Below the pieces are notes generated by a model that searched no databases, was not told where the DNA came from, and worked only from the letters and a program-made list of their open reading frames with translations. The translations under genes and the position numbers were made by a program. A stretch of 64,000 nucleotides of DNA from Planctomycetaceae bacterium (GTDB taxonomy: Bacteria > Planctomycetota > Planctomycetia > Pirellulales > Pirellulaceae), in the NCBI GenBank assembly GCA_947463915.1, contig CANHVO010000004.1, positions 2,022 to 66,021 on the forward strand, written 5' to 3'. Numbering within the stretch: the first letter of the stretch is position 1; each line of letters opens with the position of its first letter. Below are positions 1 to 64,000 of the stretch, one piece after another.

Positions 1-4
1 AAGC

Positions 5-1732
5 ATGGCGATGCACCAGCGTTTCCGCCGCAGGTTTGATGCCGAGATTCAAACACTCATCAAACTAAAGCATTCCAATATTGTCCAACTCATTGGATTC
101 GGCGAAGAAAAGGGGCACTTGTTTTATTCGATGGAGTATGTGGATGGAGAGAATCTTCAGCAGCAACTTCGACGAGAAAAAAAGATTGGCTGGGAGCGAG
201 TCGTTGACATCGCCATCGAAATCTGTTCAGCGCTGAAGCATGCTCATGATTTTGGCGTGATTCACCGAGACCTGAAACCTGCTAATCTGATGATCAACTC
301 CCAAGGGAAAGTGAAGCTTACCGACTTCGGGATCGCCAAGTTATTTGGCGCAATGGAATCCACCGTAGAAGGCTCTGTCTTGGGGACTGCTGATTTTATG
401 CCTCCCGAACAAGCAGAAGGGAAACCCGTTACAGTCCGGAGCGATCTCTATTCGTTAGGCAGTATGTGCTATGCAGCGATCGCAGGTAAAGCCCCATTTA
501 GTGGAAAGAACATACCGGAGATCCTGTTCAATGTTCGATATGGCCCCGTGACTCCGCTCGCGTCATTAGAGCCGTCCGTTCCCAAAGAGCTTTGCGATCT
601 GATCGATGAACTCCTACGACGCGAACCTTCCATGAGGCCCCCGACCGGTTTGGTCGTCGGAAATCGCTTGCAAGCACTGCGAGCCGGATTGGCGATGCGA
701 GCTCGTGAAAAGCTATCAAGCAAAACAGAAGTCCGCAATCTAAAGGAGATGACGAGTATCGACATGAACGACGACGAGTCGCTCATGCACGAAGTCAAGT
801 CGCTTTCACCCAATGAAAGCACAATCGTGGGAGCCACGCAGCAATCCCATTCGAGCAATCATGAAAAAACGAGCCCATCGAATCCTTCGGTCGCTGGGCC
901 CGATGACAAAACACGCTTGGCTCCTTCGCAGTCCGAATTTGATTTAAGCGAACAGCCAAGCGGCATCGAGCACATTGGCAATACGAACTTTCGAGAGGTT
1001 CAGGAAGAAGATCGCCGTCGCTCTAGCCTCGTTATCCCTCAAGACGAGTCGATTTCGGCTTGGTCGCAATGGCTTAGTATCGGCGGACTAGTCGCCACAC
1101 TGGTCGCTTGCGGTCTAGGTATCATTTGGTTTTCTCTGTCGCCATCCGCAAACACACTGTATCAAGAAATTTCCCCGGCACTGAATTCGCCAGATGACGA
1201 TTTGCTCTTTGCCGTCGAACCGACCGCGGAACGATTCAAGGCGTTGTATCCGAATGATCCACGATGCGACGATGTCGATGCGTTGCTGGGTGAAATAGAC
1301 TCGCTCCGATCGATCCGTCAAATGCAACGCAAGGCGAAGCGAGGCGGTACGGATCAGTTGGATGCGGTTGAACAAGCGTTTCTCGAATGCATCAAAGCTC
1401 AGTCGCTCGACACCACGCTCGCTCAGCGCAAATTCCAGGCTCTTGCCACTGTTTTTTCCGCCAACGAAAAACTAACGCCGCGCCAAAGCCAGATTGTTGC
1501 TTTGGCGAAGCGGATGGCCGAACAAATTGCACTTGAACCGAAACCTGCCCGGCACCCAGCGATCGAGTCGCTCGAGGAACAGATGGTTTGGGCCGAAGCG
1601 AACTTAAATCCAACCACGAGAGCCGCGTGGTTAAAAGGGCTCATCGAGCTCTTCGAGGACAAAGCGTGGGCGCGGGAGCTGGTTATGTCGGCAAAACTCA
1701 AGTTGACAGCTATCGAGAATACTAAAGACTGA
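5..1732 (+). CDS. Membrane Ser/Thr protein kinase (Hanks type), 5' end cut by the window edge
   Basis: HRDLKPAN, DFG and GTADFMPPE motifs; one TM helix (LSIGGLVATLVACGLGIIWFSL) followed by a helical extracytoplasmic domain. The Gly-rich loop and VAIK motif are absent and the frame is open to position 2, so the gene is partial. Confidence 0.93.
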   Translation: MAMHQRFRRRFDAEIQTLIKLKHSNIVQLIGFGEEKGHLFYSMEYVDGENLQQQLRREKKIGWERVVDIAIEICSALKHAHDFGVIHRDLKPANLMINSQGKVKLTDFGIAKLFGAMESTVEGSVLGTADFMPPEQAEGKPVTVRSDLYSLGSMCYAAIAGKAPFSGKNIPEILFNVRYGPVTPLASLEPSVPKELCDLIDELLRREPSMRPPTGLVVGNRLQALRAGLAMRAREKLSSKTEVRNLKEMTSIDMNDDESLMHEVKSLSPNESTIVGATQQSHSSNHEKTSPSNPSVAGPDDKTRLAPSQSEFDLSEQPSGIEHIGNTNFREVQEEDRRRSSLVIPQDESISAWSQWLSIGGLVATLVACGLGIIWFSLSPSANTLYQEISPALNSPDDDLLFAVEPTAERFKALYPNDPRCDDVDALLGEIDSLRSIRQMQRKAKRGGTDQLDAVEQAFLECIKAQSLDTTLAQRKFQALATVFSANEKLTPRQSQIVALAKRMAEQIALEPKPARHPAIESLEEQMVWAEANLNPTTRAAWLKGLIELFEDKAWARELVMSAKLKLTAIENTKD

Positions 1733-1779
1733 GATCGACCTGCGATCCCTTTTGCTACCTCAAGCGTTTTGAAACTGAA

Positions 1780-2673
1780 ATGCCAAACATCGTAGAAGTT
1801 ACAGGGCTGACGAAAAGATATGGCAACTTTGCCGCTTTGAACGAATGCCAATTGTCCGTTCCAGAGGGGAGCGTATTCGGTCTGCTTGGGCCAAACGGGG
1901 CTGGGAAGACGACACTGATTCGTTGTTTAATGGGGTACTTGCGGCCAACCTCGGGCATCGCCATCGCCGATGGGTTGGATTGCCAACGTGAGAGTTTACT
2001 AGTCCGGCAGCGCGTCTGTTACTTGCCGGCCGAGACCAAGCTGTTTCGAATGATGCGAGGCAGAGACTGCATCGATTTTTTTTCTGCAATTCATCCGCGA
2101 GGCAGTAAGGCTCTTGCGCTCGGCATTGCGGATCGTCTCGAGTTGGACTTGAGACGTCGGGTAGGTTTTATGTCGACGGGTATGCGGCAAAAACTAGCGA
2201 TCGCATGTGTGTTGAGTTGCCAGTGTCGGCTCATGATCTTGGATGAGCCAACTGCGAATTTGGATCCGACCGTCCGATCCGAAGTCCTCAAGTTGGTTCG
2301 AGAAGCAAACGAAAGGGGGACGACCATCGCTTTTTGCTCTCATGTGCTCAGCGAGATCGAAGAGATTTGCGATCATGCCGCTATTTTGAAGAGCGGCCAA
2401 GTGGTTCGAAGCATCGCTTTGAGCGAAGTCCGATTCGTGCATCGTATTCAAGCAAACCTATCCGACGATACAAAGCTAGGGAGCATTCCCGCAACGATCC
2501 GAACGATCCGAACGATCTCCAAAAAGGCAGATCGAATCGTTTTGGAAATCGACGGTCCTCTCGATGATCATTTGAAGTGGTTGGGGACAAGCGGACTCGA
2601 ATCAGTTCAAATCGACTCAATTGGACTTCGGAGTATCTATGAAAGCGTCCATCCCGGCGTCGGTGTCGCCTGA
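1780..2673 (+). CDS. ABC transporter ATP-binding protein (ABC-2/DrrA-like exporter)
   Basis: Walker A GPNGAGKT, signature variant MSTGMRQK, Walker B LMILDEPT, H-loop CSH. Confidence 0.93.
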   Translation: MPNIVEVTGLTKRYGNFAALNECQLSVPEGSVFGLLGPNGAGKTTLIRCLMGYLRPTSGIAIADGLDCQRESLLVRQRVCYLPAETKLFRMMRGRDCIDFFSAIHPRGSKALALGIADRLELDLRRRVGFMSTGMRQKLAIACVLSCQCRLMILDEPTANLDPTVRSEVLKLVREANERGTTIAFCSHVLSEIEEICDHAAILKSGQVVRSIALSEVRFVHRIQANLSDDTKLGSIPATIRTIRTISKKADRIVLEIDGPLDDHLKWLGTSGLESVQIDSIGLRSIYESVHPGVGVA

Positions 2674-2855
2674 GATGGAATCGTAGCACCAAGCATGCCG
2701 CATTTGCCGTCGGGGCAGTCACGGGCTCGGGGGTTCCAAGGACGGCAACGGATTCATGGGGCCAAAAGATCGCGGTGCGCCTACGGCTGACCGTTAAACG
2801 AAGTCCCTTGACCGGACGGCTTGCGCCGTTCCGCGAACAACCGGAACACCAGTTG

Positions 2856-3404
2856 CTACTTGGCTGGAAGTTTTGCAACACCGAGCTTTTCTAACTGATC
2901 GGCTAAATCTTTACCGTGAGTCTCTGTGTTGACTTTGGACTCAACCGCTAGGACCTTTCCGTCTTTGCCAATAATAAAAGTCGTGCGCCCCGCTTTTGTT
3001 TTGTCGCTGCTCAGCACGCCGAACATCTCTGCGTTCTTCCCCTTGGGGTCGCAGAGGATTGGATAATCCAAGTCGAGACTCTTGGCAAACTCAGCGTTCT
3101 TTTCAACGGGATCGGTGCTTGCAGTGAAGTAGGCGACGTCGAACTTCTTGAGCATATCTCCAGACTCCTTCATCGACTTGCACTCTTTGGTGCAGCCGCC
3201 GGTGAATGCTCGCGGAAACCAAGCGATGATGACGGCTTTCTTGCCTACAAAATCTTTTGCCTTGTAGGTCTTGCCGTCGCTCCCTTGCATCTCAAAATCC
3301 GGTGCCGTGTCACCGACCTTTGGGACATCCGCGGAAATCGAAAGGCTAGGGATCGAAAGACAAGTAGCAACAGCTACAACAAAACAACTCAGAAAGGATC
3401 GCAT
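2856..3404 (-). CDS. Peroxiredoxin (BCP/PrxQ, AhpC-TSA family) with signal peptide
   Basis: PxxxTxxC motif [13 protein letters not shown]; VGDTAPDF start of the thioredoxin fold; hydrophobic N-terminus. Confidence 0.88.
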
Positions 3405-3543
3405 TTCAAAAGCACCTTGAAGGGGTTATGGTGGGAAGTCGAATTCCAGCCAGTATAACAAGGTCATCAAGGCGATTGTCGTCGTGTCCCGCATATTTTT
3501 GAAACGCTTAGGAAATGCGGGAGCAGGACGACAAGCCAGATGA

Positions 3544-5247
3544 CTATTTGGCTTGTCCCGCTGCGGATCTCGCGGTACGTTTGAATGCGGATTGCAGTTG
3601 TTCCAACTGTGTGTTGAGTTCCTTCATACTAGCCTCCCAGCTCTCATGGGCTAGCGAGTGCTCGTCGCTTAGTTGATCCCAGCGCGTTTTGATTTTTTCG
3701 AGCTCAATATGAAGTTGCTCGGCCCCTCGAATTGCAGCTTGTGAACGCATTCGTTGTGCTTCCAAGTCATAGCTAGGTTTGAGCACGGATTCGATGGCCT
3801 CGATACTCGAAGATTCAATCTCGATGAGTATCTCATTCTGATCCCCCGACATGGCTGAAGTTGTTCCAATCAATTTGCCAACGATTTGGGCCTCGTTGTG
3901 GTGACTGGGGGCACCCAACTGCAAGCTGGTCTCAGAAAGCTCCACCATTGGAATCGAGATGGTTGCTGACCAACCTTGGCTAGCATGCTGAATTGTTGCC
4001 ACGCTCTTTCCTCGTGCCTCAAGGATGCGTTGAACAACGACTTGCAATTGGGTTGAGTCGGACTGAACAAATTCCATTTCCTGCACAGTACAGGTCAGCC
4101 ACGGAATAGCTGCGGATTGCGAATCGCGTGTCAATCGAATGTTGACAATTGGTTTGTCACCATCCGCTAGGTCGCGACTGGACAAGTTTTTGCAAACGAG
4201 TTCAAACTCGCTAGTCGATTCAGGCGAATCTGCTGGGGTCCCTGTAAAATGAATAGTCCCCTTTACTTTGCCTGCGAGCAACCGTGTAAAACCGATTGGC
4301 AATTTGGAAACGAATTCGGAGTTGGCTGCGCTGAACTGAGGCGGCGCTTGACTATCGATTTTTGAAGCAATGACTGGCGATTCCCTCAACGCAGTAATGG
4401 ATTGCAGAGCCAACTGGAGTACGGATCGGTTGTGGTTCCACTCTTTGGCAATTGCAGATTTTGCTAATTGCAGTGCGTCTTCAGTAATCTTGGGCGTCGA
4501 AAGAACCGGCTGCTGCCCAAGATTCTGGAGCAATTTTTCTGGTGCAAATTCTCTCAGGGAATTTAACTCTATCTCCGACTTCCGGTATGCAACACGATCT
4601 TCAGCCATCGACTGATTAATAGCTGCCAACTGTTGATTTGCCTTGTTCACAGCATCTTTTTGGCGAAGCACGTTTAATGAACCATCGCTGGGCATGGCCT
4701 CTGCGAGATGTTGTAGCATTTCGCGAATTCGAGTAGACACCTTCAATTGGGATTGGCTTTGCTTGCTCGATGCAAAAGCAAGTTTTTGTTTCATCTCAAA
4801 AAGGATTGGCTCGATTACCGGCGCTAAGGTTGCGATCTCATTGTGCAATTCAGGAGGAGGCGATGGCGATGGGTGTTCGACTGCAAACGGGATAAACTCG
4901 CTAGTCGGCTCGGCCACTATCCAATGAACATCGTTCGCGACAACACTATTCACTTTCAAATTGCGATAGAGCAGGCTGTTCCAATCAAACTTAAGCGCAA
5001 CGTACGGAATTCGATTGAAATGTGAGCGAGTTTCGGCGTGACTGTCATCTATGCCTGAATGAATGACGACATCTCGAAGGGCTATCGTCCCGTCGATAAG
5101 TGAAATCTTGGATGATCCAATCTCAACTTTGGCGTTCATGATCTCGGAAAGTCGAGATTCCATGCGGGAACGCATGATGGGTTGGAAGCAGCATATTCCA
5201 CCACCGAGAGTCACAGTTGCAATGAGAAGTCGCCGACGAAACGTCAT
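3544..5247 (-). CDS. TIGR03545-like protein (N-terminal TM anchor, AsmA-like beta region, coiled coils)
   Basis: Basic N-terminus plus TM, then AKVEIGSSKISLIDGTIALRDVVI...LKFDWNSLLYRNLKV, resembling TIGR03545/AsmA N-termini; ATGA overlap with the upstream TIGR03546-like gene. Confidence 0.6.
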   Translation of the reverse strand: MTFRRRLLIATVTLGGGICCFQPIMRSRMESRLSEIMNAKVEIGSSKISLIDGTIALRDVVIHSGIDDSHAETRSHFNRIPYVALKFDWNSLLYRNLKVNSVVANDVHWIVAEPTSEFIPFAVEHPSPSPPPELHNEIATLAPVIEPILFEMKQKLAFASSKQSQSQLKVSTRIREMLQHLAEAMPSDGSLNVLRQKDAVNKANQQLAAINQSMAEDRVAYRKSEIELNSLREFAPEKLLQNLGQQPVLSTPKITEDALQLAKSAIAKEWNHNRSVLQLALQSITALRESPVIASKIDSQAPPQFSAANSEFVSKLPIGFTRLLAGKVKGTIHFTGTPADSPESTSEFELVCKNLSSRDLADGDKPIVNIRLTRDSQSAAIPWLTCTVQEMEFVQSDSTQLQVVVQRILEARGKSVATIQHASQGWSATISIPMVELSETSLQLGAPSHHNEAQIVGKLIGTTSAMSGDQNEILIEIESSSIEAIESVLKPSYDLEAQRMRSQAAIRGAEQLHIELEKIKTRWDQLSDEHSLAHESWEASMKELNTQLEQLQSAFKRTARSAAGQAK

Positions 5248-6347
5248 GCCGATTTCTCCGACGACTTTCGGACCGAGTCTTTAGAACCATTAATGTGCCA
5301 CAATAGATACTTCAGTGATTCGTCGCGATTGCCTGATTGGCTGGCTGTATGACTGAGGTCGTAGCTGATCGTTTGCCCAACGAGGCCCTTCGTTGTTGGC
5401 GCAACGCCTTGGTTGAAGGAGTCATTGGAAGCGATGGTTGAAACATTTCCTGTTGGCATGGAGTTTCCTTGTATGTGAGGAACTGCGGACGAATCTCTTT
5501 TGGCTTGGTTGGATTCTTGTGCAGATGGAATTGGTTTCCGATATCGCACTACTTCGATGACCGTTTCACGAAGAAATGTGTCGTTACCGTCCGGAAGCAC
5601 TTCTCCGGTAAAAATAGTCGGCATCGTTCGTTGTTTCCGCTGGCGATCCGTCGGTCGAGTTTGCCTCATAGACGCTCCGCCGTCGGAGTTTGCGGATTGT
5701 GTCGCGGAAGTGTTCACGGTCGTGGCCACTGCCCCAGGCTCTCCAGAAGGCGCGTGGGAACTGGTGAAGTGACCATCGCTGGAAACGATTTTAAACGCTG
5801 GCAACGGTTTCTCCTGACGTGATTTTGATTGCTCCGCAACAGACTTTCTATATTGAATAGCATCGTTGGCTACCTGCTCTAAAGCGATGCTTTCGAGTTT
5901 TTGGCTCGCTTTGGAGAACAACCAAAAAGAAACCGCATAGGACGGAATCAAAGTTAGAGTCCCCATTCCGATACCGCCGAGAACGAGAGTGTTTTCTAGG
6001 CAAGCCCACGGCAATACGGGATACTGATAAAGAGAACCGATAGCCCGAGCGATCATTGGTTGTTCGAGCAGCGTCGAACCGACCGCAGCAGTGATGGGGT
6101 TGAACCATGTGCTGGCAAAGCTTAGAGCTATGGCAGTTGTGCACGCGACCAGCTGATTGATTCTAAAAAAAGCGATCATGGAAACGAGCGCGATGACAAC
6201 AAGATTGTCTTTTGGAATCAATCCAAGCACGATCCCTATCGAAATGGCTAGCGCGATTTGCGTTGGGCTGCGATACTGGGAAAGGATCGCAATGATTCGC
6301 TTTGAATTTCTGCTGATCCGAGAAATCATGGCCCCTGCTACGTTCAT
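5244..6347 (-). CDS. TIGR03546/DUF2062 family membrane protein with long low-complexity C-terminal tail
   Basis: SPTQIALAISIGIVLGLIPKDNL...LENTLVLGG matches the TIGR03546 pattern as I recall it. The ORF track starts at 6509; ATG 6347 or 6329 is more likely. Confidence 0.72.
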   Translation of the reverse strand: MNVAGAMISRISRNSKRIIAILSQYRSPTQIALAISIGIVLGLIPKDNLVVIALVSMIAFFRINQLVACTTAIALSFASTWFNPITAAVGSTLLEQPMIARAIGSLYQYPVLPWACLENTLVLGGIGMGTLTLIPSYAVSFWLFSKASQKLESIALEQVANDAIQYRKSVAEQSKSRQEKPLPAFKIVSSDGHFTSSHAPSGEPGAVATTVNTSATQSANSDGGASMRQTRPTDRQRKQRTMPTIFTGEVLPDGNDTFLRETVIEVVRYRKPIPSAQESNQAKRDSSAVPHIQGNSMPTGNVSTIASNDSFNQGVAPTTKGLVGQTISYDLSHTASQSGNRDESLKYLLWHINGSKDSVRKSSEKSA

Positions 6348-6573
6348 TAAAACGCCGAGTAACCGCGCGTTACGGTGGAATGGAAAAAGCCGATCGCTAA
6401 ACACCATCATCCTGCACTTGAAACATCGGTAAGTCGCGTAGGAAAATAGAGCCGAATACGCAGACGTTGCCGAATTTACGGAAGGTTGGCCAAAGCCGGG
6501 TGCTAGCAAACGCCCGATTGCACTCCATGTTTTGTCGATTACGCTCTAATGCGAGCGTAAAGTTTCAATATGT

Positions 6574-6676
6574 GTAGCACGATGCGCAAGCTAGTGAATC
6601 TGCGTTCCAATGTTCATGGCACGACGCGCAAGCTAGTGAGTCGGCGTTCCAATTCGCCAGCTCGCGCGTCGTGCTA
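6574..6676. repeat. REP family B cluster (GTAGCACGACGCGCAAGCTAGTGAAT): two direct units plus one inverted unit
   Basis: The same unit recurs at 51889-51950, 53291-53360, 53550-53597 and 63650-63672. Confidence 0.85.
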
Positions 6677-6771
6677 AAAGAGTTTTCATGGAGCGCGCAA
6701 GAGGCATTTTTCATGCTGCCACTTGCCTAAAGCACAGCCTAACTACCCCCTAAACCAAGAAGAATGCCGTT

Positions 6772-7011
6772 ATGCAATCTCCAAACGAACCGGAAGAAGA
6801 AACCATCGAATTGGATCAGTTTCTCAAGCTGGCTGAAGTAACGCAGTCGGGTGGCCAAGCGAAACACCTTATTCAGTCCGGTGGAGTTCTGGTGAACGGC
6901 GTAGTGGAAACACGCCGGGGGAAAAAACTTCGCCCCGGAGATCGGATTTTTGTCGGTGGCGAGGAGTTCGTCGTCGGCTCAGATTCCGACGACGAAGAGT
7001 TTGAGTCCTAA
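6772..7011 (+). CDS. S4-domain RNA-binding protein (YaaA/YbcJ family)
   Basis: IELDQFLKLAEVTQSGGQAKHLIQSGGVLVNGVVETRRGKKLRPGD. Confidence 0.92.
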   Translation: MQSPNEPEEETIELDQFLKLAEVTQSGGQAKHLIQSGGVLVNGVVETRRGKKLRPGDRIFVGGEEFVVGSDSDDEEFES

Positions 7012-7093
7012 GGCGTTCGGCCAAATGGAAATTTCATAGCAAGTCGTGCTCCTGCAAAAAACCGGAATTTCCATTCGGTTTTTGATGAGACTA

Positions 7094-7258
7094 TTTAGCC
7101 GAAAAAAACGAAAAGAACCGAAAAAAGAGACGTTGGAACAAATGGGTTCGCTTTAGTCAAAGGCTCGCCGCTACTGACTAGTCTGAGGACCAACGAAAAT
7201 AAAGACTCAACGAAGCATCAATTCGATTTTTTTGGCTTCTTTCGCTTTTTTCGGCAAA
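7094..7258. repeat. MITE-like element with about 30-bp imperfect A-rich terminal inverted repeats
   Basis: gccgaaaaaaacgaaaagaaccgaaaaaa pairs with ttttttggcttctttcgcttttttcggc, between convergent genes. Confidence 0.55.
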
Positions 7259-7344
7259 AAGGAAGATGCTTAAGACGTTTGTCCCTCGGTCTAGGTCTCT
7301 GCCGGCGGAGACCTCGTCGCTCGCCTAACTCACATTGAATCGAC

Positions 7345-8352
7345 TTATCTCACAAGTGTTTCGCTGGCCTTTCCGTCGAGCAATCGTTCCACTTCTTGTC
7401 TAGAAATCAAAGGCAAGTCGCCCGGAATGCTGTATTTCAGGCGAGCTGTTGCGGTTGCCCACTGAAGCGATCTCCGCAAATCTTGCTTTTCCAACCAGGC
7501 GGAAAGAAACCCGGCCGAAAACGAATCGCCTCCGCCAAGCCGACCAATCGGTTCGACGGGTTCAATCGATTTTGTTTCGCAATGGTTCGCATCGCTCGCC
7601 ATGGCACCGCGCGTTCCTAGTGTCATGACAGTTGGTCGGCCTGACCGCATCGCTACCAGTTGCGACATTGCACGTTCGTCGCTCAATTCTCCACTGATGC
7701 CCCATAGATTGTTGGCATCTCGTCGAGGCAAAAATACGAGGTCCGCAGATTCGAACAGGGACTCACTGTATTGCATCGCCTGTTTGGCACTACAAAGCAG
7801 CGATCGATGGTTTACGTCAAAACTAATTTGCCAACCCACCGATCTTGCCCGCTTTACCGCGTCTGCGACCGTTGCTCGTACCGAATCGCTCAGCCACAGC
7901 GAAATGCCTGTAATGTGCAACCACTTGGAATTCAGAGGAGCAAATAGGTCTGATGGTAAATCGCTTGGCTGGATTTTTGAAAAGGCAGAATTCGCACGAT
8001 CGTAAATCACCTGGCTGTTTCTGGGTGGAGTGCCCGCTTCTAAGAAATACAACCCGACGCGGTCGTTGTTCGTCCATACAACATGCCTGGTGCAGACTCC
8101 ATGCGCGGCGATTGCCCGTTCGACTTTTCTCCCCAAGTGGTTGTCGGTCATCCTGGATAACCATGCGACTCGTTTCCCAAGTCGTGAGAGACCGACGGCT
8201 GTGTTCGACTCGCTCCCGCCGACATGCACTTGTAAACTTTCAGCTTGCTCTAGGCGAAGATTGCTATCTGGGGTCAATCGCAGCATTGTTTCGCCCAAAG
8301 TGACGACATCCCACTGTGTTTCCGAAGATTGATTGTTGGGTGTTGAATTCAT
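7345..8352 (-). CDS. kdgK: PfkB-family sugar kinase, probably 2-keto-3-deoxygluconate kinase
   Basis: GGSESNTAVGLSRLG and GGGDSFSAGF PfkB signatures; ATGA-coupled to eda. Confidence 0.8.
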   Translation of the reverse strand: MNSTPNNQSSETQWDVVTLGETMLRLTPDSNLRLEQAESLQVHVGGSESNTAVGLSRLGKRVAWLSRMTDNHLGRKVERAIAAHGVCTRHVVWTNNDRVGLYFLEAGTPPRNSQVIYDRANSAFSKIQPSDLPSDLFAPLNSKWLHITGISLWLSDSVRATVADAVKRARSVGWQISFDVNHRSLLCSAKQAMQYSESLFESADLVFLPRRDANNLWGISGELSDERAMSQLVAMRSGRPTVMTLGTRGAMASDANHCETKSIEPVEPIGRLGGGDSFSAGFLSAWLEKQDLRRSLQWATATARLKYSIPGDLPLISRQEVERLLDGKASETLVR

Positions 8353-8999
8353 GCTGCATTGCGATCCAATTGGCTGGCTTTCACATATTCAGAAGCGGTT
8401 TGGATTAGTTTGTTCCAATCCTTGTTTTGAATGGCGATCGGATCAAGCAATTGGCTACCAATACCGACGGCTACTGCTCCGGCTGCAAAAAAGGTCGCTA
8501 TGTTCTTTAAGTCAACGCCGCCTGTCGGCATGAGTTTTAAGTACGGCATGGGAGCCAGCACATCTTTGATATAGCCCGCCCCCAAAGTTCTTGCGGGAAA
8601 CACTTTCACGATATCGGCCCCAGCATCCCAGCACGTTGCAATTTCGGTTGGGGTGTAAGCTCCCGGGCAGACCGCAACTTTGTTTTGCTTGCAGTAATCG
8701 ATAATCTGAACAGAGGTAATGGGCGAGACTACAAATTGTGCTCCACTATCGATCGCAAGCTTCGCTTCTTCGAGCGAACGAACAGAGCCTATGCCGACGA
8801 CCGCTTTTTGGGACGTAATCGCTTGGTGGGTATCTCTCATTTTTCGGACCACAGCTGGTGCGGCTGCATTTGTCAGTGTGAACTCGAGAGCCCGAACGCC
8901 CGCCTGAAACAATGCGTTGGTGATCGGAAGTGCCGTCGATAGGTCATCCAACCTAAGAATAGCGACTAGGCGGGCGTCGAGGATTGTTTCAATGGTCAT
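8349..8999 (-). CDS. eda: KDPG/KHG aldolase
   Basis: LVAILR, ALEFTL, GAQFVVSP, PGAYTPTEI, VKVFPA and LMPTGGV motifs. Likely start ATG 8999; the ORF track extends to 9143. Confidence 0.92.
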   Translation of the reverse strand: MTIETILDARLVAILRLDDLSTALPITNALFQAGVRALEFTLTNAAAPAVVRKMRDTHQAITSQKAVVGIGSVRSLEEAKLAIDSGAQFVVSPITSVQIIDYCKQNKVAVCPGAYTPTEIATCWDAGADIVKVFPARTLGAGYIKDVLAPMPYLKLMPTGGVDLKNIATFFAAGAVAVGIGSQLLDPIAIQNKDWNKLIQTASEYVKASQLDRNAA

Positions 9000-9171
9000 C
9001 GTTGCGATCAGGTTCCTGTCGGCCGAATAGCTAGCGAAAGAAGTTGGAAAGATTTGCTGATTGTATCGATTGTACCGGCCGATACAGAACAGCAGAAGGA
9101 CGGTTTGCTCCAGGTCGGGGCGACGAATCCGTTTGTTTTGCATGCCAGCAATTCTTCAGGGGCGCATTGTT

Positions 9172-9909
9172 ATGAAAACTGCATTGTTCGGATGGCTATT
9201 TGGATTTGGACTGTTGATAAGCCATGTCGGCTGCTGCTCCGTTCGTTTTGTTGGCGATGGCTGCGGCATGGGAGCATGCGGTGACATTGATTGCGAAGTA
9301 GGAGGCTGCGGCAGTTTGCGTTCACGAGTTGCCAATCGAATTCGAAGCGCCCATTGCAGCTCGGGTTGCGGGGAAATTTACTGGGACGAACACATTAACG
9401 AGCCACCCGTGTGCGATCCTTGCGGCTGCAATGGTGAGTTTGAGTGCGGATCGTGCGGTAGCTGCCCAACGGCGCTCGGGCGTTTGAAAAACTTGTGGGG
9501 ATATCGATACATGCCCTCCAGTTGCGGCGAATGCAATTCATGCGGATTGACTTCGAATCACGGCGGCTCAAGCTCGTGCGCAACATGCGCCAGCAACACG
9601 CAATCTTCCTACTCTTCGAATGATCACATGTCGTCGCACAGCGAAATGATGTCATCTGAGCCAGTTGAGAATTCGGTGATAAAGCGTTCCCCAACCCCAG
9701 CCAAACCGAAACAAGCCCCCGCTCCTAGCGTTGCTCCTAAACCAACTCCCGATGCCAATGCGATGCATATGGAGGAGGTTTCGACGGAACGACTTGTCAT
9801 CGGAAGCGGCGCATCGAAAACTAGGAAAACGACAACGGCTAGACCTGTCTCGACCAGTTTGAAGCCGTCCGGCCAAGGTAAGCCAAGGCTGGTAACCAAC
9901 CCTCGCTAA
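9172..9909 (+). CDS. Cys/Gly-rich exported protein, possible lipoprotein
   Basis: Signal-like N-terminus ending HVGC; 19 Cys in residues 21-139; Ser/Pro/Lys-rich tail. Likely start ATG 9172. Confidence 0.7.
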   Translation: MKTALFGWLFGFGLLISHVGCCSVRFVGDGCGMGACGDIDCEVGGCGSLRSRVANRIRSAHCSSGCGEIYWDEHINEPPVCDPCGCNGEFECGSCGSCPTALGRLKNLWGYRYMPSSCGECNSCGLTSNHGGSSSCATCASNTQSSYSSNDHMSSHSEMMSSEPVENSVIKRSPTPAKPKQAPAPSVAPKPTPDANAMHMEEVSTERLVIGSGASKTRKTTTARPVSTSLKPSGQGKPRLVTNPR

Positions 9910-9950
9910 TCGCTTCCAGTGGTTTATCGGTTCTTGGAGTTAAGTTTTCC

Positions 9951-10009
9951 GTAACGAAACTCGTCAAGAGTTTCGACGGTGTTGAGGAAGCAATCGAAAG
10001 TCGAGCTAC
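9951..10009. repeat. Degenerate family A REPIN
   Basis: GTAACGAAACTCGTCAAGAGTTTCG left arm; the right arm is internally deleted (cgaaagtcgagctac). Confidence 0.7.
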
Positions 10010-10337
10010 TCAATATCGGTCTGTAACGCTTGCCAAGAGTGACTCGATAATAATCCATCTGCCAATCGGTCTTTTCTGTCGCCAATTGCTTAGGAACCCA
10101 TGCCATCTTCTCGGCTTGACCTTTTGGTCAACCGGTTCCGTCGAGCAACCTCTTTTTGCTTGTTCTTTTGCTTCAGTAATGGCTCGATAACTCAGCAATT
10201 GCATGATATCGTGGCATTTCATCGGCAACTTCTCCACGTCGCTTTCCGTCTGATTGTTTTCCAATCTCTCTTTGCTTAGGATATGTCGCGGCAAACTATG
10301 CAATCCAAGATTTCGTTGAGCAAAACAGAGAGATGCA

Positions 10338-13300
10338 ATGAGTCACTTTTCGTTCCTTATTCGCAATGGTTTGGTAAGTCGCACTTCGTCAGAAAAGATC
10401 GAGTCAAAGAAGCGTTTTTCAGTACGTCAACACGTTCGCCAATGCGTGCTCTCCATTGAGCGACTAGAAGAAAGACGATTGCTAACTGCGACGCCATACT
10501 ATATCCCTCACAACACTACGTGGATGAAGGAAGGTGCGTTTCTAACTGGAGGAAATGGTGGAACGCCCTTTGAGATTGCGATGGAGTATATCGAGAGCCA
10601 GGCCTCGAACTACGACTTGACCGCAGAGACAATTCGCGACGCAAGGGTAACGGATCAGTACACCGATACCGACACTGGAATCACACATATCTATTTGCGT
10701 CAGCAGGTCGGCGGGCTAGACGTTGAGAATACTTCCCTCGGAATTCACTTGACTGGACTTGGCCAGGTGATAACCGTCTCTAGCAATTTCGTTCCAGACC
10801 TGGATAGCGATGCGTATACAGGGTTGCTTGCGGTGGACTCCCCTGTTTCCGCGATGGACGCAGCACTGTCGGCGATGGAGCAGTTAGATATACCGTTGGG
10901 AGTTGGGCCACTAAGCGCTTTTAAGAGTCGAGTTGATGCGTCGAGGGCAACCTCACTGAGCGTTCCTGGGCTGTCGCAGGATTCGGTTGAAGCCAGTCGA
11001 GTATGGGTACCCAATCCATCAGGCGGGCTGGATTTGGCATGGGAAATGATCGCGAGGACACAGGATGGAGAGCATTGGTATCACTTGGGGGTCGACGCCA
11101 CGACAGGCGAGATCCGTATGGCGTGGGATTGGATTGATCACGCTTCCTATCATGTTTTGCCGATACCGACGGAGTCTCCAGCAAACGGTCCTTTTCAGAC
11201 GGTAACAGACCCACATTTGGCCGCACCGTCTGCTTCTCCTTTCGGTTGGCATGATACGAACGGAATCGCAGGTCCAGAGTTTACAACGACAGTCGGCAAC
11301 AACGTCGTCGCACACTTGGATAGGAATGGCGACGATGTTGCAGATGCGGGAAGTCGTCCAGATGGTGGCTCGCAATTGAATTTCGATGCGACGTTTAACC
11401 CGGCGCAATCTCCGCTTTCGAATGCGAATGTGACCGTCAACAATTTGTTTTACTGGAACAATGTTTTACACGATGTCCACTATCTTTATGGATTCACTTC
11501 TGCCGCCGGAAATTTCCAGACCAATACTTACGGGCAAGGTGGATTGGGCAGTGATGCGGTCCAAGCGGACGGACAAGACAACGCAGACGGCGGATCGGCC
11601 AATAATGCAAATTTTGGTACGCCTCCCGATGGATTTGCTCCCCGAATGCAGATGTTTGAGTTCAGTTTCACATCGCCACGTCGAGACAGCGATATGGATT
11701 CCGGGATCATCACGCATGAGTACGGGCATGGAGTTTCGAATCGTTTAACTGGAGGTCCCGCAAATGCAAGTGCGCTGAGTTCGTTGCAAAGTGGCGGGAT
11801 GGGAGAAGGGTGGAGCGACTTTTGGAGCCTGATGTTTCGCCAGAGAAACGCACTGGACACGCTCGATGCTCGCGGAGTTGGAATGTATGTGCTGGGGCAA
11901 GCGGAAACGGGACCTGGGATCCGTAGCTATCGCTACGACTTCGACATTGGAAACCAAACCAACGAAACTTTCTTAAGTTACGGTGCGGGCGCAAGTCAGT
12001 CTACAGCGGTTCACTGGGCCGGCACGCGCTGGGCTTCCACGCTTTGGGATTTGAATCATCTGATGATTGCCAAATACGGCTACGAATCCAATCTTTACAA
12101 TGCGAGCAGCACAGCGGGCAATGTTCGTACCCTTAGGCTAGTGATGGATGCGTTAAAATTGCAGCCAGCAAATCCGACATTCATCGAGGCACGCAATGCT
12201 ATCTTGGCTGCGGATACGGCGCTGAATGGGAGCGAGAATCATCGTGAAATTTGGCTGGCGTTTGCCCGTCGTGGATTGGGCGAAGGAGCTTCCACCGCGA
12301 ACTCAAGCTCCAACGCGCTCACAACCTCTTTTGACATTCCAACGCAATTCCAAAGTTTGGTGGTCTCGACAACAGCTCCGCTGTTAGGTTCCACCGTTAC
12401 TGACGCGCCCACAGTGTTTACTGTTAACTTATCCGCAGCGTATGATGAATTCAGCGTAGGGCCGTCGGACTTTGTGGTGAATTCAACTCCAGCGACGGGT
12501 TACAATTTGGTTGATGCAGATACGATTGACTTTACCTTTGCGACAACTCCGCTAGCGACCCAAGGTCTGCATACGATGAGCATGGCGGCAGGAAGTGTCC
12601 AGCGAGCGAGCGATTCATCACCGCTGCTGGCGTTTTCAGGAAGTTTTCGCTGGGACTCCATTCCGCTTCAGGTAGCGGCGGTAAGCCCGACGAGCACGAG
12701 CATTCTTCCGGTGGGGCAACCCCTGGTTCTCAATGTCGACTTCAATGAACCGATAGCTTCAGGGTCGGTTTCGGCGGATGATTTGCTATTGAGTTTCGGT
12801 GGTGTGATTAGCGCCGTAGCGTTAGACGCGGACACAGCTCGATACACCATCGGCAATTTGAATTCCGAAGCAACACTGAGTGTGACACTAGGAACGAACA
12901 AAGTTACCGATGTCTTCGGGAATCCGAACGGCGCGAGTTTCTCGGCAAACTATTTCGTGGATCGAAACGTCGGGCCTTTTGCACAGCCACTAGTCGCAAA
13001 CGCTCCCTTGGGCGGATTGATTTACGAGACATCGGACGTGGGTGCCATGAGTTTTGCGGGAGATGTCGACGGCTTCACCATTTCACTTGATCCGTCTCAA
13101 ACTCTCTCCGTCCTCGTAACGCCGGTGTCTTCAACATTACGGCCTCAGGTTGATCTCCTCGATCCGGCCGGAACATCGATCGGTCTTGCTGCATCTCCAA
13201 GCAATGGTGTTGCGGTTCTCTTGCCACCGACTCGAATCACGGCGTCAGGTACTTATCGAATCAATGTGACTGGTGTCGGTGCCACATTAGGTGATTACGC

Positions 13301-15524
13301 CATACGTTTGGTTCTGAACGCTGCATTAGAATCCGAAAACGCAGCCGGAAATGAAAATCAAACTCCGGCAACTGCTGAAGACCTAACCGCAACTTCCATA
13401 ACCCTCAGTACTCCGATTTCTCAGTCAAGACGTATGGGGGTGCTAGGGACGACGGATTCAGCCATTGCTGTTGCGGTCACGCCCAGCTTCACCGATATCA
13501 GTTCAACGGGAACGCGAAGCACTTCCGCGATCGGCGATGACGCCGTAGATACCCTTACTTCGGCTCAGTTGTTTGGCTTTACGTTTCCATTTTTTGGAAC
13601 GACCTACGACAGTCTTGCATTCAGCACAAATGGATTGATTACGTTCGGGGGAAGCGACAACGAATATACCAACTCCGATTTGAACGGCAGCCCTGCTTTG
13701 CCCGGGATTGCCGTGCTGTGGGATGATCTCAACATCGATAACACGGGATCGGGATCAGCAGCGCGAGCCATCTTTTGGAGAGTTACAGGCACCGGTGCAA
13801 ACCAGCGTCTGATTATCCAATGGAACAACGTTGTTCAGCTTTTTGGTTCAACTTATTTCACAATGCAAGCGATCTTGTCATCTGATGGAACCATTGATCT
13901 CAATTACGGCGGTACCGTCGATGGAAGCGTGGTTACCAGCGCGACTGTCGGAATCAAGGCGGCCGGGGCGGCGAATCCAACTCGACGTCTTGTGCATTTC
14001 AATCAAGCGGCAGGGCCACTTGTTGGACCCAACTTAAGCACTCGATTCAATGTCCAGGCGACTCCCGACGTCTACAAGCTCAATTTGGCCGCTGGCGAAA
14101 GTTTGACTTTGGCGATCGGTAATGTCGCTTCAGGAAACGTCGACGCGCAATTGATTGGTACCGACGGGACCACCGTGATAGCCAGTGGAGCTACTGGACC
14201 AACCAATTTGCATAAGGCGTTCCAGAATGTCGTCGTTGCAGCGGCTGGTACTTACTTTGTTCGCGTAAGCGGTAGCAATTTAACTCCCTATTCGATGGCC
14301 TTGGAGGTCAATGCATCATTTGATGCCGAGAGCAATAGTAGCTTTGCTGCCGCTCAATCCATCGTAAACGGGGCGGGGGTCGTTGGGGCTTTGGACTCGG
14401 CGAGCGACTCGGATTGGTATTCGATTGACGTGACGCAACCCAACAGCCGCCTTCGAATTCAATCCGCCACGCCATCCGATGGTGCGGGAGAATTTTTGAA
14501 CAGTCTAGATCCCTTTCTTGAACTCTATTCCCCAAGCAACACTCTGCTCGCCTCTGGAGTGGCACTGTCGGACGGCCGCAATGAGTCGATATCGTTCCCT
14601 CTACCATCGGTGGGAACGTACCGAATTCGTGTCGGAGCAAGCGGCGGAACCAAAGGAGAGTACTATCTTTCCGCGTCCGCTGCGTTAGTGCAAGCGTCGA
14701 TTGTTACACGGGGACTTTTTTATAGCGGTGCTACAGGGCAAAGTGCATCGACAACCCTTTCTGACAAAGTCGCTTTGCTGCCTGGACAATCGTCGACATT
14801 CGCGAACTACTCCAATTACTCGCGAGGCCTAAATGGGTTGGTAGTGGATGTTTCTGGATTGCCACCGACGACAACCAATGCAGACTTCCTCGCGAGCTTG
14901 CAATTTGCCACATGGGACGGAATCAGTCTAAATGGGTTTGTCGCAAGTTCGGTGACACCTACGGTAACCATTTTGACAAGTGGTGGCGTCGGCGGTTCCT
15001 CGAGAGCAAATATCACTTTCCCTGACAACTCGATTCAGAATACCTGGTTGCGAATCGTCGTACTTGCGAACGCGCAAACGGGCCTGCCCGCGAATGATGT
15101 GTTCTATTTTGGCAATGTGATTGGAGATCTTGGCGTAGGTAATACGGCGTCCCGTATTCGCGTCAATGCAACAGACACCGGAGCCGTACGAGTCAACCAG
15201 TCGACGCTACCCAATAGTGCATCCGTGGAAAATATCTATGACATCAATCGTGATGGACGGGTCAATGCCACCGACACAGGAATCGTTCGAACCAGCCAGC
15301 AAACGTTAGGAATTGTTTCTCCAATCACGGCGCCATCGGCATTGGGACGACCAGGAAGTGGCGGAGAGGGAGAAGCTGGATTCGGTTTCCTTCAAATGCC
15401 AAATGATCGCAAAACAGCGTTGAGTAAAAAGCGGCCGGACAACTTCGGACGGTTGGACCGTTACTTTGCGAGTTTTGAATCGGAATTTGACTTGGTCTCC
15501 GATGGCGTCAAGAATAGCGAGTGA
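10338..15524 (+). CDS. Large secreted M36 (fungalysin-family) metallopeptidase with Ig-like, PPC-like and dockerin-like domains
   Basis: Leader LSIERLEERRLLT; FTP/PepSY-like propeptide; ITHEYGHGVSNRLTGG (HExxH) and GMGEGWSDF third ligand; YDINRDGRVNATD dockerin/EF-hand-like loop. Confidence 0.9.
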   Translation: MSHFSFLIRNGLVSRTSSEKIESKKRFSVRQHVRQCVLSIERLEERRLLTATPYYIPHNTTWMKEGAFLTGGNGGTPFEIAMEYIESQASNYDLTAETIRDARVTDQYTDTDTGITHIYLRQQVGGLDVENTSLGIHLTGLGQVITVSSNFVPDLDSDAYTGLLAVDSPVSAMDAALSAMEQLDIPLGVGPLSAFKSRVDASRATSLSVPGLSQDSVEASRVWVPNPSGGLDLAWEMIARTQDGEHWYHLGVDATTGEIRMAWDWIDHASYHVLPIPTESPANGPFQTVTDPHLAAPSASPFGWHDTNGIAGPEFTTTVGNNVVAHLDRNGDDVADAGSRPDGGSQLNFDATFNPAQSPLSNANVTVNNLFYWNNVLHDVHYLYGFTSAAGNFQTNTYGQGGLGSDAVQADGQDNADGGSANNANFGTPPDGFAPRMQMFEFSFTSPRRDSDMDSGIITHEYGHGVSNRLTGGPANASALSSLQSGGMGEGWSDFWSLMFRQRNALDTLDARGVGMYVLGQAETGPGIRSYRYDFDIGNQTNETFLSYGAGASQSTAVHWAGTRWASTLWDLNHLMIAKYGYESNLYNASSTAGNVRTLRLVMDALKLQPANPTFIEARNAILAADTALNGSENHREIWLAFARRGLGEGASTANSSSNALTTSFDIPTQFQSLVVSTTAPLLGSTVTDAPTVFTVNLSAAYDEFSVGPSDFVVNSTPATGYNLVDADTIDFTFATTPLATQGLHTMSMAAGSVQRASDSSPLLAFSGSFRWDSIPLQVAAVSPTSTSILPVGQPLVLNVDFNEPIASGSVSADDLLLSFGGVISAVALDADTARYTIGNLNSEATLSVTLGTNKVTDVFGNPNGASFSANYFVDRNVGPFAQPLVANAPLGGLIYETSDVGAMSFAGDVDGFTISLDPSQTLSVLVTPVSSTLRPQVDLLDPAGTSIGLAASPSNGVAVLLPPTRITASGTYRINVTGVGATLGDYAIRLVLNAALESENAAGNENQTPATAEDLTATSITLSTPISQSRRMGVLGTTDSAIAVAVTPSFTDISSTGTRSTSAIGDDAVDTLTSAQLFGFTFPFFGTTYDSLAFSTNGLITFGGSDNEYTNSDLNGSPALPGIAVLWDDLNIDNTGSGSAARAIFWRVTGTGANQRLIIQWNNVVQLFGSTYFTMQAILSSDGTIDLNYGGTVDGSVVTSATVGIKAAGAANPTRRLVHFNQAAGPLVGPNLSTRFNVQATPDVYKLNLAAGESLTLAIGNVASGNVDAQLIGTDGTTVIASGATGPTNLHKAFQNVVVAAAGTYFVRVSGSNLTPYSMALEVNASFDAESNSSFAAAQSIVNGAGVVGALDSASDSDWYSIDVTQPNSRLRIQSATPSDGAGEFLNSLDPFLELYSPSNTLLASGVALSDGRNESISFPLPSVGTYRIRVGASGGTKGEYYLSASAALVQASIVTRGLFYSGATGQSASTTLSDKVALLPGQSSTFANYSNYSRGLNGLVVDVSGLPPTTTNADFLASLQFATWDGISLNGFVASSVTPTVTILTSGGVGGSSRANITFPDNSIQNTWLRIVVLANAQTGLPANDVFYFGNVIGDLGVGNTASRIRVNATDTGAVRVNQSTLPNSASVENIYDINRDGRVNATDTGIVRTSQQTLGIVSPITAPSALGRPGSGGEGEAGFGFLQMPNDRKTALSKKRPDNFGRLDRYFASFESEFDLVSDGVKNSE

Positions 15525-16039
15525 ATGGCCAGCATCACGGCCCCGACGACCAAGACGGAATCAGCTATGTTGAAGTTCGGCCAAATGTGCTGCTGATACT
15601 TCAACAAGATCCAATCGCGAACGCCACCGCGAAGTTCATCGGGTAAGTTAGGAATGCCCAATCGATCATAGAGGTTTCCGATGATGCCGCCCGTTACCAA
15701 ACCCATGGCGGTGGAGAGCCACTTGGACTGGGCTGCTTGGAACACAAAAAGCCATACGCAAATCCCAGCTAGAGCAATGATGGACAGTATAGCGAAAAGC
15801 CAGCCTTGCCCCTGTCCCATACCGAACAAGGCTCCCTGATTAACTGCTGTTTCAATTCCGACATAGGGCTCGATCAACCACCACGGTGGCAACTGGCCAG
15901 GCAGTCCTCGCCAAGCGAAAATCCATTCCTTGGAAAGCAAATCCGCAACCCCTCCGCCCACCATCAGCGATCCAAAAATGAAGTAGTGGCTCTTCGGTAT
16001 TGAGCGGGTTATTTTGTCTGTAGTGTTGAGCTCGTCCAT
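15461..16039 (-). CDS. lspA: Lipoprotein signal peptidase II
   Basis: NQGALFG, GNLYDR, VRDWI and PNFNIADS motifs with both catalytic Asp residues. Confidence 0.93.
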   Translation of the reverse strand: MDELNTTDKITRSIPKSHYFIFGSLMVGGGVADLLSKEWIFAWRGLPGQLPPWWLIEPYVGIETAVNQGALFGMGQGQGWLFAILSIIALAGICVWLFVFQAAQSKWLSTAMGLVTGGIIGNLYDRLGIPNLPDELRGGVRDWILLKYQQHIWPNFNIADSVLVVGAVMLAIHSLFLTPSETKSNSDSKLAK

Positions 16040-16238
16040 GAAATTCGAGAAAAATGAGAGGTGGTAGCTTCGAAGCTGGGATAAGGGGTAAACTATACAG
16101 ATTCCGTAAGCTGGGAAGAATATCCGTTTGGCAACCTTAACGGATATTCCGAAAAGGAGGCGTTTAGTATGCGCAAAATGCCGATTCTAGCTTTGTTGAT
16201 GAATCCTTCCACACATTCCTACTACTTCACGATCCACC

Positions 16239-17669
16239 ATGGCAATCGCACTTTCGCCCGCTAATGCCGCTGTAAAATCCGATTTGTCCTATCAAAAGTG
16301 CATCAATGTCGATTGCGGGGCAACCTTTGGGACCGATGAAGTACTAACTAGCTGCACCAAGTGTGGTGATTTGCTGGACATCGCATACAATTGGGACCGA
16401 ATCAACGTGCCCAATCGGATGAACGATTTTGAACAAATGTGGACCCGACGCTACGAACCGCTGCGGTTCAGCGGCGTGTGGCGATTCCATGAATTGCTTC
16501 AATTCGCGCCCGCAGATCGAGTTATCACCGTGGGCGAAGGACAAACACTGCTCCAACAGGCGAATTCCGTCGCCAAATATGTCGGAATTCGTCCCGGCCA
16601 GTTGTATCTGCAATACGAAGGCATGAACCCATCAGGTTCCTTTAAAGATAATGGAATGAGCGCTGCTTTCACACATGCCCACATGGTCGGCGCCAAACGC
16701 GCTGCTTGCGCATCGACTGGAAACACAAGCGCTTCGCTAGCCATGTACTGCTCGGTCACTCAGCTTATGAAAGCCGTGATCTTTATTGGTTCTGGAAAAA
16801 TTTCTTACGGCAAACTTTCACAGGCTCTTGAGTACGGTGCGCTCACCGTCCAGATTTCGGGCGACTTTGACGACGCCATGGCGCGGGTCAAAGAAGTCTC
16901 CAAAGAACTTGGAATCTATTTGGTCAATAGTATCAACCCATTTCGTCTCGAAGGCCAAAAGACCATCATGTATCGAGTGCTGGAATCGCTTCGATGGGAG
17001 GTTCCAGATTGGATTGTGGTTCCCGGTGGAAATTTGGGCAATAGCAGCGCATTTGGCAAAGCATTTATGGAGCTCAAAGAACTGGGACTCATTGATCGCA
17101 TTCCGCGATTGGCTGTTATCAATGCCGCGGGCGCAGATACGCTTGATGTCGTTTACAACCATCGTAATCTCCGCTGGAGCCGAGGACGCCCTCGCATGGA
17201 GATCGCTTGTTGGTACTACGACGAAATGGACAAAGCCAAACTCAAGGCGGACACAATCGCCAGCGCTATTGAAATCAATCGTCCGGTCAACCTCAAGAAA
17301 TGCCTTCGGGCTCTCGAAGTCTGCGACGGCGTGGTTCGCAAAGTAACAGACCAAGAGATTCTCGATGCCAAAGCGCAAGTCGGAGCGGGCGGCATCGGTT
17401 GCGAACCTGCCAGTGCCGCAAGCGTCGCGGGGGCCAAGCTGCTACGCCAGCAAGGTGTCATCGGTATGGACGATCGCGTTGTGTGTATCTTGACCGGCCA
17501 TCAACTCAAAGATCCAACTGCAACCGTTGCGTACCATACTACCGATCAAGAAAAGTTTAATGAAGTGTTAGGCAGCCGAGGCGTTTCCAGAGCTTCGTTC
17601 GCCAACAGAGCAATCGCGGTTCCAAACGACATGGACGCGATTGTCAAAGCAATTCAGCTGTATTCCTGA
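16239..17669 (+). CDS. thrC: Threonine synthase
   Basis: N-terminal Cys cluster (CINVDC...CTKC); [13 protein letters not shown]-lysine motif; [10 protein letters not shown]; VPGGNLGN; [11 protein letters not shown]. Confidence 0.95.
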
Positions 17670-17683
17670 TCGAGTGTCGCACA

Positions 17684-17866
17684 ATTGTCCTCAATTGTTG
17701 CTTCGCTGAAAAAACGAAGCCCCGATTGATTCACAATCATTTCGCGTCTCAAAGGTCTTATCAAAGCGGGCCTAAAGTGCCCGCGAAGCGATTGAGGACA
17801 ATCGCTTTACAATGGTCACTCTCGGCAAGAGTGACCCACGGTGGGTCGCATCTGCCGGATGCGACC
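17684..17866. repeat. Composite palindromic region: 12-bp inverted repeat (17684-17802) plus family E hairpins (17814-17866)
   Basis: attgtcctcaat/attgaggacaat; ggtcactctcggcaagagtgacc, also found at 27278-27300. Confidence 0.7.
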
Positions 17867-17871
17867 ATGAA

Positions 17872-18828
17872 TTATGCCCGTTGAATCATCTGCGCAACCA
17901 ATCTGTCGCGGAGCACCACGCCCACCAACTGACCGGTTGAATTCACGATCCGCCCAAGTTTGGTATCCTGGGATACCATCTTGTTCAGGACCGCGATTTG
18001 CCCAGCTGTGTCCTCAAAAGTAGAAGCCGCTCGGAGTTTGGGGCGTTCGGTGTTATAAAGCAAGTCGGTCGCTTCGTAGTAGCCCACCAGCCTTTTGTCA
18101 CGAGAATGCAAAACCGGCAAGATTTGCTGGTTTGATTTGAGCATGATTTGCTTGGCTTCCTCAATAGGCAAGTCGATTTGCACGGTTCGAAGACCTCGCA
18201 GCGGCATGCAGTATCGCGAAATTGGATCGCTGCCATACGCAAACATGTTTTGGACCAGATCCCTCTGAACCGGCTCAAGCAGTCCAGCTTGTTCACCTTC
18301 CGCAAGCACTTGACGCAATTCGCGTCTCGCCAATGCAGGTCTAACTTTGAGCGGTTCTTCGCCTAGGATGCGTTGTAACCATTGGCTGATGAAATACAAC
18401 GCCCACGTGAGCGGCAATGCCAACACGGTCAACGCAAACAGAGGCCAGCCTGCAATCCGAAGCAGGCGGTTGGGCATTTGATGGAAGAGACTTTTGGGCA
18501 ACAGTTCGCTGAATATGAACAAAACGGGCGTAGTTAACAGACTAACAACAATATTGATTCGAGCATCGTCGTAGCCAAAGAACTCGATAACAAACCATGC
18601 AACACCGACCGGCACCGCATAATTAGCAACCGTATTGCCAACGAGCAATGTCGAAACGAATAGCCCTGGATGATTTGTCAACCACAGTAAGCCTCGGGCA
18701 ACTCGCGAGCCGTCTACTGCGTCGAGTACCAATCGAACTCGTGGGACGCGATAAAGCCCCGTTTCAACTCCACTACAGAATGCACTCAACAATGCAGCGG
18801 AAACAAACAATAGGATCGCAAAAATCAT
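17872..18828 (-). CDS. CNNM/DUF21 plus CBS-domain protein (CorB/TlyC-like), short form
   Basis: SAFCSGVETGLY, LLVGNTVAN, FSELLPKS; degenerate CBS pair; no C-terminal CorC domain. Confidence 0.85.
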   Translation of the reverse strand: MIFAILLFVSAALLSAFCSGVETGLYRVPRVRLVLDAVDGSRVARGLLWLTNHPGLFVSTLLVGNTVANYAVPVGVAWFVIEFFGYDDARINIVVSLLTTPVLFIFSELLPKSLFHQMPNRLLRIAGWPLFALTVLALPLTWALYFISQWLQRILGEEPLKVRPALARRELRQVLAEGEQAGLLEPVQRDLVQNMFAYGSDPISRYCMPLRGLRTVQIDLPIEEAKQIMLKSNQQILPVLHSRDKRLVGYYEATDLLYNTERPKLRAASTFEDTAGQIAVLNKMVSQDTKLGRIVNSTGQLVGVVLRDRLVAQMIQRA

Positions 18829-20150
18829 TCGATTCCTCCTGACTCGTCTTCTGCGATGTCAATTTCTGAACTGGTAATCTGAACGAACATTTCACCGCGA
18901 CGCGGGATTTCGGTTACCTGCAAAGTAAACGTTCCCCAAGCAACGTGATCACCTACCTGTGCAAGTCGCCTCAATTGACTTTGCAAGACCCCAGCAATGG
19001 TTGCGTCGCGAGTCTCGGGCAATTTGATGCCGAGAGAGCGTTCCAATTGCTTGATTCGAGTTGCTCCCGTAACTTCCCATTTCGCTTCGCCGGTTTTGGC
19101 AAACAACGGTCGCCCCATCGCGTTGATTGCCGCAGAAGGGCTCGCGAAGATAGCCTCAATGATGTCCTCGAAAAACAAGACACCAATGGTATCGCCTCGC
19201 TCATTGACAACCACCGCAACCTTCAGCTCCAGCTTCATCAGTTGCTGTAGAACACTGGCCAAATTCGCGCACCACGGAATAAAATAGGCTGGCTGAAAAG
19301 TAGGAGGGGTTCGCTTTTCGATAGCAAGTCGGAGCTGTTCGATCGTGGTCGTCGCAGTCACTTCGTTGTCGGCTGGAGACAGGATCAATGCAATCCTCCG
19401 TTTGCTTTCTTCGACCCAATCTGTCCCTTGATCTACGATCCATTCCTCAAGCTCTTCGGTCGTGGCTGGCAAAGAGATAGAAGCGAATTGGCTCTTGGGA
19501 TGCATCCATTCTTGAGCTTGAATATTGGAGAGCTGTAACGTATTCTGCAAAATTCCCTTTTCCAGGTCGATCATCTTGGAATCGGTTTCACTGAGCTCAA
19601 TCGCCCGTTCAAGATCCGACGTTTCAAGTACGGATTCTGGGACCAATCCAGGCCAAATCAAGCGTCGGCAAATGTCATTGATGGCATGCATGCCCTTTCC
19701 TAATGGCAGTACGGCACGCATGATGCCAAGCATGGGTACTGCAATAAACCTGCTGATTTTGAGAGGAGCGAGTACCCCGACACTTTTCGGCAAAAGCTCG
19801 CCGAAGAGAATGACGCTAGTCACCGTCGCAAACGCGAATAAAAACGCTCCCGCCTCGGAACCCGTAAGTGAGTTCGATAAGACATTGGCACAAGCGAAAA
19901 ACGTAATGTTGATTGCCAGATTGCACAGAAGAATGCATGTCAGTAAATGCGAAGGGTTGCTCAGCAGGTGTTCAATGGCTCGATCGGAACGCCGTGCCGA
20001 ATCCAATTTGAGTCGCTGGGCCGAGGTCAATGAGAACAATGCTGCCTCACTTGCCGAAAACAATGCTGAGAGGAAGAGCATGCCTACCAACGCAGCCGGG
20101 ACGAGCAACCAGGCCAGTGAGCTAAATCCACTAGACTCTGGTAGGGGCAA
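18825..20150 (-). CDS. CNNM/DUF21 plus CBS plus CorC_HlyC protein
   Basis: FSASEAALFSL, ILLCNLAIN, FGELLPKS, VVNERGDTIG and a C-terminal CorC-like domain. TTG start with GGAG SD; ATGA overlap with the next gene. Confidence 0.87.
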   Translation of the reverse strand: MPLPESSGFSSLAWLLVPAALVGMLFLSALFSASEAALFSLTSAQRLKLDSARRSDRAIEHLLSNPSHLLTCILLCNLAINITFFACANVLSNSLTGSEAGAFLFAFATVTSVILFGELLPKSVGVLAPLKISRFIAVPMLGIMRAVLPLGKGMHAINDICRRLIWPGLVPESVLETSDLERAIELSETDSKMIDLEKGILQNTLQLSNIQAQEWMHPKSQFASISLPATTEELEEWIVDQGTDWVEESKRRIALILSPADNEVTATTTIEQLRLAIEKRTPPTFQPAYFIPWCANLASVLQQLMKLELKVAVVVNERGDTIGVLFFEDIIEAIFASPSAAINAMGRPLFAKTGEAKWEVTGATRIKQLERSLGIKLPETRDATIAGVLQSQLRRLAQVGDHVAWGTFTLQVTEIPRRGEMFVQITSSEIDIAEDESGGIE

Positions 20151-20225
20151 CTCGAAACTCCTGCATTTGATTAAAGGTAATTGATAGGTTTTTGTGGCGG
20201 GCGTTAGTCGAATGCAGTCGCTTTG

Positions 20226-20300
20226 TTAGCAGAACGGCGCAAGCCGTCCTGGCGATCTAATCAATGCCGCGAAACCGGAGGGCTCGCGCCCTGCCGCTAC
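20226..20300. repeat. Family C REPIN with GNRA-loop hairpins
   Basis: tagcagaacggcgcaagccgtcc ... gagggctcgcgccctgccgctac; a half copy lies at 2811-2838. Confidence 0.75.
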
Positions 20301-20330
20301 AAAAAAACAAAAGGCCTCATTCCAAAGAAC

Positions 20331-22157
20331 TCACTCCTCGTCGCTCGTTCTCGAGCCACCGAATGCGAAGTCGAATTCGCTTAATGCTGGGATCATCATG
20401 GCAGCGGTCGCAAAGGCATAAGACAATGATACCACACTAAACACCGCGAGTTCTTGATCACGCAAAATGAAACTAGTAATTGCAAAGTACGTTAGAAACG
20501 GAAGCATAAACGAACTGATGGTAATCGCCGGCGACGGATTGCGGCTTCCGAGAGCCAAGTAAAGTCCGATGCCACCGCCCAAAATGATAATCAGGAAGGG
20601 AGGCAGTTGCCGGCCAAACGAGCCTCGAAACATCAGCATGATCAACATGCAAGTCGCTACACCCAGGAACAAAAAGAATACCGTCCCGAGACTAGTCCCA
20701 ATGGCAGCACGACTTTGGGCATAAATCATCCCGCAGTGGATCCCCAGCATTGCAACGAAAAGATCCATGACGATCAGCGTAATGACCGTGAAGATCAGGT
20801 TCTCCGTAGTCAAGGCGGACTGGGCCCATAAGTACACACACAGAAGCAACGGCATAATCACCATCTCTTTTGTGACGTACAATACGCCGCAAATCTTTCC
20901 AAACAAAAACTCGCGAGGCGATATTTCGGTGACAAGCAAAAGGTCCAATGCTCCACCGTCACGCTCGTTGGTAATTGAGTTGACAGCTAACGCATTGATG
21001 ACGATTAGCGATAACACAAAGAACGGCGCTAGCAACGAGACCGTTGTGGGGACCAGCTCTTCTTGAAAAGTGGACTCTTGGGTTGCCAAGCCATTCAAAA
21101 CGAATTGGCGAACTCCAAACGCAACCATCAATCCAAAAGCGAGATAAGCAACTCGAATGAGAAGCACTTTCCGGCCGTATGCCCAAGTCCTCATTTCTCT
21201 CCAAAGAACAGGATTGTTCCAAACGCGGCGCGGCGCACGGACCTTCCATGCCTTTACTTGCCTTGGCTGATTGGCATTGTCTGGCAAACTCGATGCGGGC
21301 AAGTTCGACTTGACCGTATCGACCTCGGGCTCCTCCGACTCTGCATTCCCGCCTCGGCGCTCGCGAGATGGGTTCCATACTCGCAGCATTCGAATCGAAA
21401 GCAGGGTTAGTCCCAAGGCTATGGCTAGGAATACCAGGCCCGACAAGAACGCATTTCCACCTGGAACCCAAAATGGCAGGACGTTCTCCGAAGCAATCGG
21501 CTGAGTGACATCGACAATAGCACGCAGTGGGCTGACGAGCTTTGCTACCGAGGACGATACGAAGCTTACTTTGCCAGTCGCGATCACTTCGCAGACCGCC
21601 AACCACAGAGCAATGATCAACATGGTAACTGTAATGGATTGAAACGTCTTCTCTCGCCAAAAAGCAATCGTCGCCCCTAGCGTAGCGCTTGCAATCAGAG
21701 CGCAGAAGGTTACCCACGAGCAAGCAAAAACCTGCTCAATCGAAACGCCACCTAACAGAACCACAGAAAAAACGATTGGGAGGGAGGCGAGGAAGGCGTT
21801 CATGGAAGCTAGCAACCCAGCTCCTATTTTCCCCAAAACCATCTCAACATTCGACAATGACGTCATAAGCAAGAGAATCAATGTTTGCTTGTCTTTTTCG
21901 TGGCTAACCGCAATCGTGCCAGCTAAAGCCGCCATAAAGAGCAAAACAATCAGCTGAAACGGTGCGATCAACTGGAAGATAAGCACACCGAACCGAGCCA
22001 AGTCACCCGGATTCTGGACTGGCTGAATACCTGCCAATAACAACCAAGTCGTGCAAATAATCGCAAAAAGCATCAATGCGAATACGACGCGATTAACAAA
22101 ATGCCTACCTCGTCGAGGTAAGGTCGCAATTTCACGTTGGAAGATGGGGCCTATCAT
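20331..22157 (-). CDS. ABC transporter permease with two ABC-2-like halves
   Basis: GPIFQRE start; repeated motifs VSHEKDKQTLILLLMT and ITNERDGGALDLLLVT; about 12 TM segments. Confidence 0.82.
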   Translation of the reverse strand: MIGPIFQREIATLPRRGRHFVNRVVFALMLFAIICTTWLLLAGIQPVQNPGDLARFGVLIFQLIAPFQLIVLLFMAALAGTIAVSHEKDKQTLILLLMTSLSNVEMVLGKIGAGLLASMNAFLASLPIVFSVVLLGGVSIEQVFACSWVTFCALIASATLGATIAFWREKTFQSITVTMLIIALWLAVCEVIATGKVSFVSSSVAKLVSPLRAIVDVTQPIASENVLPFWVPGGNAFLSGLVFLAIALGLTLLSIRMLRVWNPSRERRGGNAESEEPEVDTVKSNLPASSLPDNANQPRQVKAWKVRAPRRVWNNPVLWREMRTWAYGRKVLLIRVAYLAFGLMVAFGVRQFVLNGLATQESTFQEELVPTTVSLLAPFFVLSLIVINALAVNSITNERDGGALDLLLVTEISPREFLFGKICGVLYVTKEMVIMPLLLCVYLWAQSALTTENLIFTVITLIVMDLFVAMLGIHCGMIYAQSRAAIGTSLGTVFFLFLGVATCMLIMLMFRGSFGRQLPPFLIIILGGGIGLYLALGSRNPSPAITISSFMLPFLTYFAITSFILRDQELAVFSVVSLSYAFATAAMMIPALSEFDFAFGGSRTSDEE

Positions 22158-22388
22158 GGTACCGAGTTTAATGTGAAATGCATGTGCTGACCATTACACC
22201 AATCGGACTTAAGGGAAAATCGCAAAACGGAATGGAAAGTTGGAGGGGCATTCTGGATTTCTTGCAGACAAGTCAGCGTACGTGCCGAGAAGCATGAAAG
22301 TTGTAATTATTTTGCCGAATGGGCCGATAAATGCGGACAAACACGGCCAACCAGTGCGACAGTGGCAGCGAATCGCTGAGGACACAAA

Positions 22389-23234
22389 ATGAGTTACCTG
22401 CGACATTGGAAATTGTCTCGTTCCCCGTTTGCATTGGGTCCCTCCAGTCGCGGCGTGTTTTGTGGTGGGACAATCGAGGAAGCGTTCGCACGGAGCGAGT
22501 TTCTTGTTTCCCAAGAAAAGCGACTGGCAATCGTTTTGGGGCCCGCTGGGGTGGGGAAAACGACGTTTCTGAGGCATTTTGTTCGCTTGCGAAATGCTCA
22601 ATACGCGCGAGAGAACCTCGCCATGATCGACCTCCGCTCGGCCGATGCGGACATCGTTCCCCTAAGGATTTTGCAAGGTATTGCGCCACATCAAGAACCG
22701 CCGCACTCTTCGAGAGAATGTTGGACTCAGATTAGCGACGAGTTGTTTTCGGAATCAGCAATTGGCCATCGCACGGTTTTAATCCTGGACAATCTGCATG
22801 AGGTCTCGGATGATTTTTACCAGGCAATTTCACACTTGTGGAGCACTCCTATCCGCTGGAGCATGTTTCTGTCGCTCGACGACGATTCTATTGTCAATAT
22901 TCCCAGATGGATCTTGGACCAATGCGAACTCAAAATTCAATTGCCGCGTTGGGATCTCGGACAAACAGCGGACTACTTTGATTTTGCAATTCAAGGGGTG
23001 GGAGGCGATGATTCCATATTCAACGGTCAAGCGATCACTCGGATTCAGGAACTTAGTGACGGAATCCCACGAAAAATTGTTCAAATCGCTGAATTGGCCT
23101 TGGTTGCAGGGGCGGTTCGAAAGGCAGAAAAAGTCACGGCAGAGCTGGTTGACCAAGTTTGCGACGAGTTTACTGTCACCGTTGGAACGAAATTCTCCCC
23201 AATCTGGGAAGATCAGAGATTGAATGCTGGATAA
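22389..23234 (+). CDS. ExeA/GspA-like AAA ATPase
   Basis: YLRHWKLSRSPF N-terminus, Walker A GPAGVGKT, Walker B LILDN, GIPRKI motif. Confidence 0.8.
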   Translation: MSYLRHWKLSRSPFALGPSSRGVFCGGTIEEAFARSEFLVSQEKRLAIVLGPAGVGKTTFLRHFVRLRNAQYARENLAMIDLRSADADIVPLRILQGIAPHQEPPHSSRECWTQISDELFSESAIGHRTVLILDNLHEVSDDFYQAISHLWSTPIRWSMFLSLDDDSIVNIPRWILDQCELKIQLPRWDLGQTADYFDFAIQGVGGDDSIFNGQAITRIQELSDGIPRKIVQIAELALVAGAVRKAEKVTAELVDQVCDEFTVTVGTKFSPIWEDQRLNAG

Positions 23235-23448
23235 TTCGAGCAAGAATTGAATTGGTGCTAGTTGCTGTCAATGGAGTCACAAACCGCTCAATGAGCCAGT
23301 TTGGGAATTCCATTCAACGAAAACTTTGGACTGATCAAAAACGTCTCCCAAGTGAACTTTCCTAAATGGAAAGTTGTCGGTATTGTCTTGTGAGATTACT
23401 TGAACGGTAAACTGCGTTCGAGAACAACGAATAAGGCGTCCGCCAACC

Positions 23449-23868
23449 ATGCCAACCAAAACAACGCAAATCTTCTCGATTGAACAAGCGAGGGCAATGC
23501 TCCCGCTCCTTCGGCTTATCGTGACAGATATTTCGTTGGCCCATCGTGAGTTAACCGAACGAAAATCGAATCTTCGCCGGATGTTGCGGCGCAACGAGGG
23601 AAAAGCACGGTTTCAAATCTACGATGCCGAGATAACGGAGATTCAAGAAGACCTCAAAAACGAGTCGGCTCATCTTGAGGAATACGTTAGTGAGCTGGAA
23701 CAGCTTGGAGTCATTTTGCGTTCCGCTCACGACGGCATCGTTGATTTCCCAACGGTCGTTGACGATGAGCCTGCCTACTACACTTGGCAAATGGAACAAC
23801 AAGACATCGTTGACTTTCATCGAGCTGATGAATCTACCGCAGATCGCAAGCCGATCTTTGAGTCGTAG
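23449..23868 (+). CDS. DUF2203 family protein
   Basis: FSIEQARAMLP, coiled coil, GIVDFP...YYTW...FH pattern. Confidence 0.8.
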   Translation: MPTKTTQIFSIEQARAMLPLLRLIVTDISLAHRELTERKSNLRRMLRRNEGKARFQIYDAEITEIQEDLKNESAHLEEYVSELEQLGVILRSAHDGIVDFPTVVDDEPAYYTWQMEQQDIVDFHRADESTADRKPIFES

Positions 23869-23934
23869 TTGCTCCCTGTTTCTTATTCATGCGGTTGAAA
23901 CCCCTTCGTTCCAAGGCTTTGCTTGAGGCACTGT

Positions 23935-24003
23935 GTAGCGAAACTCGTCAAGAGTTTCGGTCGTTTAGGCGAAGCAGCCGAAAGTCTTGACGGCTTTCGC
24001 TAC
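23935..24003. repeat. Family A REPIN, 69 bp
   Basis: GTAGCGAAACTCGTCAAGAGTTTCG...CGAAAGTCTTGACGGCTTTCGCTAC. Confidence 0.9.
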
Positions 24004-24100
24004 AAAAGCCTGTTTTAAAAGCGAAAAAGCTTCAAGGCGTTGGACTGAGCCAGGGGACAAGTGCTAATCAACAATCCAATTCAATACCTTGCGCTTCGTG

Positions 24101-24583
24101 CTATTGGTCGATTGGCTCGTTGTTGTTGTTTCCGACCGTACCAGCGGCAACCAGGTAGGCTTTGTTCTCATGGTCAAGTGTCATGGATGACAACATGTCA
24201 GTGTTTGCCAGAAACATGGGCTTCAACCATGAGTTGTCGGAATACTTGCATCGAATCTCTACCGTGACAGTCGAGGTGGACGTAGTAAAAGTAGTCGGAG
24301 TCACGGTGATGGTCGCATTGCGAACTCCTGTCGCATTCAAGATCTGATTCGCTTTGGCTGTTACTTCGGCCACGGTCTTGCCTGGAACGATCCCTACTCG
24401 GGCTGACTCATAGGCCGCTTGCTCGACGGAGTGACGCGCGTACATGAAGCGAGCGAACTCGAAGCCAGCCAGAAGAATCGTAAAAAACACTCCGCTGCAA
24501 ATGGCGAAATCAATAGTGAATGCTCCCAAACGGCGTACGCATTTCGGCGAAACTCTACGTCCTGTGGTTTCTCTTGAATTCAT
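24101..24583 (-). CDS. TadE-like minor pilin
   Basis: RRLG|AFTIDF class III signal-like N-terminus (Asp at +5); AAYESARVG motif. Confidence 0.82.
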   Translation of the reverse strand: MNSRETTGRRVSPKCVRRLGAFTIDFAICSGVFFTILLAGFEFARFMYARHSVEQAAYESARVGIVPGKTVAEVTAKANQILNATGVRNATITVTPTTFTTSTSTVTVEIRCKYSDNSWLKPMFLANTDMLSSMTLDHENKAYLVAAGTVGNNNNEPIDQ

Positions 24584-24586
24584 GAT

Positions 24587-25789
24587 TTACTCGGTCAACA
24601 TGTTGGGTAGCGTGGCAGCGATAGTACGAAAGGCCGCTTCCAAGGATGCAGCATCGGGGGCGACATAGCATTGGCCACCGCCAGCTTGTGCGACGCGTTG
24701 CATCAATGCGACATCCGCTTGCGCACTAAATGCGATGGTATGGGTTCGAATATTCATTTCACGGGCCGTTGTGGCCAACACAACTGGATCGTCGCCTTGG
24801 GATAGAATTCCGTCTGTGAGCAAAATAATGCTCTTGCAGGAAGTGATCCGAGTTCGAGTCGGATCCGTCAAAGCGTTTACTCCCTCGCGAAGACCGGCTG
24901 CGATGTTGGTGTTTCCGATGAGAGGTTGCGTTGCAAGCGTGTTCAGCTTTTGTTTGAGCGTGGTGTAGTCGGTTGTCAGTGGTTGATCGATGGAGGCAAC
25001 AACGGATGTCCAAATCCCAAAGGTAAAGTTGCTCGAATAGGAGGCCAAGGCAACTCGGGACTTGATGGGAGCCTCGTTGAGAACGTTGGCAAAGATATTG
25101 ACCGATGAAGTCAGCGCAGCCCAGCGACTCGATGTAGCGTGGGGCAACTGAAAATAGTTTTGAATGGGAGACTTGCCTGCCAAATCACCTGGATAAGAAA
25201 AAGGCGTCGAGCCTAGTGTCCAAGCCATTGAGCCAGAGCGATCGACCACCAAGCATACGTCCATGTCGATTCGAGTTGAAACGGCGGACTGTTCGGAAGT
25301 GAAGGTCGAGACACCCATCAACTGCGGAATCAAGATGGTTGGGATCCCGCCACCAGCCATTTTGCTCAAGTTCGAATTGATACGAACGGAATTCGTAACG
25401 ACACTCGAAGCCGACGCCGTCTGAGAAAACGAATAGGAACCATTTGCGTTCCCGATCGAAGCCCCGATCTGAATGTCGCTGTCGTCCAAGACAACAACTC
25501 GACCGGCGACGCGATGCAAAGCCGCAATCGACTTAGCCGCTTGCCTGGCCTGATCCTGCGATTGTGTTTGGCCAAGTACGACGAGTGCTGCCTTGGCGGC
25601 TGCATCGGTCGCAAGCCTTTGTTCCGAACGCACGAGCTCCATGTACGCAATATTGATACTGAGCCCAGCCAACGCAACCAAAGCGAAAAAGGCCGCTCCT
25701 GAAAGGACCAGAATGGAGCCTCGGCGCTTCCGAGACCTTCTTGTGCGTTGGGATCGGTGAAGCGTAGGACAGGGAATCGGTTTGTTCAT
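24587..25789 (-). CDS. TadG-like pseudopilin with vWA domain
   Basis: RRG|SILVL, AATDAAAKAA-like motif (RLATDAAAKAA), MIDAS DRSGSM, TNIAAG, LLTDG. Confidence 0.88.
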   Translation of the reverse strand: MNKPIPCPTLHRSQRTRRSRKRRGSILVLSGAAFFALVALAGLSINIAYMELVRSEQRLATDAAAKAALVVLGQTQSQDQARQAAKSIAALHRVAGRVVVLDDSDIQIGASIGNANGSYSFSQTASASSVVTNSVRINSNLSKMAGGGIPTILIPQLMGVSTFTSEQSAVSTRIDMDVCLVVDRSGSMAWTLGSTPFSYPGDLAGKSPIQNYFQLPHATSSRWAALTSSVNIFANVLNEAPIKSRVALASYSSNFTFGIWTSVVASIDQPLTTDYTTLKQKLNTLATQPLIGNTNIAAGLREGVNALTDPTRTRITSCKSIILLTDGILSQGDDPVVLATTAREMNIRTHTIAFSAQADVALMQRVAQAGGGQCYVAPDAASLEAAFRTIAATLPNMLTE

Positions 25790-25800
25790 TTTGTAACCTT

Positions 25801-26223
25801 CTATTCACGAAGCATGTATGCGTCGACAGAAATGGTTCCTTGATCTTGCAGGACGAATCGTGTGGGAGAATTAGAAGCCCAGGGGACTTCAATTCGAACC
25901 CGAATCTGCGTTCCGGATGGTTGAGACAGCAAGTCCGCAGGCGTTACCGTGACGACGGCTCCCTTGACATTGCGTTGAGTCAACATCGCTTGGCAGCGTG
26001 TCGTAACATCCATACTGCTGCAGGTACTTCGTACCGCTGATCTTGCTCCTTCGTAGGCAACGAGGACCGCAGATTGACGGAGGAATATCCTTTGACAGAC
26101 TTCAATCGTTCCCAAAATGAGGATCAGCATCACTGGCAATACAAATGCCAACTCAATCGAAGCCAAACCGTCACGTCGGTTCGATTGTCTGTTACTCTTT
26201 TGATTTTTTGGTGAAGCGGTCAT
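25801..26223 (-). CDS. TadE-like minor pilin
   Basis: RRDG|LASIE (Glu at +5), LVAYEGAR motif. Confidence 0.88.
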   Translation of the reverse strand: MTASPKNQKSNRQSNRRDGLASIELAFVLPVMLILILGTIEVCQRIFLRQSAVLVAYEGARSAVRSTCSSMDVTTRCQAMLTQRNVKGAVVTVTPADLLSQPSGTQIRVRIEVPWASNSPTRFVLQDQGTISVDAYMLRE

Positions 26224-26264
26224 GGTTGGGGTTTTCTAAACGCAATTACGACTATCAACTTAAA

Positions 26265-27047
26265 TCACTGTGGCAGACTCGACGGGTCATCCGTCAGTGA
26301 GTTTGCATTCACCATACCGATATCCACCACGAACAGAGCATCGTTGTAGTCCAAGTCACCACCACCGACGATGTCTTCGAATCCGATCAATAGGTACGGT
26401 GAGTCGGGCATCGCAAACGCGACAACGTGTTGTAGCCGATCGCTGTTCTTCGACGAATCATTCCATAGCCAAGCAAGGTTTGTGTTGGTTTGCCCGGAAT
26501 CTCGCCACTTGTTGAATGCGTCCGATATAAGAAAGAAGTCCAACTGCCAGCCGTTACCACCCTTGCCCAGGTCCACAAAGTCGCCGGCGCGAAGAGGATC
26601 ATTCACTGTACGACTTCCACTTCCGATAGAGGCATTAGGGAAAATGACTTTGGGCGAGCCAGGCGTGGCACTACCCGCTGGTGTAAACGCAAATCCTAAT
26701 GTGTTCCGATAGCCTGCACCTTCGGCCAGGAAGTAAACGCGAATCGTCTCAACAGCTTCCTGACGCAAGAAGAGTTTGGCCGAGTCGAGCTTGAATCCCG
26801 TAGCGTTCGTGAAGACGACACTCTCTTGCAGGTTGTTGTTGATAATGGTTTGGAATTTTGGAAGCCACTGGCTATTGAAAGCCGCTGCTCGGGAGTCCGA
26901 ACCTGTTACTTCGACGTTGCCGATGACCGGTAAATTGAGCGGGACCGGTGTTGCCTGTGGGCTGGCTGGAGTACCTGCAAGGGCAATCCCGCTTGAAACC
27001 CAAAGCAAAAGCCCAAAGGCGGACAAGTTGTGTTTCGAAAGTCCCAT
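26265..27047 (-). CDS. Secreted DUF4114-domain protein
   Basis: VYFLAEGAGYRNTLGF and LIGFEDIVGGGDLDYNDALFVVD motifs; signal peptide from ATG 27047 with GAGGTG SD. The ORF track starts at 27179. Confidence 0.78.
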   Translation of the reverse strand: MGLSKHNLSAFGLLLWVSSGIALAGTPASPQATPVPLNLPVIGNVEVTGSDSRAAAFNSQWLPKFQTIINNNLQESVVFTNATGFKLDSAKLFLRQEAVETIRVYFLAEGAGYRNTLGFAFTPAGSATPGSPKVIFPNASIGSGSRTVNDPLRAGDFVDLGKGGNGWQLDFFLISDAFNKWRDSGQTNTNLAWLWNDSSKNSDRLQHVVAFAMPDSPYLLIGFEDIVGGGDLDYNDALFVVDIGMVNANSLTDDPSSLPQ

Positions 27048-27277
27048 CAATGCACCTCGTGAAGCAAGCTTAAAGTCGATAACATGAGAAGCCCCATGCC
27101 AGTTCCTTTCTGAACGGTAGCTTTGTTTCTTTCCGAAAAGTGCGACAGCTTCGAACCTTTTCGCGAATCCCATGCACAAAAGGTGAGGAAGGTAATGATT
27201 AATCTGTGGTTACCCGCTGCGAATATCTTTCGCAAACCGCAAAATCGTTAAGCTTCGATTCAAGTAATTCAAGTAAA

Positions 27278-27330
27278 GGTCACGCTCGGCAAGAGTGACC
27301 CAACGCATCGCACTCCTGCCGAGTGTGCCC
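27278..27330. repeat. Family E REP doublet
   Basis: ggtcacgctcggcaagagtgacc ... gcactcctgccgagtgtgcc. Confidence 0.7.
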
Positions 27331-27581
27331 TTGAAGTGCAAATACCAAGGTTGGGTTCTGAATTAATTCACATCAAAAGTTCTGCTCGTCACAGGAAGCA
27401 AGCCCTGCGGGAGGTACGCAATCACCGACCTCAAAATCGTCACAACCGTTTCTTTTTGTGTTAACGGGAGCATATATCCCAAAGCCAGCCCTATCTTCAA
27501 TGACAGGTGCAAAACGGCGCACTAACTTTTTAAGGCCATTTTACTTTTGATACATCATTGATTCTGAGTTTTGAGCTGGGA

Positions 27582-29414
27582 ATGACTGTCCGACAATTAA
27601 AGCCAACCGACATCAGCTTCACCAAAGTGGCTGATTGTTTCGTTGCCGAGTTGCGGAATGGCAATTCCCCCTCCATTGAGTCCTTTGCTACAGCCTTCCC
27701 ACACTTAAAAAACGACATTCGGGCAAATTTTCCCGCGTTGCTCATGCTCGAAAAAAATGTCTCGAAGAAAGGCGACCGTCCGGATACGCTCGTCGAGAAA
27801 GTCCTAGGCAATTGCCTTGTCCAAGAAGAGATTGGACGAGGTGCCATGGGGATCGTCTATCGAGGATACCAACAGGAATTGGATCGCGTGGTAGCGATCA
27901 AGACAATTCCTTTGGATGAAATGGCAAGCTTCGGTGTGGTTCAGCGTTTCGAACTTGAGCGACGCGCTATGGCGAAATTGGATCACACCAATATCGTTCC
28001 TGTCTACGAGTATGGTTACAACGAAGATCACGCGTATCTCGTGATGAAGTACATCGACGGTCATAGTCTGGACAAAATCTTATGCCCAGAAGCACAATAC
28101 CGTCTCAAAGTACTACTGGCTGAACTGCAAACCGACTGGAAGTCCTTTGCCGAATTAGGGATGCAAGTCGCATCGGGCTTGCAACATGCTCACGAACAAG
28201 GCTTGGTTCACCGAGATATCAAGCCTGCCAATCTTTTGTTCGACAACGCTCGAAAAATATGGATTACTGACTTCGGTCTTGCAAAAGCGTTTGATCACAA
28301 TCGTTCTCTGAGTCGCACAGGTGACGCGATCGGCACGCCTCGGTACATGGCCCCTGAGCAGCTTCGCGGGCATTGCGATTGCAGAAGCGACGTTTACTCA
28401 CTGGGGATCACGCTTTATGAGCTCGCAACGGGTAGTCGAGCTTGGCGGGACAGTTCGCTGGAAGCGCTAACAATACACCGAGAAAAGCTCAAGCTGAATA
28501 GCATCCTCGACGAAAACCCGGACATACCAGATGGGCTCGCCAAGATCATTATGAAGGCATGCGCGTTTGCGCCCGAGGACCGTTACCAGACAGCGAAGGA
28601 ACTGCAGTATGTCCTCGAGCGATTCGCTTCAGGAATCGCGCCAAGTGACCGAAGACGAAAACGACGTGAACCCGATGATATCTACCGCAGGCGTAGCAAA
28701 CGGACGGCTACAATGCTTGTCGCGTCTGCCATCGGGATTCTCATGTTTAGCGTGGTTTTTTCAATCGCTTTCAGGCGCCAGTCTGGCGATTCTCAAGCAC
28801 AAGCACAGACGCCCAAGATCCTCCCTAGCGGCGAGAATTTCATTGAAGCTCTTGGAGATCCGAAATCTGGAGACCTTGGACTCGCCTTGACCAAACTGGT
28901 CAAGGATTCCATTGAAAATTCGAGCAGTCAGTTTCGTCTTGAGGACGGTGACAAAAACCAGATTCTAAACAGCACCGAGGAACTGCTGTCGCGCATCAAG
29001 AATCGAGACCTCAGCGGAAAATCCTTCAATTCCTTTTTGGAAGGATACCGGGAATCTTCGCTGCCAGCCGGCACCCAGATTATGAGCTTGGTTCGATTCG
29101 TCGAACGTTCTAAATTCAAGCCTCGTGAAGTTGAAATGGCTTACGATACGCTTCGTGGATTCGCAAAGCTGGTTGTGAATAGAGAGATACCGGAGCAAGA
29201 AGCGTACTCCATGATAGCCATCCTAACTGGCGGCAAAGTGCTCTCGGCGGCTGAGTTGGCTCAATACAACGTTTCCGACGAAAAGCTATTTCAATGGCTC
29301 ATGATGGTTCGAAACCGAATCTCTCGTGCTCCGGCACAGGCTCTACAAGGAAAAATGAACATCGCAACAGAGATCGAACGCGCGCTGCGAAACCCACCCA
29401 AAGGCGATCGATAA
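27582..29414 (+). CDS. Membrane Ser/Thr protein kinase, co-transcribed with an ECF sigma factor
   Basis: IGRGAMGIVY, VAIK, HRDIKPAN, DFG, GTPRYMAPE; TM MLVASAIGILMFSVVFSIAF. Alternative TTG start at 27558. Confidence 0.93.
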   Translation: MTVRQLKPTDISFTKVADCFVAELRNGNSPSIESFATAFPHLKNDIRANFPALLMLEKNVSKKGDRPDTLVEKVLGNCLVQEEIGRGAMGIVYRGYQQELDRVVAIKTIPLDEMASFGVVQRFELERRAMAKLDHTNIVPVYEYGYNEDHAYLVMKYIDGHSLDKILCPEAQYRLKVLLAELQTDWKSFAELGMQVASGLQHAHEQGLVHRDIKPANLLFDNARKIWITDFGLAKAFDHNRSLSRTGDAIGTPRYMAPEQLRGHCDCRSDVYSLGITLYELATGSRAWRDSSLEALTIHREKLKLNSILDENPDIPDGLAKIIMKACAFAPEDRYQTAKELQYVLERFASGIAPSDRRRKRREPDDIYRRRSKRTATMLVASAIGILMFSVVFSIAFRRQSGDSQAQAQTPKILPSGENFIEALGDPKSGDLGLALTKLVKDSIENSSSQFRLEDGDKNQILNSTEELLSRIKNRDLSGKSFNSFLEGYRESSLPAGTQIMSLVRFVERSKFKPREVEMAYDTLRGFAKLVVNREIPEQEAYSMIAILTGGKVLSAAELAQYNVSDEKLFQWLMMVRNRISRAPAQALQGKMNIATEIERALRNPPKGDR

Positions 29415-29433
29415 TCCCTTCGAAGGCACTACT

Positions 29434-30051
29434 ATGAATACACTGCAAACAGACTCGAGTTCAGCACGTTTGCTAGATTTACTCAAGCAAGGTGGCGGCC
29501 GAGAATTAACAGCTCTGTTCATGCGTTCGCGCAGCCACATCCGAAGACTGGTTGAGTCTCGCCTCGACAAACGTCTGCTGGCACGAGTCGACGCGTCGGA
29601 TATCGTTCAAGAAACGTTTCTTCGTGCGACAGCAAGTATGGACGCTTATCTGAAGTCACCAAAAGTTCCCCCAATTGTCTGGCTTCGCCTAATCGGAAAG
29701 CACATCGTGGCCGAGACGCACCGGCGCCATTTTCGCGAAAAGCGTAGCCCTGAGCGTGAGAACAATTGGTATCAAGACGGAGACGATGTACTCAGCCAAA
29801 AGCTGATCGACTCCATGCACTCTGTCGGCACTTGGATGGCTCGACGGGAGCTGGCGTTAAAGGTGCAAGACGCGATCAAGAATTTATCCGACCAAGATCG
29901 TGAAATCATCGAGATGAGACACTTAGAGGAACTCTCGATCAAGGAATCGGCAATGGTCCTAGAATTAAATATCGAGACAACCAAGAAGCGATACTATCGC
30001 GCTCTCACCCGTTTTCGAGAGCTGGTCGCGGACATCCTACCGAACGAGTAA
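29434..30051 (+). CDS. ECF sigma-70 factor, planctomycete TIGR02984-like
   Basis: RLDKRLLARVDASDIVQETF in region 2; LSDQDREIIEMRHLEELS in region 4. Confidence 0.9.
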   Translation: MNTLQTDSSSARLLDLLKQGGGRELTALFMRSRSHIRRLVESRLDKRLLARVDASDIVQETFLRATASMDAYLKSPKVPPIVWLRLIGKHIVAETHRRHFREKRSPERENNWYQDGDDVLSQKLIDSMHSVGTWMARRELALKVQDAIKNLSDQDREIIEMRHLEELSIKESAMVLELNIETTKKRYYRALTRFRELVADILPNE

Positions 30052-30057
30052 TTCCAA

Positions 30058-30411
30058 CTACTTTGTTTTCTTTCCAACGAGCTTGTCGATCATCGTGTCG
30101 AGCTCCACTCGCTCTATACCCATTTTGGCAGCAGCCAAAGCAAAAAGCCTCTTTTCTACTTCGCTTAATTTGCCGTCAGCGGCCATGATCCGGACCAAAT
30201 CGGAAAGCATAGCAATCTGCTCTTCTTTCTCGGTTGGCAATTTCAGTGAAGCTTCATCGCTCAACGCATAAGATACCGCGTTGCCCAAATCCGCTTCATC
30301 GAGCCCCATCTCGCCGCAGCGATCCACCAGCAATGCAATCTCTCCCTCGGATAAACTGCCGTCGGCAGAAGCCATAATCACAAGGTTTTTGAGGTGGTCC
30401 AAATGTTGCAT
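30058..30411 (-). CDS. TerB-like (tellurite resistance B fold) protein
   Basis: MASADGSLSEGE and MAADGKLSEVE repeats. Likely start ATG 30411. Confidence 0.8.
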   Translation of the reverse strand: MQHLDHLKNLVIMASADGSLSEGEIALLVDRCGEMGLDEADLGNAVSYALSDEASLKLPTEKEEQIAMLSDLVRIMAADGKLSEVEKRLFALAAAKMGIERVELDTMIDKLVGKKTK

Positions 30412-30479
30412 CGTGTAATCTTTCCTAGGTTGATGAGAATACTCATCATAGTCCAAACGAAACCAAACTGTTCTGGAGA

Positions 30480-31019
30480 CTACCTAAAACTTGCAACACT
30501 TTCCTGCGTCGTAGTTTCAACATCGATTGCGTTGGATTCGCTCAGACTGTGCAAAGTCCTTTTCGTGGGCAGCGGAACACGTCTAGTGACCAGCGTTACC
30601 AAAATTCCGTCCTGGACCTTTTCACCATTTTGATTGAAAAGCTGGCGGTACCAATGAACTTCCCCGTGCTTTCGCCCTCTCGGCTTCAAATCGATAACTT
30701 CCGTGACCGCACGAATTGAGTCGCCGATAAAGACGGGTTTGGTAAAGCTCCAACTGCGTATATCGACAAAAGCAGCGGTCAAAACGGCTGGTGCGTTGGA
30801 GCTTAATCCGGCAAGGATGGAAAGCCCCAGCAAGCCGTGAGCAACCGGTTTTCCAAACGGACCATTCGCCGCAAACTCAGGATCGGTATGAAGCGGATCG
30901 TGATCGCCCGTCAGGTCTGCGAAAGACTGTAGGTCCGACGCCACGATGGTACGCTCGGAACTAGTCCATTTATCGCCAATGTTGAGTTGCTCAAAAGCGA
31001 GCGGTTCGATAGTAACCAT
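30480..31019 (-). CDS. MaoC-like dehydratase
   Basis: FADLTGDHDPLHTD, VAHGLL, FTKPVFIGD. Likely start ATG 31019. Confidence 0.88.
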   Translation of the reverse strand: MVTIEPLAFEQLNIGDKWTSSERTIVASDLQSFADLTGDHDPLHTDPEFAANGPFGKPVAHGLLGLSILAGLSSNAPAVLTAAFVDIRSWSFTKPVFIGDSIRAVTEVIDLKPRGRKHGEVHWYRQLFNQNGEKVQDGILVTLVTRRVPLPTKRTLHSLSESNAIDVETTTQESVASFR

Positions 31020-31290
31020 CGTGCATCCGTCTCCATCCAATTGGCCAGTAAGCCGAGAGCCCAAAGTCTCATTTACAACGCCTGCCAGATTCTCAGATGG
31101 CACGCGGTTTGTTGCAACCCCGATTCGCGTCAAACCGCGTCCCCAATTTTCAAAATCTCAGCATAAATTAGAAAAATTGCTCAAGACGACGCAGTTCGCC
31201 CGAACAGCCTAGGCTACCAATTTGCAGGTGTACGGCGGAGCCTCGAAGGCAGTGCGTTCCAAGGCAGAGCCCAACTACGTGACGCATTTT

Positions 31291-31359
31291 GTAGCGAAAC
31301 TCGTCAAGAGTTTCGGTCTTTTAGGGGATGCTTCCGAAAGTCTTGACGACTTTCGCTAC
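31291..31359. repeat. Family A REPIN, 69 bp
   Basis: Near-identical to 23935-24003. Confidence 0.9.
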
Positions 31360-31497
31360 ACAAAAGCCCGCGTTAATCATAGGTATACTGGAGCGGGCCG
31401 CTCGCCTCAGATTCCCGCATCTTGCGTGAACTTGTTTTAGGTACAATTGGGACGCAATTGCTTTACGAACCATTGCCACTACCAAAACGCACCTCTC

Positions 31498-33522
31498 ATG
31501 CAAGCTCGATACTACAATCTGCAACCAATAGTGTTCGCTACAGTCAGCCTGCTGGCTTTCACGCATTTTGCTAACGCCCAAGAATCCCCTAAGCAGCTTG
31601 ATTTGCTGATCGTTGCTGGACAGTCCAACGCGACGGGCTTCGATACCGATCCCGATAAGCTTGGTGTGGATGAGTTGGACTCATTGATCCGGTTTCGATT
31701 TCGAGTTGGCGACCCTCCGCCAGACGAGCACGATTCGAGTTCGTCAAGGACGCAGTGGACGACACTATCCAGTCAACCACTTGGCAAACCAGGGCCAAAA
31801 TCAGAACCTCGACAATATGGGAATTTCGCCAATCCAAAAGGTGGCTTTGGGCCGGAAGTGGCGTTCGCTCGCAAAATAAAGCGGCGAGACAAGCAGGCAG
31901 GAAGAGTGACGGAACTCGCCGTTGTCAAAGCAGCGTTCAGTGGCACTAGCGTTGCCGACGATTGGGATCCAGCAGGCGAAGGCTCACGCGGAGCGTGCTA
32001 CCGGGCGTTAGTCGAAGAAATCCGTTTAGCCAAATCGTTTGCTGAAGCTGAGGGCTTAACCGTGAACTTTCGAGGGCTAGCGTGGGTGCAAGGGGAATCC
32101 GACGCGAATGCAAACGATGCTCCAAAATATGCCGAGCGATTAAAGGGGATGTTTAGTTCTTTGAGACGGGATATCCATGCTGAAAGTTTGCCGGTTCTTG
32201 TCTCCGTAAATGTCCATTTTCACGAAGGGAAAAACAAGTTCATGCCTGACATCATCGCGGCGCAAAAGCAAATCGGTCACGAGTTCCCGCATTGCCGATT
32301 TGTCGACACGGGTGGAGCTGCGATAGCAAATGATGTTCACTTCAATAGCGAAGGTACCAACGAGGTTGGGAGACGTTTCGCATCGGCTTTACTTGCCATG
32401 GAGAACGAAAGCTCCTCGCAAATTGGTCAATCAAAAAACGCCAACTGGACGAAGCACATTGTGTACGAAGGAGCTGGGTGTGTGACGGCCGTTGCAGGGG
32501 ACTTTAATGGCGACGGCTTGATTGATATTGTTTGCAACGCGGGAAAAAAGACGCAATTGCTCGTTGCCCCCAACTGGAAGCCCATTGTCCTAAACTCAGA
32601 AGACATGGATTGGATACATAGCGAAACGATGGACGTGGACGGTGACGGCGATCTTGATGTTATCGGCACTCCCTATAGCCCTGGCCGTATCGTCTGGTTG
32701 GAGTGCCCGACGCAACCACTCACCGAACGTTGGAATGAAAGGCTTATCGACGACCAAGTGAACGGCGTGCACGGGCTGCTGGTTGGAAATGTCGACAACG
32801 TTGGGCGACTCGACTTGCTTGCCACGAGTGCTCAACCCTCAGGCCCATTTCCGTATTCCCTAGTTTGGTATCGGATTCCTAAGGACCCGCTTGCAGCTGA
32901 GCGTTGGGAACGGTTCGTTTTCGCATCTGGCGATGCCCCTGGACTTTCGCATTACTTGGGCATTGGCGATATCGATGGTGACGGATTGCCCGATGCCGCT
33001 TCGGCTGCAAAAGGGGACGGTACTGCGGCCGGTGCTGACGGCCAGTGGTTTGCTTGGTGGCGAGCGGGCAAAGATCCTACCCAGCCCTGGGTAAAGGAAG
33101 TCGTTTCGGCCAAACAGCCTGGTGCTACCAACATCCATCCCGCTGATGTCAACGGCGATGGCAAGAGGGATCTGATCGCCTCCCGCGGCCATAGCCAAGG
33201 TGTCGTTTGGTTCGAACGAGAGACAAACTCTGCGGAATGGACTGAGCACACGATTGATGGCGAACTGCGCGAACCGCATTGCCTGGCGGCGATCGACTTG
33301 GATCGAGATGGAGACGTCGATGTGGCGACAGTTGCTTATGGGAGCGAGAGAGCGATGTGGTATGAAAATGATGGACGAGGAAACTTTAAGTCGCATCTGG
33401 TTGGAGAAAAGCAGCAAGCCTACGACATTCGCATTATCGACATGGACCAAGATGGCGACCTTGACTTTGTTGTGGCTGGCCGCGCAAGTAATAACGTTGT
33501 GTGGTACGAAAATCCAAACTAG
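31498..33522 (+). CDS. Secreted SASA/CE6-like acetylesterase fused to an FG-GAP/VCBS beta-propeller
   Basis: AGQSNA, WVQGESD and DVHF SGNH motifs; six DxD/NxDGxxD repeats in the C-terminal half. The ORF track starts at TTG 31447. Confidence 0.85.
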   Translation: MQARYYNLQPIVFATVSLLAFTHFANAQESPKQLDLLIVAGQSNATGFDTDPDKLGVDELDSLIRFRFRVGDPPPDEHDSSSSRTQWTTLSSQPLGKPGPKSEPRQYGNFANPKGGFGPEVAFARKIKRRDKQAGRVTELAVVKAAFSGTSVADDWDPAGEGSRGACYRALVEEIRLAKSFAEAEGLTVNFRGLAWVQGESDANANDAPKYAERLKGMFSSLRRDIHAESLPVLVSVNVHFHEGKNKFMPDIIAAQKQIGHEFPHCRFVDTGGAAIANDVHFNSEGTNEVGRRFASALLAMENESSSQIGQSKNANWTKHIVYEGAGCVTAVAGDFNGDGLIDIVCNAGKKTQLLVAPNWKPIVLNSEDMDWIHSETMDVDGDGDLDVIGTPYSPGRIVWLECPTQPLTERWNERLIDDQVNGVHGLLVGNVDNVGRLDLLATSAQPSGPFPYSLVWYRIPKDPLAAERWERFVFASGDAPGLSHYLGIGDIDGDGLPDAASAAKGDGTAAGADGQWFAWWRAGKDPTQPWVKEVVSAKQPGATNIHPADVNGDGKRDLIASRGHSQGVVWFERETNSAEWTEHTIDGELREPHCLAAIDLDRDGDVDVATVAYGSERAMWYENDGRGNFKSHLVGEKQQAYDIRIIDMDQDGDLDFVVAGRASNNVVWYENPN

Positions 33523-33572
33523 ATCGACGAAGTGGACGTTACCGGTTAACTAGCCGGCGGGCGTTAGCCCCG

Positions 33573-33740
33573 ATGTGTTACAGGGATTGGATGTTTTACA
33601 GGGATTGAATGTCACCCTCCCTCGGGGAGACTCGGGGAGGGTCGGGCCGTTAGGCCCGGGGAGGATGAACTGACTTGTGCAATCGTTGTTGGCACTTCAC
33701 CCTCCCCTCACTACGCTCGACCCTCCCAGCGGGAAGGTGT
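33573..33740. repeat. 18-bp tandem duplication followed by a CCCTCCC/GGGAGGG palindromic element
   Basis: atgt(g/t)ttacagggattg(g/a) twice; ccctccctcggggagactcggggagggtc...ccctcccagcgggaaggt. Related hairpins lie at 34865-34924 and 37745-37788. Confidence 0.6.
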
Positions 33741-33759
33741 CTTGGGACTACGCACGACA

Positions 33760-34680
33760 CTAGCGTTTGGAAAAACGTTCCGCCAAACCGTTCAGCTCAG
33801 CAACCGGCGCCGGTCCCTCGTGAAAGTAGATCGCGTAACGCAATCGCAACACGCTTTCTTTTTTGAATACGTCGTTTACCGCCGGTTCTGCGCCGTTCGT
33901 ATAAGCAGCTTCGCCAAAGGGGCTCACGGAAAAAAGACCGTAGTTGCGAACATGATATCGACTTGGTCGGAAATTCCCTGGATGATCAAATAGCGTCACG
34001 CCATATCCTTTGCCATCAATTGGTCCCTCGTAGTCCACCCAGGCGGAACGCTGCCCCCAACATTCCTTCGTCCCTTTTTTTCCGTCAGCATTCGTTACTT
34101 TGCCTTGGCCTTTGTCCTCGCGTTGAGACTCGGCCAACCGAAAACCAAAGAGCCCCTCCTTGGTATCGCGGAAATTCACATCCGAACCGGCCATCTTAAA
34201 CTGAATGTCATATTCAAGCATTCTGTTGGCATGAATCGTAATCGTTGTCGTTTCGATCATGATGTCCGCTGCGTTTCGATCAAGCCAATGATTTGTGACT
34301 CGCATGATCGCAGGGTTGCCTGCGGAGGCTAGTAGTTCCACACCTCGGTTTTCAATTTTCCCTTTCTCGGCCCAGAATTGGATCTCGTTGACCTCATCGA
34401 CCGAAACCCAAATTCCCTTGTGGTGAGGGTGATCACCCTGATAATCCTCACCGACGATTGGGCGAGTTAGCAAAGCGCCATCCGCAGCCTTAATGGGGAA
34501 GAAATACGGTTTTGGCAGACTTTTGGCGAACCGATACGTTGTGAATTCTTTATCGTTGATCGTTACGGAAACAGCGTCTCCATTTCGAAGAAGTTTGACC
34601 GAATCCGCAGCTAAGACGACTTGGGGCATCGCGACGGAAAACAAAACGAGTATCAACGTTGCGGGTAGGCTTTTTATCAT
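33760..34680 (-). CDS. PmoA/DUF6807 family secreted protein
   Basis: KPYFFP, DHPHHKGIW, DTKEGLFGFR, RYHVRNYGL motifs; signal peptide from ATG 34680. Confidence 0.8.
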   Translation of the reverse strand: MIKSLPATLILVLFSVAMPQVVLAADSVKLLRNGDAVSVTINDKEFTTYRFAKSLPKPYFFPIKAADGALLTRPIVGEDYQGDHPHHKGIWVSVDEVNEIQFWAEKGKIENRGVELLASAGNPAIMRVTNHWLDRNAADIMIETTTITIHANRMLEYDIQFKMAGSDVNFRDTKEGLFGFRLAESQREDKGQGKVTNADGKKGTKECWGQRSAWVDYEGPIDGKGYGVTLFDHPGNFRPSRYHVRNYGLFSVSPFGEAAYTNGAEPAVNDVFKKESVLRLRYAIYFHEGPAPVAELNGLAERFSKR

Positions 34681-34762
34681 GTCGGTTGTGAAATCAGGAG
34701 GAGAGGAACTGGACTGTTTTAGTGGTGGGTAAAAACTTACCGATGTCGTTTGGTCTTTACCA

Positions 34763-34815
34763 GTGGCATAGGCTTCTAGCCTGTGAAAAGGTTCAGACAC
34801 AGGCTGGAAACCCAC
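34763..34815. repeat. Family D (GTGG-type) REPIN
   Basis: gtggcataggcttctagcctgtg...cacaggctggaaacccac; second copy at 35975-36033. Confidence 0.8.
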
Positions 34816-34936
34816 TACTTTATAAAATGTTTAATTCGACTTCACCCAATCAATTTGTTATTCGGGAGGGTGATGCTCCTGCCGAACCTTTGCAACCTTG
34901 GCTCGGCAGGAGCCTCGCCCTCCCTGAGGTCTCGCC

Positions 34937-35947
34937 TTATAGCAAACCCATGGTTGGGTCTAAGCCGAACATGCAGTTCATGTTTTGGATCGCCGCACCG
35001 CTCGCACCCTTGACCAAGTTATCGATCGCGGAAACGAGGATGATACGAGGTCCATTTTCGCGGACCGTGATGTCGACATAGTTTGTTCTCGAGACAAATC
35101 GCGTTGCAGGCAAATGCGAGACGACTCGAACAAACGTGCTCGAGTCATAATAGGTGTTCAAGCATTCACGAATCTGGTTCGGAGTCGCCCCGGCTGCTGG
35201 ATGGACGTAAATCGTCGACAGAATTCCACGCTCCATCGGAGTCAAATGTGGAGTGAAGACAATTTGCGGTTCGACTCCGCTGAAACGCTTGACGATATCT
35301 ACGATCTCAGGCTGATGGCGATGATTGCCTACAGAGTAAGCTGAAATACTTTCGTTGGTTTCGCAGTAGAGATTTCCCAGCTTCGGCGTTCGACCGGCAC
35401 CGCTGATACCTGACTTGCTATCAACGATGATATCCAACGGCGAAATGAGGCCTTCCTTGAGCAAGGGTGATAGAGGCAAGATCGCAGAAGTTGGGTAACA
35501 GCCCGGATTGGCAACCAGACGACAATCTTTTAACTCGCTCGCAAACAGTTCTGGCAGCCCATACGGCGTCATTCCCAATCGGCCCGCATCCGGGTGCTTT
35601 TCGCCATACCATTTTTCGTAAAGCGCCGGCGTACTCAGCCGATAGTCAGCAGACAAATCGATAACGCGACATCCCGCATCCAATAATTGCATCACGATAT
35701 GGGCCGATGCCCCATGCGGCAAGCACGAGAAAGCAACATCGCAGCGCTCAGCAACCTGCACCGGAGTCAAATCCTCAACGGGCAGTCGAAGCCTTCGGAC
35801 AAGACTCGGATGCATATCGGCAATCATGCTCCCGTCCGCTTGACGACTGGTCGCTGCAAGGATTTGAACCTGAGGATGTCCAATAAGCCATTCGATCGCT
35901 TCGATGGCTGTGTATCCAGAAGCGCCAATAATGCCTACTCGAATCAT
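34937..35947 (-). CDS. argC: N-acetyl-gamma-glutamyl-phosphate reductase
   Basis: RVGIIGASGYT, CLPHG, IDLSADYRL, VANPGCYPT, SGISGAGR, IDNLVKGASG. Start ATG 35947. Confidence 0.96.
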   Translation of the reverse strand: MIRVGIIGASGYTAIEAIEWLIGHPQVQILAATSRQADGSMIADMHPSLVRRLRLPVEDLTPVQVAERCDVAFSCLPHGASAHIVMQLLDAGCRVIDLSADYRLSTPALYEKWYGEKHPDAGRLGMTPYGLPELFASELKDCRLVANPGCYPTSAILPLSPLLKEGLISPLDIIVDSKSGISGAGRTPKLGNLYCETNESISAYSVGNHRHQPEIVDIVKRFSGVEPQIVFTPHLTPMERGILSTIYVHPAAGATPNQIRECLNTYYDSSTFVRVVSHLPATRFVSRTNYVDITVRENGPRIILVSAIDNLVKGASGAAIQNMNCMFGLDPTMGLL

Positions 35948-35974
35948 GCGAATCCCTTTGCAAGAGTTTGTGGT

Positions 35975-36033
35975 GTGGCATAGGCTTCCAGCATGTGAAA
36001 GCGTCCTAACCACAGGCTGAAAGCCTATGCCAC
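35975..36033. repeat. Family D (GTGG-type) REPIN
   Basis: gtggcataggcttccagcatgtg...cacaggctgaaagcctatgccac. Confidence 0.85.
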
Positions 36034-36108
36034 TGGAACAATGAATCTGCCGTTTGCTCGCAAGTATCATGCAAGCAAGTCTGATTCTACGCGAAATCGT
36101 GATATTGG

Positions 36109-36789
36109 CTACATGAACCAGGGTTCCTCAATTTGTTCCGCCAAAATTTCGCGAACCATATTTCGAAGCTGACCGAGCACCATAGCGGTGGCTCCCCATA
36201 CGAAATGTTCGCCAACACGGAACCCAGGAGCATCAAATTGGACGGTTCCTCGTTTTAATGTCCCGACGCTGATCGCTTCGTCCTCAATCAAATCACGTAA
36301 AGGAAAGAAAATCAGCTCAGCCACTTCGTCCGGATTGGGTTTGAAGGCCGGTCGAAGGGAGCTTGTGGCCACAATGGGCGTCACGTTGTGCCGACTCGCA
36401 TAAACATAAAGTGGAGTGAGTTCGCAAATCGGTTGCAGGTACTCGGTTGTGCAGCCAAGCTCTTCGCCAAACTCTCGGCATGCCGTTCGCCAAATTGTTT
36501 CCCCTGAATCCGAACGACCACCAGGCAACGAAACTTGTCCGCCATGATCAGCCATTTGGGCCGGGCGGAGCGTCAGCGGGATCGTCCAATCCGAGCCAGA
36601 AATGGGAATCAGGCAAAGCAAGACGGCAGCTGGATGTGAATACCTGGGAGCCGGACCACGATGGCGGCCATAAGCGTACTGAGGAGCCAATTCGCGATGC
36701 GCGTCGCTATGCATCGTTGTCGATCCCTGCTTTTCAGTTCGCCGCCGAAGCAGTTCCGGGAGGTTGGCTAGATTTCCTGTCTCGTTCAT
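36109..36789 (-). CDS. Nudix hydrolase, CoA pyrophosphatase-like
   Basis: HGGQVSLPGGR...TACREFGEELG Nudix box; NPDEVA; VWGATA. Confidence 0.88.
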   Translation of the reverse strand: MNETGNLANLPELLRRRTEKQGSTTMHSDAHRELAPQYAYGRHRGPAPRYSHPAAVLLCLIPISGSDWTIPLTLRPAQMADHGGQVSLPGGRSDSGETIWRTACREFGEELGCTTEYLQPICELTPLYVYASRHNVTPIVATSSLRPAFKPNPDEVAELIFFPLRDLIEDEAISVGTLKRGTVQFDAPGFRVGEHFVWGATAMVLGQLRNMVREILAEQIEEPWFM

Positions 36790-36921
36790 ATCAAATCATT
36801 CCCAGTACAAAATGCCAAGAGCGAATTCACTTTTGACGAGAAATGGATCGGAACATACATTAAGTCCCACGGACACTCCATTCTACGCGAAAACGCCAAC
36901 GATTACGACAATCCAAGACCC

Positions 36922-37599
36922 ATGCACCATTTGCCTAGCTTGCTTTTGATTCGCCATGCCCAGTCCGAGAACAACGCTCTCGAGGATCAATATCGCATTC
37001 CCGACCCCAATATCACGGAACTGGGAGTCAAGCAGTCTCAAAAGCTCGCACCGGTTGTTTCCAAACTCAACCCAACCGTAATTTACTGCAGCCCGTTCCT
37101 GAGATCATTAGAAACCACGCGTTGGATTGCGGAAAAGACGTCTGTGGTACCGACGATTCGGCAAGACATCTACGAACAAGGCGGCTGCCACAGTGGGTAC
37201 CAGCCAGGTAAGCGACTCGCGGTCGCTGGAATGAATCGACAGACTCTCGCGACGAAATATTCGCAATGGACTTTGGATGATCGCATCACAGATCATGGTT
37301 GGTACGATCTCGATCACTATGAAACCGAGGAGGAAGCGCGAGAACGGGCCAAACGGGTCCGTGCTTGGTTTGAGTCGGAGTCAACAACGCACGGCGATCA
37401 AGATCGGGTTGCGATGGTGATTCACGCGGACTTCAAACTCCGATTGTTAGAAGCCTTTCTCGAGGACGAAGCCATCGAGGGAAAGCTAGGAGATATCATA
37501 AACACATCCATGACTCGACTATCCCGTTCCAAAGGTCGATGGCGCATCGACTACTGGAACGTCTTCACGCACCTCGATCATCACGAAATATCCAGCTGA
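36922..37599 (+). CDS. Histidine phosphatase family protein
   Basis: LLIRHAQSENN, SPFLRSLET, VIHADF. Confidence 0.88.
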   Translation: MHHLPSLLLIRHAQSENNALEDQYRIPDPNITELGVKQSQKLAPVVSKLNPTVIYCSPFLRSLETTRWIAEKTSVVPTIRQDIYEQGGCHSGYQPGKRLAVAGMNRQTLATKYSQWTLDDRITDHGWYDLDHYETEEEARERAKRVRAWFESESTTHGDQDRVAMVIHADFKLRLLEAFLEDEAIEGKLGDIINTSMTRLSRSKGRWRIDYWNVFTHLDHHEISS

Positions 37600-37668
37600 G
37601 ATGACTGGCTGTGGTTACAGTATTCAATGTCACTGTCAGTCACCCTTCGGGACGCCGTGAAGCATTTT

Positions 37669-37737
37669 GTAGCGAAACTCGTCAAGAGTTTTAGTGGTTA
37701 AGGCAACGCAGCCGAAAGTCTTGACGACTTTCGCTAC
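37669..37737. repeat. Family A REPIN, 69 bp
   Basis: Matches the other family A copies. Confidence 0.9.
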
Positions 37738-37832
37738 GACGCTTCACCTTCCCCTCGCTTCGCTCCCCCATCTCAGGGAGCGGGGTGAAAGCTGTGACAG
37801 CGATCGAAACTTTAATTAGGCAACTGAACACT

Positions 37833-40800
37833 ATGCGAATACTGCGATGCACCAGCAATCATTTCTATCGATCTGCTTTGGCTATTTGGATTGCCCTATT
37901 TGTTTCTGCGGGCTTCGCTGCGTTTGCTGATGATCTGGTTTGCCATTGGGCCGACGTACCCATTCTGATCGATGGCTCGGACGAGGACGCAGCCTGGAAG
38001 AATGCGACCGTCATTGATCGATTTCGAATCCCCGCCAGTAACGATCCAATTCCGCGGGCAGCGACTCGTGCCCGATTGCTTTGGGATCGACAGTATCTTT
38101 ATTTCTTTGCTGAACTGGAGGACCGCGATTTGTTTGCGGATGTAAACGAGCATGATGGCAAAACTTGGGACAACGACGTCTTCGAGATCTTCCTGAAACC
38201 GAGTCGCGAGGCGACCGGGTACTATGAATTTCAGATCAACGCTGCTGGCACTAAAATGGATATGTTTCTGCCAGACCAAAAGAGCGGCGGTTACAACTCG
38301 CTGAAATCAAGCGACAGTTTTCATTGGAAGACTCAAGTTCGACGCGATGGGACGCTTAACCAACGGGGCGATCGAGATCACTCTTGGACTGTCGAAGGCC
38401 GGATACCTTGGCTCGATTTGATGCCAACAGGGGGCAGGCCCGATATCGATGAGGTCTGGCAGTTGGCCCTATGTCGCTATGACTACACACTAAACACACA
38501 ACCGGAGCTAAGTAGCTGTGCCCCATTGACCAAGCTCGATTTTCACCGCTGCGAGGATTACGCAACGGTTCGTTTTGCGCCGGCAAGCGAAATAAATGCA
38601 ACTGCGCATGCACTTCGCCATCGCCCGCACTTTGCCGACACGTTGGTTGCTGGATCGCCGGAACCACCACTTCCCTATCGAGCCGTTCGAGCTTATCCCG
38701 ACTTGAAATTAGAATGGCCCATTGATGTTCAAGTTGAGCCGGGCAGCAAACGCTTGATCGTAATCGAAGAGCAAGGAGCCTACGGTCCTACTAAAATCAT
38801 GCGTACCACCGACGCATCGAATCAAACGGAATTGGAGTTGCTTTTCGATCCCAAAGGAGTGGCTTACAGTATCGCTTTCCATCCAAACTTCCTGGAAAAT
38901 GGATTCATGTACATCGGAAGCAATGGGAAGAACGAAGGAGAAAAACACAAGAGCCATATCGTTCGGCGCACACTCGCTCGAACCGCTCCCTTCGGCCTAG
39001 TTGGCGACGAGATGGTCGTGATCGATTGGGAATCGAATGGGCACAATGGCGCCGCGCTGACCTTTGGTAAGGATGGGATGATGTACGTGACTACCGGTGA
39101 TGGCACCTCGGATTCGGACGCCAATGTCGTGGGTCAAGACTTATCAAAGCTGCTTGCCAAAGTACTGCGGATCGATGTAGACCATCCATCGCCTGGCCGA
39201 AGCTATTCCGTTCCAAAGGATAACCCGTTTTCCAACGTTGCCAACTCGGTTCCTGAAACATGGGCCTATGGACTTAGGAATCCCTGGCGAATAACGACCG
39301 ATGCCAAGACTGGGCATATTTGGGTCGGTAACAACGGCCAGGACATGTGGGAGCAAGTCTACTTGATAGAGCGTGGAGCGAACTACGGTTGGTCGGTCTT
39401 CGAAGGAGGACATCCTTTCTACTCAAAGCGGCAGCTTGGACCTACTCCTCATGTTTTGCCTACCGTCGATCATCCTCACAGTGAGGCGCGATCGCTGACA
39501 GGCGGCGTGGTTTACTATGGTGACAAATTGCCCGAACTGAGAGGTGCGTATGTTTATGGCGATTATTCGACAGGCAAGATCTGGGCGATCAAACACGATG
39601 GTACAGCAATCGTATGGCATCGGGAAATTGCCGACACGCCGTTTCAGATCTCCGCTATCTCGGTTGATGTGAATGGCGAGTTGATCGTGGTCGACCATCG
39701 CGGTGACAAACAAGGAGGACTGTATCATTTGGAGCTTGTGCCATCCGACTCCAAGCCAAATCGCTTCCCGCGTTTTCTGAGTGAAACGGGGCTGATGCAA
39801 AATATGCCTCAACATCAAGTTGAACGAGGCCTTATTCCCTACAGCGTTAATGCTCCGTTCTGGTCCGATGGCGCCTTGAAATCAAGGTACATTGCGTTGC
39901 CAACGGACGGTCAAATAGAAATACCCGATCAGTGGGCTTGGCAGTTCCCGGACAAGACAGTCATCGTGAAATCGTTTGCTTTGGAACATGTCGCCGGCGA
40001 TCCTGCTTCGAAACATTGGATCGAAACCAGACTGCTGGTTAAGGAACAAGGGGAATGGGTCGGATACTCCTACGCATGGAATAAGGAGCAAACCGAAGCG
40101 GAGTTGGTGGCTGCTGGCGGGCGAGACGAAGATTTTTCGATTGTGGAGCCTGATGGTGTTCGTACTCAGCGATGGCACTATCCAAGCCGAACGGAATGCA
40201 TGGTTTGCCATACTCGAGCAGCAGGCTATTTGCTTGGGCTGACAACCGTCCAGATGAATAGGCAACAGGATTATGGAAATGGGCTGAAGAGCAATCAGCT
40301 CGATGCATTGGAAAGTATGGGGGTACTGAAAACCAATTGGATGACTCACGCACAAGACGCGATGCGAGCTCAAATGGCGGTGGAGGGGCACTCCAAAGAG
40401 AAAATTGAGTCGGAGCTATCCAAGTTAAAGCCGATGGCAGGCCAAAGAACTGTTAAAACGAATGGCATGATGGGGAAGATGGGCGGCGAGAATCGCAAGC
40501 TGGTCGATCCGCACGACACCTCTTCTAATCTTGAGCAACGCGCCCGCGCGTTTTTGCATTCAAACTGCGCCTACTGCCACGTTGAAGCGGGCGGCGGCAA
40601 TGCCAAAATGAATCTTTCGTACTATGCGGAGCTTGAGCAAATGAACATTGTGGGCGTCGAGCCGATCCACCATCACTTCGACAAGTCAGACGCCAAGCTC
40701 ATTGCGCCTGGCTCTCCAGACAGGTCGGTGTTGCTACATCGAGTGGGGATTCGCGGACCTGGACAAATGCCACAGTTGTCAACCAATCTTGTCGATCAAA

Positions 40801-40844
40801 AATCGCTTGCGATGTTAAAAGCGTGGGTCGCTGAAATCAAGTAG
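37833..40844 (+). CDS. CBM9-like sugar-binding domain + glucose/sorbosone (PQQ-type) dehydrogenase + diheme cytochrome c fusion
   Basis: IDGSDEDAAW/TRARLLWD/NDVFEIF (CBM9-like); HNGAALTFGKDG, WAYGLRNPWR, GANYGW (GSDH propeller); CMVCH and CAYCH heme motifs. The ORF track GTG at 37785 lies in a repeat. Confidence 0.85.
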   Translation: MRILRCTSNHFYRSALAIWIALFVSAGFAAFADDLVCHWADVPILIDGSDEDAAWKNATVIDRFRIPASNDPIPRAATRARLLWDRQYLYFFAELEDRDLFADVNEHDGKTWDNDVFEIFLKPSREATGYYEFQINAAGTKMDMFLPDQKSGGYNSLKSSDSFHWKTQVRRDGTLNQRGDRDHSWTVEGRIPWLDLMPTGGRPDIDEVWQLALCRYDYTLNTQPELSSCAPLTKLDFHRCEDYATVRFAPASEINATAHALRHRPHFADTLVAGSPEPPLPYRAVRAYPDLKLEWPIDVQVEPGSKRLIVIEEQGAYGPTKIMRTTDASNQTELELLFDPKGVAYSIAFHPNFLENGFMYIGSNGKNEGEKHKSHIVRRTLARTAPFGLVGDEMVVIDWESNGHNGAALTFGKDGMMYVTTGDGTSDSDANVVGQDLSKLLAKVLRIDVDHPSPGRSYSVPKDNPFSNVANSVPETWAYGLRNPWRITTDAKTGHIWVGNNGQDMWEQVYLIERGANYGWSVFEGGHPFYSKRQLGPTPHVLPTVDHPHSEARSLTGGVVYYGDKLPELRGAYVYGDYSTGKIWAIKHDGTAIVWHREIADTPFQISAISVDVNGELIVVDHRGDKQGGLYHLELVPSDSKPNRFPRFLSETGLMQNMPQHQVERGLIPYSVNAPFWSDGALKSRYIALPTDGQIEIPDQWAWQFPDKTVIVKSFALEHVAGDPASKHWIETRLLVKEQGEWVGYSYAWNKEQTEAELVAAGGRDEDFSIVEPDGVRTQRWHYPSRTECMVCHTRAAGYLLGLTTVQMNRQQDYGNGLKSNQLDALESMGVLKTNWMTHAQDAMRAQMAVEGHSKEKIESELSKLKPMAGQRTVKTNGMMGKMGGENRKLVDPHDTSSNLEQRARAFLHSNCAYCHVEAGGGNAKMNLSYYAELEQMNIVGVEPIHHHFDKSDAKLIAPGSPDRSVLLHRVGIRGPGQMPQLSTNLVDQKSLAMLKAWVAEIK

Positions 40845-42159
40845 CTTGAGCGGCTGGCCGTCGGAGTGTTGCGAATAACGGATTAGTTCGATGGAGGACT
40901 CGGCTTTCCCGAATCGCGATTGCGAGAACAGCACCTATCCCAAGCGTGACCAGGATATCTTCCTTGGTCGCTAGTTCCGCCGATTCTTGCGAATCAAAAC
41001 CAACTCCGATTGCCGATGGTGCTTGCGCATCGGACTCGCTACGCGACTGGACCATATTGGTGGAGCCGATGAACAATTGAAGGACTTCAAATGGATTCGT
41101 ACTTGCCTTTGAGACTACACCTAGGCGTTGCGAGTTTGCCGCTTGATCGCGAATTTCAATCATTCCTTTCGGAACGGGCAAACGTTTTGCGTTGACGGCC
41201 AACTCATCGATAATGGACTCGACTTGAGCTCTTTGAATTTGCCTTAAGAGCGCTTCGCTTTGCTGTTGAGTTCGTAGTAGTGAAGCTTTGGATTGAGTGC
41301 CATTGGGCCGATTTAATTCGGCTCGAAGACTGCCGTCCATTGCGAACGTAAGCATTCCATCTTTCGTCGGTTTAGCAGATTCTGTATTGGCGCCGATGAC
41401 CTGACTCGTTTGAGTTAGACCTTTCGCATTCGATGAAACCGAGGCAAGCTCGTTCAAAGATGAATTCGATTGCAGCACGCTAACTTGAGGAACAATTGAA
41501 ACGGGATGGAAGTCACGTTTCGAGTTCAAGTTGTCCGAGAGAGGTGACGCGCTGACTGTTCGAATTGCGGATGAATTGACTAAGTTGCTCGATTGTGCTT
41601 GCAATGAAAGTGGCTTCGTCACGCTTGACTCTGGCCTCGAAACACTTTGGTTTTGTCCAGTGCTAGCAGCGGATTGTTGCGAGTTTTGCTTCACCGCAGC
41701 ACTAACGCTCGACTGTGTTGCCGATAGGGTATGCGGAGTTACCGATACAATGGGTGGTTCAGAGCCGCGGACTTGTGCGGATGGTTTTACCTGAAGTTCA
41801 CCCTCCGCGAGGGTGTTTCCTGGGCTATGGGACGGTGGAGGTTGAGTTGGATGTTCTGCCCTCCCCGCGTCTTCTCCCTCACCGGTCATTTTCCCTAGGG
41901 ATGGATGCGCATTAAAACGGACGAAATCGTATTTCGGCAAAAAGCGGTAAGCCGGAAGCTGCTGAATTCCGATCTGCTGAATCTCGACGGAGCCAGACCG
42001 ATTCGCAAAGATTACGGTGCGTACCTCACGGCTTGGGCCATCATTTCTTGATGGCGATTCGAATCCGATCAACCTGAATGGGTAAGAATCGCTATTCAAC
42101 GCAATGCGGGCGTCCAGTTGCTCGAACGAGAGGTGGCGTTTCGACTTTTGGCGGACCAT
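40837..42159 (-). CDS. Low-complexity Ser/Gln-rich protein with planctomycete extracellular leader and C-terminal TM
   Basis: RHLSFEQLDARIAL leader from ATG 42159; C-terminal ILVTLGIGAVLAIAI followed by a basic tail. Confidence 0.65.
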   Translation of the reverse strand: MVRQKSKRHLSFEQLDARIALNSDSYPFRLIGFESPSRNDGPSREVRTVIFANRSGSVEIQQIGIQQLPAYRFLPKYDFVRFNAHPSLGKMTGEGEDAGRAEHPTQPPPSHSPGNTLAEGELQVKPSAQVRGSEPPIVSVTPHTLSATQSSVSAAVKQNSQQSAASTGQNQSVSRPESSVTKPLSLQAQSSNLVNSSAIRTVSASPLSDNLNSKRDFHPVSIVPQVSVLQSNSSLNELASVSSNAKGLTQTSQVIGANTESAKPTKDGMLTFAMDGSLRAELNRPNGTQSKASLLRTQQQSEALLRQIQRAQVESIIDELAVNAKRLPVPKGMIEIRDQAANSQRLGVVSKASTNPFEVLQLFIGSTNMVQSRSESDAQAPSAIGVGFDSQESAELATKEDILVTLGIGAVLAIAIRESRVLHRTNPLFATLRRPAAQAT

Positions 42160-42255
42160 GTTTTGCCCCGGATGTTTTTGAAAAGCTGGGCCGACGAGAC
42201 GCATCGGCAACGACGCCCACTTCTGTTTTATCATAGATGTAAATCGATTGGAAAA

Positions 42256-44811
42256 CTACAGCGAAGACAAGTTCGCTTGGATTTGTTTTAGAACCCCGGA
42301 CTCGTTCGAATGTTCTGGCAAGAGCTTACATACACGTTGTTGGTATTCGCTCGCCTTTCGAAAGGCATCGGTGGCTGATCTTTTGTCACCGTTGCTTTTC
42401 ATCAATACGCCGAGATTGTTCCACATACCTGCTGCGCGCTGGGCAGCACCAGCGTCATTCAAATCGGAATCCGCTGCTGTTCCTGCGATGGAAATTGCCC
42501 TTCGAAACGCAGCGTCCGCGTCACTCTTTCGGGCTAGCGACGAACATGCCATGCCGAGATTATTCAGGCTGATCGAAAGCTCACGGCGCGGGGCAGACGA
42601 GGGTGACGCAAGAGCGCTCACTCGATCGAAGTGCTCAATCGCTTGCTTGTACCATTCAATCGCCTCACGAGTTCTTCCGTTTCGAAAGAGGGCAGAGGCA
42701 GAGTTATCGCAGGCCAAGGCCAATCGCAGAATTGCCTCCGGAGTTTCTTTTCTTTTGACCGCTTTTTGTCGCAAAGCCAAGCCCTGCGCTGCGGCCTTTT
42801 CGGCTGGTTCAGGTCGACCAGCCTCGCCAAGCAGAACAGAAAAATTGATCAGAGTATTCGCGAGGTAGTCGTCTGCGATTTCATCTTGCTCCCCAGAGTC
42901 CGACGACGCTTTGGTTTTTTCGTTACTTAAGCCTTCGAGGATGACGATTGCTTCGGCGCTTTCTTGGATCGCCTTCTCGATTTCTCCTCGACGAAATGCG
43001 ACCATCGCTTGAGTGTGGTGTGAGAGAGCTTTGGCTCGTGCGCGACGATCCGAATCAGGTATCGAGTCTGCGATGCCGTTGGCTTCGTTTAGCAATGCCT
43101 TGCTAAATTTTTGGTCCCCTTGGTTGCTTCGAAGAAGCACCCATTCATGAATCGCCAAATGCAGGGTCGAGGCGATCCCCGAGTTAGTATTATCCCTGTA
43201 GGCAACGCGTAATGCTGTGACTGCGTCGCGATAAGCCGCGTCCGCTTCATCGACGCTGCCGAGGGTCTGAGTGAGCCTCGCAATTTTCAGCGTGGTGTCT
43301 GCAACATCGATAGCAAGCCGAGGATCGTTGTTAGCAGACGCGATAAACAACTCGTAGTAACCTAGCGTTTCATCGAGCAGTTCGCGACGCAGTTTTTCCG
43401 TACCAGAAAGCTGGCTCAAGCGTTCGGCGAATCTCAGGCCAAGAGTGTCCACGGCATCGCGGGCCTGCCTGTAATGCAAATCCGAGGAGCGAAGGGCAAG
43501 TTCGGTCGATCGCTTTTCGTTCCCCATCTGAAAATTGAAAGCGCTAAGGACCATGATCGCAACCATTGAAACCAGCAATGCCACCGCGATTCGCCCCGAA
43601 TGGATGCTGGTCCAATTCTTAGCTCGTTCGCCGAAGCTAACCGTATTGGCCAAAATTGGCTGCCCAGTTGAAAACCGAAGCAGATCTTCTGCAACCAAGG
43701 CAGCGGACTGGTAGCGATCGGCTCGCTCAGGTCGCATGGCCCGTCGAATGATCGTTTCAAGGTCTCGAGGTAAATTGCGATTGTATGCCGCAGGTCTCAG
43801 CGGCTCTGAAGTTTGGATGCGACTGAGTATCTCGCCTCGCGCCATTCCGCTAAACGGTGAGTGCCCCGTAAAGAGTTCGTAAAGCGTGGCTCCCAGGCTA
43901 TAAATATCGGAACGGCAATCGATCCGCTCGCGTTTGCCGGAAGCTTGCTCGGGACTCATGTATTGGAATGTGCCAATAATGTCGCCAGAGTATGTCAGAT
44001 GGAGTCCGTCCTCAACATGCGCCAAACCAAAATCGGTTATCCAAACATGGTCCGAGGAATCGATTAGCAGATTGGACGGCTTGATGTCTCGATGAACAAT
44101 ACCCATCGTATGGGCCGCGTGCAACGCGTCGGCCACATTTGCCATCTCTTTAGCCAACGTTTGGTAAAACTCAGCTCCTGACGGAGGTGTCGCTACTGAA
44201 TCGGCGTCTCGATGAAAGGCTGCATCGATGCGTTGCGATAGCGAAGTGCCATCGATCAGCTTCATTGTGTAGTAGTGTCGGCCGTTGTCGCAACCTATGT
44301 GATAGACCGGAACAATGCTGGGGTGATTCAATGATTCTGCGGCTCGAGCCTCGCGGCGAAAGCGTTCGATGGAACTTTGGTTTCTCATTCCTTGAGTTTC
44401 TAGGAACTTGATCGCAACCTCGTTCCCCATGGGCTCTTGCGTGGCTGCATAGACAACGCCCATCGCTCCGCGCCCAAGCTGACGCCCTATCTGAAAGCCA
44501 TCCACGCTTTGCGATGGGCTCAAGCCTAACGATTCCGTTGTCCCTCCGATATTCGATTCGCCGGTTCCCTGCACGCGATTTAGCATTCGAATGCTCTCGA
44601 GGGAAGATCGAAGCGGGCCAGCAAGTTCTGGATACTCGGCAACAATCGATTCGACCGACGGACATCGCCCATTCTCGAGATCGACCAAATAGCGATCCAA
44701 GATTAAAACAACTCGGTCTTGCGTTTCCGAATCCAATCGATCTATCCAGTCCGTGCCCGAAGGCTCGCTAAATCTGTTCAGATTGAATCCTTGTTTGGGT
44801 GGATGACTCAC
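42256..44811 (-). CDS. Ser/Thr protein kinase with TM and TPR-like repeats
   Basis: LGRGAMGVVY, VAIK, HRDIKPSN, DFG, GTFQYMSPE; TM; helical repeats. GTG start overlaps the sigma stop codon (GTGA). Confidence 0.93.
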   Translation of the reverse strand: MSHPPKQGFNLNRFSEPSGTDWIDRLDSETQDRVVLILDRYLVDLENGRCPSVESIVAEYPELAGPLRSSLESIRMLNRVQGTGESNIGGTTESLGLSPSQSVDGFQIGRQLGRGAMGVVYAATQEPMGNEVAIKFLETQGMRNQSSIERFRREARAAESLNHPSIVPVYHIGCDNGRHYYTMKLIDGTSLSQRIDAAFHRDADSVATPPSGAEFYQTLAKEMANVADALHAAHTMGIVHRDIKPSNLLIDSSDHVWITDFGLAHVEDGLHLTYSGDIIGTFQYMSPEQASGKRERIDCRSDIYSLGATLYELFTGHSPFSGMARGEILSRIQTSEPLRPAAYNRNLPRDLETIIRRAMRPERADRYQSAALVAEDLLRFSTGQPILANTVSFGERAKNWTSIHSGRIAVALLVSMVAIMVLSAFNFQMGNEKRSTELALRSSDLHYRQARDAVDTLGLRFAERLSQLSGTEKLRRELLDETLGYYELFIASANNDPRLAIDVADTTLKIARLTQTLGSVDEADAAYRDAVTALRVAYRDNTNSGIASTLHLAIHEWVLLRSNQGDQKFSKALLNEANGIADSIPDSDRRARAKALSHHTQAMVAFRRGEIEKAIQESAEAIVILEGLSNEKTKASSDSGEQDEIADDYLANTLINFSVLLGEAGRPEPAEKAAAQGLALRQKAVKRKETPEAILRLALACDNSASALFRNGRTREAIEWYKQAIEHFDRVSALASPSSAPRRELSISLNNLGMACSSLARKSDADAAFRRAISIAGTAADSDLNDAGAAQRAAGMWNNLGVLMKSNGDKRSATDAFRKASEYQQRVCKLLPEHSNESGVLKQIQANLSSL

Positions 44812-45425
44812 GACGCACTCTCGGAAAGATAAGCAGCCCGAAGTCGGTTAATCGCTCTCAGCCATAACAATCTAACAGCCTGTGGCGAACGATTCATGTG
44901 CGCTGCGATTTCGTCGAACGGTAGTCCGCCAAAGTTGCGCAGGGCAATGACCTTTTGATAGTCTTCGGAGAGCATCGCGACGTAATCGGCAACCCTTAGC
45001 GATTCTTCTTCCCCAGAGACGATTTGGCTGGGCGACGCTTGATTGAGCGCGAGAAAATTCCCCATTCCAACGCAGCTCGATTCAAGACAGGATTGAATCG
45101 CATCGATTGAAACTTCTCGCCGAACATCTCGTTTGCCAGCCTTCACGTTATGCTCGATTGCGCGGAGCAAGCATCGGGATAGGACGGTTCTTAGCCAAGA
45201 GCTGAACTCTGCTTGCGTTGTCCCTTGGAAGTCCCCTAAATCGCGGTGGGCGGCAAGCATGGTGTCCTGAACAATGTCAGATGGGCTGACGCGTTTTCCG
45301 ACTGGCCGTCCCATTTGCGAAGCGGCAAGCACGCGCATGTAATTGCGGTACGGCTCTAGCAAATCACCCACTGCTTCCGAGGCTCCTGATCGAGCCGCAG
45401 CAATTTTCGAAGCAAAGTTCGTCAT
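44808..45425 (-). CDS. ECF sigma-70 factor, TIGR02984 (Planctomycetaceae subfamily 1)
   Basis: GDLLEPYRNYM, KRVSPSDIVQDT, DFQGTTQAEFSSWLR, KRDVRREVSI, LLWLRA. Confidence 0.92.
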   Translation of the reverse strand: MTNFASKIAAARSGASEAVGDLLEPYRNYMRVLAASQMGRPVGKRVSPSDIVQDTMLAAHRDLGDFQGTTQAEFSSWLRTVLSRCLLRAIEHNVKAGKRDVRREVSIDAIQSCLESSCVGMGNFLALNQASPSQIVSGEEESLRVADYVAMLSEDYQKVIALRNFGGLPFDEIAAHMNRSPQAVRLLWLRAINRLRAAYLSESAS

Positions 45426-45652
45426 GAATCACACACGATTCTCACCCGGAAAACCTCCGAAATCGAAAAAACTCACGAAGACCCAATGCCCAACGAAAAC
45501 GATTGATTCGGTAGTTTAGTATACTCCAGTTGTCGGTTGGATTCACGGTTTTGGTGGGTGTTGTAGGCTGCGTTGGTGTTGGCGTTTTGGTCACCGGTGG
45601 GGTTGTTACTACTGGTTGGGTGGTAGAGAGGACATCTCGCTCTCGCTTTTTG

Positions 45653-45766
45653 AGGTTGCACACTTGTGTTTTCGTAGCAGAATTCGTGAGAATTCTGGCC
45701 GCGTATTGATTGCAAAGAGTCTGAATTCTCACGAATTCAGCTACATTTCTTGATACAGTGCAACCT
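45653..45766. mobile_element. Non-autonomous MITE-like element with 9-bp terminal IRs enclosing a GTAG REPIN
   Basis: aggttgcac...gtgcaacct ends; internal GTAGCAGAATTCGTGAGAATTCTG...CTGAATTCTCACGAATTCAGCTAC at 45674-45744. Confidence 0.6.
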
Positions 45767-45767
45767 A

Positions 45768-46694
45768 CTACCGACGCGCTCGAATGGCGGCCGTTAAAGG
45801 TGTTTTCGATTTACCATGTTCGCGACCTTCATCATGATCTCTTCCGTTCCCAACACCAAGTCTCTGAACCGTGTTACCGCCGACAATCGCATCGGCCCCA
45901 ACGGTCACTTGATCCGTCGATGTTTTGGACCTCACTCGCAAATCCCCAGCAATTTCGCCCGAATGAGTTAGCGTGTTATCGCCTGCCCCCAAAGAAGCCA
46001 AAACGCTACGTCCAACAAAACCAGTTGTTTCGACGGTTACTATGTCATTGCCGTCGCCTGCTTTCAATACGAGGCTCTGTTCGATGGCCCCGGCAACACT
46101 CACTGTGTTATCGCCTTTGCCCAGACTCAAGCCCGCGGATTTGCCGATCGTCGCTTCAGCAAGAATGGTAATCGTGTCTTTATCGCCCCCCCCAGAAACG
46201 AGAAGACTTCCCGCTATGCCGGCTCCGGTTTTCAATGAATTCGAGCCGTCGCCAAGCATCGCGTAGACATTTCGCCCCACCGTCGTCCCCGCTGCAAGCT
46301 CTAGATCGTCGCGGCCACTTCCTCCCTTGTAGCTCATGCTACCCTTGATGCTACCAGTCGCAAGCACCAACGAGTTGTCGCCACCACCTAGATTGGCCAT
46401 CACGCGATCTACGCTTGCCCCATCCAACTTGAGCGTAACGACATCGTTCGCCGTACCAGAAGTGTCGAGATTGATGTTGATGGACTTTACGCCATCAAAC
46501 GTACCGATTGAAATTCCATTATCCGTGACTTCGATTTGCGAACTGCTCTTGGCAACAATCTCAACGGGGCCATCCGAGTCGCCAGTGACTTTGAGGAGAC
46601 CATTTTCAACTACGGAGGCGACCGCGAGGAGTTTTCTGGACTCAAGTTGCTCGATGCTTTGAAAAAGTGGTGTTTTGCGGCGAAGTTTTGTCAT
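45768..46694 (-). CDS. Secreted beta-rich repeat protein with planctomycete extracellular leader
   Basis: SIEQLESRKLLA leader from ATG 46694; Gly/Asp-rich repeats (LGxGDNxL, GxGxDxV), like a beta-helix or beta-roll. Confidence 0.75.
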   Translation of the reverse strand: MTKLRRKTPLFQSIEQLESRKLLAVASVVENGLLKVTGDSDGPVEIVAKSSSQIEVTDNGISIGTFDGVKSININLDTSGTANDVVTLKLDGASVDRVMANLGGGDNSLVLATGSIKGSMSYKGGSGRDDLELAAGTTVGRNVYAMLGDGSNSLKTGAGIAGSLLVSGGGDKDTITILAEATIGKSAGLSLGKGDNTVSVAGAIEQSLVLKAGDGNDIVTVETTGFVGRSVLASLGAGDNTLTHSGEIAGDLRVRSKTSTDQVTVGADAIVGGNTVQRLGVGNGRDHDEGREHGKSKTPLTAAIRARR

Positions 46695-46934
46695 TTTCGA
46701 GTTCCTGCTAAGTCTTGTTTTTTGAGAACAGAAAGCATCCATGCCAGAGAAGCGTTCCATAGTTCAGAAGGACGAAAAGCCGGAAAAGTGTTTCGGCATC
46801 AGCAAAAGATTTCTGTATTCCTTTGTAATGCTTGCATCTGTTTCGAGAAGGAACTCGTATTCTCCATGGAAGACGCGAGTCGCGAGGTTCGGATGCAAAA
46901 TGTTGTTTCTGCGAGAAATGATTCTTTCCACACC

Positions 46935-48866
46935 ATGCTTTCATTCACAAAGCTGTCGAAAACGGCAATGCAATCATTCTTTCTTGCCTGCAGTTTTGGC
47001 TCGATTCAAGCGGACGAATGGTCTCAATATGGTGGTCCCGCTCGAAACTTCTCGGCTAAGTCTGTGAGTCAGGAAAAATCCATCGCTGCCAATTTCTGGC
47101 GAATTCCGATGGTTGGTGGGGACGCTGCCGCCGTCGTGCATCAAGATCGTATCATCGTTTCAAGTGTCGAATTTGAGCCCGATGGGACCGACGCTCACCG
47201 AGTCATTTGCGTTGAACGGGGCAGTGGCAAAACGCTATGGGATCAGTTTTTCCAGGAAAACAGTTTCCTGTCGCAGGATATCAGTGAGCGATATCCCGTT
47301 CGCCCCATTTCCACGCCATGTATAGTGGGCGATCAGGTTGTTCATTGCGGCTTCGGTGGCTCAGTGCGAAGTCTGAGCCTTGCCTCTGGAAGCCAAAATT
47401 GGTGCGTCGACTTGGTCCATGATTTTAGCGCTAACCCGATCCAATATGGATATGCTTGTAGCCCCTGGAGCGACGGAAAGCAAGTTGTCGTAGCGTGCGG
47501 CGGCGATCAAGCGTTGTTGCTATCGCTTAACCTAAGCAATGGAAGTCTTAACTGGAAATGCGGTTCGGGTTTGGCCTCCTACGCCTCTCCGATTGTGATG
47601 ACAACCGTCGAGGGAGTCGAACGCGTACCGACAAACCATCTCGTCTATGCGGCTGGAGACAAAGTGATCGGAGTTGATCCGAAAAATGGGAACCTACATT
47701 GGCAATACACCTATCCTTCGCCTGGGCTCACCAACGCAGCGACTCCAATTTCCGTTGCTCCTGGCAAACTCCTCATTGGTGGCCAAGGTGTGAATGGAAC
47801 GCGACTCCTCTCGATTGCACGAAATGGAGATAGCTATTCTGCTACCGAAGTTTGGCACAACTCCAAGCTCTCACCATTTTATTGCAATTGGCTGCAACTC
47901 CAAAGCGTCCCAAATTGCGTCATAGGATTTATGGGCAAGACAATGACCGCGTTGGACTGGACGACCGGCGAAGTTTACTGGCAGAAGCGAGGTTGGACGG
48001 ACACCAATGTGGTTAACGTGAACGATAAACTGTTAGCTGTACGAGGAGATGGATTCGTAGGGCTAGTCAAGGCCGACGAAAAGGGACTTGAATTGCTGGC
48101 GGGAGATAACAGCATTCGAGATCGAGTGTGGACGCCGCCTACTGTGGTCGATCAGCAAATTCTACTAGTCGGTCGAAGCGGACTCGTTAGCTTGCCCATT
48201 GGCCAGCTTCAAAAGATGGCTGAAACACCATCCGGAAGCGAGGTGACTTCGATGGACGCAATGTACGGAAGTCGTCCTGAACGTATCCAGAAGTTGATTG
48301 GACAATCCAAAATCGCCAACCGTTTTACGATCGAGGACTATCGTAACGTTTCGTCAGACAAAACCGCTCAGATCAGTGAAGGCGATACCTCAGCGATCAT
48401 AAAAAACCTCCTTGCAAACCAAGAAACGAGCATCGCATTGGCCGTTGCGACCGATTGGGTTCGTGAATCGCCACATTCGATTCCCGCCTGGGACCAATAC
48501 TTGGACTTGCTTCGAGTTTCAGGGAAAGGAGAGCAGGCCGATATAGAGACCAAAGCTCGAATGGTTGATGTACGGATCGAAGTCGCTTTGCCCCCATCGA
48601 GCCAGTCACCTGGTAACATCTACTTGATGGGAAATGCGAGATCGATCGGTGCTTGGAATCCGATGGAAGTGCGACTTCAACCAACGGTCGATGGGAAGTA
48701 CGGTGTGTCATGCCAGTTGCCACGTGGCGACTTCCAATTCAAGTTCACAGGTGGCAGCATTGACACCGTCGAAGTTCGTAGCGATGGAAGGAGCATATCG
48801 AATCGACGCCACCGCATCACAGCCCCAACGACATTAAATGCAACGGTTCAAGCTTGGAAGAAGTAA
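46935..48866 (+). CDS. PQQ-binding-like (BamB-type) beta-propeller protein with C-terminal CBM20-like domain
   Basis: DEWSQYGGPARN, SGLASYASP, RVWTPPTVVD; C-terminal IYLMGNARSIGAWNP...FQFKFTGGS...VEV resembling CBM20. Start uncertain; the ORF track gives 46536. Confidence 0.72.
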   Translation: MLSFTKLSKTAMQSFFLACSFGSIQADEWSQYGGPARNFSAKSVSQEKSIAANFWRIPMVGGDAAAVVHQDRIIVSSVEFEPDGTDAHRVICVERGSGKTLWDQFFQENSFLSQDISERYPVRPISTPCIVGDQVVHCGFGGSVRSLSLASGSQNWCVDLVHDFSANPIQYGYACSPWSDGKQVVVACGGDQALLLSLNLSNGSLNWKCGSGLASYASPIVMTTVEGVERVPTNHLVYAAGDKVIGVDPKNGNLHWQYTYPSPGLTNAATPISVAPGKLLIGGQGVNGTRLLSIARNGDSYSATEVWHNSKLSPFYCNWLQLQSVPNCVIGFMGKTMTALDWTTGEVYWQKRGWTDTNVVNVNDKLLAVRGDGFVGLVKADEKGLELLAGDNSIRDRVWTPPTVVDQQILLVGRSGLVSLPIGQLQKMAETPSGSEVTSMDAMYGSRPERIQKLIGQSKIANRFTIEDYRNVSSDKTAQISEGDTSAIIKNLLANQETSIALAVATDWVRESPHSIPAWDQYLDLLRVSGKGEQADIETKARMVDVRIEVALPPSSQSPGNIYLMGNARSIGAWNPMEVRLQPTVDGKYGVSCQLPRGDFQFKFTGGSIDTVEVRSDGRSISNRRHRITAPTTLNATVQAWKK

Positions 48867-49020
48867 GGATTGAAATCGTAGGCTAGTTGCGATGGTCAGG
48901 CACTTGGCCCTCGAATGTCTGATGCACAACTGTTAAAATCTTGGTTTGCGTATCAAATTCCTATCTAACCAAGCTTCTCAGTTCTCTCCCTCCTACAACC
49001 GTAAAGGCATCGCATCCATC

Positions 49021-49659
49021 ATGTGTTTTTCGCCATCAAAAGCCACGGGTTTGCTTTTTGGATTCCAATGTTTTTGCCTGTGTGCATGTTCGCAACTCTT
49101 GTTAGTCAGCGCGTCCTGCAATGCAGATCAATTTGTCTTGTTCGACGTCACGTTTGACTATTCCAAGGCAGATGCAGACAACTCGAAGCCGAGTAAGTCG
49201 CATTACTATGTCAAGGATAAAATGCTCAACGAGAGTCGGCCGAAGGATTGGACGTCTCCTGTCGATTATCGAAACGGAACCGTTCACGTTCGGCTGGAGG
49301 TCTTGGAGAAACCCGCAGGAGACGAACCGACAACGTGGAGTATCTGTTACATACCGAACAAAGGCCAGAAGAACGGGTATGGCTGTCTCGGAACCGATGT
49401 CTACAAAAAGATCGGCGTTTACGAAAAGGATATCTCGATGAAGGAGTTTTGGGAAAACGATTCGATCGTTTGGACGGAGGGGATCAAGCAAATGGATTTA
49501 GTGATCAAGGATAACAGTGGCGGTTCCGGGCACGCGCACAAGCGAACGGACCACGAAAAGTTCTTTCCTACCAAAGTGCGATTAACCCTGACTCAAGTTT
49601 CAGCTGGGGCAAAGTTCGATCCTAAGCTCGTTCCTGAACAACCGGCGAAACCAAAGTAG
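49021..49659 (+). CDS. Secreted hypothetical protein
   Basis: Signal-like segment, then a compact Trp/Tyr-rich domain (PKDWTSPVDYRNG, TWSICY, GYGC). Start uncertain; the ORF track gives 48946. Confidence 0.65.
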   Translation: MCFSPSKATGLLFGFQCFCLCACSQLLLVSASCNADQFVLFDVTFDYSKADADNSKPSKSHYYVKDKMLNESRPKDWTSPVDYRNGTVHVRLEVLEKPAGDEPTTWSICYIPNKGQKNGYGCLGTDVYKKIGVYEKDISMKEFWENDSIVWTEGIKQMDLVIKDNSGGSGHAHKRTDHEKFFPTKVRLTLTQVSAGAKFDPKLVPEQPAKPK

Positions 49660-49698
49660 CCGGCACATTCCATGTGCCGTCCGAAAAAGGCGACGACT

Positions 49699-49810
49699 GT
49701 AGCTGGTTTCGTGAGAAACCAGATGGAGCACAACAGAGTCGGTGGTTTCGTGAGACACTAGATGCGGACACCCGCGTTCTTGAACGCGGGTTTCTCACGA
49801 AACCCGCTAC
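49699..49810. repeat. GTGA-loop REPIN with a degenerate middle unit
   Basis: GTAGCTGGTTTCGTGAGAAACCAG ... CGGGTTTCTCACGAAACCCGCTAC. Confidence 0.85.
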
Positions 49811-49824
49811 AGGCCTGTGATTGC

Positions 49825-51582
49825 CTATTCTCTACGCAAGCTAAAGGCGGTGTAGTGCAAGCCGTCCTCTTCTTCCACGACAAAGGCTCCGGATGGTGCC
49901 AGGTACTTTGAAATAACCTCGAACGGAGGAAGATTTTTTCCTTTCAGAGCGGCTACAAGGGATGTGAGGAACGGGTTGTTGGTAGACGACTCTTCTAAAC
50001 GCGAAATGTTAGCCGGATCGCTGGCCAAATCGTAAAACAATCGCAACGATTCTTCCGGCCGTTGATAGGACATGATCGACGATTCTTTGTCTTTCAGTTG
50101 GGCCTTGATGCGATCACGAACCAGTTTGTACTCAATCGATTCGCTCAAAAGATCGTCGCCGCTTGAGTAGGTCTTTATCGCTTGTTCGATCGACTCGATC
50201 GCGTCGCTAGTTAGTAGGTCATCCCCAACTACAGCAAACGACGGCTGTGGAACTCGAATGGATGGACTCTCGTTCTTGATATCGATGTAATAGACTGTGG
50301 AATCACCAATGACCTTCGAGGTCCACCTTGCATCGCTCGATTTGATCTTGTTGAAAAATCGCGGCAATACGTCGGTCTTTAGTCGCTGCACGTCTTTGAC
50401 GTGAATGCCAACGAGATTGCTTTGACTGTTGATTCGTTTGGTTGGCAGAATGAGTTGTGCCAGTGTCAAGCGATCGTTCAACATTTCCAAAACGTCCTTG
50501 CGAAGATCGAGACCGATTTGTCGGCTACCATTTGCGATAACATTGTTTTCGAAGGTGTTTTCGCCGCCGAAGGAGTCAACGATATCGGCGATGGCTTTGA
50601 CGGTTTTTTCGAAGTCCCAGTTCATCGTGCCATAGCTGGCCACTTTGTCATTTACCCAGAGTTCGGGTTCGGTCGATCCACTTTTGGGCCGAACGGCTCG
50701 CAGCGCTCCGCGGCGGTTGTTGTCCAACAGCAAGTGGGCGTGAATAATCGAGTCGAAATCGTTGGGCGCAAAAATCCCACTACCGCCAACTCCCTTAATC
50801 CCATCTATGCCAAGTGTCTTGAGCGTGGTCAAAACAATCAGGGAGTTCGAGTTGTTTTTCGACACTTCTCGATAGAGAGCGAGCGGATTTGCGTAAAACG
50901 ACACTTGTGGACGTTCCCCTGCGGTGCCAACGCAGCGGCTCAAGATGGTGGTGAATTCCCGATTGTCAGCCAGGGATTTGTGGTCGATCCCACTTCCCTG
51001 CCATATCTGTGCCAGTGTTTCCGCATATTCAGCATTGTTGCAAACAACAAGTACGCCGGAGTCCAAAAAGAAGCCCAGTTGCCGATCTTCACGCGTTCCA
51101 TTTCGAATTTGATTGACGGATATTTTGCCAACTTCTTTTGTCGTCTTGGCGCCGCCGCTCTGAGCGATCCTGTCCTCGAGTCGACCGATCATGAGTTTGA
51201 CGGCTGGCAATTCATCTCCTGCTTCGAGCAGGGCACAAAAGACGGGATTGGTTTTTGTCGGGACTAAGGCGATGGCAAGTTCGCCGTTGGGGATCGAGAG
51301 GAGTTCGTCTAAATTGACACCGACCGCATCCTGCATCCCTTGAACAAGCGTCGAGAATGAGCTGTAGAATGAGTTAAGGATCGGTTTGATCTGAGCATCA
51401 TTTGAGATTCGGCCCATGGACGTTTCCGCCATTTTCGCTTTGAGCTCACGCGTGTCATCCACTCGTGCATACAGGAGCGTTTTTTGCGGGAACAGTTTGG
51501 GAGCGGTAGGTCGCTGTGCTAAAGCGATGCTTGGGCTGATCGCTGCCAACAGGAGAACGATAGGGATTAGTTTTTTGTGCAT
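49825..51582 (-). CDS. Secreted DUF3352-like hypothetical protein
   Basis: Signal peptide MHKKLIPIVLLLAAISPSIALA; APKLFPQKTLLYARV start; YLAPSGAFVVEEEDGLHYTAFSLR end. Confidence 0.65.
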   Translation of the reverse strand: MHKKLIPIVLLLAAISPSIALAQRPTAPKLFPQKTLLYARVDDTRELKAKMAETSMGRISNDAQIKPILNSFYSSFSTLVQGMQDAVGVNLDELLSIPNGELAIALVPTKTNPVFCALLEAGDELPAVKLMIGRLEDRIAQSGGAKTTKEVGKISVNQIRNGTREDRQLGFFLDSGVLVVCNNAEYAETLAQIWQGSGIDHKSLADNREFTTILSRCVGTAGERPQVSFYANPLALYREVSKNNSNSLIVLTTLKTLGIDGIKGVGGSGIFAPNDFDSIIHAHLLLDNNRRGALRAVRPKSGSTEPELWVNDKVASYGTMNWDFEKTVKAIADIVDSFGGENTFENNVIANGSRQIGLDLRKDVLEMLNDRLTLAQLILPTKRINSQSNLVGIHVKDVQRLKTDVLPRFFNKIKSSDARWTSKVIGDSTVYYIDIKNESPSIRVPQPSFAVVGDDLLTSDAIESIEQAIKTYSSGDDLLSESIEYKLVRDRIKAQLKDKESSIMSYQRPEESLRLFYDLASDPANISRLEESSTNNPFLTSLVAALKGKNLPPFEVISKYLAPSGAFVVEEEDGLHYTAFSLRRE

Positions 51583-51888
51583 GGTCCATTCAGTTCGAAG
51601 CGTGTTTTGGTTTCTTGGTCGTTTTCGCAATTATATTTGAAAATTTTTTAGATGCGGGGGGTGTTATTGTAAGAAACAAAACCGCTGTAGCGTGCACCTT
51701 CCAAGTGCCGTCAGCCAATTGCTCATGTTTTTTCCGCTCAGGCGAGGGGATAGTTGATTTAATGCTTTTTCAAAGGCATTTCGTTTAACAGTCAGCCGTA
51801 GGCGTACTGGCACAGACGCTAAGTAACTGTTAAACGGCTTAATCAACAAGCCCCGAGTGGCTGGGGCTCTATAGCTAGCCCAATATTC

Positions 51889-51950
51889 CTAGCACGATGC
51901 GCGAGCTAGTGAATTGGACTGCAAATTCACTAGCTTGCGCGTCGTGCTAA
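51889..51950. repeat. Family B REPIN
   Basis: tagcacgatgcgcgagctagtgaatt...aattcactagcttgcgcgtcgtgcta. Confidence 0.85.
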
Positions 51951-51976
51951 GGTAGCTTTTCATGCTGCGGTTCGCC

Positions 51977-53143
51977 TTAGCTCCAATCTTGAGCTAAATC
52001 CCGCCCCAGTTCGACTAACGCGATGTACTGATCGTCACAAAAGCGATCCGTCATCCCTGCCAAGTAAACGGCAACGGTATGCTCCACTCCCCATTCTGCA
52101 CACCATTTTTGGAAACGCTCGGGTAATCGCTGCGGATAAGCCTTTAAGAGTCGATAAAGTTGATTTAGTCGAGTCGCTGCCCTCATTCGCACCTCGACCA
52201 ATTTGGGATGGCGATAAACGTGCTGAAACAAAAAATCCTCGAGCTCTTCCTTGTCGGATTGCATTTCTGGCGACATTTGAAGCAAGATACCGACATCTTG
52301 GACGGCTTGGCTATCCAATTGCCCTGCCTCCGCCAACAAACCCATCGAATACTGGAGGAAGTTGTCCATCTGGATATCGATCAGTGTATGAACCAACATT
52401 TGCCGACGATTGTTCTGACTGCTTTGATCCAAGGGGGCGAGTTTTCTCACGCGTTGAACCAATCCAAGCCCTGACAACTGCTGCCAATTGAGCAGCCCAA
52501 GCTTGAGAGCATCGTCAAGATCATGTGCGTCGTACGCAATGCTGTCAGCCGAATCCACGACCTGGATTTCGAGCATAGGGACCGTGCCTGAGTCTTTGTC
52601 CGATCGAAATTGCTGTCCTGACAGCACTTCGTGGGTCAAGTTCAGTCCGGGATAGGAGGTATAGCGTTGCTCGATCCGAGTTGCCAACTCCAATGCAAAC
52701 GCATTGTGCGAAAAGCCGCCAAAGTCCTTAACACAGGCCTGCAATGCGTCTTCGCCGCAGTGACCAAACGGCGGGTGGCCAATATCGTGCAACAACGCCA
52801 TCGCCTCGATCAAGTCTTCGTTGAGTCGCAGGGTGCGACCGATCGTGCGGGCCAGCGACGAAACCTCATTGGTATGCGTCAAGCGGGTTCGATGGTAGTC
52901 CCCCATGTCCCCTGTAAAAACCTGCATTTTCCCGCTCAATCGGCGAAACGCGGAACTGTGCAAGATCCGATCACGGTCGCGTTGGAAGGGGCTTCGATAT
53001 TCGTGCTGAGCCTCGGAATGTTCGCGTCCCATCGAATGGCTTGCGAACATGGCGTAGGGGGCCAAAAGAAGTCGCTCTCGGTTTTGCCATGACAAAGCTG
53101 GCTCAAGGTTTCTAAGCGGAATCGATCGGGTAGGTTGGGACAT
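51977..53143 (-). CDS. dgt: Deoxyguanosinetriphosphate triphosphohydrolase (HD family)
   Basis: FQRDRDRILHSSAFRRL, RTRLTH, LHDIGHPPFGHCGE, DSIAYDAHDLDD, AGMTDRF. Confidence 0.93.
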   Translation of the reverse strand: MSQPTRSIPLRNLEPALSWQNRERLLLAPYAMFASHSMGREHSEAQHEYRSPFQRDRDRILHSSAFRRLSGKMQVFTGDMGDYHRTRLTHTNEVSSLARTIGRTLRLNEDLIEAMALLHDIGHPPFGHCGEDALQACVKDFGGFSHNAFALELATRIEQRYTSYPGLNLTHEVLSGQQFRSDKDSGTVPMLEIQVVDSADSIAYDAHDLDDALKLGLLNWQQLSGLGLVQRVRKLAPLDQSSQNNRRQMLVHTLIDIQMDNFLQYSMGLLAEAGQLDSQAVQDVGILLQMSPEMQSDKEELEDFLFQHVYRHPKLVEVRMRAATRLNQLYRLLKAYPQRLPERFQKWCAEWGVEHTVAVYLAGMTDRFCDDQYIALVELGRDLAQDWS

Positions 53144-53284
53144 GGAAAATCGGTGTCAAAATCGTTTTTCGGGAAGCAAATCCTTTCACAGCACCAGTTT
53201 AACGCCAAAGCGACGATCGATTCGATAGCAGTCTGCCAGATTTTCGGAATGTTTGTGTCACAAAACCGACAAAAGTAGCAGGTA

Positions 53285-53620
53285 CGCTCCGTAGCACGAC
53301 GCGCTCCGTAGCACGACGCGCAAGCTAGTGAATTGGGAAGTAGATTCACTAGCTTGCGCGTTTTAAAGTTGCACGTTCAGTGTGCTTCCGGGCCAACGGC
53401 CCTGCAATTTACATAGCCCAGCCGCTATGCATTTGATCTTAAGGGCCGAAGGTCCGACCCTATCAAGTCATGTGCTTGTTTGGCCCCAGCCCTTCAGGCT
53501 GGGCTATGCAAACGACCGGGGCTTTGCCCCTAAAACAAAATAGTGCAACTTCACTAGCTTGCGCGTCGTGCTGATTCACTAGCTTGCGCGTCGTGCCGAG
53601 AAGGTGTTCATGCTGCCTCT
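53285..53620. mobile_element. Nested element: 186-bp unit with aagttgcac/gtgcaactt ends (53366-53551) inside a family B REP cluster
   Basis: The family B arm breaks at cttgcgcg and resumes after the element; internal hairpins gggccaacggccc, atagcccagcc/ggctgggctat and ggggctttgcccc; 17-bp tandem duplication at the left. Confidence 0.65.
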
Positions 53621-53717
53621 AGCCCTTTTCCCCCCATCCCTAGATCGCGACTCGCTTTGTTGCTAAACTTTTTGCCTTCCAAATCGATCGAACTCCTAAG
53701 CCGAAAGCTCTCTTCGT

Positions 53718-54449
53718 ATGGCCGCATTCCAGTATTCAGACCTCTCGAAAATGATCGATCACTCGTTGCTGAACCCCACAATGACCGTCGAGCAGCTTGA
53801 GGCTGGAATCCAATTGGCTATTGCTTACGACGTCGGCAGCGTTTGCATTATGCCTTATTACCACAAACGATGCGCCGAGCTTCTGGCTGGCACCACCGTT
53901 GCGCCGAGTAGCACGGTTGGGTTCCCACATGGTGGAAACAGTACGCGGACGAAACTGTTCGAGGCTGAACAATTGATCGAAGAGGGGTGCCTCGAACTGG
54001 ATATGGTCTCCAATATTAGCGCTGTTTTGAGCGGCAATTGGCAATTGGTCGAAAACGAAATCGACGCGATCGTAAAGATGTCTCATGCTGCCAAACGACG
54101 CGTCAAAGTGATCTTCGAGAATTGCTACTTGAACTCAGCCCAAAAGATTCAGCTTTGCAAAATTTGCTGCCATGTCGGAGCCGATTGGGTAAAGACCAGC
54201 ACGGGGTACGGTACTGGTGGCGCGACAATGGAGGACCTGCAGTTAATGCTCGACAACGTCCAGTCGCCAGTCCAAGTCAAGGCGGCGGGCGGCATCCGAG
54301 ACTGCGATGCGCTCATCAAAGTCCGGGATATGGGAGTCACGCGAGTAGGTTCGTCGCGAACCTCTGAGATGCTCGATGAAGCCAGAAGGCGCTTAGGAAT
54401 TCCCGCAATTGAGCCGATCAAGTCTGCACCCGTTGGATCAAGTTACTAG
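53718..54449 (+). CDS. deoC: Deoxyribose-phosphate aldolase
   Basis: MIDHSLLNP, VGFPHG, ELDMV, KVIFE, WVKTSTGY, VKAAGGIR. Confidence 0.95.
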   Translation: MAAFQYSDLSKMIDHSLLNPTMTVEQLEAGIQLAIAYDVGSVCIMPYYHKRCAELLAGTTVAPSSTVGFPHGGNSTRTKLFEAEQLIEEGCLELDMVSNISAVLSGNWQLVENEIDAIVKMSHAAKRRVKVIFENCYLNSAQKIQLCKICCHVGADWVKTSTGYGTGGATMEDLQLMLDNVQSPVQVKAAGGIRDCDALIKVRDMGVTRVGSSRTSEMLDEARRRLGIPAIEPIKSAPVGSSY

Positions 54450-54464
54450 ACAATTCACTAGACC

Positions 54465-55688
54465 ATGCAAGATGTGCAAACTTGGCTGGCAGACCATCAA
54501 GCTCAAATGGCAAATGAGCTTGAGACTCTTTGCAATTTGAACTCTGGATCCGATAGTCTGATTGGTCTGAGTCAGGTGGCGAACTGGCTAACCGAATACT
54601 TCGAACCGATCAGTTCAATCGTCGAAAGGATCGAACTGCCGTCCTATGAGCTCTTGGACGAGCAGGCGGTGATTCGTTCCCAAGCTACAGGCCCCGCCTT
54701 GAGATGGAATATCCCTGGCTCTGCCCCTGGGAAAAAGAAAAGACTTCTCCTGACGATTCATTACGACACGGTGTATGGCCCTGAAAACCCATTTCAAGTC
54801 TGCGAACGCTATGAGGATATTGGTCCTGGCGGGCAACCAGAATTGCGAATGCGAGGTCCCGGAGTGATCGACGCCAAGGGGGGCATCGTCGTTCTGCGAT
54901 GGGCGGTGCTGGCGGCGAAGAAATTCCTCGATCTCTCCCACATCGATCTGTCCATTGTTCTTACGCCAGACGAAGAGATCGGCTCACCTGCATCGAGTCA
55001 TCTGTGGCAACGCATCGCATCGACTTTCGATTTTGCGATGCTCTACGAACCATGTTTGGCGGACGGTTCCATGGTTTCCAATCGCAAGGGCACCGGGACA
55101 TTTGTCGTTGTCGCAAGAGGCAAAGCCGCGCATTCCGGTCGCAATTTTCGCGAAGGCCGCAATGCAGTAACCCTCGCGTGCCAAATGGCGTTGGCCATGG
55201 ACGCCCTGAATGGCGAACGCCCCAACGTAACCATCAACGTTGGCCGAATTCGAGGGGGAGAGGCAGTCAATGTCGTTCCAGACCTAGCCGTTCTGCATGT
55301 CAATGTTCGAGTTTCCAATCGTGAAGATCAAACGTGGATCGAATCCCAAATGCAACAGGTTGGTCAACGGTTTAATGCACCGGAATCCGGCTACCGAGTC
55401 GAAATAACCGGCGGGATCAAGTCTCCCCCTAAGAATGTTGACGAGACGACAACGATTTGGATGGAGCAGATCGAACGGGCCGGATTTCAGATAGGCGAAT
55501 CGATCTCCTGGAAACTATCGGGCGGAGCTAGTGACGGCAATAAGCTTTCAGCTTTAGGGCTACCTAATATCGATACCTTCGGCCCCGAGGGTGACCTGCT
55601 ACACAGCGATCAAGAATGGGTCCGCCTGAGTAGTCTCCCTCGCAAAGCATTATTGACTGCGGCTGTAATCAAAGGTCAATGCGTTTGA
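54465..55688 (+). CDS. M20-family metallohydrolase (glutamate carboxypeptidase-like)
   Basis: HYDTV, DAKGG, DEEIGS, GKAAHSGR, SDGN, LHS metal-ligand motifs. Confidence 0.88.
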   Translation: MQDVQTWLADHQAQMANELETLCNLNSGSDSLIGLSQVANWLTEYFEPISSIVERIELPSYELLDEQAVIRSQATGPALRWNIPGSAPGKKKRLLLTIHYDTVYGPENPFQVCERYEDIGPGGQPELRMRGPGVIDAKGGIVVLRWAVLAAKKFLDLSHIDLSIVLTPDEEIGSPASSHLWQRIASTFDFAMLYEPCLADGSMVSNRKGTGTFVVVARGKAAHSGRNFREGRNAVTLACQMALAMDALNGERPNVTINVGRIRGGEAVNVVPDLAVLHVNVRVSNREDQTWIESQMQQVGQRFNAPESGYRVEITGGIKSPPKNVDETTTIWMEQIERAGFQIGESISWKLSGGASDGNKLSALGLPNIDTFGPEGDLLHSDQEWVRLSSLPRKALLTAAVIKGQCV

Positions 55689-55882
55689 AGCGGCTTGGGC
55701 AGTTCCGTCTTTGACGCGTGTGCCAATTTTACTGTCTATTCTCTCAAGCGAATCTTTTTGTTTTCGTTTTCTTGGCGTCGGAAAACGCATTCTTTGCAAG
55801 ACGAAGCTATTACTCCCTGGGCTCGCAATGTCGTTTTTGCTTGTACCCTCGTTTTTTATTGAACATTACGTGTGTTATACCC

Positions 55883-56809
55883 ATGAACATCAAACCTCCT
55901 AACTCGCTTCGGCTGCCGACCACTCGAGTATTGGTCGTTGATGAAAATGCAACCAATTGCGAGAACCTAACCAATCAACTGAACCAATGGGGACTTGATG
56001 TTTCGGTTTGCTTGCAGTCGACCGCCGCGATCGAACGCATGATCATGGCGCAGCGGCTTGAGCATCCATTTGATTTGGTGATCCTGGATTCCTGTACGCA
56101 GTCAATGAATGGTCGCGACGTAGCCCAGACGATGCGAAGCCAACCGACTCTCCTGCAGACTCCAATCATTTTGCTCTTCGGTAGCGACGAAGGCACGAAT
56201 TGGCAAACTCAAGAGGATTCGGAGATAATGATCGCCATTAGCAAGCCTGCCAATCAAAATCACTTACTCGATTCGATCATGACGCTCCTCCGCAGGCATC
56301 ACCTTATCGAAGCAGAGTTGAATCCCACTCAGTCAGGCTTGATTTCCGCGTCAAACCCAATTGCGACGATGGAATTGACAGCGATTGGGCCATTTAATGA
56401 AGACGAAGTTCGAGAATCGACCAACGAAGGGCCCGCACTGACTGGTCTGGACTTGAAAGAGACGTTAAACGATAGCGACTTTTTGAAGACGGATGAACTG
56501 TTGGAACAATGTGGTGGAGATCAACAATTCACCGAGCAGATTCTGCAGATAATGCGAGAAACTTTGCCCGACCGCATGCTGGAATTGGAAGGTGCACTTT
56601 GCGCCGGCGATTTTGATCGGATCAAGTATACGGCTCACCAATTAAAAGGGGCTGCGGCCGACTGTTCGCTCAAAGCGATTTGGAAAACAGCCTCGGAACT
56701 AGAACTCCACGCTGATCAGTCTGATTCGCGCGAAGTGGCTAATTCTCTTACCTCTCTTCGGCTACGAGTTGATCGTACGCTGGGCCTTTTGGAGGAGTTC
56801 TTGCGGTAA
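55883..56809 (+). CDS. Receiver + Hpt domain protein
   Basis: VLVVDE, FDLVILD and SKP receiver motifs; AHQLKGAA Hpt motif. Likely start ATG 55883. Confidence 0.82.
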   Translation: MNIKPPNSLRLPTTRVLVVDENATNCENLTNQLNQWGLDVSVCLQSTAAIERMIMAQRLEHPFDLVILDSCTQSMNGRDVAQTMRSQPTLLQTPIILLFGSDEGTNWQTQEDSEIMIAISKPANQNHLLDSIMTLLRRHHLIEAELNPTQSGLISASNPIATMELTAIGPFNEDEVRESTNEGPALTGLDLKETLNDSDFLKTDELLEQCGGDQQFTEQILQIMRETLPDRMLELEGALCAGDFDRIKYTAHQLKGAAADCSLKAIWKTASELELHADQSDSREVANSLTSLRLRVDRTLGLLEEFLR

Positions 56810-56827
56810 CGCAGCGGACAAACCATC

Positions 56828-59005
56828 ATGCACGACCTCGGCCAACCAAAATCAGATATCCAGTGGAACCCGGTAATGCCAATCGCGGTGCCAGCGATCG
56901 ATCGGCCTAAGCGAAGCAATCGCCATGCACCGACAGTCTTGATCGTCGATGATGATCCTGCTACCCGAGAGATAGTCTCATGCATGCTATCTCTAGAGGG
57001 ATACGATGTGCTCGAGGCCGACAACGGCCGCAAAGCACTCGCCGTAGTCAAGGAGTCGACTGTTGACTTGGTCTTGCTCGATGTCCAGATGCCCGAAATG
57101 GACGGGTTTCGATCCGTTCGCATGCTTCGCCAGATGTTTGATCTTTCCGAATTGCCTGTTGTGATGATGGCCGCTAGCGATGGGAGCGAGCAGATCATCG
57201 AAGCGTTTGATTGCGGCGTAAATGACTACGTTTGCAAACCGATCGATCGCGCCATTCTATTGGCAAGAGTCAAGACACAGTTGAGAGTGCGTGCTGCACA
57301 GAAAGAACTAAGGGATAGCGAAGCTCGCTATGCCTTGGTGTCGCGAGGCACGAACGATGGCGTTTGGGATTGGAACTTGATCACCGGCGAGCTGTATCTC
57401 TCCCCTCGATGGAGAGCGATGGTGGGGGTCGATGACCCAAATTGGAATCCACGTGGAGCAGACTGGTTGGTCTTGGTTCATCGCGAAGATCGGAAACGAG
57501 TTCTGACCGACTTGGAGGCCCACTTGTGCGGCGAGACGAGCCATTTTGAAACCGAATTGCGAATGCAAGATCGTAGTCAGGGCCATCGATGGATGCTTTG
57601 TCGGGGGCTTGCGATCAAAGATAGCAGCGGCTTGGCTTGTCGCATTGCGGGCTCGCTCACCGATATCACCGAAGGCAAAGTCGCTGACGCCCTCACCGGC
57701 CTTCCCAACCGAATGCTCTTTCACGACCGAGTTGAGCGATGTGTCGAAAAAGTTCTGAGGCGTCAAAGCCGCAGCTTCGCGATCCTCTACTTGGATGTCG
57801 ACGACTTTAAACTGATCAACGATCAATTTGGGCACGATGGTGGCGACCAGTTCCTCGTTTCATTCTCACAGCGACTTGACAATGCGATTCGTAAGTCCGA
57901 TGCGGTCTTAGCGAGAATTGGCGGTGATGAATTCGCGATTTTGCTTGAGTCTATTCGCGGGTTGGACGACGCGATCTTGGTTGCCAAGCGGCTTCAGGAA
58001 GCGTTGATGACCCCCTTCAAGGTTGGCGGTCGCGATATCCTGGTTCGCGCTAGTGTTGGGATCGCAATCGCAGATACTACTGGTCAAAATTATGGCAATT
58101 CATCTGCAGCTGTTGATTTGCTTTTGACTCAAGCGGACGCAGCCATGTATCAAGCCAAGACGCAACTGGATAGCTCCTATTGCGTGTTTCAAAGCGAGAT
58201 GCTCGATGCAACCGCAGCGAAACTTGAGCTCGCTGGCGAATTGCGTTACGCGATCGAACGAAATGAATTGACCCTCGTTTTTCAGCCTATCGTCGGCCTG
58301 TCCTCCAATCGCACTGAAGGCTTTGAGGCCTTGTTGCGATGGCGCCATCCTGTTTATGGCTTCGTACCGCCAAACGAATTCATCCCAATTGCTGAGTCCA
58401 AGGGACTCATTGTCGAAATAGGCGAATGGGTGTTACGCGAAGCATGCCAACAGGCTGTAAAGTGGCGTAACGAGTTTCAAAGAGATGTCATGGTCAGTGT
58501 CAACGTTTCTATCCGTCAGCTGACCTCCGATGGCTTCGTGAAAACAGTGCTCGATATCTTGGACTCCACTCAGCTGTCCGCCGGCTCGCTCAAACTAGAA
58601 GTAACGGAAAGCCTTTTGATGCAGCAGCCTGAGCAAACGATTGCGATCCTGCAGTCGCTCAGAGAAATTGGCACAAAGATATCAATCGACGACTTCGGCA
58701 CAGGCTACTCCTCGCTTGCTTATTTGCACCAGATGCCACTCGATGTTTTGAAAGTAGACCGTTCCTTTGTGAATGGAATGTTTGATTCCGAAAAACACCT
58801 CGCCATTGTTCGGACGATCATCGGGCTCGCCTCAAGTCTCCAATTGCAAGTGATCGCGGAAGGGGTCGAAACCGTCGAGCAATTGCAAAAACTGCAGTCT
58901 CTTGGTTGCGACATGATTCAAGGCTACTTTCTTTCCAAGCCGATTCCGGCTGCGGATGCAATCAAGCTTCTGGAACGCAAGTGGGACTGGCCGCAGGGTA
59001 GCTGA
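56828..59005 (+). CDS. REC-PAS-GGDEF-EAL c-di-GMP enzyme
   Basis: VDDD/LLDVQMP receiver; DGVWDW PAS; DALTGLPNR, GGDEF; FEALLRW, VNVS, LEVTE, IDDFGTGYSSL, AEGVET. Confidence 0.95.
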   Translation: MHDLGQPKSDIQWNPVMPIAVPAIDRPKRSNRHAPTVLIVDDDPATREIVSCMLSLEGYDVLEADNGRKALAVVKESTVDLVLLDVQMPEMDGFRSVRMLRQMFDLSELPVVMMAASDGSEQIIEAFDCGVNDYVCKPIDRAILLARVKTQLRVRAAQKELRDSEARYALVSRGTNDGVWDWNLITGELYLSPRWRAMVGVDDPNWNPRGADWLVLVHREDRKRVLTDLEAHLCGETSHFETELRMQDRSQGHRWMLCRGLAIKDSSGLACRIAGSLTDITEGKVADALTGLPNRMLFHDRVERCVEKVLRRQSRSFAILYLDVDDFKLINDQFGHDGGDQFLVSFSQRLDNAIRKSDAVLARIGGDEFAILLESIRGLDDAILVAKRLQEALMTPFKVGGRDILVRASVGIAIADTTGQNYGNSSAAVDLLLTQADAAMYQAKTQLDSSYCVFQSEMLDATAAKLELAGELRYAIERNELTLVFQPIVGLSSNRTEGFEALLRWRHPVYGFVPPNEFIPIAESKGLIVEIGEWVLREACQQAVKWRNEFQRDVMVSVNVSIRQLTSDGFVKTVLDILDSTQLSAGSLKLEVTESLLMQQPEQTIAILQSLREIGTKISIDDFGTGYSSLAYLHQMPLDVLKVDRSFVNGMFDSEKHLAIVRTIIGLASSLQLQVIAEGVETVEQLQKLQSLGCDMIQGYFLSKPIPAADAIKLLERKWDWPQGS

Positions 59006-59015
59006 GATCACTGTC

Positions 59016-59081
59016 GTAGCGGAAATTGTAAGACTTCCCGGTGTTCGAGGCACTGCCGGAACTCTTACGAGTTTCCACTAC
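59016..59081. repeat. GTAA-loop REPIN (family A relative)
   Basis: GTAGCGGAAATTGTAAGACTTCCCG ... CCGGAACTCTTACGAGTTTCCACTAC. Confidence 0.75.
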
Positions 59082-59104
59082 CTGCTAATTTAACGCTATT
59101 CCAC

Positions 59105-60628
59105 TCAAGGCCGGCTTCGCTCATTGGCGATGAGCTTTTCCAGTTGCACTGTCATTTGCTCGACGATTTTCGGATTGGTAGCGGACACGTCATTACGTTC
59201 CCCTGGATCGTCTGACAGGCGATAAAGTCCGTATTGGCCAGATGGCCCCGACAACTCTTGCTTGCTTACTACTGCCTGAGACTTGCCGCGCTGCTTGAGT
59301 TTCACGAGCTTCCAGTCTCCCGCGCGTAGGCCGAAGTTTCCGCTTCCATTGTCCTGCTGAAGGAGGTGGTCGCGGCCCATGGCTCCAGACTTGCCCTGAA
59401 GTGCGTCCGACAGGTTAAAGCTGTCTCGGCAAGCATCTCGAGCGATACCTTGGCCAGTAAGCGAAGCAACGCTTGCAGCCAAATCGATCGTGCATACGAC
59501 TTGATCCGAAACTCCAGGCTTGATTCGCCCCTTCCATCGGGTAATAAACGGAATTCGCGTGCCACCTTCCCAAACGCTGTACTTGCCACCTCGAAAGGGG
59601 CCTGCGGGCGCGTGATTCCCGAGTTTCTCTACCGCATCGTCTTTGTAGCCATCATCCAGCACCGGGCCATTATCAGAACAGAGAACAATCATGGTGTTCT
59701 CGGCGAGGCCAAGCCGGTCGAGCGTCTTGGTCAACTCACCAACGCACCAGTCGAACTGGAGGATGCAATCGCCACGCGGGCCGAGTGTGGTCTTTCCTTG
59801 AAAACGTTCATGGGCGATACGAGGCACGTGTATGTCGTGCGAGGCGAAAAAAAGGAAGAAGGGACGTTCCTTGTTTGCTTCGATCCAAAGATTGGACTGC
59901 TTTACCCATTCGTCGGCTAGATCTTCGTCACGGAATCGAGCTTTGTTTCCGCCCGTATAAAAACCGATGCGGCTGATCCCGTTGTGTATGGTCTGATTAT
60001 GTCCATGAGACCAGTCCATCTTAAGCCTCTGGCGGTGCGTAAGTCCCGTCGGGTGATCTTCCGAAGGCTTTGTATCGCCGACGGTCAACGGATCGAGCGG
60101 GTCCAGATTCTTGACTCGGCGATCTTCTACATAGACCTGCGGAACCCGATCGTTAGTCGTAGGTAGGAGATAACAATGGTCGAAACCAATTTCGAGCGGA
60201 CCGGGTTTGATTTCATCGTTCCAGTTAGGGGCAGGTTCGCCAAGACCTAAATGCCACTTGCCAATGACCGCGGTTGCATAGCCTGCGCGCTTCAGGATCG
60301 ACGGGAGGGTTTCTGTTCCCGGCTTGATGATTGCAGGCCCATTGGGCGGAGCAATGCCTGTTCCCTTTTGACGAAATGCATAGGTTCCAGTCAAAAGCGA
60401 GAATCGAGTGGGTGTGCATGTCGACGCCGAACAATATCCGCTCGTAAAACGCATGCCTTCGCTAGCCAATTTATCGATCGCCGGCGTCTGCAATCGCGTT
60501 GCACCATAGCAAGAAACATCGCCATAACCAAGATCGTCGGCCATGATCACGATGATGTTTGGCTTTTCTGCTCCATGGCTCGTGCCTGCGAACAAAAGGA
60601 CGAGGGCCAAATTGAGAAAACGGTTCAT
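59105..60628 (-). CDS. Arylsulfatase (Cys-type formylglycine sulfatase)
   Basis: MADDLGYGD, CTPTRFSLLTG, GKWHLG, SDNGP, GGKYSVWEGG. Likely start ATG 60628; the ORF track gives 60685. Confidence 0.93.
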   Translation of the reverse strand: MNRFLNLALVLLFAGTSHGAEKPNIIVIMADDLGYGDVSCYGATRLQTPAIDKLASEGMRFTSGYCSASTCTPTRFSLLTGTYAFRQKGTGIAPPNGPAIIKPGTETLPSILKRAGYATAVIGKWHLGLGEPAPNWNDEIKPGPLEIGFDHCYLLPTTNDRVPQVYVEDRRVKNLDPLDPLTVGDTKPSEDHPTGLTHRQRLKMDWSHGHNQTIHNGISRIGFYTGGNKARFRDEDLADEWVKQSNLWIEANKERPFFLFFASHDIHVPRIAHERFQGKTTLGPRGDCILQFDWCVGELTKTLDRLGLAENTMIVLCSDNGPVLDDGYKDDAVEKLGNHAPAGPFRGGKYSVWEGGTRIPFITRWKGRIKPGVSDQVVCTIDLAASVASLTGQGIARDACRDSFNLSDALQGKSGAMGRDHLLQQDNGSGNFGLRAGDWKLVKLKQRGKSQAVVSKQELSGPSGQYGLYRLSDDPGERNDVSATNPKIVEQMTVQLEKLIANERSRP

Positions 60629-60702
60629 CCTTAGGATTCCCTCTGACAACAGTTTATCGGATTTTTTTGACGTCGTTTTGGCCATTGCAGACCTTGATTG
60701 GG

Positions 60703-61491
60703 CTACTTGGCCGAAGTTTGAAAGAGCTCGCCAAAGAACTGGTTCATCGCTTGCCAGGATCGCTTGTCTGCTCGCTCTTGATAGGCAGCACCCCGACTAT
60801 TGTCATTTCCAGCCATGGGCTGGGTAAACGAATGAACGGCCTCCGAGTAATAGATCATTTGCCAATCGACATCCGCATCGGAAAACTCTTTTTTCATGGC
60901 TTCGATTTCGTTCAATGGGACGAATGGATCGTCTGCACCATGGCAGATCAGAATTTTCGCTTTGATCTTTTTTGCGTCTTCAGGATGCAACGAATCGAGC
61001 CCACCATGGAAACTGACAACGCCATTGATGTCGGCACCGCTTCGCGCTAGCTCCAACACCCCAGTTCCCCCAAAGCAATATCCGATTGCAGCAATCTTCT
61101 TCGTGTCCGTCATGGCTTGGCCTCGCAACTGGTCCAGTCCCAATTGCAATCGGCGGCGGTATAAATTGCGATCAGTCTTGTAAATGGTGGCCTGCTTGCC
61201 TGCGTCCGGTACTGTAGTCGGACGAACTCCCTTGCCATAGATGTCCAAAGCGAATGCGACGAAGCCGAGTTTCGCCAATTGCTTGGCTCGCCCCTCTTCG
61301 TATTCGGTTAGCCCCATCCATTGGTGGACGATCAGAACACCCGGCGCTTTCGCGATGGTATCGTCCCATGCCATCATCCCCTGCAATACCACATCGCCGT
61401 CACGATACTCTACCTTTTTGGTCTGAATCTCAGCGTGGAGGGGGGAAGAAAAACAAGTAACCAGAAAAAGGAATGTAAAGATTCGGTTCAT
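60703..61491 (-). CDS. Dienelactone hydrolase family protein with signal peptide
   Basis: GYCFGG nucleophile, SFHG, HGADD, AVHSF. Confidence 0.9.
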   Translation of the reverse strand: MNRIFTFLFLVTCFSSPLHAEIQTKKVEYRDGDVVLQGMMAWDDTIAKAPGVLIVHQWMGLTEYEEGRAKQLAKLGFVAFALDIYGKGVRPTTVPDAGKQATIYKTDRNLYRRRLQLGLDQLRGQAMTDTKKIAAIGYCFGGTGVLELARSGADINGVVSFHGGLDSLHPEDAKKIKAKILICHGADDPFVPLNEIEAMKKEFSDADVDWQMIYYSEAVHSFTQPMAGNDNSRGAAYQERADKRSWQAMNQFFGELFQTSAK

Positions 61492-61582
61492 TGTTGATTA
61501 GATAGAGGTGGGGGAATCAGGAAAATCGAAAATGGGTTGTTAAGAAAAAGCATTGTATCCAACACAACAATCGAAACAAACG

Positions 61583-61612
61583 GCTCGTTCCCGGGCAGAG
61601 CCTGGGAACGAG
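61583..61612. repeat. Palindromic REP-like hairpin
   Basis: ctcgttcccgggcagagcctgggaacgag; partial relatives lie just before the REPINs at about 23906 and 31254. Confidence 0.6.
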
Positions 61613-61783
61613 AGCGATAACAAAACGGCAGCATTAGTAAATTCGATTCCGAATCGCTTCGATTAGTGAACCCTTGAGCAAAATGGGTTGTCGAATTATC
61701 ATTCGTCACCCCCAAAGAAGATTGCGACCGGATAGACGGCGGCCATTTTCCATTTTCATGCATCCATAACCCCTAAATAATCC

Positions 61784-62311
61784 ATGCGGCACTTACTTTC
61801 CGCTGTAGTACAAAACGTCCCAGGCGTTCTAGCACATATTTCGGGGATGCTTGCCTCCCGAGGCTACAACATCGACTCACTCGCTGTTGGAGAGACCGAA
61901 AACAAGAATCTTTCTCGCATGACCTTCGTGGTGATGGGTGACAATCACGTTTTGGAGCAAGTGCGAAAGCAGCTCGAAAAGATTGTGACCGTTGTCGCCG
62001 TTCAGGATATCAGCGCCCGCGACTACGTAGAACGAGACTTGATGCTTATCAAAGTTCGTGCAGCAAGTGGCAGCGTTCGAACAGAAATTCGCGAACTGGT
62101 CGATATTTTCCGCGGACGTGTAGTGGATGTAGGCCCGGAAGAACTAATGATCGAAATTTCGGGTCGCGAAAGCAAGATCCAGGCCTTCATTGAGAGAATG
62201 CGACCCTACAGCATTCTAGAGTTGGTTCGAACCGGCCGAATCGCAATGGTCCGAGGTAGCCATCCAGAAGAACTCGACGAATTCTCTGCAGCACAACAAA
62301 TGAGTGAATAG
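61784..62311 (+). CDS. ilvN: Acetolactate synthase small regulatory subunit
   Basis: NVPGVLAHISGMLASRGYNIDSL ACT domain; ERDLMLIKV; ELVRTG. Confidence 0.95.
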   Translation: MRHLLSAVVQNVPGVLAHISGMLASRGYNIDSLAVGETENKNLSRMTFVVMGDNHVLEQVRKQLEKIVTVVAVQDISARDYVERDLMLIKVRAASGSVRTEIRELVDIFRGRVVDVGPEELMIEISGRESKIQAFIERMRPYSILELVRTGRIAMVRGSHPEELDEFSAAQQMSE

Positions 62312-62390
62312 AGTTTCCTCTTACACTCAATCCCAAACAATCGACAAAAACAGTTACCTCCCAACCTCCAATCTGAAAAAAGCTTAATTC

Positions 62391-63398
62391 ATGGCAGCGA
62401 CAATCTATTACGACAACGACGCAGATCTCTCCCACCTCAAGGACAAGACGATTGCGATCTTGGGATACGGCTCGCAGGGCCATGCTCAGGCACAGAATCT
62501 CCGGGACAGCGGATGCAAAGTTATCATCGGCCAACGCCCAGGCGGAAAGAACTACGACCTAGCTGTAAGTCATGGTTTTCAGCCTATGGAAATCGATGAG
62601 GCTACCAAGAAAGCGGACTTGGTAAATTTGCTTTTGCCAGATGAAGTGCAGGGCGATCTTTACCGAACCCACATCAAACCAAACTTGGTCCCTGGCAATG
62701 TGCTCATGTGTTCTCACGGATTCAATATCCACTTCGGCCAAATTGAGCCACCCAAGGGGGTCGATACCCTTCTGGTGGCACCAAAGGGCCCTGGCCACTT
62801 GGTCCGAAGCGAATATACCAAGGGCGGTGGCGTTCCATGCTTGATCGCCCTCGGTACTGGCGCAAGCGAATTGACTAAAAAACTTGGTTTGGCCTATGCT
62901 AAAGGCATTGGTGGAACGCGTGGTGGCGTGATCGAGACCTCGATCGCAGAAGAAACCGAAACCGACTTGTTCGGTGAACAAGTCGTTCTTTGCGGCGGTG
63001 TTAGCGAACTCGTCAAAGCTGGTTTCGAAACACTTGTCGAAGCTGGCTATCAACCTGAAATGGCTTACTTCGAGTGCATGCACGAGTTGAAGCTGATCGT
63101 CGACTTGCTCTACCAAGGTGGCCTCAACTACATGCGATATAGCATTTCGAATACAGCTGAGTTTGGTGACTACAGTCGCGGCCCAAGGATTATTACGCCT
63201 GAGACCAAGTTGGAAATGAAGAAGATTCTCAAGGAAATCCAAACGGGCAAATTTGCACGCGAATGGATTCTTGAGAACAAGGCTGGCGCTCCAGCGTTCA
63301 AGGCCTCGCGTCGACTAGAACGCCAACATCAAATCGAAAAAGTTGGCCAGCAGCTGCGAAGCCTGATGAAGTGGATCGACGCCAAAGTCGTCGACTAA
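62391..63398 (+). CDS. ilvC: Ketol-acid reductoisomerase
   Basis: [48 protein letters not shown]. Confidence 0.97.
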
Positions 63399-63531
63399 GC
63401 GTCGCAATTTGATTTAGCAGTCACTTCGCCATTTGGACGCTAGCCAAGTGGCACTCGACACACTCCGAACGTGTGCCGCCCCTTCGGCAAACGCTGCAAT
63501 GTGTTTTCCGAAGGAAAAAACAGCCTTTTCT

Positions 63532-63600
63532 GTAGCGAAAGTCGTCAAGACTTTCGGTTGCATTGCATAAACCACTGAAACTCTTGACCAGTTTCGCTAC
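63532..63600. repeat. Family A REPIN, 69 bp, opposite orientation
   Basis: GTAGCGAAAGTCGTCAAGACTTTCG ... GAAACTCTTGACCAGTTTCGCTAC. Confidence 0.9.
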
Positions 63601-63786
63601 AAAATGCTTCATCGCGTCCCCTTCGGGGCTGCTGTCGTGCTCGGCATTTTACTAGCTTACGCGTCGTGCTAGGGGATTGCTTGATGCGGGAGAATGCTTA
63701 ACCCCGAACTACGACCGAGGCATAATTCGCTATCCTCAATCAGGGTTCGGGGTCAATCTGTTCAAAACCAAACTTCAGGACTAGAG

Positions 63787-63885
63787 CTACTTCTTGGCTT
63801 CAGGCTTCGGAGTGCCCTTTTTCTTGTCTTGCTTTGGTTTCATGCCTTTTTTGTCATTCTTTTGACTGTTGTTGCCTTTTCCCAT
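63787..63885 (-). CDS. Small Lys-rich protein, 32 aa, below the ORF-track cutoff
   Basis: MGKGNNSQKNDKKGMKPKQDKKKGTPKPEAKK*, with a strong SD (AAAAGGAG) 6 nt before the ATG. Confidence 0.65.
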   Translation of the reverse strand: MGKGNNSQKNDKKGMKPKQDKKKGTPKPEAKK

Positions 63886-64000
63886 GGTCGTCTCCTTTTA
63901 CCTTGAGGCCAAATGAATTGTTTCGGAACACTGTGTTCTGGTAACCCTACGCGTAAGCGAGGAACGAGCTCCCAACCCGACGCGTGACTCGGTCACGACC

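Follow-up and report, generated by a model that had tools for sequence, protein, structure and literature searches.

What is a DUF4114 gene doing at the head of a set of Tad minor-pilin genes that has no pilin or assembly genes around it? Few bacterial adhesion organelles are as widespread as Tad pili, and the source of binding specificity at their tips is only now emerging, from the Kil tips and CpaL. To our knowledge, a specificity module has so far been seen only as part of TadG itself. The locus lies in a 64,000-nucleotide stretch (hereafter the window) of a contig of 70,431 bp, C4, from a freshwater planctomycete. An initial annotation had read it as an interchangeable pilus-tip or adhesin module, assembled by machinery encoded elsewhere, with the DUF4114 protein as its tip-bound ligand-binding subunit. 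Our analysis partly supported this reading, and the conserved unit suggests an undescribed route to a sugar-binding Tad pilus tip.

The unit comprises four genes on the minus strand: the DUF4114 gene (26265-27047; 260 aa from its ATG), a TadE-type minor pilin (TadE1; 25801-26223, 140 aa), a TadG/CpaL-type large minor pilin with a vWA domain (24587-25789, 400 aa) and a second TadE-type minor pilin (TadE2; 24101-24583, 160 aa). Reading of the frames confirmed the annotated co-directional set, with gaps of 41, 11 and 3 bp along this order. The DUF4114 frame stays open beyond the ATG to a TTG at 27179, and the ATG start is backed by the lengths of the homologues, mostly 250-266 aa. We observed the order DUF4114-TadE-TadG-TadE at 38 other loci, and incomplete sets where contigs end, an arrangement far beyond chance. 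These further loci support a single conserved module, as had been proposed, and its flanks vary.

PF13448 (DUF4114) was the sole Pfam match in the 260-aa protein (41 bits, above the gathering score of 27), and the protein has 518 homologues; a search of NCBIfam returned nothing for it or for the TadE proteins. From the sequence, it opens with a Sec-type signal peptide, MGLSKHNLSAFGLLLWVSSGIALAG (26973..27047, minus strand), and ends in ...DDPSSLPQ without a hydrophobic anchor, in agreement with the ordinary signal peptide and missing C-terminal membrane anchor first annotated. Its AlphaFold2 (AF2) model had a mean pLDDT of 88.8 and a pTM of 0.86, with low pLDDT over the first ~20 residues. The best Foldseek matches in the PDB were BclA, BC2L-A and the C-terminal lectin domain of BC2L-C (prob 0.85-0.96), the fold similarity being moderate (E 1.4e-3, prob 0.96, TM 0.43-0.49 on the target). 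A PDB profile search aligned a putative double-calcium loop, E224-D225-IVGGG-D231-L-D233-Y-N235-D236 (26340..26378, minus strand), with E-D-G-T-D-N-D-Y-N-D of LecB, in a weak match that is not significant (E 0.12). In LecB, the E-D...D-x-D-Y-N-D loop holds two calcium ions. E224, D225, D231, D233 and D236 were invariant in 72 sequences, and Y234 and N235 were at least 90% conserved. Like LecB (PA-IIL), BclA and BC2L-C, the protein appears to have a beta-sandwich (fold match with prob up to 0.96) bearing an acidic loop; it differs in being twice as long, in having additional strands and a helix at the N-terminus, and in a 3-residue insertion in the loop. As modelled, it appears to resemble a LecB/BclA-like calcium-lectin fold; the AF2 model, the Foldseek matches and the loop alignment support a lectin-like character for what had been annotated as the ligand-binding subunit. 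Mannose-resin binding has been described for the DUF4114 of Acanthamoeba MBP-1 (PMC11934332), and a calcium-site mutant of the Myxococcus PilY1.1 DUF4114 lost colony twitching while pili were still formed (PMC9109919).

Both TadE proteins passed the PF07811 (TadE) cut-off of 22.9 bits, TadE1 with 42.6 and TadE2 with 47.2. The TadE1 leader reads ...RRDG/LASIELAF, with Glu at +5, and that of TadE2 ...RRLG/AFTIDFAI, with Asp at +5 (GAT, 24509-24511). Among TadE1 orthologues, R17, E24 and P30 occurred in 39/39 and G19 in 35/39; across both TadE sets, 35-38 of 39 proteins have Gly at -1, and 38-39 of 39 have Glu at +5. Both proteins carry the prepilin signature of a Gly-ending leader, Glu at +5 and a hydrophobic alpha-1, the window's TadE2 having Asp in place of Glu. 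The three N-termini initially annotated as prepilin-like stood, including the one with Asp; in TadG the sequence is RRG/SILVL, with Leu rather than Glu at +5. All 39/39 cassettes have Leu, Phe or Ile at this position, and none an acidic residue. With 16.8 bits, the window's TadG falls under the PF13400 (TadE/G-like N-terminal) cut-off of 22.3, which five of eight TadG orthologues passed (26.7-42.6 bits); one of the eight, L075, also passed that of Tad_C (PF09977).

TadG scored 60 bits against the Pfam VWA family. Its MIDAS motif, D183-R-S185-G-S187 with T294 and D326 (25229..25243 for the D183-S187 stretch, minus strand), is intact as annotated, all five residues being invariant in 39/39 orthologous TadG proteins. 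Foldseek matched TadG to BatB, the SpaC tip adhesin and CMG2, and a PDB sequence search gave one marginal, uninformative match (uncharacterised 3rag, E 0.0088). Secondary structure taken from a surrogate model of locus L005, described below, gives a layout of RRG plus hydrophobic helix, a small beta domain and the vWA domain. A short terminal beta-strand was predicted, but from residue 787 onward the surrogate chain has a pLDDT below 50. In TadG/CpaL, a C-terminal beta-strand completes the sheet of the pilin domain (PMC13533445). TadG combines a C-terminal modular domain with the absence of Glu at +5, which is expected for an apical subunit. Judged by these sequence features, the two TadE proteins and TadG bear the marks of a predicted tip or initiation complex.

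Two Tad systems offer the closest comparison for the triad. CpaJ-CpaK-CpaL of Caulobacter crescentus likewise joins two small minor pilins to a large protein with a pilin module and a vWA-MIDAS domain, and CpaL has been modelled at the Tad pilus tip (PMC11870444, PMC13533445); for both vWA domains, SpaC ranks among the top structural matches (PMC11870444; Foldseek here). Unlike our unit, the published tip model has no lectin subunit, and extra beta-rich domains are inserted in the CpaL vWA. The Tad-like Kil pilus of Myxococcus xanthus has KilL/KilM/KilN clusters, Tip1-4 (Herrou et al. 2025, PMC12075869). These too are paralogous TadE/TadF/TadG-type triads, some away from the core machinery, proposed as interchangeable tips in which the large TadG-like subunit exposes a variable domain (PMC12075869). 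However, a Kil tip consists of three pilin-like subunits with no non-pilin protein beside them, whereas here a fourth gene encodes a Sec-exported lectin; the KilN domain is of unknown fold, whereas that of the window's TadG is a vWA domain; and the Kil HMMs are reported as confined to Myxococcota, whereas the present lineage is non-predatory Planctomycetota. The literature already describes interchangeable Tad tips, in Myxococcus Kil, and a pilus-tip adhesin that bears DUF4114, PilY1.1; of a separate lectin subunit beside a Tad triad we found no published description.

The tree of DUF4114 homologues divides into two clades, one triad-linked and its sister. All 46 rows of the triad-linked clade (support 97/98) are Planctomycetota, from Pirellulales or Planctomycetales; the 38 rows of the sister clade are mostly Verrucomicrobiota, and none has a triad. 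The initial annotation had made its reading depend on DUF4114 being conserved beside Tad triads, and it is: a Tad minor-pilin gene follows DUF4114 in 44/46 rows, namely L073 and 43 rows with the label 'triad'. Of the remaining rows, L010 is cut by its contig end, and L024, the only copy without a triad, is split or frameshifted and has a glycyl-tRNA synthetase-like gene after it. The DUF4114 gene has been joined to the triad since before the Pirellulales-Planctomycetales split.

The two clades also differ in how their proteins end. Sister-clade tails consist of a PEP motif, a transmembrane helix and a basic stretch in nearly all rows, the exception being an aberrant extra copy, L068_1. All triad-linked proteins terminate in hydrophobic-Pro-X, stopping one residue past where the PEP motif has its first Pro. 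The window's protein, ending ...SSLPQ, has no PEP motif, transmembrane helix and basic tail; P259 of its conserved L-P-Q (26268..26276, minus strand) is an invariant column in alignment A2 and stands opposite the first Pro of the anchored sister clade's PEP-CTERM motif. PEP-CTERM/exosortase DUF4114 proteins of Verrucomicrobiota, Lentisphaerota and others are full-length homologues with 35-45% identity and the same signal peptide, whereas they have the PEP motif, transmembrane helix and Arg-rich tail and no adjacent Tad genes. In the clade comparison, the PEP-CTERM anchor disappears exactly where the triad appears; triad linkage arose once, so this contrast counts as one evolutionary event and not as many independent ones. 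We rejected a loss of exosortase sorting as the cause, since at least five PEP-CTERM-type tails remain in the genome.

Next to this unit we found no pilus machinery. Whole-genome profile scans gave no Flp, T2SSE, T2SSF or secretin match on contig C4, so that the absence of Flp, TadA/B/C and secretin noted for the window holds for the whole ~70 kb; no complete adjacent tad locus (flp, cpaA/tadV, rcpA/cpaC, tadA/cpaF, tadB/C) lies on C4. The tad core genes are dispersed over contigs C128, C17, C14, C252 and elsewhere; a peptidase A24 gene (63 bits) adjoins flp on C128, and the genome has a cpaF-tadB-tadC cluster, 14 T2SSE ATPases and 12 secretin matches. Counting cassettes against core tad loci, as had been suggested, gave ~10 minor-pilin cassettes, three of them with DUF4114, alongside scattered core genes. 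Each DUF4114 paralogue retains its own triad, and the presence of several paralogous cassettes, like the published Kil tips, favours the proposed interchangeability. The emphasis on an 'orphan' cassette was overstated: every TadE/TadG gene of this genome is unlinked to the core, and with flp, cpaA and cpaF-tadBC themselves scattered, orphan status is the local norm.

Related genomes gave a similar picture. In the cultured relatives SH501 and SH467, flp lies ~3.5 kb from the cassette. The nearest T2SSE ATPase in the closed SH501 genome is ~0.2 Mb away, and the flp-cpaF locus of Botrimarina ~113 kb away, distances that support machinery encoded elsewhere. Of the cassette-bearing genomes, 15/15 encode two or more Flp genes and an orthologue of CpaF (71-100% identity). 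SH501 has a different triad beside two T2SS/T4P-like ATPases, and planctomycetes have many other T2SS/T4P-like ATPases and secretins, so the partner machine is uncertain.

Whether the lectin joins the triad was approached through structure and through fusions. The L005 genes all lie in one frame, and we modelled their read-through chain, with stops as Gly (957 aa), as a surrogate complex. Its domains were confident (mean pLDDT 80.7, pTM 0.57); the DUF4114 tail and the linkers had pLDDT below 50, tail docking was not confident, and contacts are unreadable from confidence values alone. Among 10 longer proteins scanned, drawn from the best 150 of 4,149 representatives, the DUF4114 module was fused to TPR and beta-helix only, and in none to a pilin, TadG or PilY1 domain.

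We consider the chances about even that the unit serves a Tad (type IVc) pilus as a self-contained adhesion module. The triad would be assembled in the inner membrane, and the prepilin peptidase encoded beside flp would trim both TadE proteins. The triad would prime an Flp filament, which the CpaF-TadB-TadC machine, encoded at an unlinked site, would drive, and the triad would leave through a secretin. The periplasmic DUF4114 lectin would bind the triad before extrusion and be carried outward with the tip, much as PilY1 is on type IVa pili. Such a tip would have two binding activities, the vWA/MIDAS and a calcium-dependent sugar site, and the three DUF4114 cassettes among ~10 triads would provide alternative tips. 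The lectin may derive from a PEP-CTERM-anchored surface lectin after loss of its membrane tail, the pilus tip having taken over from exosortase sorting as its surface route. More tentatively, and with the balance somewhat against it, Planctomycetia Tad pili might carry an in-trans non-pilin tip adhesin, a functional analogue of PilY1, that arose when an exosortase-sorted surface lectin was cut within its PEP motif and captured by a minor-pilin triad; the retained hydrophobic-Pro-X end would dock on TadG or TadE, and cells would choose between several tips, lectin-bearing and lectin-free.

PilY1.1 and PilY1.2 of the M. xanthus type IVa pilus are likewise Sec-exported non-pilins with a minor-pilin set and DUF4114; PilY1 paralogues carry vWA or DUF4114, and the calcium site of PilY1.1 is required for polysaccharide-dependent motility (Xue et al. 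2022, PMC9109919; PMC13190605). PilY1 exceeds 1000 aa and docks on type IVa minor pilins through a C-terminal beta-propeller, whereas the window's protein has 260 aa, lacks the propeller and stands beside Tad-type minor pilins; it is not a PilY1/PilC member and may work alike. As summarised in PMC11870444, Streptococcus sanguinis PilB (vWA) and PilC (glycan-binding) unite a vWA/MIDAS and a lectin on one tip, both modules being fused to pilin domains there, whereas here the lectin is a separate non-pilin chain.

The same evidence bears on three other explanations. Lectin and triad could be separate factors linked for co-expression only, the lectin reaching envelope or matrix polysaccharide by another route and the triad serving independently as a vWA tip. 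The lack of confident docking in the surrogate, and of pilin, TadG or PilY1 fusions in the 10 proteins scanned, fits this, as does the occurrence of DUF4114 modules in many unrelated architectures (PEP-CTERM, TPR, beta-helix giants). However, planctomycete genes of a single pathway are typically dispersed, as are the tad genes here, so strict four-gene synteny over two orders is unusual for mere co-regulation. Anchor loss matches triad gain exactly, the sole triad-less copy has decayed, and an anchorless periplasmic protein still requires passage across the outer membrane; we find this explanation fairly unlikely. The lectin could also be cargo, pushed through a secretin by a short Tad/T2SS-like pseudopilus capped by the triad, and then released or retained on the cell's own polysaccharide. 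It is Sec-exported, soluble and anchorless, its tail docked without confidence in the surrogate, the T2SS tip complex GspK-I-J is structurally related to minor-pilin tips (PMC13533445), and the genome has the T2SSE ATPases and secretin matches counted above. But T2SS substrates are not usually paired one-to-one with a private minor-pilin set, as each DUF4114 paralogue is here, and the vWA/MIDAS domain of TadG is itself of the adhesin type and would serve no evident purpose in a piston, which makes a cargo role unlikely.

A filament might also be absent, the triad being an inner-membrane-anchored periplasmic complex with a BatA/BatB-like vWA and the DUF4114 protein its periplasmic partner, with a role in sensing or in the handling of envelope glycans. 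BatB aerotolerance proteins are among the best vWA structural matches, TadG lacks Glu at +5 and may go unprocessed, and the cassette is unlinked to assembly genes. Yet the prepilin signature is retained in full by both TadE proteins and is relevant only to processing by the peptidase and to packing in a filament, TadG orthologues have matches to the Tad and Tad_C families, and the TadG/CpaL homologues that have been tested are tip or initiation subunits (PMC13533445, PMC11870444). We therefore regard this as very improbable.

If the tip-module reading is true, a dedicated, separately exported lectin would give Tad tips a second means of gaining function, parallel to PilY1 on type IVa pili and to the vWA-plus-lectin tip of S. 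sanguinis, and the passage from PEP-CTERM anchor to triad linkage would be a rare, datable change in how a surface protein is displayed. It predicts binding between lectin and triad, a role of the Pro-X end in that binding, and calcium-dependent glycan binding. Planctomycetes attach to algae, particles and polysaccharide-rich surfaces, and the unit points to candidate determinants of this attachment.

Some observations concern the flanks and the window's own copy. The flanks of the cassette vary, neighbours being kept within the genus only. A divergent Ser/Thr kinase-ECF sigma pair (27558-30051) was considered as a controller and rejected as part of the module: it is present in L002, not in L001, despite near-identical cassettes, and is missing at most other loci. 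The downstream DUF2203 and AAA_22 genes, kept only inside the genus, were ruled out as members, and a sigma-70 promoter scan gave 0 sites. The Asp at +5 of TadE2 is found in the window's copy alone; the other 38 of 39 have Glu, including L001 and L002, where the DUF4114 protein shares 94% identity with that of the window.

We observed that the cassette in the window comprises four genes on the minus strand, encoding a 260-aa DUF4114 protein (26265-27047; Pfam DUF4114, 41 bits), the 140-aa TadE1 (25801-26223; Pfam TadE, 42.6 bits), a 400-aa protein (24587-25789; Pfam VWA, 60 bits) and the 160-aa TadE2 (24101-24583; Pfam TadE, 47.2 bits). All particulars of the initial annotation hold, among them the co-directional arrangement with gaps of 41, 11 and 3 bp. 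The window covers positions 2022-66021 of contig C4 in the source assembly (7.6 Mb, 618 contigs), which by its relatives belongs in Pirellula/Pirellulaceae, with freshwater planctomycetes. The 400-aa protein scores 16.8 bits against the TadE/G-like N-terminal Pfam model, below the 22.3-bit cut-off. Since five of its eight orthologues exceed the Tad family cut-off, and one also exceeds that of Tad_C, it appears to be a large minor pilin of the TadG/CpaL type.

We assessed residue conservation in the pilins over 39 cassettes. The three prepilin-like N-termini of the initial annotation differ in kind: those of TadE1 and TadE2 read G|LASIE and G|AFTID, and that of TadG (RRG|SILVL) has Leu at +5. 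In TadE1, Arg at -3, Glu at +5 and Pro at +11 each occur in 39/39 cassettes, and Gly at -1 and Glu at +5 of TadE2 in 38/39. The Asp noticed earlier at +5 was traced to TadE2 of the window, the only cassette to carry it; even loci L001 and L002, with DUF4114 proteins that share 94% identity with that of the window, carry Glu. It represents a private conservative change rather than a family feature. None of the 39 TadG proteins has an acidic residue at +5, and absence of Glu5 marks the apical subunits of other type IV filaments (PilK/GspK; PMC13533445). The MIDAS motif is intact, as first described, with D183, S185, S187, T294 and D326 invariant across the 39 cassettes. In a structure model of the orthologous TadG from locus L005, a long N-terminal helix and a small beta domain precede a Rossmann-type vWA domain, a CpaL-like plan. 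Foldseek matches of the vWA domain include BatB, the pilus-tip adhesin SpaC and CMG2; SpaC was also reported as the top match of Caulobacter CpaL (PMC11870444).

The unit proved to be conserved. A large protein collection contained 518 homologues of the DUF4114 protein, and scanning a single genome for each species gave 80 loci, 38 of which have TadE-TadG-TadE in the same order after the DUF4114 gene; in several others the contig stops behind TadE or TadG. In a maximum-likelihood phylogeny, 84 homologues fell into two clades (support 97/98). Clade 1 (46 rows) consists exclusively of Pirellulales and Planctomycetales, and a Tad minor-pilin gene comes next in 44 rows (43 labelled as triads plus L073). 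The triad is complete in 38, the remaining pilin-linked rows stopping at contig ends, so that DUF4114 is indeed kept beside Tad triads. One further row, L010, has no downstream sequence because its contig ends there. In the sole member without a triad, L024 (5844-6684), DUF4114 is split or frameshifted into two overlapping ORFs with an altered tail (…LYPY), and the next gene is glycyl-tRNA synthetase-like; L024 is likely a decaying copy or a MAG assembly error. In L073 (6774-8534), from a Pirellulales MAG, a single 586-aa ORF runs from a TadE-type N-terminus into TadG, which is either a natural fusion or a frame or ORF-calling artefact. Clade 2 spans Verrucomicrobiota, Lentisphaerota, a few other Planctomycetota, Pseudomonadota, Thermodesulfobacteriota and Cyanobacteriota, and none of its 38 rows has Tad genes beside DUF4114.

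Genes flanking the unit are common to same-genus relatives only, and the conserved module is limited to the four genes. In the window, a divergent Ser/Thr kinase-ECF sigma pair lies upstream and DUF2203, AAA_22 and ABC-2 genes downstream. We considered the kinase-sigma pair (27558-30051) as a conserved regulator and rejected it. Since it is present in L002 and absent from L001, where a TerB-like gene immediately precedes the near-identical cassette, it reflects a recent insertion or deletion beside the cassette.

The two clades differ at their C-termini. All clade 1 proteins end in hydrophobic-Pro-X (LPQ, LPN, LPH, LPR, LPK, LPD, MPR or YPN) without a hydrophobic tail, while nearly all clade 2 proteins carry a PEP-CTERM signal, consisting of PEP, a transmembrane stretch and an Arg/Lys cluster; the exception is L068_1, an aberrant extra copy. 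P259, the terminal Pro of clade 1, aligns with the first Pro of the PEP motif in a single invariant column, so that the proteins linked to triads resemble PEP-CTERM lectins cut short within the motif. Loss of the PEP-CTERM sorting system as the cause was rejected because the source genome still encodes at least five such tails. A T/S-L-P-N/Q motif is common to the ends of the DUF4114 protein (…S-[ST]-L-P-[NQH]; 26268-26279) and TadG (…A-T-L-P-N-M-L-T-E; 24587-24610, with Pro395 invariant and Leu394 almost so), which may be chance or the mark of a common contact site.

To characterize the DUF4114 protein, we modelled it with AlphaFold2 from a 72-sequence alignment (mean pLDDT 88.8, pTM 0.86). 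The model shows a long helix (52-72) packed against a beta-sandwich, and its sole PDB matches in Foldseek with probability >0.8 were the LecB-family calcium lectins BclA/BC2L-A and the BC2L-C C-terminal domain (E 1.4e-3 to 8e-3, TM 0.41-0.49 on the target). An independent PDB profile search aligned the motif FEDxxGGGDLDYNDxxFVVD weakly (E 0.12) with the LecB loop SEDGTDNDYNDAVVVIN, which in LecB provides ligands for both calcium ions. In this putative calcium loop, E224, D225, D231, D233 and D236 are invariant and Y234 and N235 at least 90% conserved. A sugar-binding role would fit published work: in Acanthamoeba MBP-1, the DUF4114 beta-sandwich binds both host cells and mannose resin (PMC11934332), and mutation of the DUF4114 calcium site in Myxococcus PilY1.1 abolishes colony-level twitching while pili still extend and retract (PMC9109919). 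We rejected homology to PilY1 itself, since Pfam shows no beta-propeller in the window protein, unlike PilY1. In ten of the longer proteins among the best 150 of 4,149 representative homologues, no natural fusions of the DUF4114 module to pilin-type domains were found. A separate family of 730-790 aa proteins (P0187, P0196, P0209 and ~20 others) carries the whole ~250-aa module N-terminally, in some followed by TPR repeats, and in giant 1,900-aa proteins it is joined to right-handed beta-helix repeats.

The source genome contains 15 TadE domains in ~ten cassettes, set against a cpaF-tadB-tadC unit and three Flp pilin genes, one adjoining a peptidase A24 gene; further ATPases of the T2SS/T4P type and further secretins are numerous. 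No cassette shares a contig with any of these machinery genes, which bears out the proposal of machinery encoded elsewhere. For the same reason, the term 'orphan', though accurate for this contig, describes no peculiarity of the locus: in this organism, Tad minor-pilin genes are normally unlinked. All three DUF4114 genes (contigs C4, C223 and C35) lie immediately upstream of a cassette. The end of C35 (30456-31626) holds DUF4114 and a TadE1-type gene of which only the N-terminal half is present, and the start of C430 (3755-5895, reverse complement) the C-terminal half, TadE and TadG. The two contigs apparently flank a single assembly gap, and as they hold two halves of one gene, the third cassette is probably ordered DUF4114-TadE-TadE-TadG (E-E-G rather than E-G-E). 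The closed Pirellulaceae genome SH501 has its cassette at 6.597-6.600 Mb, with the closest T2SSE ATPase ~0.2 Mb off and the CpaF orthologue >2 Mb off; in Botrimarina colliarenosi, ~113 kb separate cassette and flp-cpaF locus on one contig.

From the observed gene content, motifs, fold, unit conservation, anchor swap and machinery dispersal, we propose a model in which a CpaA-type peptidase would trim both TadE proteins, and the TadE pair with apical TadG would form the initiation or tip complex of a Flp filament powered by CpaF-TadBC. The anchorless periplasmic lectin would bind the TadE-TadG complex and exit the secretin on the tip, which would then bear a vWA/MIDAS site and a calcium-dependent sugar site. 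Lectin-on-tip display would work on the same principle as PilY1 in type IVa pili and as the S. sanguinis tip with PilB (vWA) and PilC (lectin) (PMC11870444), and agrees with the "interchangeable tips" described for the Kil pilus of Myxococcus (PMC12075869). We consider tip display about evenly balanced between true and false. That the lectin is instead cargo expelled by a triad-capped pseudopilus seems unlikely, and so does mere co-regulation of the lectin with the triad; a triad acting as a membrane complex independent of any filament we regard as highly improbable. We modelled a single-chain surrogate from L005 (DUF4114 86% identical to the window's), where all four genes share one reading frame, by reading through with stops as Gly and partly paired orthologous rows. 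Judged by confidence scores only, the four domains were confident (mean pLDDT 80.7, pTM 0.57), with the DUF4114 tail (chain residues 228-267) and linkers at pLDDT <50.

Because clade 1 is monophyletic, the anchor swap is a single historical event; what carries weight as evidence is the long retention of the linkage and of the Pro-X end, and branch lengths inside clade 1 exceed one change per site. All 15 cassette-bearing genomes tested had two or more Flp genes as well as a CpaF orthologue (71-100% identity), a co-occurrence that the Flp-filament model survives, although the whole group may simply have these genes. The flp gene of SH501, and judging from coordinates also that of the cultured relative SH467, lies ~3.5 kb past TadE2, beyond an epimerase gene, a small gene and that for a 634-aa AAA ATPase, suggesting a modest positive link to Flp pili. 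At this SH501 locus (L081), the Flp pilin gene (7176-7511, minus strand; …DEAG|ATAIEYAV…) and the ATPase gene (7684-9588, plus strand) are divergent. The window has a 281-aa AAA_22 ATPase (22389-23234, plus strand) convergent with the cassette, and as the two ATPases do not match at E < 1e-5, a link between ATPase and cassette is uncertain.

Unlinked paralogous TadE/F/G tip clusters, vWA-bearing TadG/CpaL and DUF4114 on a pilus-tip adhesin have been published. In the papers surveyed that mention DUF4114 and in those surveyed on Tad minor pilins, we found no report of a separate Sec-exported DUF4114 lectin as fixed fourth member of a Tad minor-pilin cassette, of the conservation of such a cassette across Pirellulales and Planctomycetales, or of an origin of the lectin from a PEP-CTERM protein via sorting-motif truncation.

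At a different site in SH501 (G001:C1:1322909-1332393), two divergent genes for T2SSE-type ATPases (1.3229-1.3255 Mb) have another TadE pair (1.3308-1.3324 Mb) ~5 kb away. This neighbourhood may point to a second filament-like system of type IV that has minor pilins of its own. In the source genome, contig C10 starts with a comparable pair of ATPases (114-2685).

Follow-up and report, generated by a model that had tools for sequence, protein, structure and literature searches.

A conserved receptor kinase and ECF sigma factor gene pair in a lake planctomycete, with a candidate phosphoserine in the region 2.2 motif

Organization of the kinase and sigma factor genes

We analyzed a 64,000-nt stretch of DNA from a Planctomycetaceae bacterium (hereafter, the window), in which the gene of a membrane Hanks-type Ser/Thr kinase is followed on the same strand by that of an ECF sigma factor (Table 1). 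The open reading frame of the kinase spans 27558-29414, and the ATG at 27582 is backed by alignment with the N-termini of its orthologs. All the Hanks motifs are present, namely GRGAMG (residues 85-90), VAIK (104-107), HRDIKPAN (210-217), DFG (230-232), and MAPE (256-259). The Pfam search gave no match ahead of residue 81; the domain found there is kept in the orthologous kinases and is recognizable, by alignment, in the kinase of a second module (module 2). According to the positive-inside rule, the catalytic domain would be cytoplasmic, and the domain on the other side of the membrane is presumed to be the sensor. The AF2 model of this outer domain consisted entirely of helices, with moderate confidence (pLDDT 68.6), the comparison with PDB folds gave no match (best E value only 0.45), and a word-index search retrieved only four close homologs. 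Alignments showed that the orthologous kinases are built in the same way throughout, pre-kinase and outer domains included.

The product of the second gene is an ECF sigma factor (sigma-70 group 4), as indicated by both profile matches and the AF2 model. It matched PF04542, PF08281, and PF07638, and passed the cut-off of TIGR02937 (53.7 bits, cut-off 42.9). The best-scoring NCBIfam family was TIGR02984, Sig-70_plancto1, with 142.3 bits, which is under the curated cut-off of 183.75. In the model (pLDDT 89.5), a linker of low confidence connects two helical domains, and the named homologs came from Pirellula, Pirellulaceae, Rubripirellula, and Stieleria. A sequence-only reading of this DNA had described the ECF gene as lying 19 nt behind the kinase gene, with no anti-sigma gene nearby, and both statements held: the gap is exactly 19 nt long, no promoter- or terminator-like site was found in it, and no anti-sigma domain was found in the flanking TerB and MaoC genes. 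The downstream TerB-domain gene was also considered as an anti-sigma candidate and was rejected, as it is convergent, lacks such a domain, and is conserved in close relatives only.

Table 1. Features of the kinase-sigma locus and its surroundings, in window coordinates.
Feature	Position	Strand	Evidence or remark
DUF4114-TadE-TadG(VWA)-TadE cassette (context only)	24101..27047	-	Pfam
DUF4114/Tad-side upstream region	27048..27252	-	-10-like box AAGCTACCGTT; element CACTTTTCGG...CTGGCATGG at 27094-27142
Junction segment	27253..27380	.	Common to neither L001 nor L006; carries REP-like palindrome
Kinase-sigma upstream region	27383..27581	+	Conserved blocks CGTCACAACCGTTTC, GGGAGCnTAnATCCC, GCAAAACGGCGCACTA; homology with L006 and L064
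Membrane Hanks-type Ser/Thr kinase gene, 610 aa	27582..29414	+	Pkinase E 4.6e-49; intact catalytic motifs; full-length orthologs upstream of orthologous sigma
Pre-kinase N-terminal domain, residues 10-57	27609..27752	+	Ortholog alignment
Kinase catalytic domain, residues 81-339	27822..28598	+	Pkinase match, 167.6 bits
Single transmembrane helix, residues 375-397	28704..28772	+	Read from sequence; preceded by basic juxtamembrane stretch RRRKRREPDDIYRRRSKR
Extracytoplasmic C-terminal domain, ~210 aa	28773..29411	+	Conserved in orthologs; no Pfam match
Intergenic gap kinase/sigma, 19 nt	29415..29433	+	Co-transcription presumed
ECF sigma factor gene, 205 aa, planctomycete kinase-linked clade	29434..30051	+	Sigma70_r2, r4_2, and Sigma70_ECF matches
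Region 2.2 signature RVDASDIVQE, residues 51-60	29584..29613	+	Sequence, alignments, AF2 model
Asp53	29590-29592	+	Sequence
Ser55, codon TCG	29596-29598	+	Sequence
Asp56	29599-29601	+	Sequence
Ser105 (KRSPE), sigma-2 end / linker start	29746..29748	+	Alternative candidate phosphosite
Ser/Thr-rich linker DSMHSVGT, residues 126-133	29809..29832	+	Family alignment

The region 2.2 motif and candidate phosphosites

The signature RVDASDIVQE, with Ser55 at the place originally reported, was read directly in the sequence, and this serine aligned with the third residue of SigW EAED and SigC SADD. The accompanying claim that DASD is a deviant motif had to be abandoned: in an index-free HMMER search, Ser occupies position 55 in 122 of 151 relatives (81%), Glu or Asp in 14 (9%), and Ala in six, and in the same relatives Asp53 is conserved in 138/151 and Asp56 in 148/151. 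Judged from these alignments, DASD marks a large clade of kinase-linked ECF factors from planctomycetes and is the family norm rather than a deviation. The index-free search took the place of a word-index homolog set where Ser55 was found in 118/118 sequences, a count discarded as biased because the index words contain the motif itself.

Within the genome itself, a kinase is adjacent to eight of the nine sigmas with Ser at this position versus 13 of 34 with other residues (p 0.009), and accompanies 17 of 24 sigmas with a non-acidic residue versus four of 19 with an acidic one (p 0.002), counts that in neither comparison are phylogenetically independent. In the AF2 model of the sigma, the region 2.2 helix begins at residue 54, placing Ser55 at position N2, in the first turn. 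Conservation, association with kinase adjacency, and the predicted location in the helix make Ser55 a credible phosphosite, and a serine at a helix N-terminus could also have a purely structural role.

Other hydroxyl residues were found toward the linker. At Ser105, the family carries Ser or Thr in 46% and Asp in 38% of the sequences (85% in total for S/T/D/E), a pattern that by analogy may correspond to T106 of EcfK from Xanthomonas citri, while Ser130 is Ser or Thr in 87%. We considered, as rather unlikely, that Ser55 is structural and that the kinase controls the sigma via Ser105 and Ser127-Ser130 or acts on another substrate. Such an arrangement would agree with the behavior of EcfK, where the T51A variant is functional and the linker phosphosite T106 is required (PMC13147305), and with the retention of both Asp residues of DxxD, which are core contacts (PMC13147305), so that core binding by the sigma may not require phosphorylation. 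Moreover, close kinase-linked paralogs of the same genome have Ala (RIDPAD, KFSAAD) or Cys (KVDACD) in place of Ser55, and Ser is therefore not obligatory for kinase-linked function. This alternative fits poorly, however, with the conservation of Ser55 well beyond that of neighboring surface positions, with its replacement mainly by Glu or Asp, and with the fact that Ser tracks kinase adjacency, while Glu is found in unlinked ECFs. Ser55 would be the likeliest target, and Ser105 and Ser127-Ser130 secondary candidates.

The divergent DUF4114-Tad cassette

The pair is divergent from a DUF4114-TadE-TadG-TadE cassette, as had been noted from the sequence and is borne out by Pfam and by single contigs from independent lake metagenomes that span the junction, with 534 nt between both units. 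The same adjacency is found at the related locus L001, which also shares with the window an identical 20-nt stretch, AGAAAGGAACTGGCATGGGG. These observations would favor the proposal of the sequence-only reading that the kinase-activated sigma drives the cassette from the shared 534-nt intergenic region, a proposal that we now consider improbable, since the synteny check across relatives indicated that the linkage is not conserved. At L006, whose sigma is 88% identical, ApbE/PepSY genes lie upstream of the pair and there is no Tad cassette, and five more distant ortholog contexts also lack it, the neighbors being aminotransferase, amine-oxidase, or RND genes. Conversely, ten genus-mates keep the cassette without the kinase-sigma pair (TadG identity 64-85%; upstream DNA searched, ~0.7 to 6.5 kb in eight, almost none in one, and the search locus only in the tenth), and a sigma ortholog was absent from 35 of the 36 genus-mates searched, with a best match of 46%. 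None of the six other places with TadG paralogs in the genome is on a contig with a kinase-linked sigma of the same clade. The cassette is therefore not co-inherited with the pair.

The intergenic DNA pointed in the same direction. Homology to L006, which has another upstream gene, begins at ~27380, and the kinase-side blocks recur in L064 (84%); on the Tad side, the -10-like box AAGCTACCGTT (AAGCTAnnGTT) is conserved in genus-mates without the sigma. Between them lies a REP-like palindrome (27275-27302), which occurs at least 60 times in this genome. By these homologies, the two halves have separate evolutionary histories, with the REP-like repeat in between. Kinase-side and Tad-side upstream DNA shared only chance-level 7-mers, and two-block (-35/-10) motif discovery on the kinase upstream regions of six orthologs gave a best result of 10 mismatches versus 9-13 in shuffles. 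Scans with sigma-70 and terminator consensus sequences gave counts at or below the shuffle expectation, and a search for RNA-seq or metatranscriptome runs covering the locus returned none. Neither a conserved linkage nor a shared promoter, either of which would identify a sigma-controlled Tad/Flp pilus locus, was found. A secretin gene near the pair in the 84%-identity relatives could have provided a link to a pilus, but in this genome the best match to the L064 secretin reaches 41%, too low for a close ortholog, and the gene was treated as coincidental.

One element keeps some connection in view. In 7.6 Mb, only two copies of the two-part motif CACTTTTC-N30-32-CTGGCATGG are present, one ahead of DUF4114 and the other ahead of the secreted-protein gene that adjoins and heads module 2, against a rough chance expectation of ~0.03. 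Along with the genuine juxtaposition, this makes some local co-regulation possible. In its most specific form, which we regard as quite improbable, an orphan DUF4114-Tad tip cassette would have been placed recently under kinase-ECF control in the lake lineage, the two-part motif would serve a small local regulon as its cis-site, and Ser55 phosphorylation would be a graded switch atop an intact DxxD patch; receptor kinases would then gate the expression of a surface adhesin or pilus tip. From its distribution and upstream DNA, the Tad-like cassette is a lineage-specific neighbor that carries a conserved promoter box of its own, and it is probably not a dedicated target. Of the proposal that the kinase switches on the sigma and the sigma drives Tad, what stands is a conserved unit with a credible phosphosite, as far as alignments can tell, and the Tad control finds no support.

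Kinase-sigma pairing and comparison with known systems

Kinase and sigma are inherited together. The order kinase-then-sigma was found in every ortholog context examined, at 53-91% sigma identity, and also in L011-L013 at 41-46%; of 13 loci at a greater distance, 12 have a kinase beside the sigma, and the spacing stays within 3-50 nt across the whole range of 41-91% identity. In the genome, which encodes 78 Hanks kinases, a same-strand kinase lies within 700 nt of 21 of the 43 alignable ECF open reading frames, a pairing that exceeds chance. These comparisons support the kinase and the sigma as a conserved functional unit. That they are mere neighbors with no direct regulatory relation is highly improbable, because, although L001 has an intact sigma beside a kinase without the N-lobe, order and spacing are kept, co-evolution extends along the entire kinase, the locus lacks an anti-sigma factor, and ECF43 offers a precedent (PMC8999054).

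On balance, the two genes probably form an operon that encodes a known kind of one-step transmembrane signaling, in which the kinase would phosphorylate the sigma, most likely at Ser55, with Tad probably not a target. A signal would be sensed by the helical outer domain of the single-pass Hanks-type receptor kinase, which would then phosphorylate the co-encoded sigma, itself devoid of an anti-sigma partner. The clade-conserved Ser55 would lie in the first turn of the region 2.2 helix, on the surface by which the sigma binds the beta-prime clamp helices of RNA polymerase. Because the sigma keeps Asp53 and Asp56, phospho-Ser55 would come on top of an acidic patch already in place, and we infer that its effect would be a gain or tuning switch, not, as in EcfP, a substitute for a patch that is missing.

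The closest experimental parallels are EcfP/PknT of Vibrio parahaemolyticus and EcfK/PknS of X. citri, which also combine a sigma-2/sigma-4-only ECF factor having a hydroxyl residue at the third position of the region 2.2 DAED motif with a co-encoded single-pass Hanks kinase and no anti-sigma. In this group, ECF43, the sigma is intrinsically inactive until phosphorylated by its cognate kinase, the residue at that motif position is phosphorylated in EcfP (T63) and EcfK (T51; PMC8999054, PMC13147305), and the motif is defined by the change of DAED to uncharged residues with a conserved Thr, with the consensus QTTA (PMC13147305, PMC8999054). The conserved adjacent Hanks kinase without an anti-sigma is found here as well, and the QTTA motif is not: the residue is Ser rather than Thr, and both Asp residues of DxxD are kept, unlike STTA in EcfP, where no acidic residue remains (PMC8999054), and QATE in EcfK. 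The analogy with EcfP drawn in the sequence-only reading is therefore sound for the position of the hydroxyl residue, but not for a missing charge. Further differences are the kinase-first gene order, the planctomycete lineage, the unrelated outer domain of the kinase, and phosphorylation that is here predicted; the linker candidates resemble T106 of EcfK. In Mycobacterium tuberculosis, the ECF sigma SigH is also phosphorylated directly by a Hanks kinase, PknB, at linker residues (PMC13147305), but SigH is paired with the anti-sigma RshA, its kinase is unlinked, and its phosphorylation is not known to affect core binding.

With groups ECF59-ECF62 and ECF217 (TIGR02984), this locus has in common the planctomycete origin, a Ser/Thr kinase kept next to the sigma, and the lack of an anti-sigma, and it differs in its TIGR02984 score below the cut-off. 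For ECF59/60, the Ser of the region 2.2 motif is given as a proposed phospho-site in a passage of PMC8103513 that cites Iyer et al. 2020. Pairs of a receptor kinase and an alternative sigma are an established kind, of which this lake planctomycete carries an ordinary representative. In Planctomycetes, few regulators are as expanded, and as little studied, as the kinase-linked ECF sigmas; to our knowledge, no planctomycete kinase-ECF pair has been tested experimentally, and we know of no characterized member of ECF59-ECF62 or ECF217. A single locus adds little to the existing group-level bioinformatic proposals. It is, nevertheless, a clean and compact example of the DxSD type with both core-binding Asp residues kept, and, in contrast with ECF43, could tell whether a phospho-Ser serves for on/off switching or for tuning.

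The kinase–sigma pair as an inherited unit

The sequence-only reading had described a kinase gene with an ECF sigma gene 19 nt away, Ser55 in RVDASDIVQE, no anti-sigma gene close by and a divergent cassette, and the sequence confirmed all of these. The sigma gene begins 19 nt past the TAA that ends the kinase gene. Neither flanking gene, one for a TerB-domain protein and the other for a MaoC dehydratase, matched an anti-sigma domain, and the 19-nt gap held no promoter- or terminator-like sites. The top NCBIfam match of the sigma was TIGR02984 (Sig-70_plancto1), at 142 bits and under the 183.75 cut-off.

Features of the kinase–sigma locus and related sites
Feature	Position	Strand	Basis or remark
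Membrane Hanks kinase gene, 610 aa	27582-29414	+	Pkinase match, ortholog N-termini
Pre-kinase N-terminal domain, window kinase	27609-27752		Without Pfam family
Pre-kinase N-terminal domain, module-2 kinase	44581-44697	-	Without Pfam family
ECF sigma gene, 205 aa	29434-30051	+	Sigma70_r2, r4_2 and Sigma70_ECF matches
RVDASDIVQE, sigma residues 51-60; Ser55 = TCG	29596-29598 (Ser55)	+	Direct read
Cassette DUF4114 / TadE / VWA+Tad / TadE	534 nt from kinase gene	-	Pfam
CACTTTTC-N30-32-CTGGCATGG	27094-27142; 46739-46790	-	Sole two occurrences in 7.6-Mb genome
-10-like box AAGCTAnnGTT (TAnnnT)	27104-27114; L054-L062 (cassette loci of genus-mates)	-	Kept ahead of DUF4114 in every cassette ortholog of genus

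The kinase reading frame opens with a TTG at 27558, and the ATG at 27582 agrees with the N-termini of all orthologs. The Pkinase domain covered residues 81-339 (Pfam, E 4.6e-49) with all catalytic motifs intact (GRGAMG, VAIK, HRDIKPAN, DFG and MAPE), and one transmembrane helix (residues 375-397) followed a basic juxtamembrane stretch. The C-terminal ~210 aa gave no match in a Pfam search; this outer domain was rare (four word-index homologs), was predicted to be all-helical (AF2 pLDDT 68.6) and had no match in a PDB fold search. The pre-kinase domain shows the pattern DISFxxVADxFxxELRxGxxPSIxxFxxAFPHL...FPAL..LE, kept in every kinase ortholog and still discernible in the kinase of module 2, the second kinase–ECF pair of the window; that it serves as the sigma-docking part is conceivable.

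The kinase lay immediately upstream, on the same strand, in all contigs with the sigma at 91, 88, 84, 61 and 53-55% identity, and the intact orthologous kinases shared the full architecture of pre-kinase domain, catalytic domain, basic stretch, transmembrane helix and outer helical domain. Judged from these sequences, kinase and sigma are a co-inherited unit. Two kinases were incomplete. At L001, the NCBI MAG contig with the 91% relative, homology was restricted to residues 175-610, the first 174 being missing, and the sigma was intact; ~170 unrelated nt at L001:6498-6728 (window equivalent 27253-28101) replaced the pre-kinase domain and N-lobe, through a genuine deletion or else a join made in assembly. 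On a 1.8-Mb MAG contig (L008:5010-6965), the kinase was split into ORFs of 448 and 98 aa, and its outer domain is therefore lost or frameshifted.

The Tad cassette as a candidate output

Single contigs of independent lake-water metagenomes spanned 25500-30500, indicating that the juxtaposition of pair and cassette is not a binning artefact. Among the ortholog contexts examined, L001 alone shared the cassette beside the pair, so the synteny check found no conserved linkage. The 88% relative, L006, kept the downstream TerB-MaoC-SASA genes and carried ApbE/DUF2271 and PepSY_TM genes upstream, and more distant orthologs adjoined aminotransferase, amine-oxidase, RND/OEP or polysaccharide genes. The four-gene cassette was kept in 10 of 36 genus-mates (TadG identity 64-85%), and in none of the 36 did the sigma find a match exceeding 46% identity. 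In nine of these ten, the DNA ahead of DUF4114, taken to the limit of each contig (~0.7 to 6.5 kb in eight, almost none in one), contained no clade sigma or kinase. The proposal that the pair drives the Tad cassette was thus not supported, as the upstream genes differ at L006 and genus-mates keep the cassette without an ortholog of this sigma.

At L007-L009, where the pair is represented by distant orthologs, an amine-oxidase gene (PF01593) lay directly upstream of the kinase, with aminotransferase and RND/OEP efflux genes close by, an arrangement that may be ancestral for the pair. In the 84% relatives (L064:3921-9964, L066:3045-8132), TerB-MaoC was followed by genes for a secretin and for a 1152-aa fusion protein that joins two kinase domains to an HSP70-like domain. 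An 87% ortholog of this fusion protein is encoded elsewhere in the window's own genome (C5:19116-22565).

DNA upstream of the pair and of the cassette

The intergenic region was composite, with 27048-27252 homologous to L001, 27383-27581 to L006 and L064, and 27253-27380 specific to the window. This last segment holds a REP-like palindrome, AAGGTCACGCTCGGCAAGAGTGACCC (core 27275-27302), which recurs at 60 or more places in the genome; two inverted copies in the segment fold to -40.7 kcal/mol, and the L009 kinase gene has a comparable element ahead of it. All four metagenome assemblies compared over this region had one extra A after 27274 that the window lacks, an intergenic homopolymer difference. 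No motif was common to the kinase-side and Tad-side upstream DNA, and no two-block motif beyond shuffles was found across the ortholog kinase upstream regions. A search for RNA sequencing runs covering the locus gave none.

One copy of the two-part element precedes DUF4114 and the other the gene at 46694 beside module 2, each 44-46 nt ahead of the ATG of a secreted-protein gene adjoining a kinase–ECF module; both also hold GGAAC followed 15-16 nt on by ATG(T/C)T. The two occurrences compare with a roughly estimated chance expectation of ~0.03. CTGGCATGG was conserved in L001, not in genus-mates without the pair, and the two window sigmas are only ~23% identical. Local co-regulation of these genes has a small probability, and the element does not name the acting factor.

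Ser55 and kinase adjacency

HMMER alignments to SigW (EAED) and SigC (SADD) placed Ser55 at the third motif position. A word-index search returned Ser55 in 118/118 homologs; because this index favours sequences with the motif words, the test was redone with HMMER, which needs no such index, against 1.8 billion representatives. In the window sigma and its 150 best relatives (31-62% identity), position 55 was Ser in 122, Glu/Asp in 14 and Ala in 6, with Asp at position 53 in 138, Asp at 56 in 148 and Gln at 59 in 150, giving the clade signature R-[VIL]-D-x-S-D-[VI]-x-Q-[ED]. DASD, initially read as a deviation from DAED, is therefore the family signature. At the Ser105 position, 46% of family members had S/T and 38% had Asp, resembling the pattern reported for T106 of EcfK, and the linker segment 126-133 was Ser/Thr-rich, with S/T at Ser130 in 87%. 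In the AF2 model (pLDDT 89.5), the region 2.2 helix begins at residue 54, and Asp53 would therefore be the N-cap and Ser55 position N2. A phosphate on Ser55 would presumably make the face that binds beta-prime more charged, and its interaction with the helix dipole would be favourable too.

The core-binding motif is defined as DxxDxxQE, and in ECF43 its acidic residues are lost (QTTA consensus; STTA in EcfP) and the third-position Thr is phosphorylated (PMC13147305, PMC8999054); a passage in PMC8103513, citing Iyer et al. 2020, assigns this role to Ser in ECF59 and the original ECF60. In kinase-linked groups outside ECF43, an acidic motif resembling DAED is retained and Ser/Thr lies within or close to this motif (PMC8999054), a description that the window sigma matches. 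The suggested analogy with EcfP, where phosphorylation supplies a missing negative charge, is only partial: a hydroxyl residue occupies the third position, but the window sigma, unlike EcfP, retains both Asp of DxxD.

We then surveyed stop-to-stop ORFs of the 7.6-Mb genome, detecting sigmas with a clade HMM and kinases by the kinase domain, and obtained ~51 ECF-like and 78 Hanks kinase ORFs. A same-strand kinase lay within 700 nt of 21 ECFs, with the sigma first in most; kinase-before-sigma order was uncommon (3/21) and is characteristic of the RxDASDIxQE subfamily. Among the 43 ECFs with a residue aligned at motif position 3, such a kinase adjoined 8/9 with Ser vs 13/34 with other residues (Fisher p 0.009), and 17/24 with a non-acidic vs 4/19 with an acidic residue (p 0.002), both comparisons being phylogenetically non-independent. 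The ninth Ser ECF had a divergent kinase 595 nt off, and 12/13 DxSD sigma loci of related genomes had an adjacent kinase. Ser is not obligatory, since close kinase-linked paralogs in the same genome read RIDPAD, KFSAAD or KVDACD. Conservation and association in these sequences make kinase gating of the sigma via Ser55 plausible. Collectively, these results place the pair among the planctomycete kinase-linked ECF families as a genuine though ordinary member, and kinase gating through this Ser has already been proposed at group level.

Follow-up and report, generated by a model that had tools for sequence, protein, structure and literature searches.

A conserved N-terminal module of two planctomycete Hanks-type kinases as a candidate docking domain for neighbouring ECF sigma factors

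Results

The window analysed here, i.e., the complete stretch of 64,000 nt from a Planctomycetaceae bacterium (GCA_947463915.1, contig CANHVO010000004.1, positions 2,022–66,021 of the forward strand), harbors two genes for Hanks-type Ser/Thr kinases, in the following referred to as K1 and K2, each with an ECF sigma factor gene beside it. K1 (27558..29414, plus strand, 618 aa; Pfam Pkinase, 4.7e-49) comprises a kinase domain at residues 89–347 according to Pfam (27822–28598) and a single transmembrane (TM) helix, which was assigned by hydropathy to residues 383–401 (28704–28760). The gene of its neighbour sigma1 (29434..30051) follows 19 bp downstream on the same strand. K2 (42256..44811, minus strand, 851 aa; Pfam Pkinase, 6.8e-43) shows the same order, with the Pfam kinase domain at residues 106–373 (43693–44496, minus strand) and a single hydropathy-assigned TM helix at residues 403–421 (43549–43605, minus strand). 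Here, the sigma factor gene (sigma2, 44808..45425, minus strand) lies directly upstream, and stop and start codons overlap by four nucleotides (GTGA). The C-terminal regions of the two kinases, described as unrelated in the original prediction, are indeed unrelated: the part of K1 beyond the TM helix matches no Pfam family and that of K2 carries TPR repeats (42319–42861, minus strand) recognised by the Pfam TPR families.

Ahead of the kinase domain, both proteins contain a module which is matched by the profile A2 at residues 18–75 of K1 (27609..27782, plus strand; E 7e-16) and at residues 28–86 of K2 (44554..44730, minus strand; E 7e-21). Since each kinase has one hydrophobic helix, located after the kinase domain, module and kinase domain would lie on the same side of the membrane. 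Assuming a cytoplasmic kinase domain, as described for PknS (PMC13147305), the modules of K1 and K2 would presumably be cytoplasmic as well, together with the sigma factors.

The two sigma factors are related to TIGR02984, which was matched by sigma2 with 200.7 bits, above the cut-off of 183.75, and by sigma1 with 142 bits, below this cut-off, as befits a diverged member. In both proteins, region 2.2 features a serine at the position usually occupied by glutamate: sigma1 reads DASD (29590–29601, plus strand) with Ser55 (29596–29598), and sigma2 reads SPSD (45276–45287, minus strand) with Ser49 (45279–45281).

Attention had been drawn to this locus by the proposal that both kinases share an unnamed 39-aa segment in front of the kinase domain (27633–27749 on the plus strand in K1; 44581–44697 on the minus strand in K2), which lies inside the respective module. 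Translation reproduced the two quoted peptides exactly, including the 13 of 39 identical positions in an ungapped alignment. The ungapped BLOSUM62 score of 76 and the identity count were reached by none of 200,000 shuffles. Comparing the whole proteins by BLASTP yielded one alignment, which runs from the segment through the kinase domain (E 1e-56). The segment alone retrieved the respective other kinase among 24,911 genomic ORFs (E 8e-4 in one direction, 1e-3 in the other), and all remaining matches of this search were N-termini of kinases. No Pfam or NCBIfam model, including the TPR and PPR families of Pfam, matches the segment even at E ≤ 10, and the designation “unnamed” is therefore correct for these two libraries. 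Likewise, our survey of the published literature yielded no description of the module or of fusions between zf-HC2 and kinases.

The conserved unit proved to be longer than initially described, with about 58 instead of 39 aa. An HMM iterated within the genome converged on nine kinases (E < 1e-20), in all of which the module sits just before the kinase domain. With a profile of these nine copies, searching 1.84 billion representative proteins brought up 8,475 clusters at a threshold of E ≤ 1e-3, of which 376 remained at E ≤ 1e-10. The N-terminus of K2, used as query in a word-indexed search, returned close orthologues only. In a set of 162 proteins, consisting of 150 listed profile matches and the K2 orthologues, a kinase domain follows at a median distance of 22 aa in 99 cases (spacing of 6–27 aa, 10th–90th percentile), two tandem copies of the module occur in eight, and the short matches represent contig fragments. 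Short metagenome fragments place the module ahead of WD40 or nitroreductase domains. K1 and K2 both show a profile match over about 55 columns, the module before the TM helix and an adjacent ECF sigma factor gene on the same strand. Judged by these profile matches, the segment is part of a large, unannotated family of N-terminal domains associated with ECF sigma factors.

AF2 modelling of the K2 module with an alignment of 43 sequences (pLDDT 85, pTM 0.65) predicts three helices at residues 3–21, 28–34 and 36–60, i.e., with a long third helix and loops of six and one residues. The most conserved positions are a glycine after helix 1, a proline three residues later and a further proline at the junction of helices 2 and 3. 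The segment had been pictured as a helical hairpin; the helical character is retained in this model, whereas the 39-aa hairpin gives way to a unit of about 58 aa with three helices. For residues 1–381 of K1, prediction without an alignment resulted in an unusable model (pLDDT 36). A similarity by chance or composition, which an identity of only 33% over 39 residues might suggest, can practically be dismissed: it was already refuted by the shuffles, the reciprocal matches of genome-wide significance, the 8,475 matching clusters and the common fold predicted with confidence.

Searches for structural relatives gave no hit of significance. The profiles A2 and A4 matched no PDB chain significantly at E ≤ 10, and no anti-sigma factor; matches to PPR proteins and GspF in these sequence searches were sub-significant per domain. 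Foldseek comparison of the module model with the PDB returned nothing at E < 1 (66 matches at E ≤ 10). The weak top matches of this comparison are helical domains of sigma factors, to which we give no weight.

To place K1 and K2 in their genomic context, module (E < 1e-3), adjacency (< 1 kb) and sigma factors (by HMM) were called across the whole genome. A sensitive sigma HMM detected 73 ECF sigma ORFs, which face 78 Hanks kinases, 33 of them within 1 kb of an ECF sigma gene. The module precedes the kinase domain in 13 of the 78. Rather than being equally common in kinases without an adjacent ECF gene, it is concentrated beside sigma genes: 11 of the 13 module kinases are sigma-adjacent vs. 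22 of the 65 without module (Fisher p 0.0013). The anticipated co-occurrence with neighbouring TIGR02984 sigmas was equally found, as 10 of the 12 kinases beside a TIGR02984-type sigma carry the module, and a further one, on contig C337, shows a copy that is visibly diverged. The pairing is hence specific for a sigma family and goes with TIGR02984-type sigma factors. The comparative evidence thus favours the proposed tie to the cognate sigma factor, but not the notion that the module is common to all ECF-linked kinases, given the 22 sigma-adjacent kinases lacking it at E < 1e-3. Among the latter, 11 carry a zinc anti-sigma motif and three another module, and a diverged form of the module is present in some.

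Where the neighbouring sigma belongs to another ECF group, other modules precede the kinase domain. In the 11 kinases with the zinc motif, the place of the module is taken by a genuine HxxxCxxC (Pfam zf-HC2, checked for the kinase on contig C500), and all 11 are sigma-adjacent. Consequently, in parallel kinases of the same genome, a recognised sigma-binding domain holds the exact position of the unnamed module. On the contig of the window itself (C4), the genome scan found no zf-HC2. A third pre-kinase module is common to four more kinases, three of which are sigma-adjacent.

The partner sigmas themselves gave further hints. Of the 12 TIGR02984-type sigmas with an adjacent kinase, nine have serine at the glutamate position of the DAED motif (D-x-S-D), and three have alanine or cysteine there (contigs C512, C13 and C64). 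A TIGR02984-type sigma on contig C8, which has no adjacent kinase, reads DYAD, and glutamate is kept in those sigmas that are paired with separate zinc anti-sigma proteins. ECF43 and ECF59 sigmas, which usually come without an anti-sigma factor, lack DAED and are inactive until a Thr or Ser at this site is phosphorylated by the neighbouring kinase (PMC8999054, PMC8103513, PMC7826278), this residue being the phospho-acceptor (PMC8999054, PMC8103513). In the window, each sigma factor gene is located beside a Ser/Thr kinase gene and encodes a serine at the glutamate position; by motif and gene order, sigma1 (DASD, Ser55) and sigma2 (SPSD, Ser49) fit this phosphorylation-activated class.

The module was matched 51 times in 20 related genomes, and about 30 of these matches adjoin a TIGR02984-type sigma. 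A phylum-wide scan by pattern, based on a narrow sub-alignment, gave 63 loci from Pirellulales, Gemmataceae, Isosphaeraceae, Planctomycetaceae and Thermoguttaceae, few of them with a sigma gene within 4 kb. Most of these loci are orthologues of one kinase of about 1,800 aa, for which a lack of sigma linkage was first assumed; this was overturned when the sigma genes were found about 5.5 kb downstream. In fact, the sigma gene is located directly downstream of this kinase in 7 of 8 genomes checked, covering several planctomycete families, and also in the genome studied here. True orphans, i.e., module kinases with no adjacent sigma, do exist: several complete shorter kinases among the 63 loci, the module kinase on contig C1 and a conserved group of 750–790 aa (represented on contig C238 and in about nine relatives), which is never sigma-adjacent. 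A mirror-tree (distance-matrix) test on 10 pairs was not discriminating, as the correlation with the sigma factor is not higher for the module (r 0.35) than for the kinase domain (r 0.42).

The module also occurs in proteins without a kinase domain. In the database match P0044, three copies of the module are combined with a TM helix and DUF5667, and the corresponding gene begins 3 nt behind that of an ECF sigma factor; four homologues likewise follow directly after a sigma gene. In five kinase-less proteins, four of which are orthologues and represent one conserved operon, the start lies 3–66 nt past the sigma gene or overlaps it by 17 nt. Two genomes carrying such loci contain three further module matches, all of them in non-kinase ORFs abutting a sigma gene. 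Sampling of 61 genomes of this second phylum gave matches in 15, with all 18 new loci in the same arrangement. In total, 23 of 23 matches in the second phylum (16 genomes) form the N-terminal part of an ORF that encodes no kinase and begins directly behind an ECF sigma gene. Those kinase-less members examined in full length are single-pass membrane proteins, mostly with DUF5667, in which the TM helix comes after the module. These proteins thus occupy the position and show the architecture of an anti-sigma factor. Their neighbouring sigmas keep the canonical xAED in those sequences inspected, and the three that were scanned match TIGR02952 (BldN family) best, with 169–192 bits, which is below the cut-off of 206.

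Comparison of the kinase set with the kinase-less set by hhalign gave a probability of 98.4% (E 4e-15, 54 columns). Consistently, an HMM from the kinase-less set alone has module kinases as its top matches in the planctomycete genome, K2 among them. By these profile comparisons, the modules of kinases and kinase-less proteins are homologous. As the domain is the sole cytoplasmic part of proteins in the anti-sigma slot, it most plausibly binds the sigma factor.

The kinase-less proteins also bear on the question of whether the module acts on the kinase itself, e.g., by dimerization or autoinhibitory packing on the N-lobe, in which case the link to sigma factors would reflect kinase lineage only. 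The constant location 6–27 aa before the kinase domain (10th–90th percentile) in kinases, the orphan module kinases, the tandem copies and the distance-matrix test, in which the module had no advantage over the kinase domain, would all be compatible with such a role. In kinase-less proteins, however, the module cannot regulate a kinase because it is the only cytoplasmic part there, and it is always found beside a sigma gene (23 of 23, and three proteins from other assemblies). We therefore consider a purely kinase-directed function unlikely.

A second alternative, to which we assign a similarly low likelihood, is that of a general helical, PPR/TPR-like interaction unit with RNA polymerase, a phosphatase or a scaffold as partner in place of the sigma factor. 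In its favour, one half of the profile shows similarity to the PPR consensus (helix-G-x-x-P-D), with a summed E of 1e-11 for designed PPR proteins; its second half is matched by secreted repeat proteins, and fusions to WD40 and nitroreductase occur. The scores per repeat are, however, far below significance (about 4.6 bits against designed PPR proteins), and significance is obtained only when nine repeats are summed. Moreover, two unrelated architectures have in common that the module is located almost exclusively beside ECF sigma genes, which suggests the sigma factor as the shared partner.

Discussion

In this study, two kinases of a planctomycete were found to share an N-terminal module with a large protein family and, beyond this, with single-pass proteins in the slot of an anti-sigma factor. 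The best reading of the sequence comparisons is that of an anti-sigma-type domain for sigma docking, which the kinases would have inherited. Because the kinase-less relatives occupy the anti-sigma slot and zf-HC2 holds the same place in other kinases, we read K1 and K2 as sigma-docking receptor kinases. We assign a probability of about 0.6 to the proposal that their modules bind the cognate sigma factor and hold it at the membrane-bound kinase for phosphorylation; this value is not set higher in view of the orphan kinases, the occurrence of tandem copies and a distance-matrix test that did not discriminate.

Starting from family membership, gene neighbourhoods, the predicted fold and the sigma motif, we infer binding, phosphorylation and release to be arranged as follows. 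In the simple form, one to three module copies constitute the cytoplasmic N-terminus of a single-pass protein encoded directly after a canonical ECF sigma factor. In the form found in Planctomycetota, the module precedes a Hanks kinase domain, and the TIGR02984-type sigmas paired with it have swapped the acidic DAED contact for D-x-S-D. The modules of K1 and K2 would bind their cognate sigmas and keep them at the membrane-bound kinase, a contact which would also keep the pairs specific in a genome encoding 78 kinases and 73 ECF sigmas. The C-terminal domain on the far side of the membrane helix would sense a signal, upon which the kinase would phosphorylate the serine in region 2.2, and the phosphorylated sigma factor could then bind RNA polymerase.

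Docking may also entail inhibition. A sub-variant of the proposed mechanism would be pure substrate docking, in which the module raises local concentration and pair specificity and does not inhibit; we regard it as rather improbable. It would agree with partner sigmas that lack the acidic DAED contact, since loss of DAED makes ECF43-type sigmas intrinsically inactive (PMC8999054). Against this stands the kinase-less form, where the neighbouring sigmas keep xAED and no other regulator was found beside them in the stretch examined. On these grounds, the module appears to be ancestrally inhibitory, which argues that docking once inhibited the sigma factor in the kinase-less ancestral form.

Taken further, the module could represent a fourth widespread class of ECF anti-sigma domain, and the kinases could be anti-sigma factors with an acquired kinase domain that release and activate in one step. 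Here, a kinase domain would have been acquired between the sigma-binding module and the membrane helix, and phosphorylation of the region-2.2 serine would both release and activate the held sigma factor. We put this idea forward tentatively, as a possibility with the odds somewhat against it.

ECF sigma factors controlled by Ser/Thr kinases are established as a regulatory class, but have received little attention. The question of which kinase serves which sigma factor is especially sharp in planctomycetes, where dozens of each are encoded per genome, and the module provides a concrete candidate for the specificity determinant of such pairs. Moreover, it links kinase-controlled ECFs to ordinary sigma/anti-sigma pairs, and the origin of kinase control becomes directly testable because the domain is common to both types of ECF control. 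[quoted passage not shown] For many DUF5667 proteins, the kinase-less form would furthermore explain what the N-terminus does, and the known anti-sigma domains would gain a family of thousands of members that is not covered by the models of current libraries. Small orthogonal sigma-binding modules could also be useful parts for synthetic circuits.

Among known systems, the module is nearest in concept to RsbN, the class III anti-sigma factor of Streptomyces, whose cytoplasmic N-terminal domain consists of three helices, the third of them long, and which is encoded directly after the sigma gene bldN, with homologues reported only from Streptomyces (PMC6101532). Three helices with a long third one, and the gene position after the sigma gene in the kinase-less form are in line with this comparison. 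TIGR02952, the BldN-family model, is also the best match of the three scanned sigmas that neighbour kinase-less module proteins, albeit below its cut-off. RsbN differs, however, by long flexible linkers between its helices, where the module loops comprise six and one residues, and the sigmas of the window are of the TIGR02984 and not the BldN type. In addition, the profiles A2 and A4 gave no sequence match to RsbN, and it is absent among the 50 listed of the 66 Foldseek matches. Class I (zf-HC2) domains share the N-terminal place before a kinase domain or TM helix beside an ECF sigma gene, but the module lacks HxxxCxxC and the zf-HC2 kinases pair with a different sigma family. A class I identity of the module was ruled out by the missing motif and by hhalign, which gave 0.7% against 26 ZAS domains; Pfam zf-HC2 did not match at E ≤ 10. 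DUF5667 (PF18915) follows the TM helix in most kinase-less carriers examined and covers that part, not the N-terminal module, and differs from the module in being absent from K1 and K2.

With regard to the kinases, the closest counterparts are ECF43-type systems (PMC13147305, PMC8999054, PMC7826278). For PknS, a helical extension of 83 aa ahead of the kinase domain has been described without an assigned role (PMC13147305). The PDB chain 9eed_A (364 aa, kinase domain at 85–362) probably corresponds to residues 1–364 of PknS, as inferred here, and the module profile A2 did not match this chain; a sigma-binding domain is not mentioned in the literature surveyed on PknT- and PknS-type kinases. The overall design of K1 and K2 is that of the ECF43 systems PknT/EcfP of Vibrio and PknS/EcfK of Xanthomonas, in which a TM Hanks kinase is encoded beside an ECF sigma factor with Ser or Thr replacing the DAED acid, and the planctomycete groups ECF59, ECF61, ECF62 and ECF217 likewise combine a TM Hanks kinase with a neighbouring DAED-less ECF sigma factor.

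Distribution of the pre-kinase module beyond the window

A kinase of ~1,800–1,900 aa, carrying the module (the predicted three-helix pre-kinase segment of K1 and K2) at its N-terminus and followed immediately 3' by a gene for a TIGR02984-type sigma factor, is kept across Pirellulales, Gemmataceae and Thermoguttaceae. This arrangement was present in 7/8 genomes checked. It is located at C13:23683-29995 in the own genome (C-numbers denote its contigs) and at loci L032, L034, L037, L040, L043, L051 and L087 in other genomes. A conserved group of 750–790-aa kinases likewise features a strong module copy, and a sigma gene is adjacent in none of its members (C238:1958-4318 and approximately nine relatives, e.g., contigs G010:C245, G006:C376 and G008:C40 of related genomes). 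The own genome also encodes one TIGR02984-type sigma factor without an adjacent kinase (C8:10587-11252, motif DYAD), and pairing of this sigma factor with the orphan kinase might occur in trans.

The kinase-less form, with the module at the N-terminus of a single-pass membrane protein, lies within a conserved operon at loci L094, L097, L098 and L100, in the order pentapeptide-repeat protein, an unknown gene, ECF sigma factor, module-TM-DUF5667 protein and large DUF5666 protein. In a related genome, two kinases in succession, with one module copy each, come after a sigma gene (G002:C41:36186-44000). Furthermore, the 160-aa metagenome fragment P0101 combines, in this order, sigma region 4, ~40 residues and the module within one ORF; either the fusion of sigma and kinase is natural or the contig contains a frameshift. 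Other database matches, which align to the module profile in its second half, are the secreted proteins P0021, P0022 and P0039. They are composed of 8–9 repeats of F-L-x-x-H-P-E-[IV]-A-E-Q-L-R-K-[ND]-P-S-L, which may be a convergent helical repeat.

Other pre-kinase segments in the own genome

Further kinases on C84 (two kinases), C131, C132, C13:35034-38045, C39 and C12:34223-36958 are preceded by a segment that is related to the module but has diverged from it, in some cases as two tandem copies. This segment has the pattern C/A-D-x-F-E-x-x-W-x-x-G-x-x-P-x-x-x-E-[YF] ... LL-x-EL-[IL], and only some of these kinases adjoin a sigma gene. A third pre-kinase module, with the approximate consensus E-x-LF-x-x-A-x-E ... 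LR-x-R-[VI]-E-x-LL, is common to four kinases (C123, C166, C182 and C464), three of them adjoining more distant ECF sigma factors.

Outside the window, 11 Hanks kinases (C204, C38, C454, C500, C551, C582, C9, C350, C432, C59 and C82) carry a zinc anti-sigma motif (HxxxCxxC) immediately N-terminal to the kinase domain. All 11 adjoin an ECF sigma gene, and the Glu position of the region-2.2 DAED motif in these sigma factors is mostly neither Glu nor Ser/Thr. Full-text searches of the literature returned no description of such a fusion of the known anti-sigma domain zf-HC2 (Pfam) to a kinase, which is also found in the relatives G016:C189, G010:C165 and G017:C170.

Follow-up and report, generated by a model that had tools for sequence, protein, structure and literature searches.

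In the window, i.e. the whole 64-kb stretch of DNA analysed here, the features below read as an operon-like minus-strand string of an ECF-type promoter, a gene for a secreted repeat protein, the dead remnant of an M10 protease gene, a sigma factor gene, a kinase gene, and the gene of a protein here called X:

46771-46794, minus strand: ECF-type promoter, with the -35 element GAAAC at 46790-46794, a 15-nt spacer, and the -10 element CGTC at 46771-46774
45768-46694, minus strand: upstream secreted-protein gene, whose 308-aa product is rich in Gly/Asp repeats and starts with a planctomycete leader
45627-45750, no strand assigned: copy of a palindromic dispersed repeat (MITE/REP-like, ~105 nt), which marks a deletion
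45442-45626, minus strand: remnant of a Peptidase_M10 gene, its 3' end of ~60 codons with a Pro/Thr linker and a DWSIL..NRFRW..FRRFSG tail
44808-45425, minus strand: ECF sigma factor gene (205 aa, TIGR02984 subfamily), from the open reading frame list and family matches
42256-44811, minus strand: receptor-type Hanks Ser/Thr kinase gene (851 aa), from Pfam and NCBIfam matches
44563-44730, minus strand: pre-kinase three-helix module (kinase residues 28-83), from an AF2 model
40837-42159, minus strand: gene of protein X (440 aa), directly downstream of the kinase gene

The sigma factor and kinase reading frames lie at the coordinates given in the preliminary description of this DNA and share, as it claimed, a GTGA overlap at 44808-44811 (...GCG TCG TGA / GTG AGT CAT). 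No anti-sigma domain is found by Pfam or NCBIfam in the genes neighbouring the pair.

According to Pfam, the sigma factor matches Sigma70_r2 (PF04542) and Sigma70_r4_2 (PF08281/PF04545), and among the NCBIfam models it is recognized by TIGR02937 (60.7 bits, cut-off 42.9) and TIGR02984 (200.7 bits, cut-off 183.75, with model positions 1-186 of 189 covered). Having regions sigma2 and sigma4 only within ~200 aa, it is an ECF (sigma-70 group 4) factor, and it is a member of TIGR02984 (Sig-70_plancto1, Planctomycetaceae-specific sigma-70 subfamily 1), a family whose definition is silent on kinases and phosphorylation. The residues V46-S47-P48-S49-D50-I-V-Q-D54 are encoded at 45290-45264, with the Ser49 codon TCT at 45279-45281, and in HMMER alignments SPSD falls on D-V-P-D of E. 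coli RpoE and E-A-Q-D of AlgU, i.e. on the DxxD/DAED site of region 2.2. Ser49 hence takes the third position of this acidic motif, where it had been placed earlier; in the same alignments this position is non-acidic in the canonical ECFs too (RpoE DVPD, AlgU EAQD).

Both Ser49 and Asp50 are kept in 120/120 of the closest sigma homologues, down to 44% identity, and the conservation of Ser49 is far from chance. Ser106 (45108-45110, sigma2-sigma4 linker) is kept in 119/120, and the first motif position is acidic in 0/120. Ser49 in the SPSD of region 2.2 and Ser106 in the linker are accordingly listed here as candidate phospho-acceptors. As for Ser47, a helix N-cap accounts for it better than the earlier reading of a Ser-Pro site: the homologues have S, G, N, T, or D here, all preferred N-cap residues, and Pro and a capping Asp come next. 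In this large Pirellulales subfamily (TIGR02984), a non-acidic N-cap residue takes the place of the first acidic residue of DxxD, and the third position appears to be an invariant Ser. Among the 13 TIGR02984-like sigmas of the genome, nine have Ser at the third position, three have Ala, and one has Cys, with Ala or Cys standing there in three kinase-linked paralogues, and the three more typical ECFs of the same genome that were compared have Glu (DAED, EAED, QSED).

Regarding the kinase, Pkinase (PF00069) covers residues 106-373 with an E value of 6.8e-43, and TPR families match over 650-780 (Pfam). The catalytic motifs are all intact (GxGxxG at 113, VAIK at 132, HRD at 240, DFG at 260, and SPE at 286), and the combination of a Pkinase domain with GxGxxG, the VAIK Lys, HRD, DFG, and APE/SPE identifies a Hanks-type Ser/Thr kinase. 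The domain (106-373) is followed by a membrane helix (402-430), the only hydrophobic segment of the protein, and by a helical/TPR ectodomain (431-851), with a topology predicted from sequence as N-in, TPR-out. The earlier suggestion that the TPR region past the membrane acts as a sensor agrees with this layout: the TPRs do sit past the sole membrane-spanning segment, which makes a sensor facing outward plausible. A terminator-like hairpin at 42260-42277 was rejected, its stability being no greater than that of shuffles.

Ahead of the kinase domain, the AF2 model (good for residues 21-80) shows a module of three helices (28-46, 53-59, and 61-83; pLDDT 82-90). The module is carried by 12/75 Hanks kinases of the genome and is almost restricted to sigma-adjacent ones: 10/12 carriers have a TIGR02984-like sigma no more than 400 nt away, versus 1/63 sigma-adjacent kinases among those without the module. 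This association suggests a docking role. In Pfam the module has no match, a Foldseek search against PDB returned nothing below E 2.7, and a profile of the module run against PDB sequences gave spurious PPR-repeat matches only.

The pair had been described as module 2, with a gene order reversed relative to another kinase/sigma pair, module 1. In this genome, however, 12 of the 13 TIGR02984-like sigmas adjoin a Hanks kinase, and sigma-then-kinase is the order in 9/12 modules, so that the present arrangement is the standard one and module 1 the odd one. Modules 1 and 2 are old paralogues (sigmas 23% and kinases 35% identical). The proposed reusable cassette of two understates the case, as the locus is one of at least 12 modules in the genome and the planctomycete expansion has already been described. 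Nothing sets the locus apart within a planctomycete signalling family that is already known, in which a receptor kinase at the membrane would activate its own alternative sigma factor by phosphorylation, and which has about a dozen paralogous modules in this genome, that of a freshwater Pirellula-like planctomycete. The kinase gene follows the sigma gene in 13/14 relatives compared (L011 excepted) and in 18/20 further Pirellulales genomes, the pairing recurs in three cultured species (of Aureliella, Roseiconus, and Adhaeretor), and the 4-nt sigma/kinase overlap is retained both within this genus and in other families of the order.

The promoter GAAAC-N15-CGTC sits 77 nt ahead of the ATG at 46694, a start codon backed by orthologues of the upstream gene in L001 and L006, two of the seven close relatives (L001-L007). 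The pattern AAACA-N14-CGTCC has a single match in the window (0.11 expected), and the promoter motif stands before the cluster's first gene, once per locus, in 6/7 related loci (L001, L002, L004, L005, L006, and L007) with diverged spacers; in L003 the promoter is lost and the genes are kept. A scan of the 7.6-Mb genome with a PWM built from seven promoter sites gave no second strong site, the loose pattern GAAAC-N15/16-CGTC, with 211 genome matches, is too frequent to inform, and the motif did not turn up in the more distant loci searched. We infer recognition of the promoter by the sigma factor from the general habit of ECF autoregulation. Two other candidates were dropped. A sigma promoter hidden in what is left of the protease gene's 3' end was abandoned, the conserved ECF-type promoter preceding the first gene instead (and being lost in L003), and a similarity to the stretch ahead of the module 1 DUF4114 gene comes down to CACTTTTCSG, a site with no properly spaced -35/-10 pair.

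Because the conserved ECF-type promoter precedes the cluster's first gene, the upstream secreted-protein gene is probably co-transcribed and, in this genome, probably heads the transcript. As the preliminary description stated, the two genes flanking the pair are co-directional, each with a planctomycete-type leader (...FQSIEQLESRKLLA and ...LSFEQLDARIAL), and by eye the leader motif ..E.LE.R.LL. can be recognized in the upstream protein as well as in protein X. According to PF07595 (Planc_extracel, gathering threshold 25.5), the match of the upstream protein is weak (14.4 bits, E 0.031) and protein X has none, while a distant counterpart of X in L039 reaches 16.5 bits (E 0.007) against the same threshold. 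The further claim that the sigma factor controls the flanking genes holds in part: it is favoured by the conserved promoter before the upstream gene and by the status of the X gene as a conserved operon partner, but the upstream gene is present in only 2/7 close relatives.

In the relatives, a secreted M10 protease gene is the conserved neighbour directly before the sigma gene, and its catalytic part is deleted here. The remnant aligns to the 3' end of intact protease genes (263-301 aa) in L001, L002, and L004-L007, and PF00413 matches the L001 orthologue at 123.9 bits. The reading frame at 45442-45732 is without the catalytic HExxHxxGxxH domain of Peptidase_M10, the L001 stretch being missing from the window, and a copy of the dispersed repeat stands in place of 873 bp of L001. 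This repeat has at least 37 near-full copies in the genome (89-95% identity) and an RNA fold of -41.1 kcal/mol (z -4.4). The protease gene is truncated by a repeat-associated deletion, and read-through from the upstream gene into the sigma gene could be hindered by the hairpin of the repeat that lies between them. Such a hindrance, together with the locus L003, which has the genes without the promoter, counts against autoregulation of the operon.

Protein X consists of a planctomycete leader, a Ser/Gln/Pro-rich disordered body, a C-terminal hydrophobic helix, and a basic tail, with the conserved motifs RLPxPKGMIEI and NPFEILQLFIGSxNMV. The AF2 model is essentially disordered (mean pLDDT 43.8). 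X follows the kinase in 7/7 close relatives, with an identity of 74-76% in L001 and L002 and only 28-35% in L003-L007, where the sigma factor is 79-90% identical. Aureliella, Roseiconus, and Adhaeretor have counterparts of like architecture whose genes overlap the kinase stop by 4 nt, and a reading frame resembling X is found in 10-14/19 further genomes. An HMM of the close X family recovers only one distant X, by its leader, and all-against-all BLAST of the X proteins joins small groups only. Across families, X thus defined appears to be a matter of conserved position and architecture, not of proven homology. Taken as such, X looks like a fast-evolving, membrane-anchored third protein usually following the sigma/kinase pair.

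In comparison with characterized systems, the pair most resembles those of group ECF43. Phosphorylation of a Thr at the third motif position activates EcfP and EcfK (PMC8999054, PMC13147305), and EcfK T51A is still functional (PMC13147305). ECF43 members have uncharged residues in place of the region 2.2 DxxD, with Thr third (QTTA/STTA; Thr in 88% of members), and PknS begins with an N-terminal extension of ~83 aa with 3-4 predicted helices, after which come the kinase domain, a membrane helix, and TPRs in the periplasm (PMC13147305). Like EcfK/PknS of Xanthomonas citri and EcfP/PknT of Vibrio parahaemolyticus, the window sigma has no anti-sigma and stands beside a transmembrane Hanks kinase, whose gene overlaps the sigma stop codon. 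The window kinase shares with PknS a helical N-terminal extension (~80-100 aa), a kinase domain, one membrane helix, and outward TPRs. The sigma factor shares with EcfK and EcfP a hydroxyl residue at the third DxxD position, and with EcfK a conserved linker residue, Ser106 lying 57 residues after Ser49 and EcfK T106 lying 55 after T51. The window motif SPSD, however, differs from that of ECF43 in having Ser and an invariant fourth-position Asp versus STTA, QTTA, or QATE. PDB chain 9eed ('Kinase domain protein', 364 aa; E 3e-26), presumably PknS(1-364), is no closer to the kinase domain than PknB is (E 2e-49). Also in contrast to ECF43, for which no third gene is described in the literature searched, protein X follows the window pair, and the phylum is different.

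ECF59, ECF60 (original), ECF61, ECF62, and ECF217 are the planctomycete kinase-associated ECF groups, as reportedly described in Jogler 2012 and Casas-Pastor 2021. By description the locus is like them: a planctomycete ECF that lacks an anti-sigma and has a Ser/Thr kinase as its conserved neighbour. None of these five groups has been tested experimentally, according to PMC8999054. For the kinase-linked ECF59 and ECF60, Ser at the ECF43 phospho-Thr position is reported by reviews citing Iyer 2020 (PMC8103513), and in this they agree with the window sigma, where this Ser is Ser49 (120/120). In the literature searched, kinase-linked planctomycete ECFs with Ser at the motif are already known, and a protein X after the pair is not described.

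By its sequence, the pair bears every hallmark of a kinase-regulated ECF sigma: it has no nearby anti-sigma gene, an intact receptor Hanks kinase that is translationally coupled, and an invariant Ser in the region 2.2 motif. We consider it probable that the sigma factor is switched on by its partner kinase via phosphorylation of Ser49, perhaps also of Ser106, and then transcribes its own operon. The kinase TPR ectodomain would take an envelope or outside signal, possibly via protein X, and the kinase would autophosphorylate. Its N-terminal three-helix module would hold the cognate sigma, on which Ser49, perhaps with linker Ser106, would be phosphorylated; the added negative charge would tighten sigma binding to the beta-prime clamp of RNA polymerase. 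The holoenzyme would then transcribe its own operon from the GAAAC-N15-CGTC promoter, and this autoregulation would give more sigma, kinase, X, and upstream secreted protein. Phosphorylation of Ser49 itself is suggested by the motif and its conservation. As Asp50 is retained, the sigma factor may have basal activity without phosphorylation, by analogy with EcfK with the QATE motif (PMC13147305).

It is unlikely that the three-helix module instead sequesters the sigma factor at the membrane, with phosphorylation of either sigma or module setting it free and no charge on Ser49 needed for RNA polymerase binding. The specificity of the module to sigma-adjacent kinases and the lack of a separate anti-sigma gene would suit such a tether, and the charge of Ser49 may indeed be dispensable, because Asp50 is kept and the third position is non-acidic in the canonical RpoE and AlgU. 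However, Foldseek gives the module no significant match, anti-sigma or other (best E 2.7), the PDB sequence profile search yields spurious PPR repeats only, and the invariance of Ser49 (120/120) is left unexplained, while in the EcfP and EcfK systems the kinase activates by phosphorylation (PMC8999054, PMC13147305). Very unlikely is a sigma factor that is constitutively competent and controlled by transcription only, beside a kinase with other substrates, their adjacency reflecting a shared regulon. Retention of Asp50 and replacement of Ser by Ala or Cys in three kinase-linked paralogues speak for this, but the 4-nt overlap, implying translational coupling, is conserved from the genus to other families of the order, 12/13 paralogous sigmas adjoin a kinase, the pre-kinase module is specific to sigma-adjacent kinases, and ECF43 provides a precedent for coupling. 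It is extremely improbable that regulation rests with protein X, as an anti-sigma factor in the membrane which the kinase inactivates: X does come directly after the kinase in most relatives and has a single membrane helix, but acidic residues before this helix and Arg-rich ones after it place only ~20 residues on the cytoplasmic side, not enough for a sigma-binding domain, its N-terminus is an export-type leader and not an anti-sigma domain, and it is predicted to be disordered, with no Pfam match. As for the favoured activation by phosphorylation, the observations that run against it are the retained Asp50, the non-acidic third position of RpoE and AlgU, the Ala or Cys of the three kinase-linked paralogues, and the function of EcfK T51A (PMC13147305).

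A wider scheme, which we consider quite unlikely, would make the kinase-linked ECF pairs of Pirellulales three-part devices (four-part in some lineages), in which the disordered, anchored ectodomain of X serves as ligand or brake of the kinase TPR ectodomain, and its cleavage or displacement, by outside proteases or by the co-encoded secreted M10 protease, fires the kinase and hence the sigma factor. No mention of X as a third component of ECF-kinase pairs was found in the literature searched.

Planctomycetes have dozens of kinase/ECF pairs per genome. Direct phosphorylation of sigma factors as a means of bacterial gene control was established only recently and, to our knowledge, has been demonstrated by experiment in just two or three systems, all of them proteobacterial. 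The locus brings no new principle to it, and is a clean, well-populated test case for kinase-linked sigmas, with an invariant Ser49, a near-invariant Ser106 (119/120), a defined candidate promoter, and cultured relatives carrying the same three-gene operon (Aureliella helgolandensis, Roseiconus lacunae, and Adhaeretor mobilis). The recurrent protein X hints at a sensory-side partner missing from current accounts of ECF-kinase pairs, and, if the X-gated device were true, a eukaryote-like kinase would have a receptor gated by proteolysis, following an RseA/DegS-like logic with unrelated parts.

The gene string around module 2, the ECF sigma and Hanks kinase pair, consists of the following elements, given in transcription order.

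45768-46694, minus strand: secreted-type repeat protein, 308 aa, first gene
Between repeat-protein and sigma genes: spacer of 342 bp
44808-45425, minus strand: ECF sigma, 205 aa, with Sigma70_r2, r4_2 and TIGR02984 matches
45108-45131, within the sigma gene: near-invariant linker motif R-D-x-R-R-E-x-S (residues 99-106; 120 homologues)
42256-44811, minus strand: Ser/Thr kinase, 851 aa, with Pkinase and TPR matches
40837-42159, minus strand: protein X, 440 aa, last gene

The coordinates and the motif V46-S47-P48-S49-D50-IVQD reported in the preliminary description are exact, and in the window sequence the sigma stop and the kinase GTG start share a GTGA overlap. In addition to Sigma70_r2 and r4_2, the sigma matches TIGR02984 ('Planctomycetaceae-specific subfamily 1') with 200.7 bits (cut-off 183.75). 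As for the kinase, its Pkinase domain (residues 106-373) has all catalytic motifs intact. After it come the only hydrophobic helix (402-430) and a helical part with TPR matches over 650-780. From the charges flanking the membrane helix, the kinase domain is predicted on the inner side and the TPR region on the outer side.

The source genome (7.6 Mb, 618 contigs, 99% complete; nearest to lake 'Pirellula sp.' MAGs) encodes 13 strong TIGR02984-like sigmas, 12 of which are adjoined by a Hanks kinase. The sigma-then-kinase order is found in 9 of these 12 modules, the opposite one in 2 (including module 1, the other pair in the window), and a divergent one in 1. Thus, the order of module 2, initially described as reversed, is the norm. 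Modules 1 and 2 share 23% identity between sigmas and 35% between kinases, and are distant paralogues.

HMMER alignments to solved ECF sigmas pair SPSD with D-V-P-D in E. coli RpoE and with E-A-Q-D in AlgU, which makes Ser49 the third position of the region 2.2 DxxD patch. This patch (DAED) touches the beta-prime clamp, and its third position is the phosphorylated Thr in EcfP of Vibrio (STTA) and EcfK of Xanthomonas citri (QATE), both of which are activated by phosphorylation (PMC8999054, PMC13147305). The ECF classification already includes kinase-associated groups (ECF43, ECF59-62, ECF217, ECF267, and ECF283; PMC7826278), and a Ser in the matching position has been reported for planctomycete ECF59 and ECF60 (PMC8103513), so the locus belongs to a known kind. 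By the motif criterion, the sigma is not a member of ECF43. Across the 13 TIGR02984-like sigmas of the genome the third position is Ser in 9, Ala in 3, and Cys in 1. The only TIGR02984-like sigma with no kinase within 6 kb (contig C8:10584-11237) reads DYAD, with no Ser, and three more typical ECFs inspected in the same genome read DAED, EAED, and QSED.

Ser49 and Asp50 are kept without exception in the 120 closest homologues from a 5.8-billion-protein collection, which reach down to 44% identity. In these homologues, position 1 of the motif varies among S, G, N, and T, with no acidic residue, and position 2 is mostly Pro. S, G, N, and T are residues favoured as helix N-caps, followed here by Pro at N1 and a capping Asp at N3. 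By the general rules of helix capping, S47 would be the N-cap, which accounts for this residue with no need of a Ser-Pro phosphosite. Ser49 is the invariant that capping leaves unexplained, and Ser106 is the second such residue, kept in 119 of the 120 homologues at the end of the linker motif. It lies 57 residues after Ser49, compared with the 55 residues that separate T51 from the second essential phosphosite T106 in EcfK (PMC13147305); by this analogy Ser106 is a candidate second phosphosite. Ser49 is likewise a candidate, although the retained Asp50 and the canonical ECFs that are uncharged at this position leave the need for phosphorylation in doubt.

The kinase layout resembles that of PknS of X. 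citri, in which the kinase domain is preceded by an 83-aa N-terminal extension (3-4 predicted helices) and followed by a membrane helix and TPRs in the periplasm (PMC13147305). AlphaFold2, run with an alignment of 13 orthologues, places helices at 28-46, 53-59, and 61-83 with pLDDT of 82-90. An HMM of this three-helix module was trained on ten of the genome's sigma-linked kinases and run against its 75 Hanks kinases. Twelve of them carry the module, 10 at no more than 400 nt from a TIGR02984-like sigma; among the sigma-adjacent kinases a single one is without it. These ten matches are training members and positive by construction; the informative part is the 62 unrelated kinases left unmatched, which argues for a role of the module in docking or holding the sigma. 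The fold has no significant match in the PDB, giving no backing for anti-sigma kinship. Carriers include C2:7576-10329, C174:7092-9539, and C64:1877-3997, as well as C238:2018-4321 and C1:8586-13607, which have no TIGR02984-like sigma nearby. The kinase may activate the sigma, or may act only as its tether.

Protein X combines a putative PF07595-type leader, the planctomycete 'cell-surface' leader (PMC8567305), with a Ser-, Gln-, and Pro-rich body, the conserved motifs RLPxPKGMIEI and NPFEILQLFIGSxNMV, and a C-terminal hydrophobic helix. Acidic residues before this helix and Arg-rich ones after it imply that X would be mostly outside the membrane, with a tail of ~20 residues inside. It is predicted to be disordered (AlphaFold2 mean pLDDT 43.8) and has only 17 homologues in the big protein collection. 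All seven close relatives (L001-L007) have X after the kinase; it is just 28-35% identical in L003-L007, where the sigma is 79-90% and the kinase 63-67% identical. Aureliella helgolandensis, Roseiconus lacunae, and Adhaeretor mobilis each have an orthologous sigma (45-52% identical), after which come a kinase-TPR gene and then a 388-449-aa gene with no Pfam match, both junctions overlapping by 4 nt. The third proteins of these species have the leader and C-terminal anchor in common at only 15-18% identity, and homology of X is not detectable between families. In 20 further Pirellulales genomes the kinase follows the sigma in 18; the next ORF, examined at 19 loci, has the leader motif in 14 and leader, C-terminal helix, and basic tail together in 10. 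Separately, P0126, a 610-aa protein from a 3.5-kb JGI metagenome contig, fuses the orthologous kinase N-lobe (to ~residue 230, before HRD) in frame to X, being either a deletion variant that occurs in nature or an assembly chimera. In the distant relative L015, the gene after the kinase (7902-9212) has a PEP-CTERM-like end (VPEPSA, hydrophobic helix, RHRR) and a dockerin-like segment.

Of 15 related loci fetched, 14 were checked for kinase position, and the kinase follows the sigma in 13 (the exception is L011). The upstream repeat-protein gene is present in only 2 of the 7 close relatives. An intact secreted Peptidase_M10 gene (263-301 aa) that stops 17 nt short of the sigma start is found in 6 of them (L001, L002, and L004-L007); the L001 product matches PF00413 with 123.9 bits. 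Besides a planctomycete leader, the protease has a Pro/Thr linker and a basic-aromatic tail. An M10 gene directly upstream of the sigma also occurs in Aureliella, and at none of the sigma loci of the 20 further Pirellulales genomes. In the window only the last ~60 codons of the M10 gene remain (45442-45626; remnant ORF 45442-45732, counterparts L001:1899-2711 and L003:5481-5984). The 873 bp lost here have given way to 124 bp (45627-45750), which represent one copy of a ~105-nt palindromic dispersed repeat (core GCTGAATTCGTGAGAATTC ... GAATTCTCACGAATTCAGC). This repeat has at least 37 near-full genome copies (89-95% identity) as well as many partial cores, and looks like a MITE/REP-type element. 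The copy in the window marks the 873-bp deletion. L003 lost the same M10 part independently via a different deletion, and the operon promoter with it. L001 and L002, the two closest relatives, lack the PQQ/BamB-like beta-propeller gene that lies at 46837-48984 on the plus strand. Indels are concentrated in the stretch upstream of the operon.

A candidate promoter, TGAAACA-N14-CGTCC (46771-46794), has classical ECF -35 and -10 elements separated by 15 nt. It precedes the first gene of the cluster and is the sole match in 64 kb (0.11 expected). It lies 77 nt ahead of the ATG at 46694, which settles the start of the repeat-protein gene. The motif occurs exactly once per ~12-kb locus, always before the first gene and with diverged spacers; this gene encodes the repeat protein in the window, L001, and L006, and the protease in L002, L004, L005, and L007. 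A genome-wide PWM scan gave no second strong site, so no wider regulon is visible. The proposal that the flanking genes are output of the sigma gains support, of a positional kind only, from the probable single transcript starting at the candidate promoter. Since ECF sigmas usually autoregulate (PMC7826278), one autoregulated transcript from this promoter through sigma and kinase to X is the likeliest arrangement.
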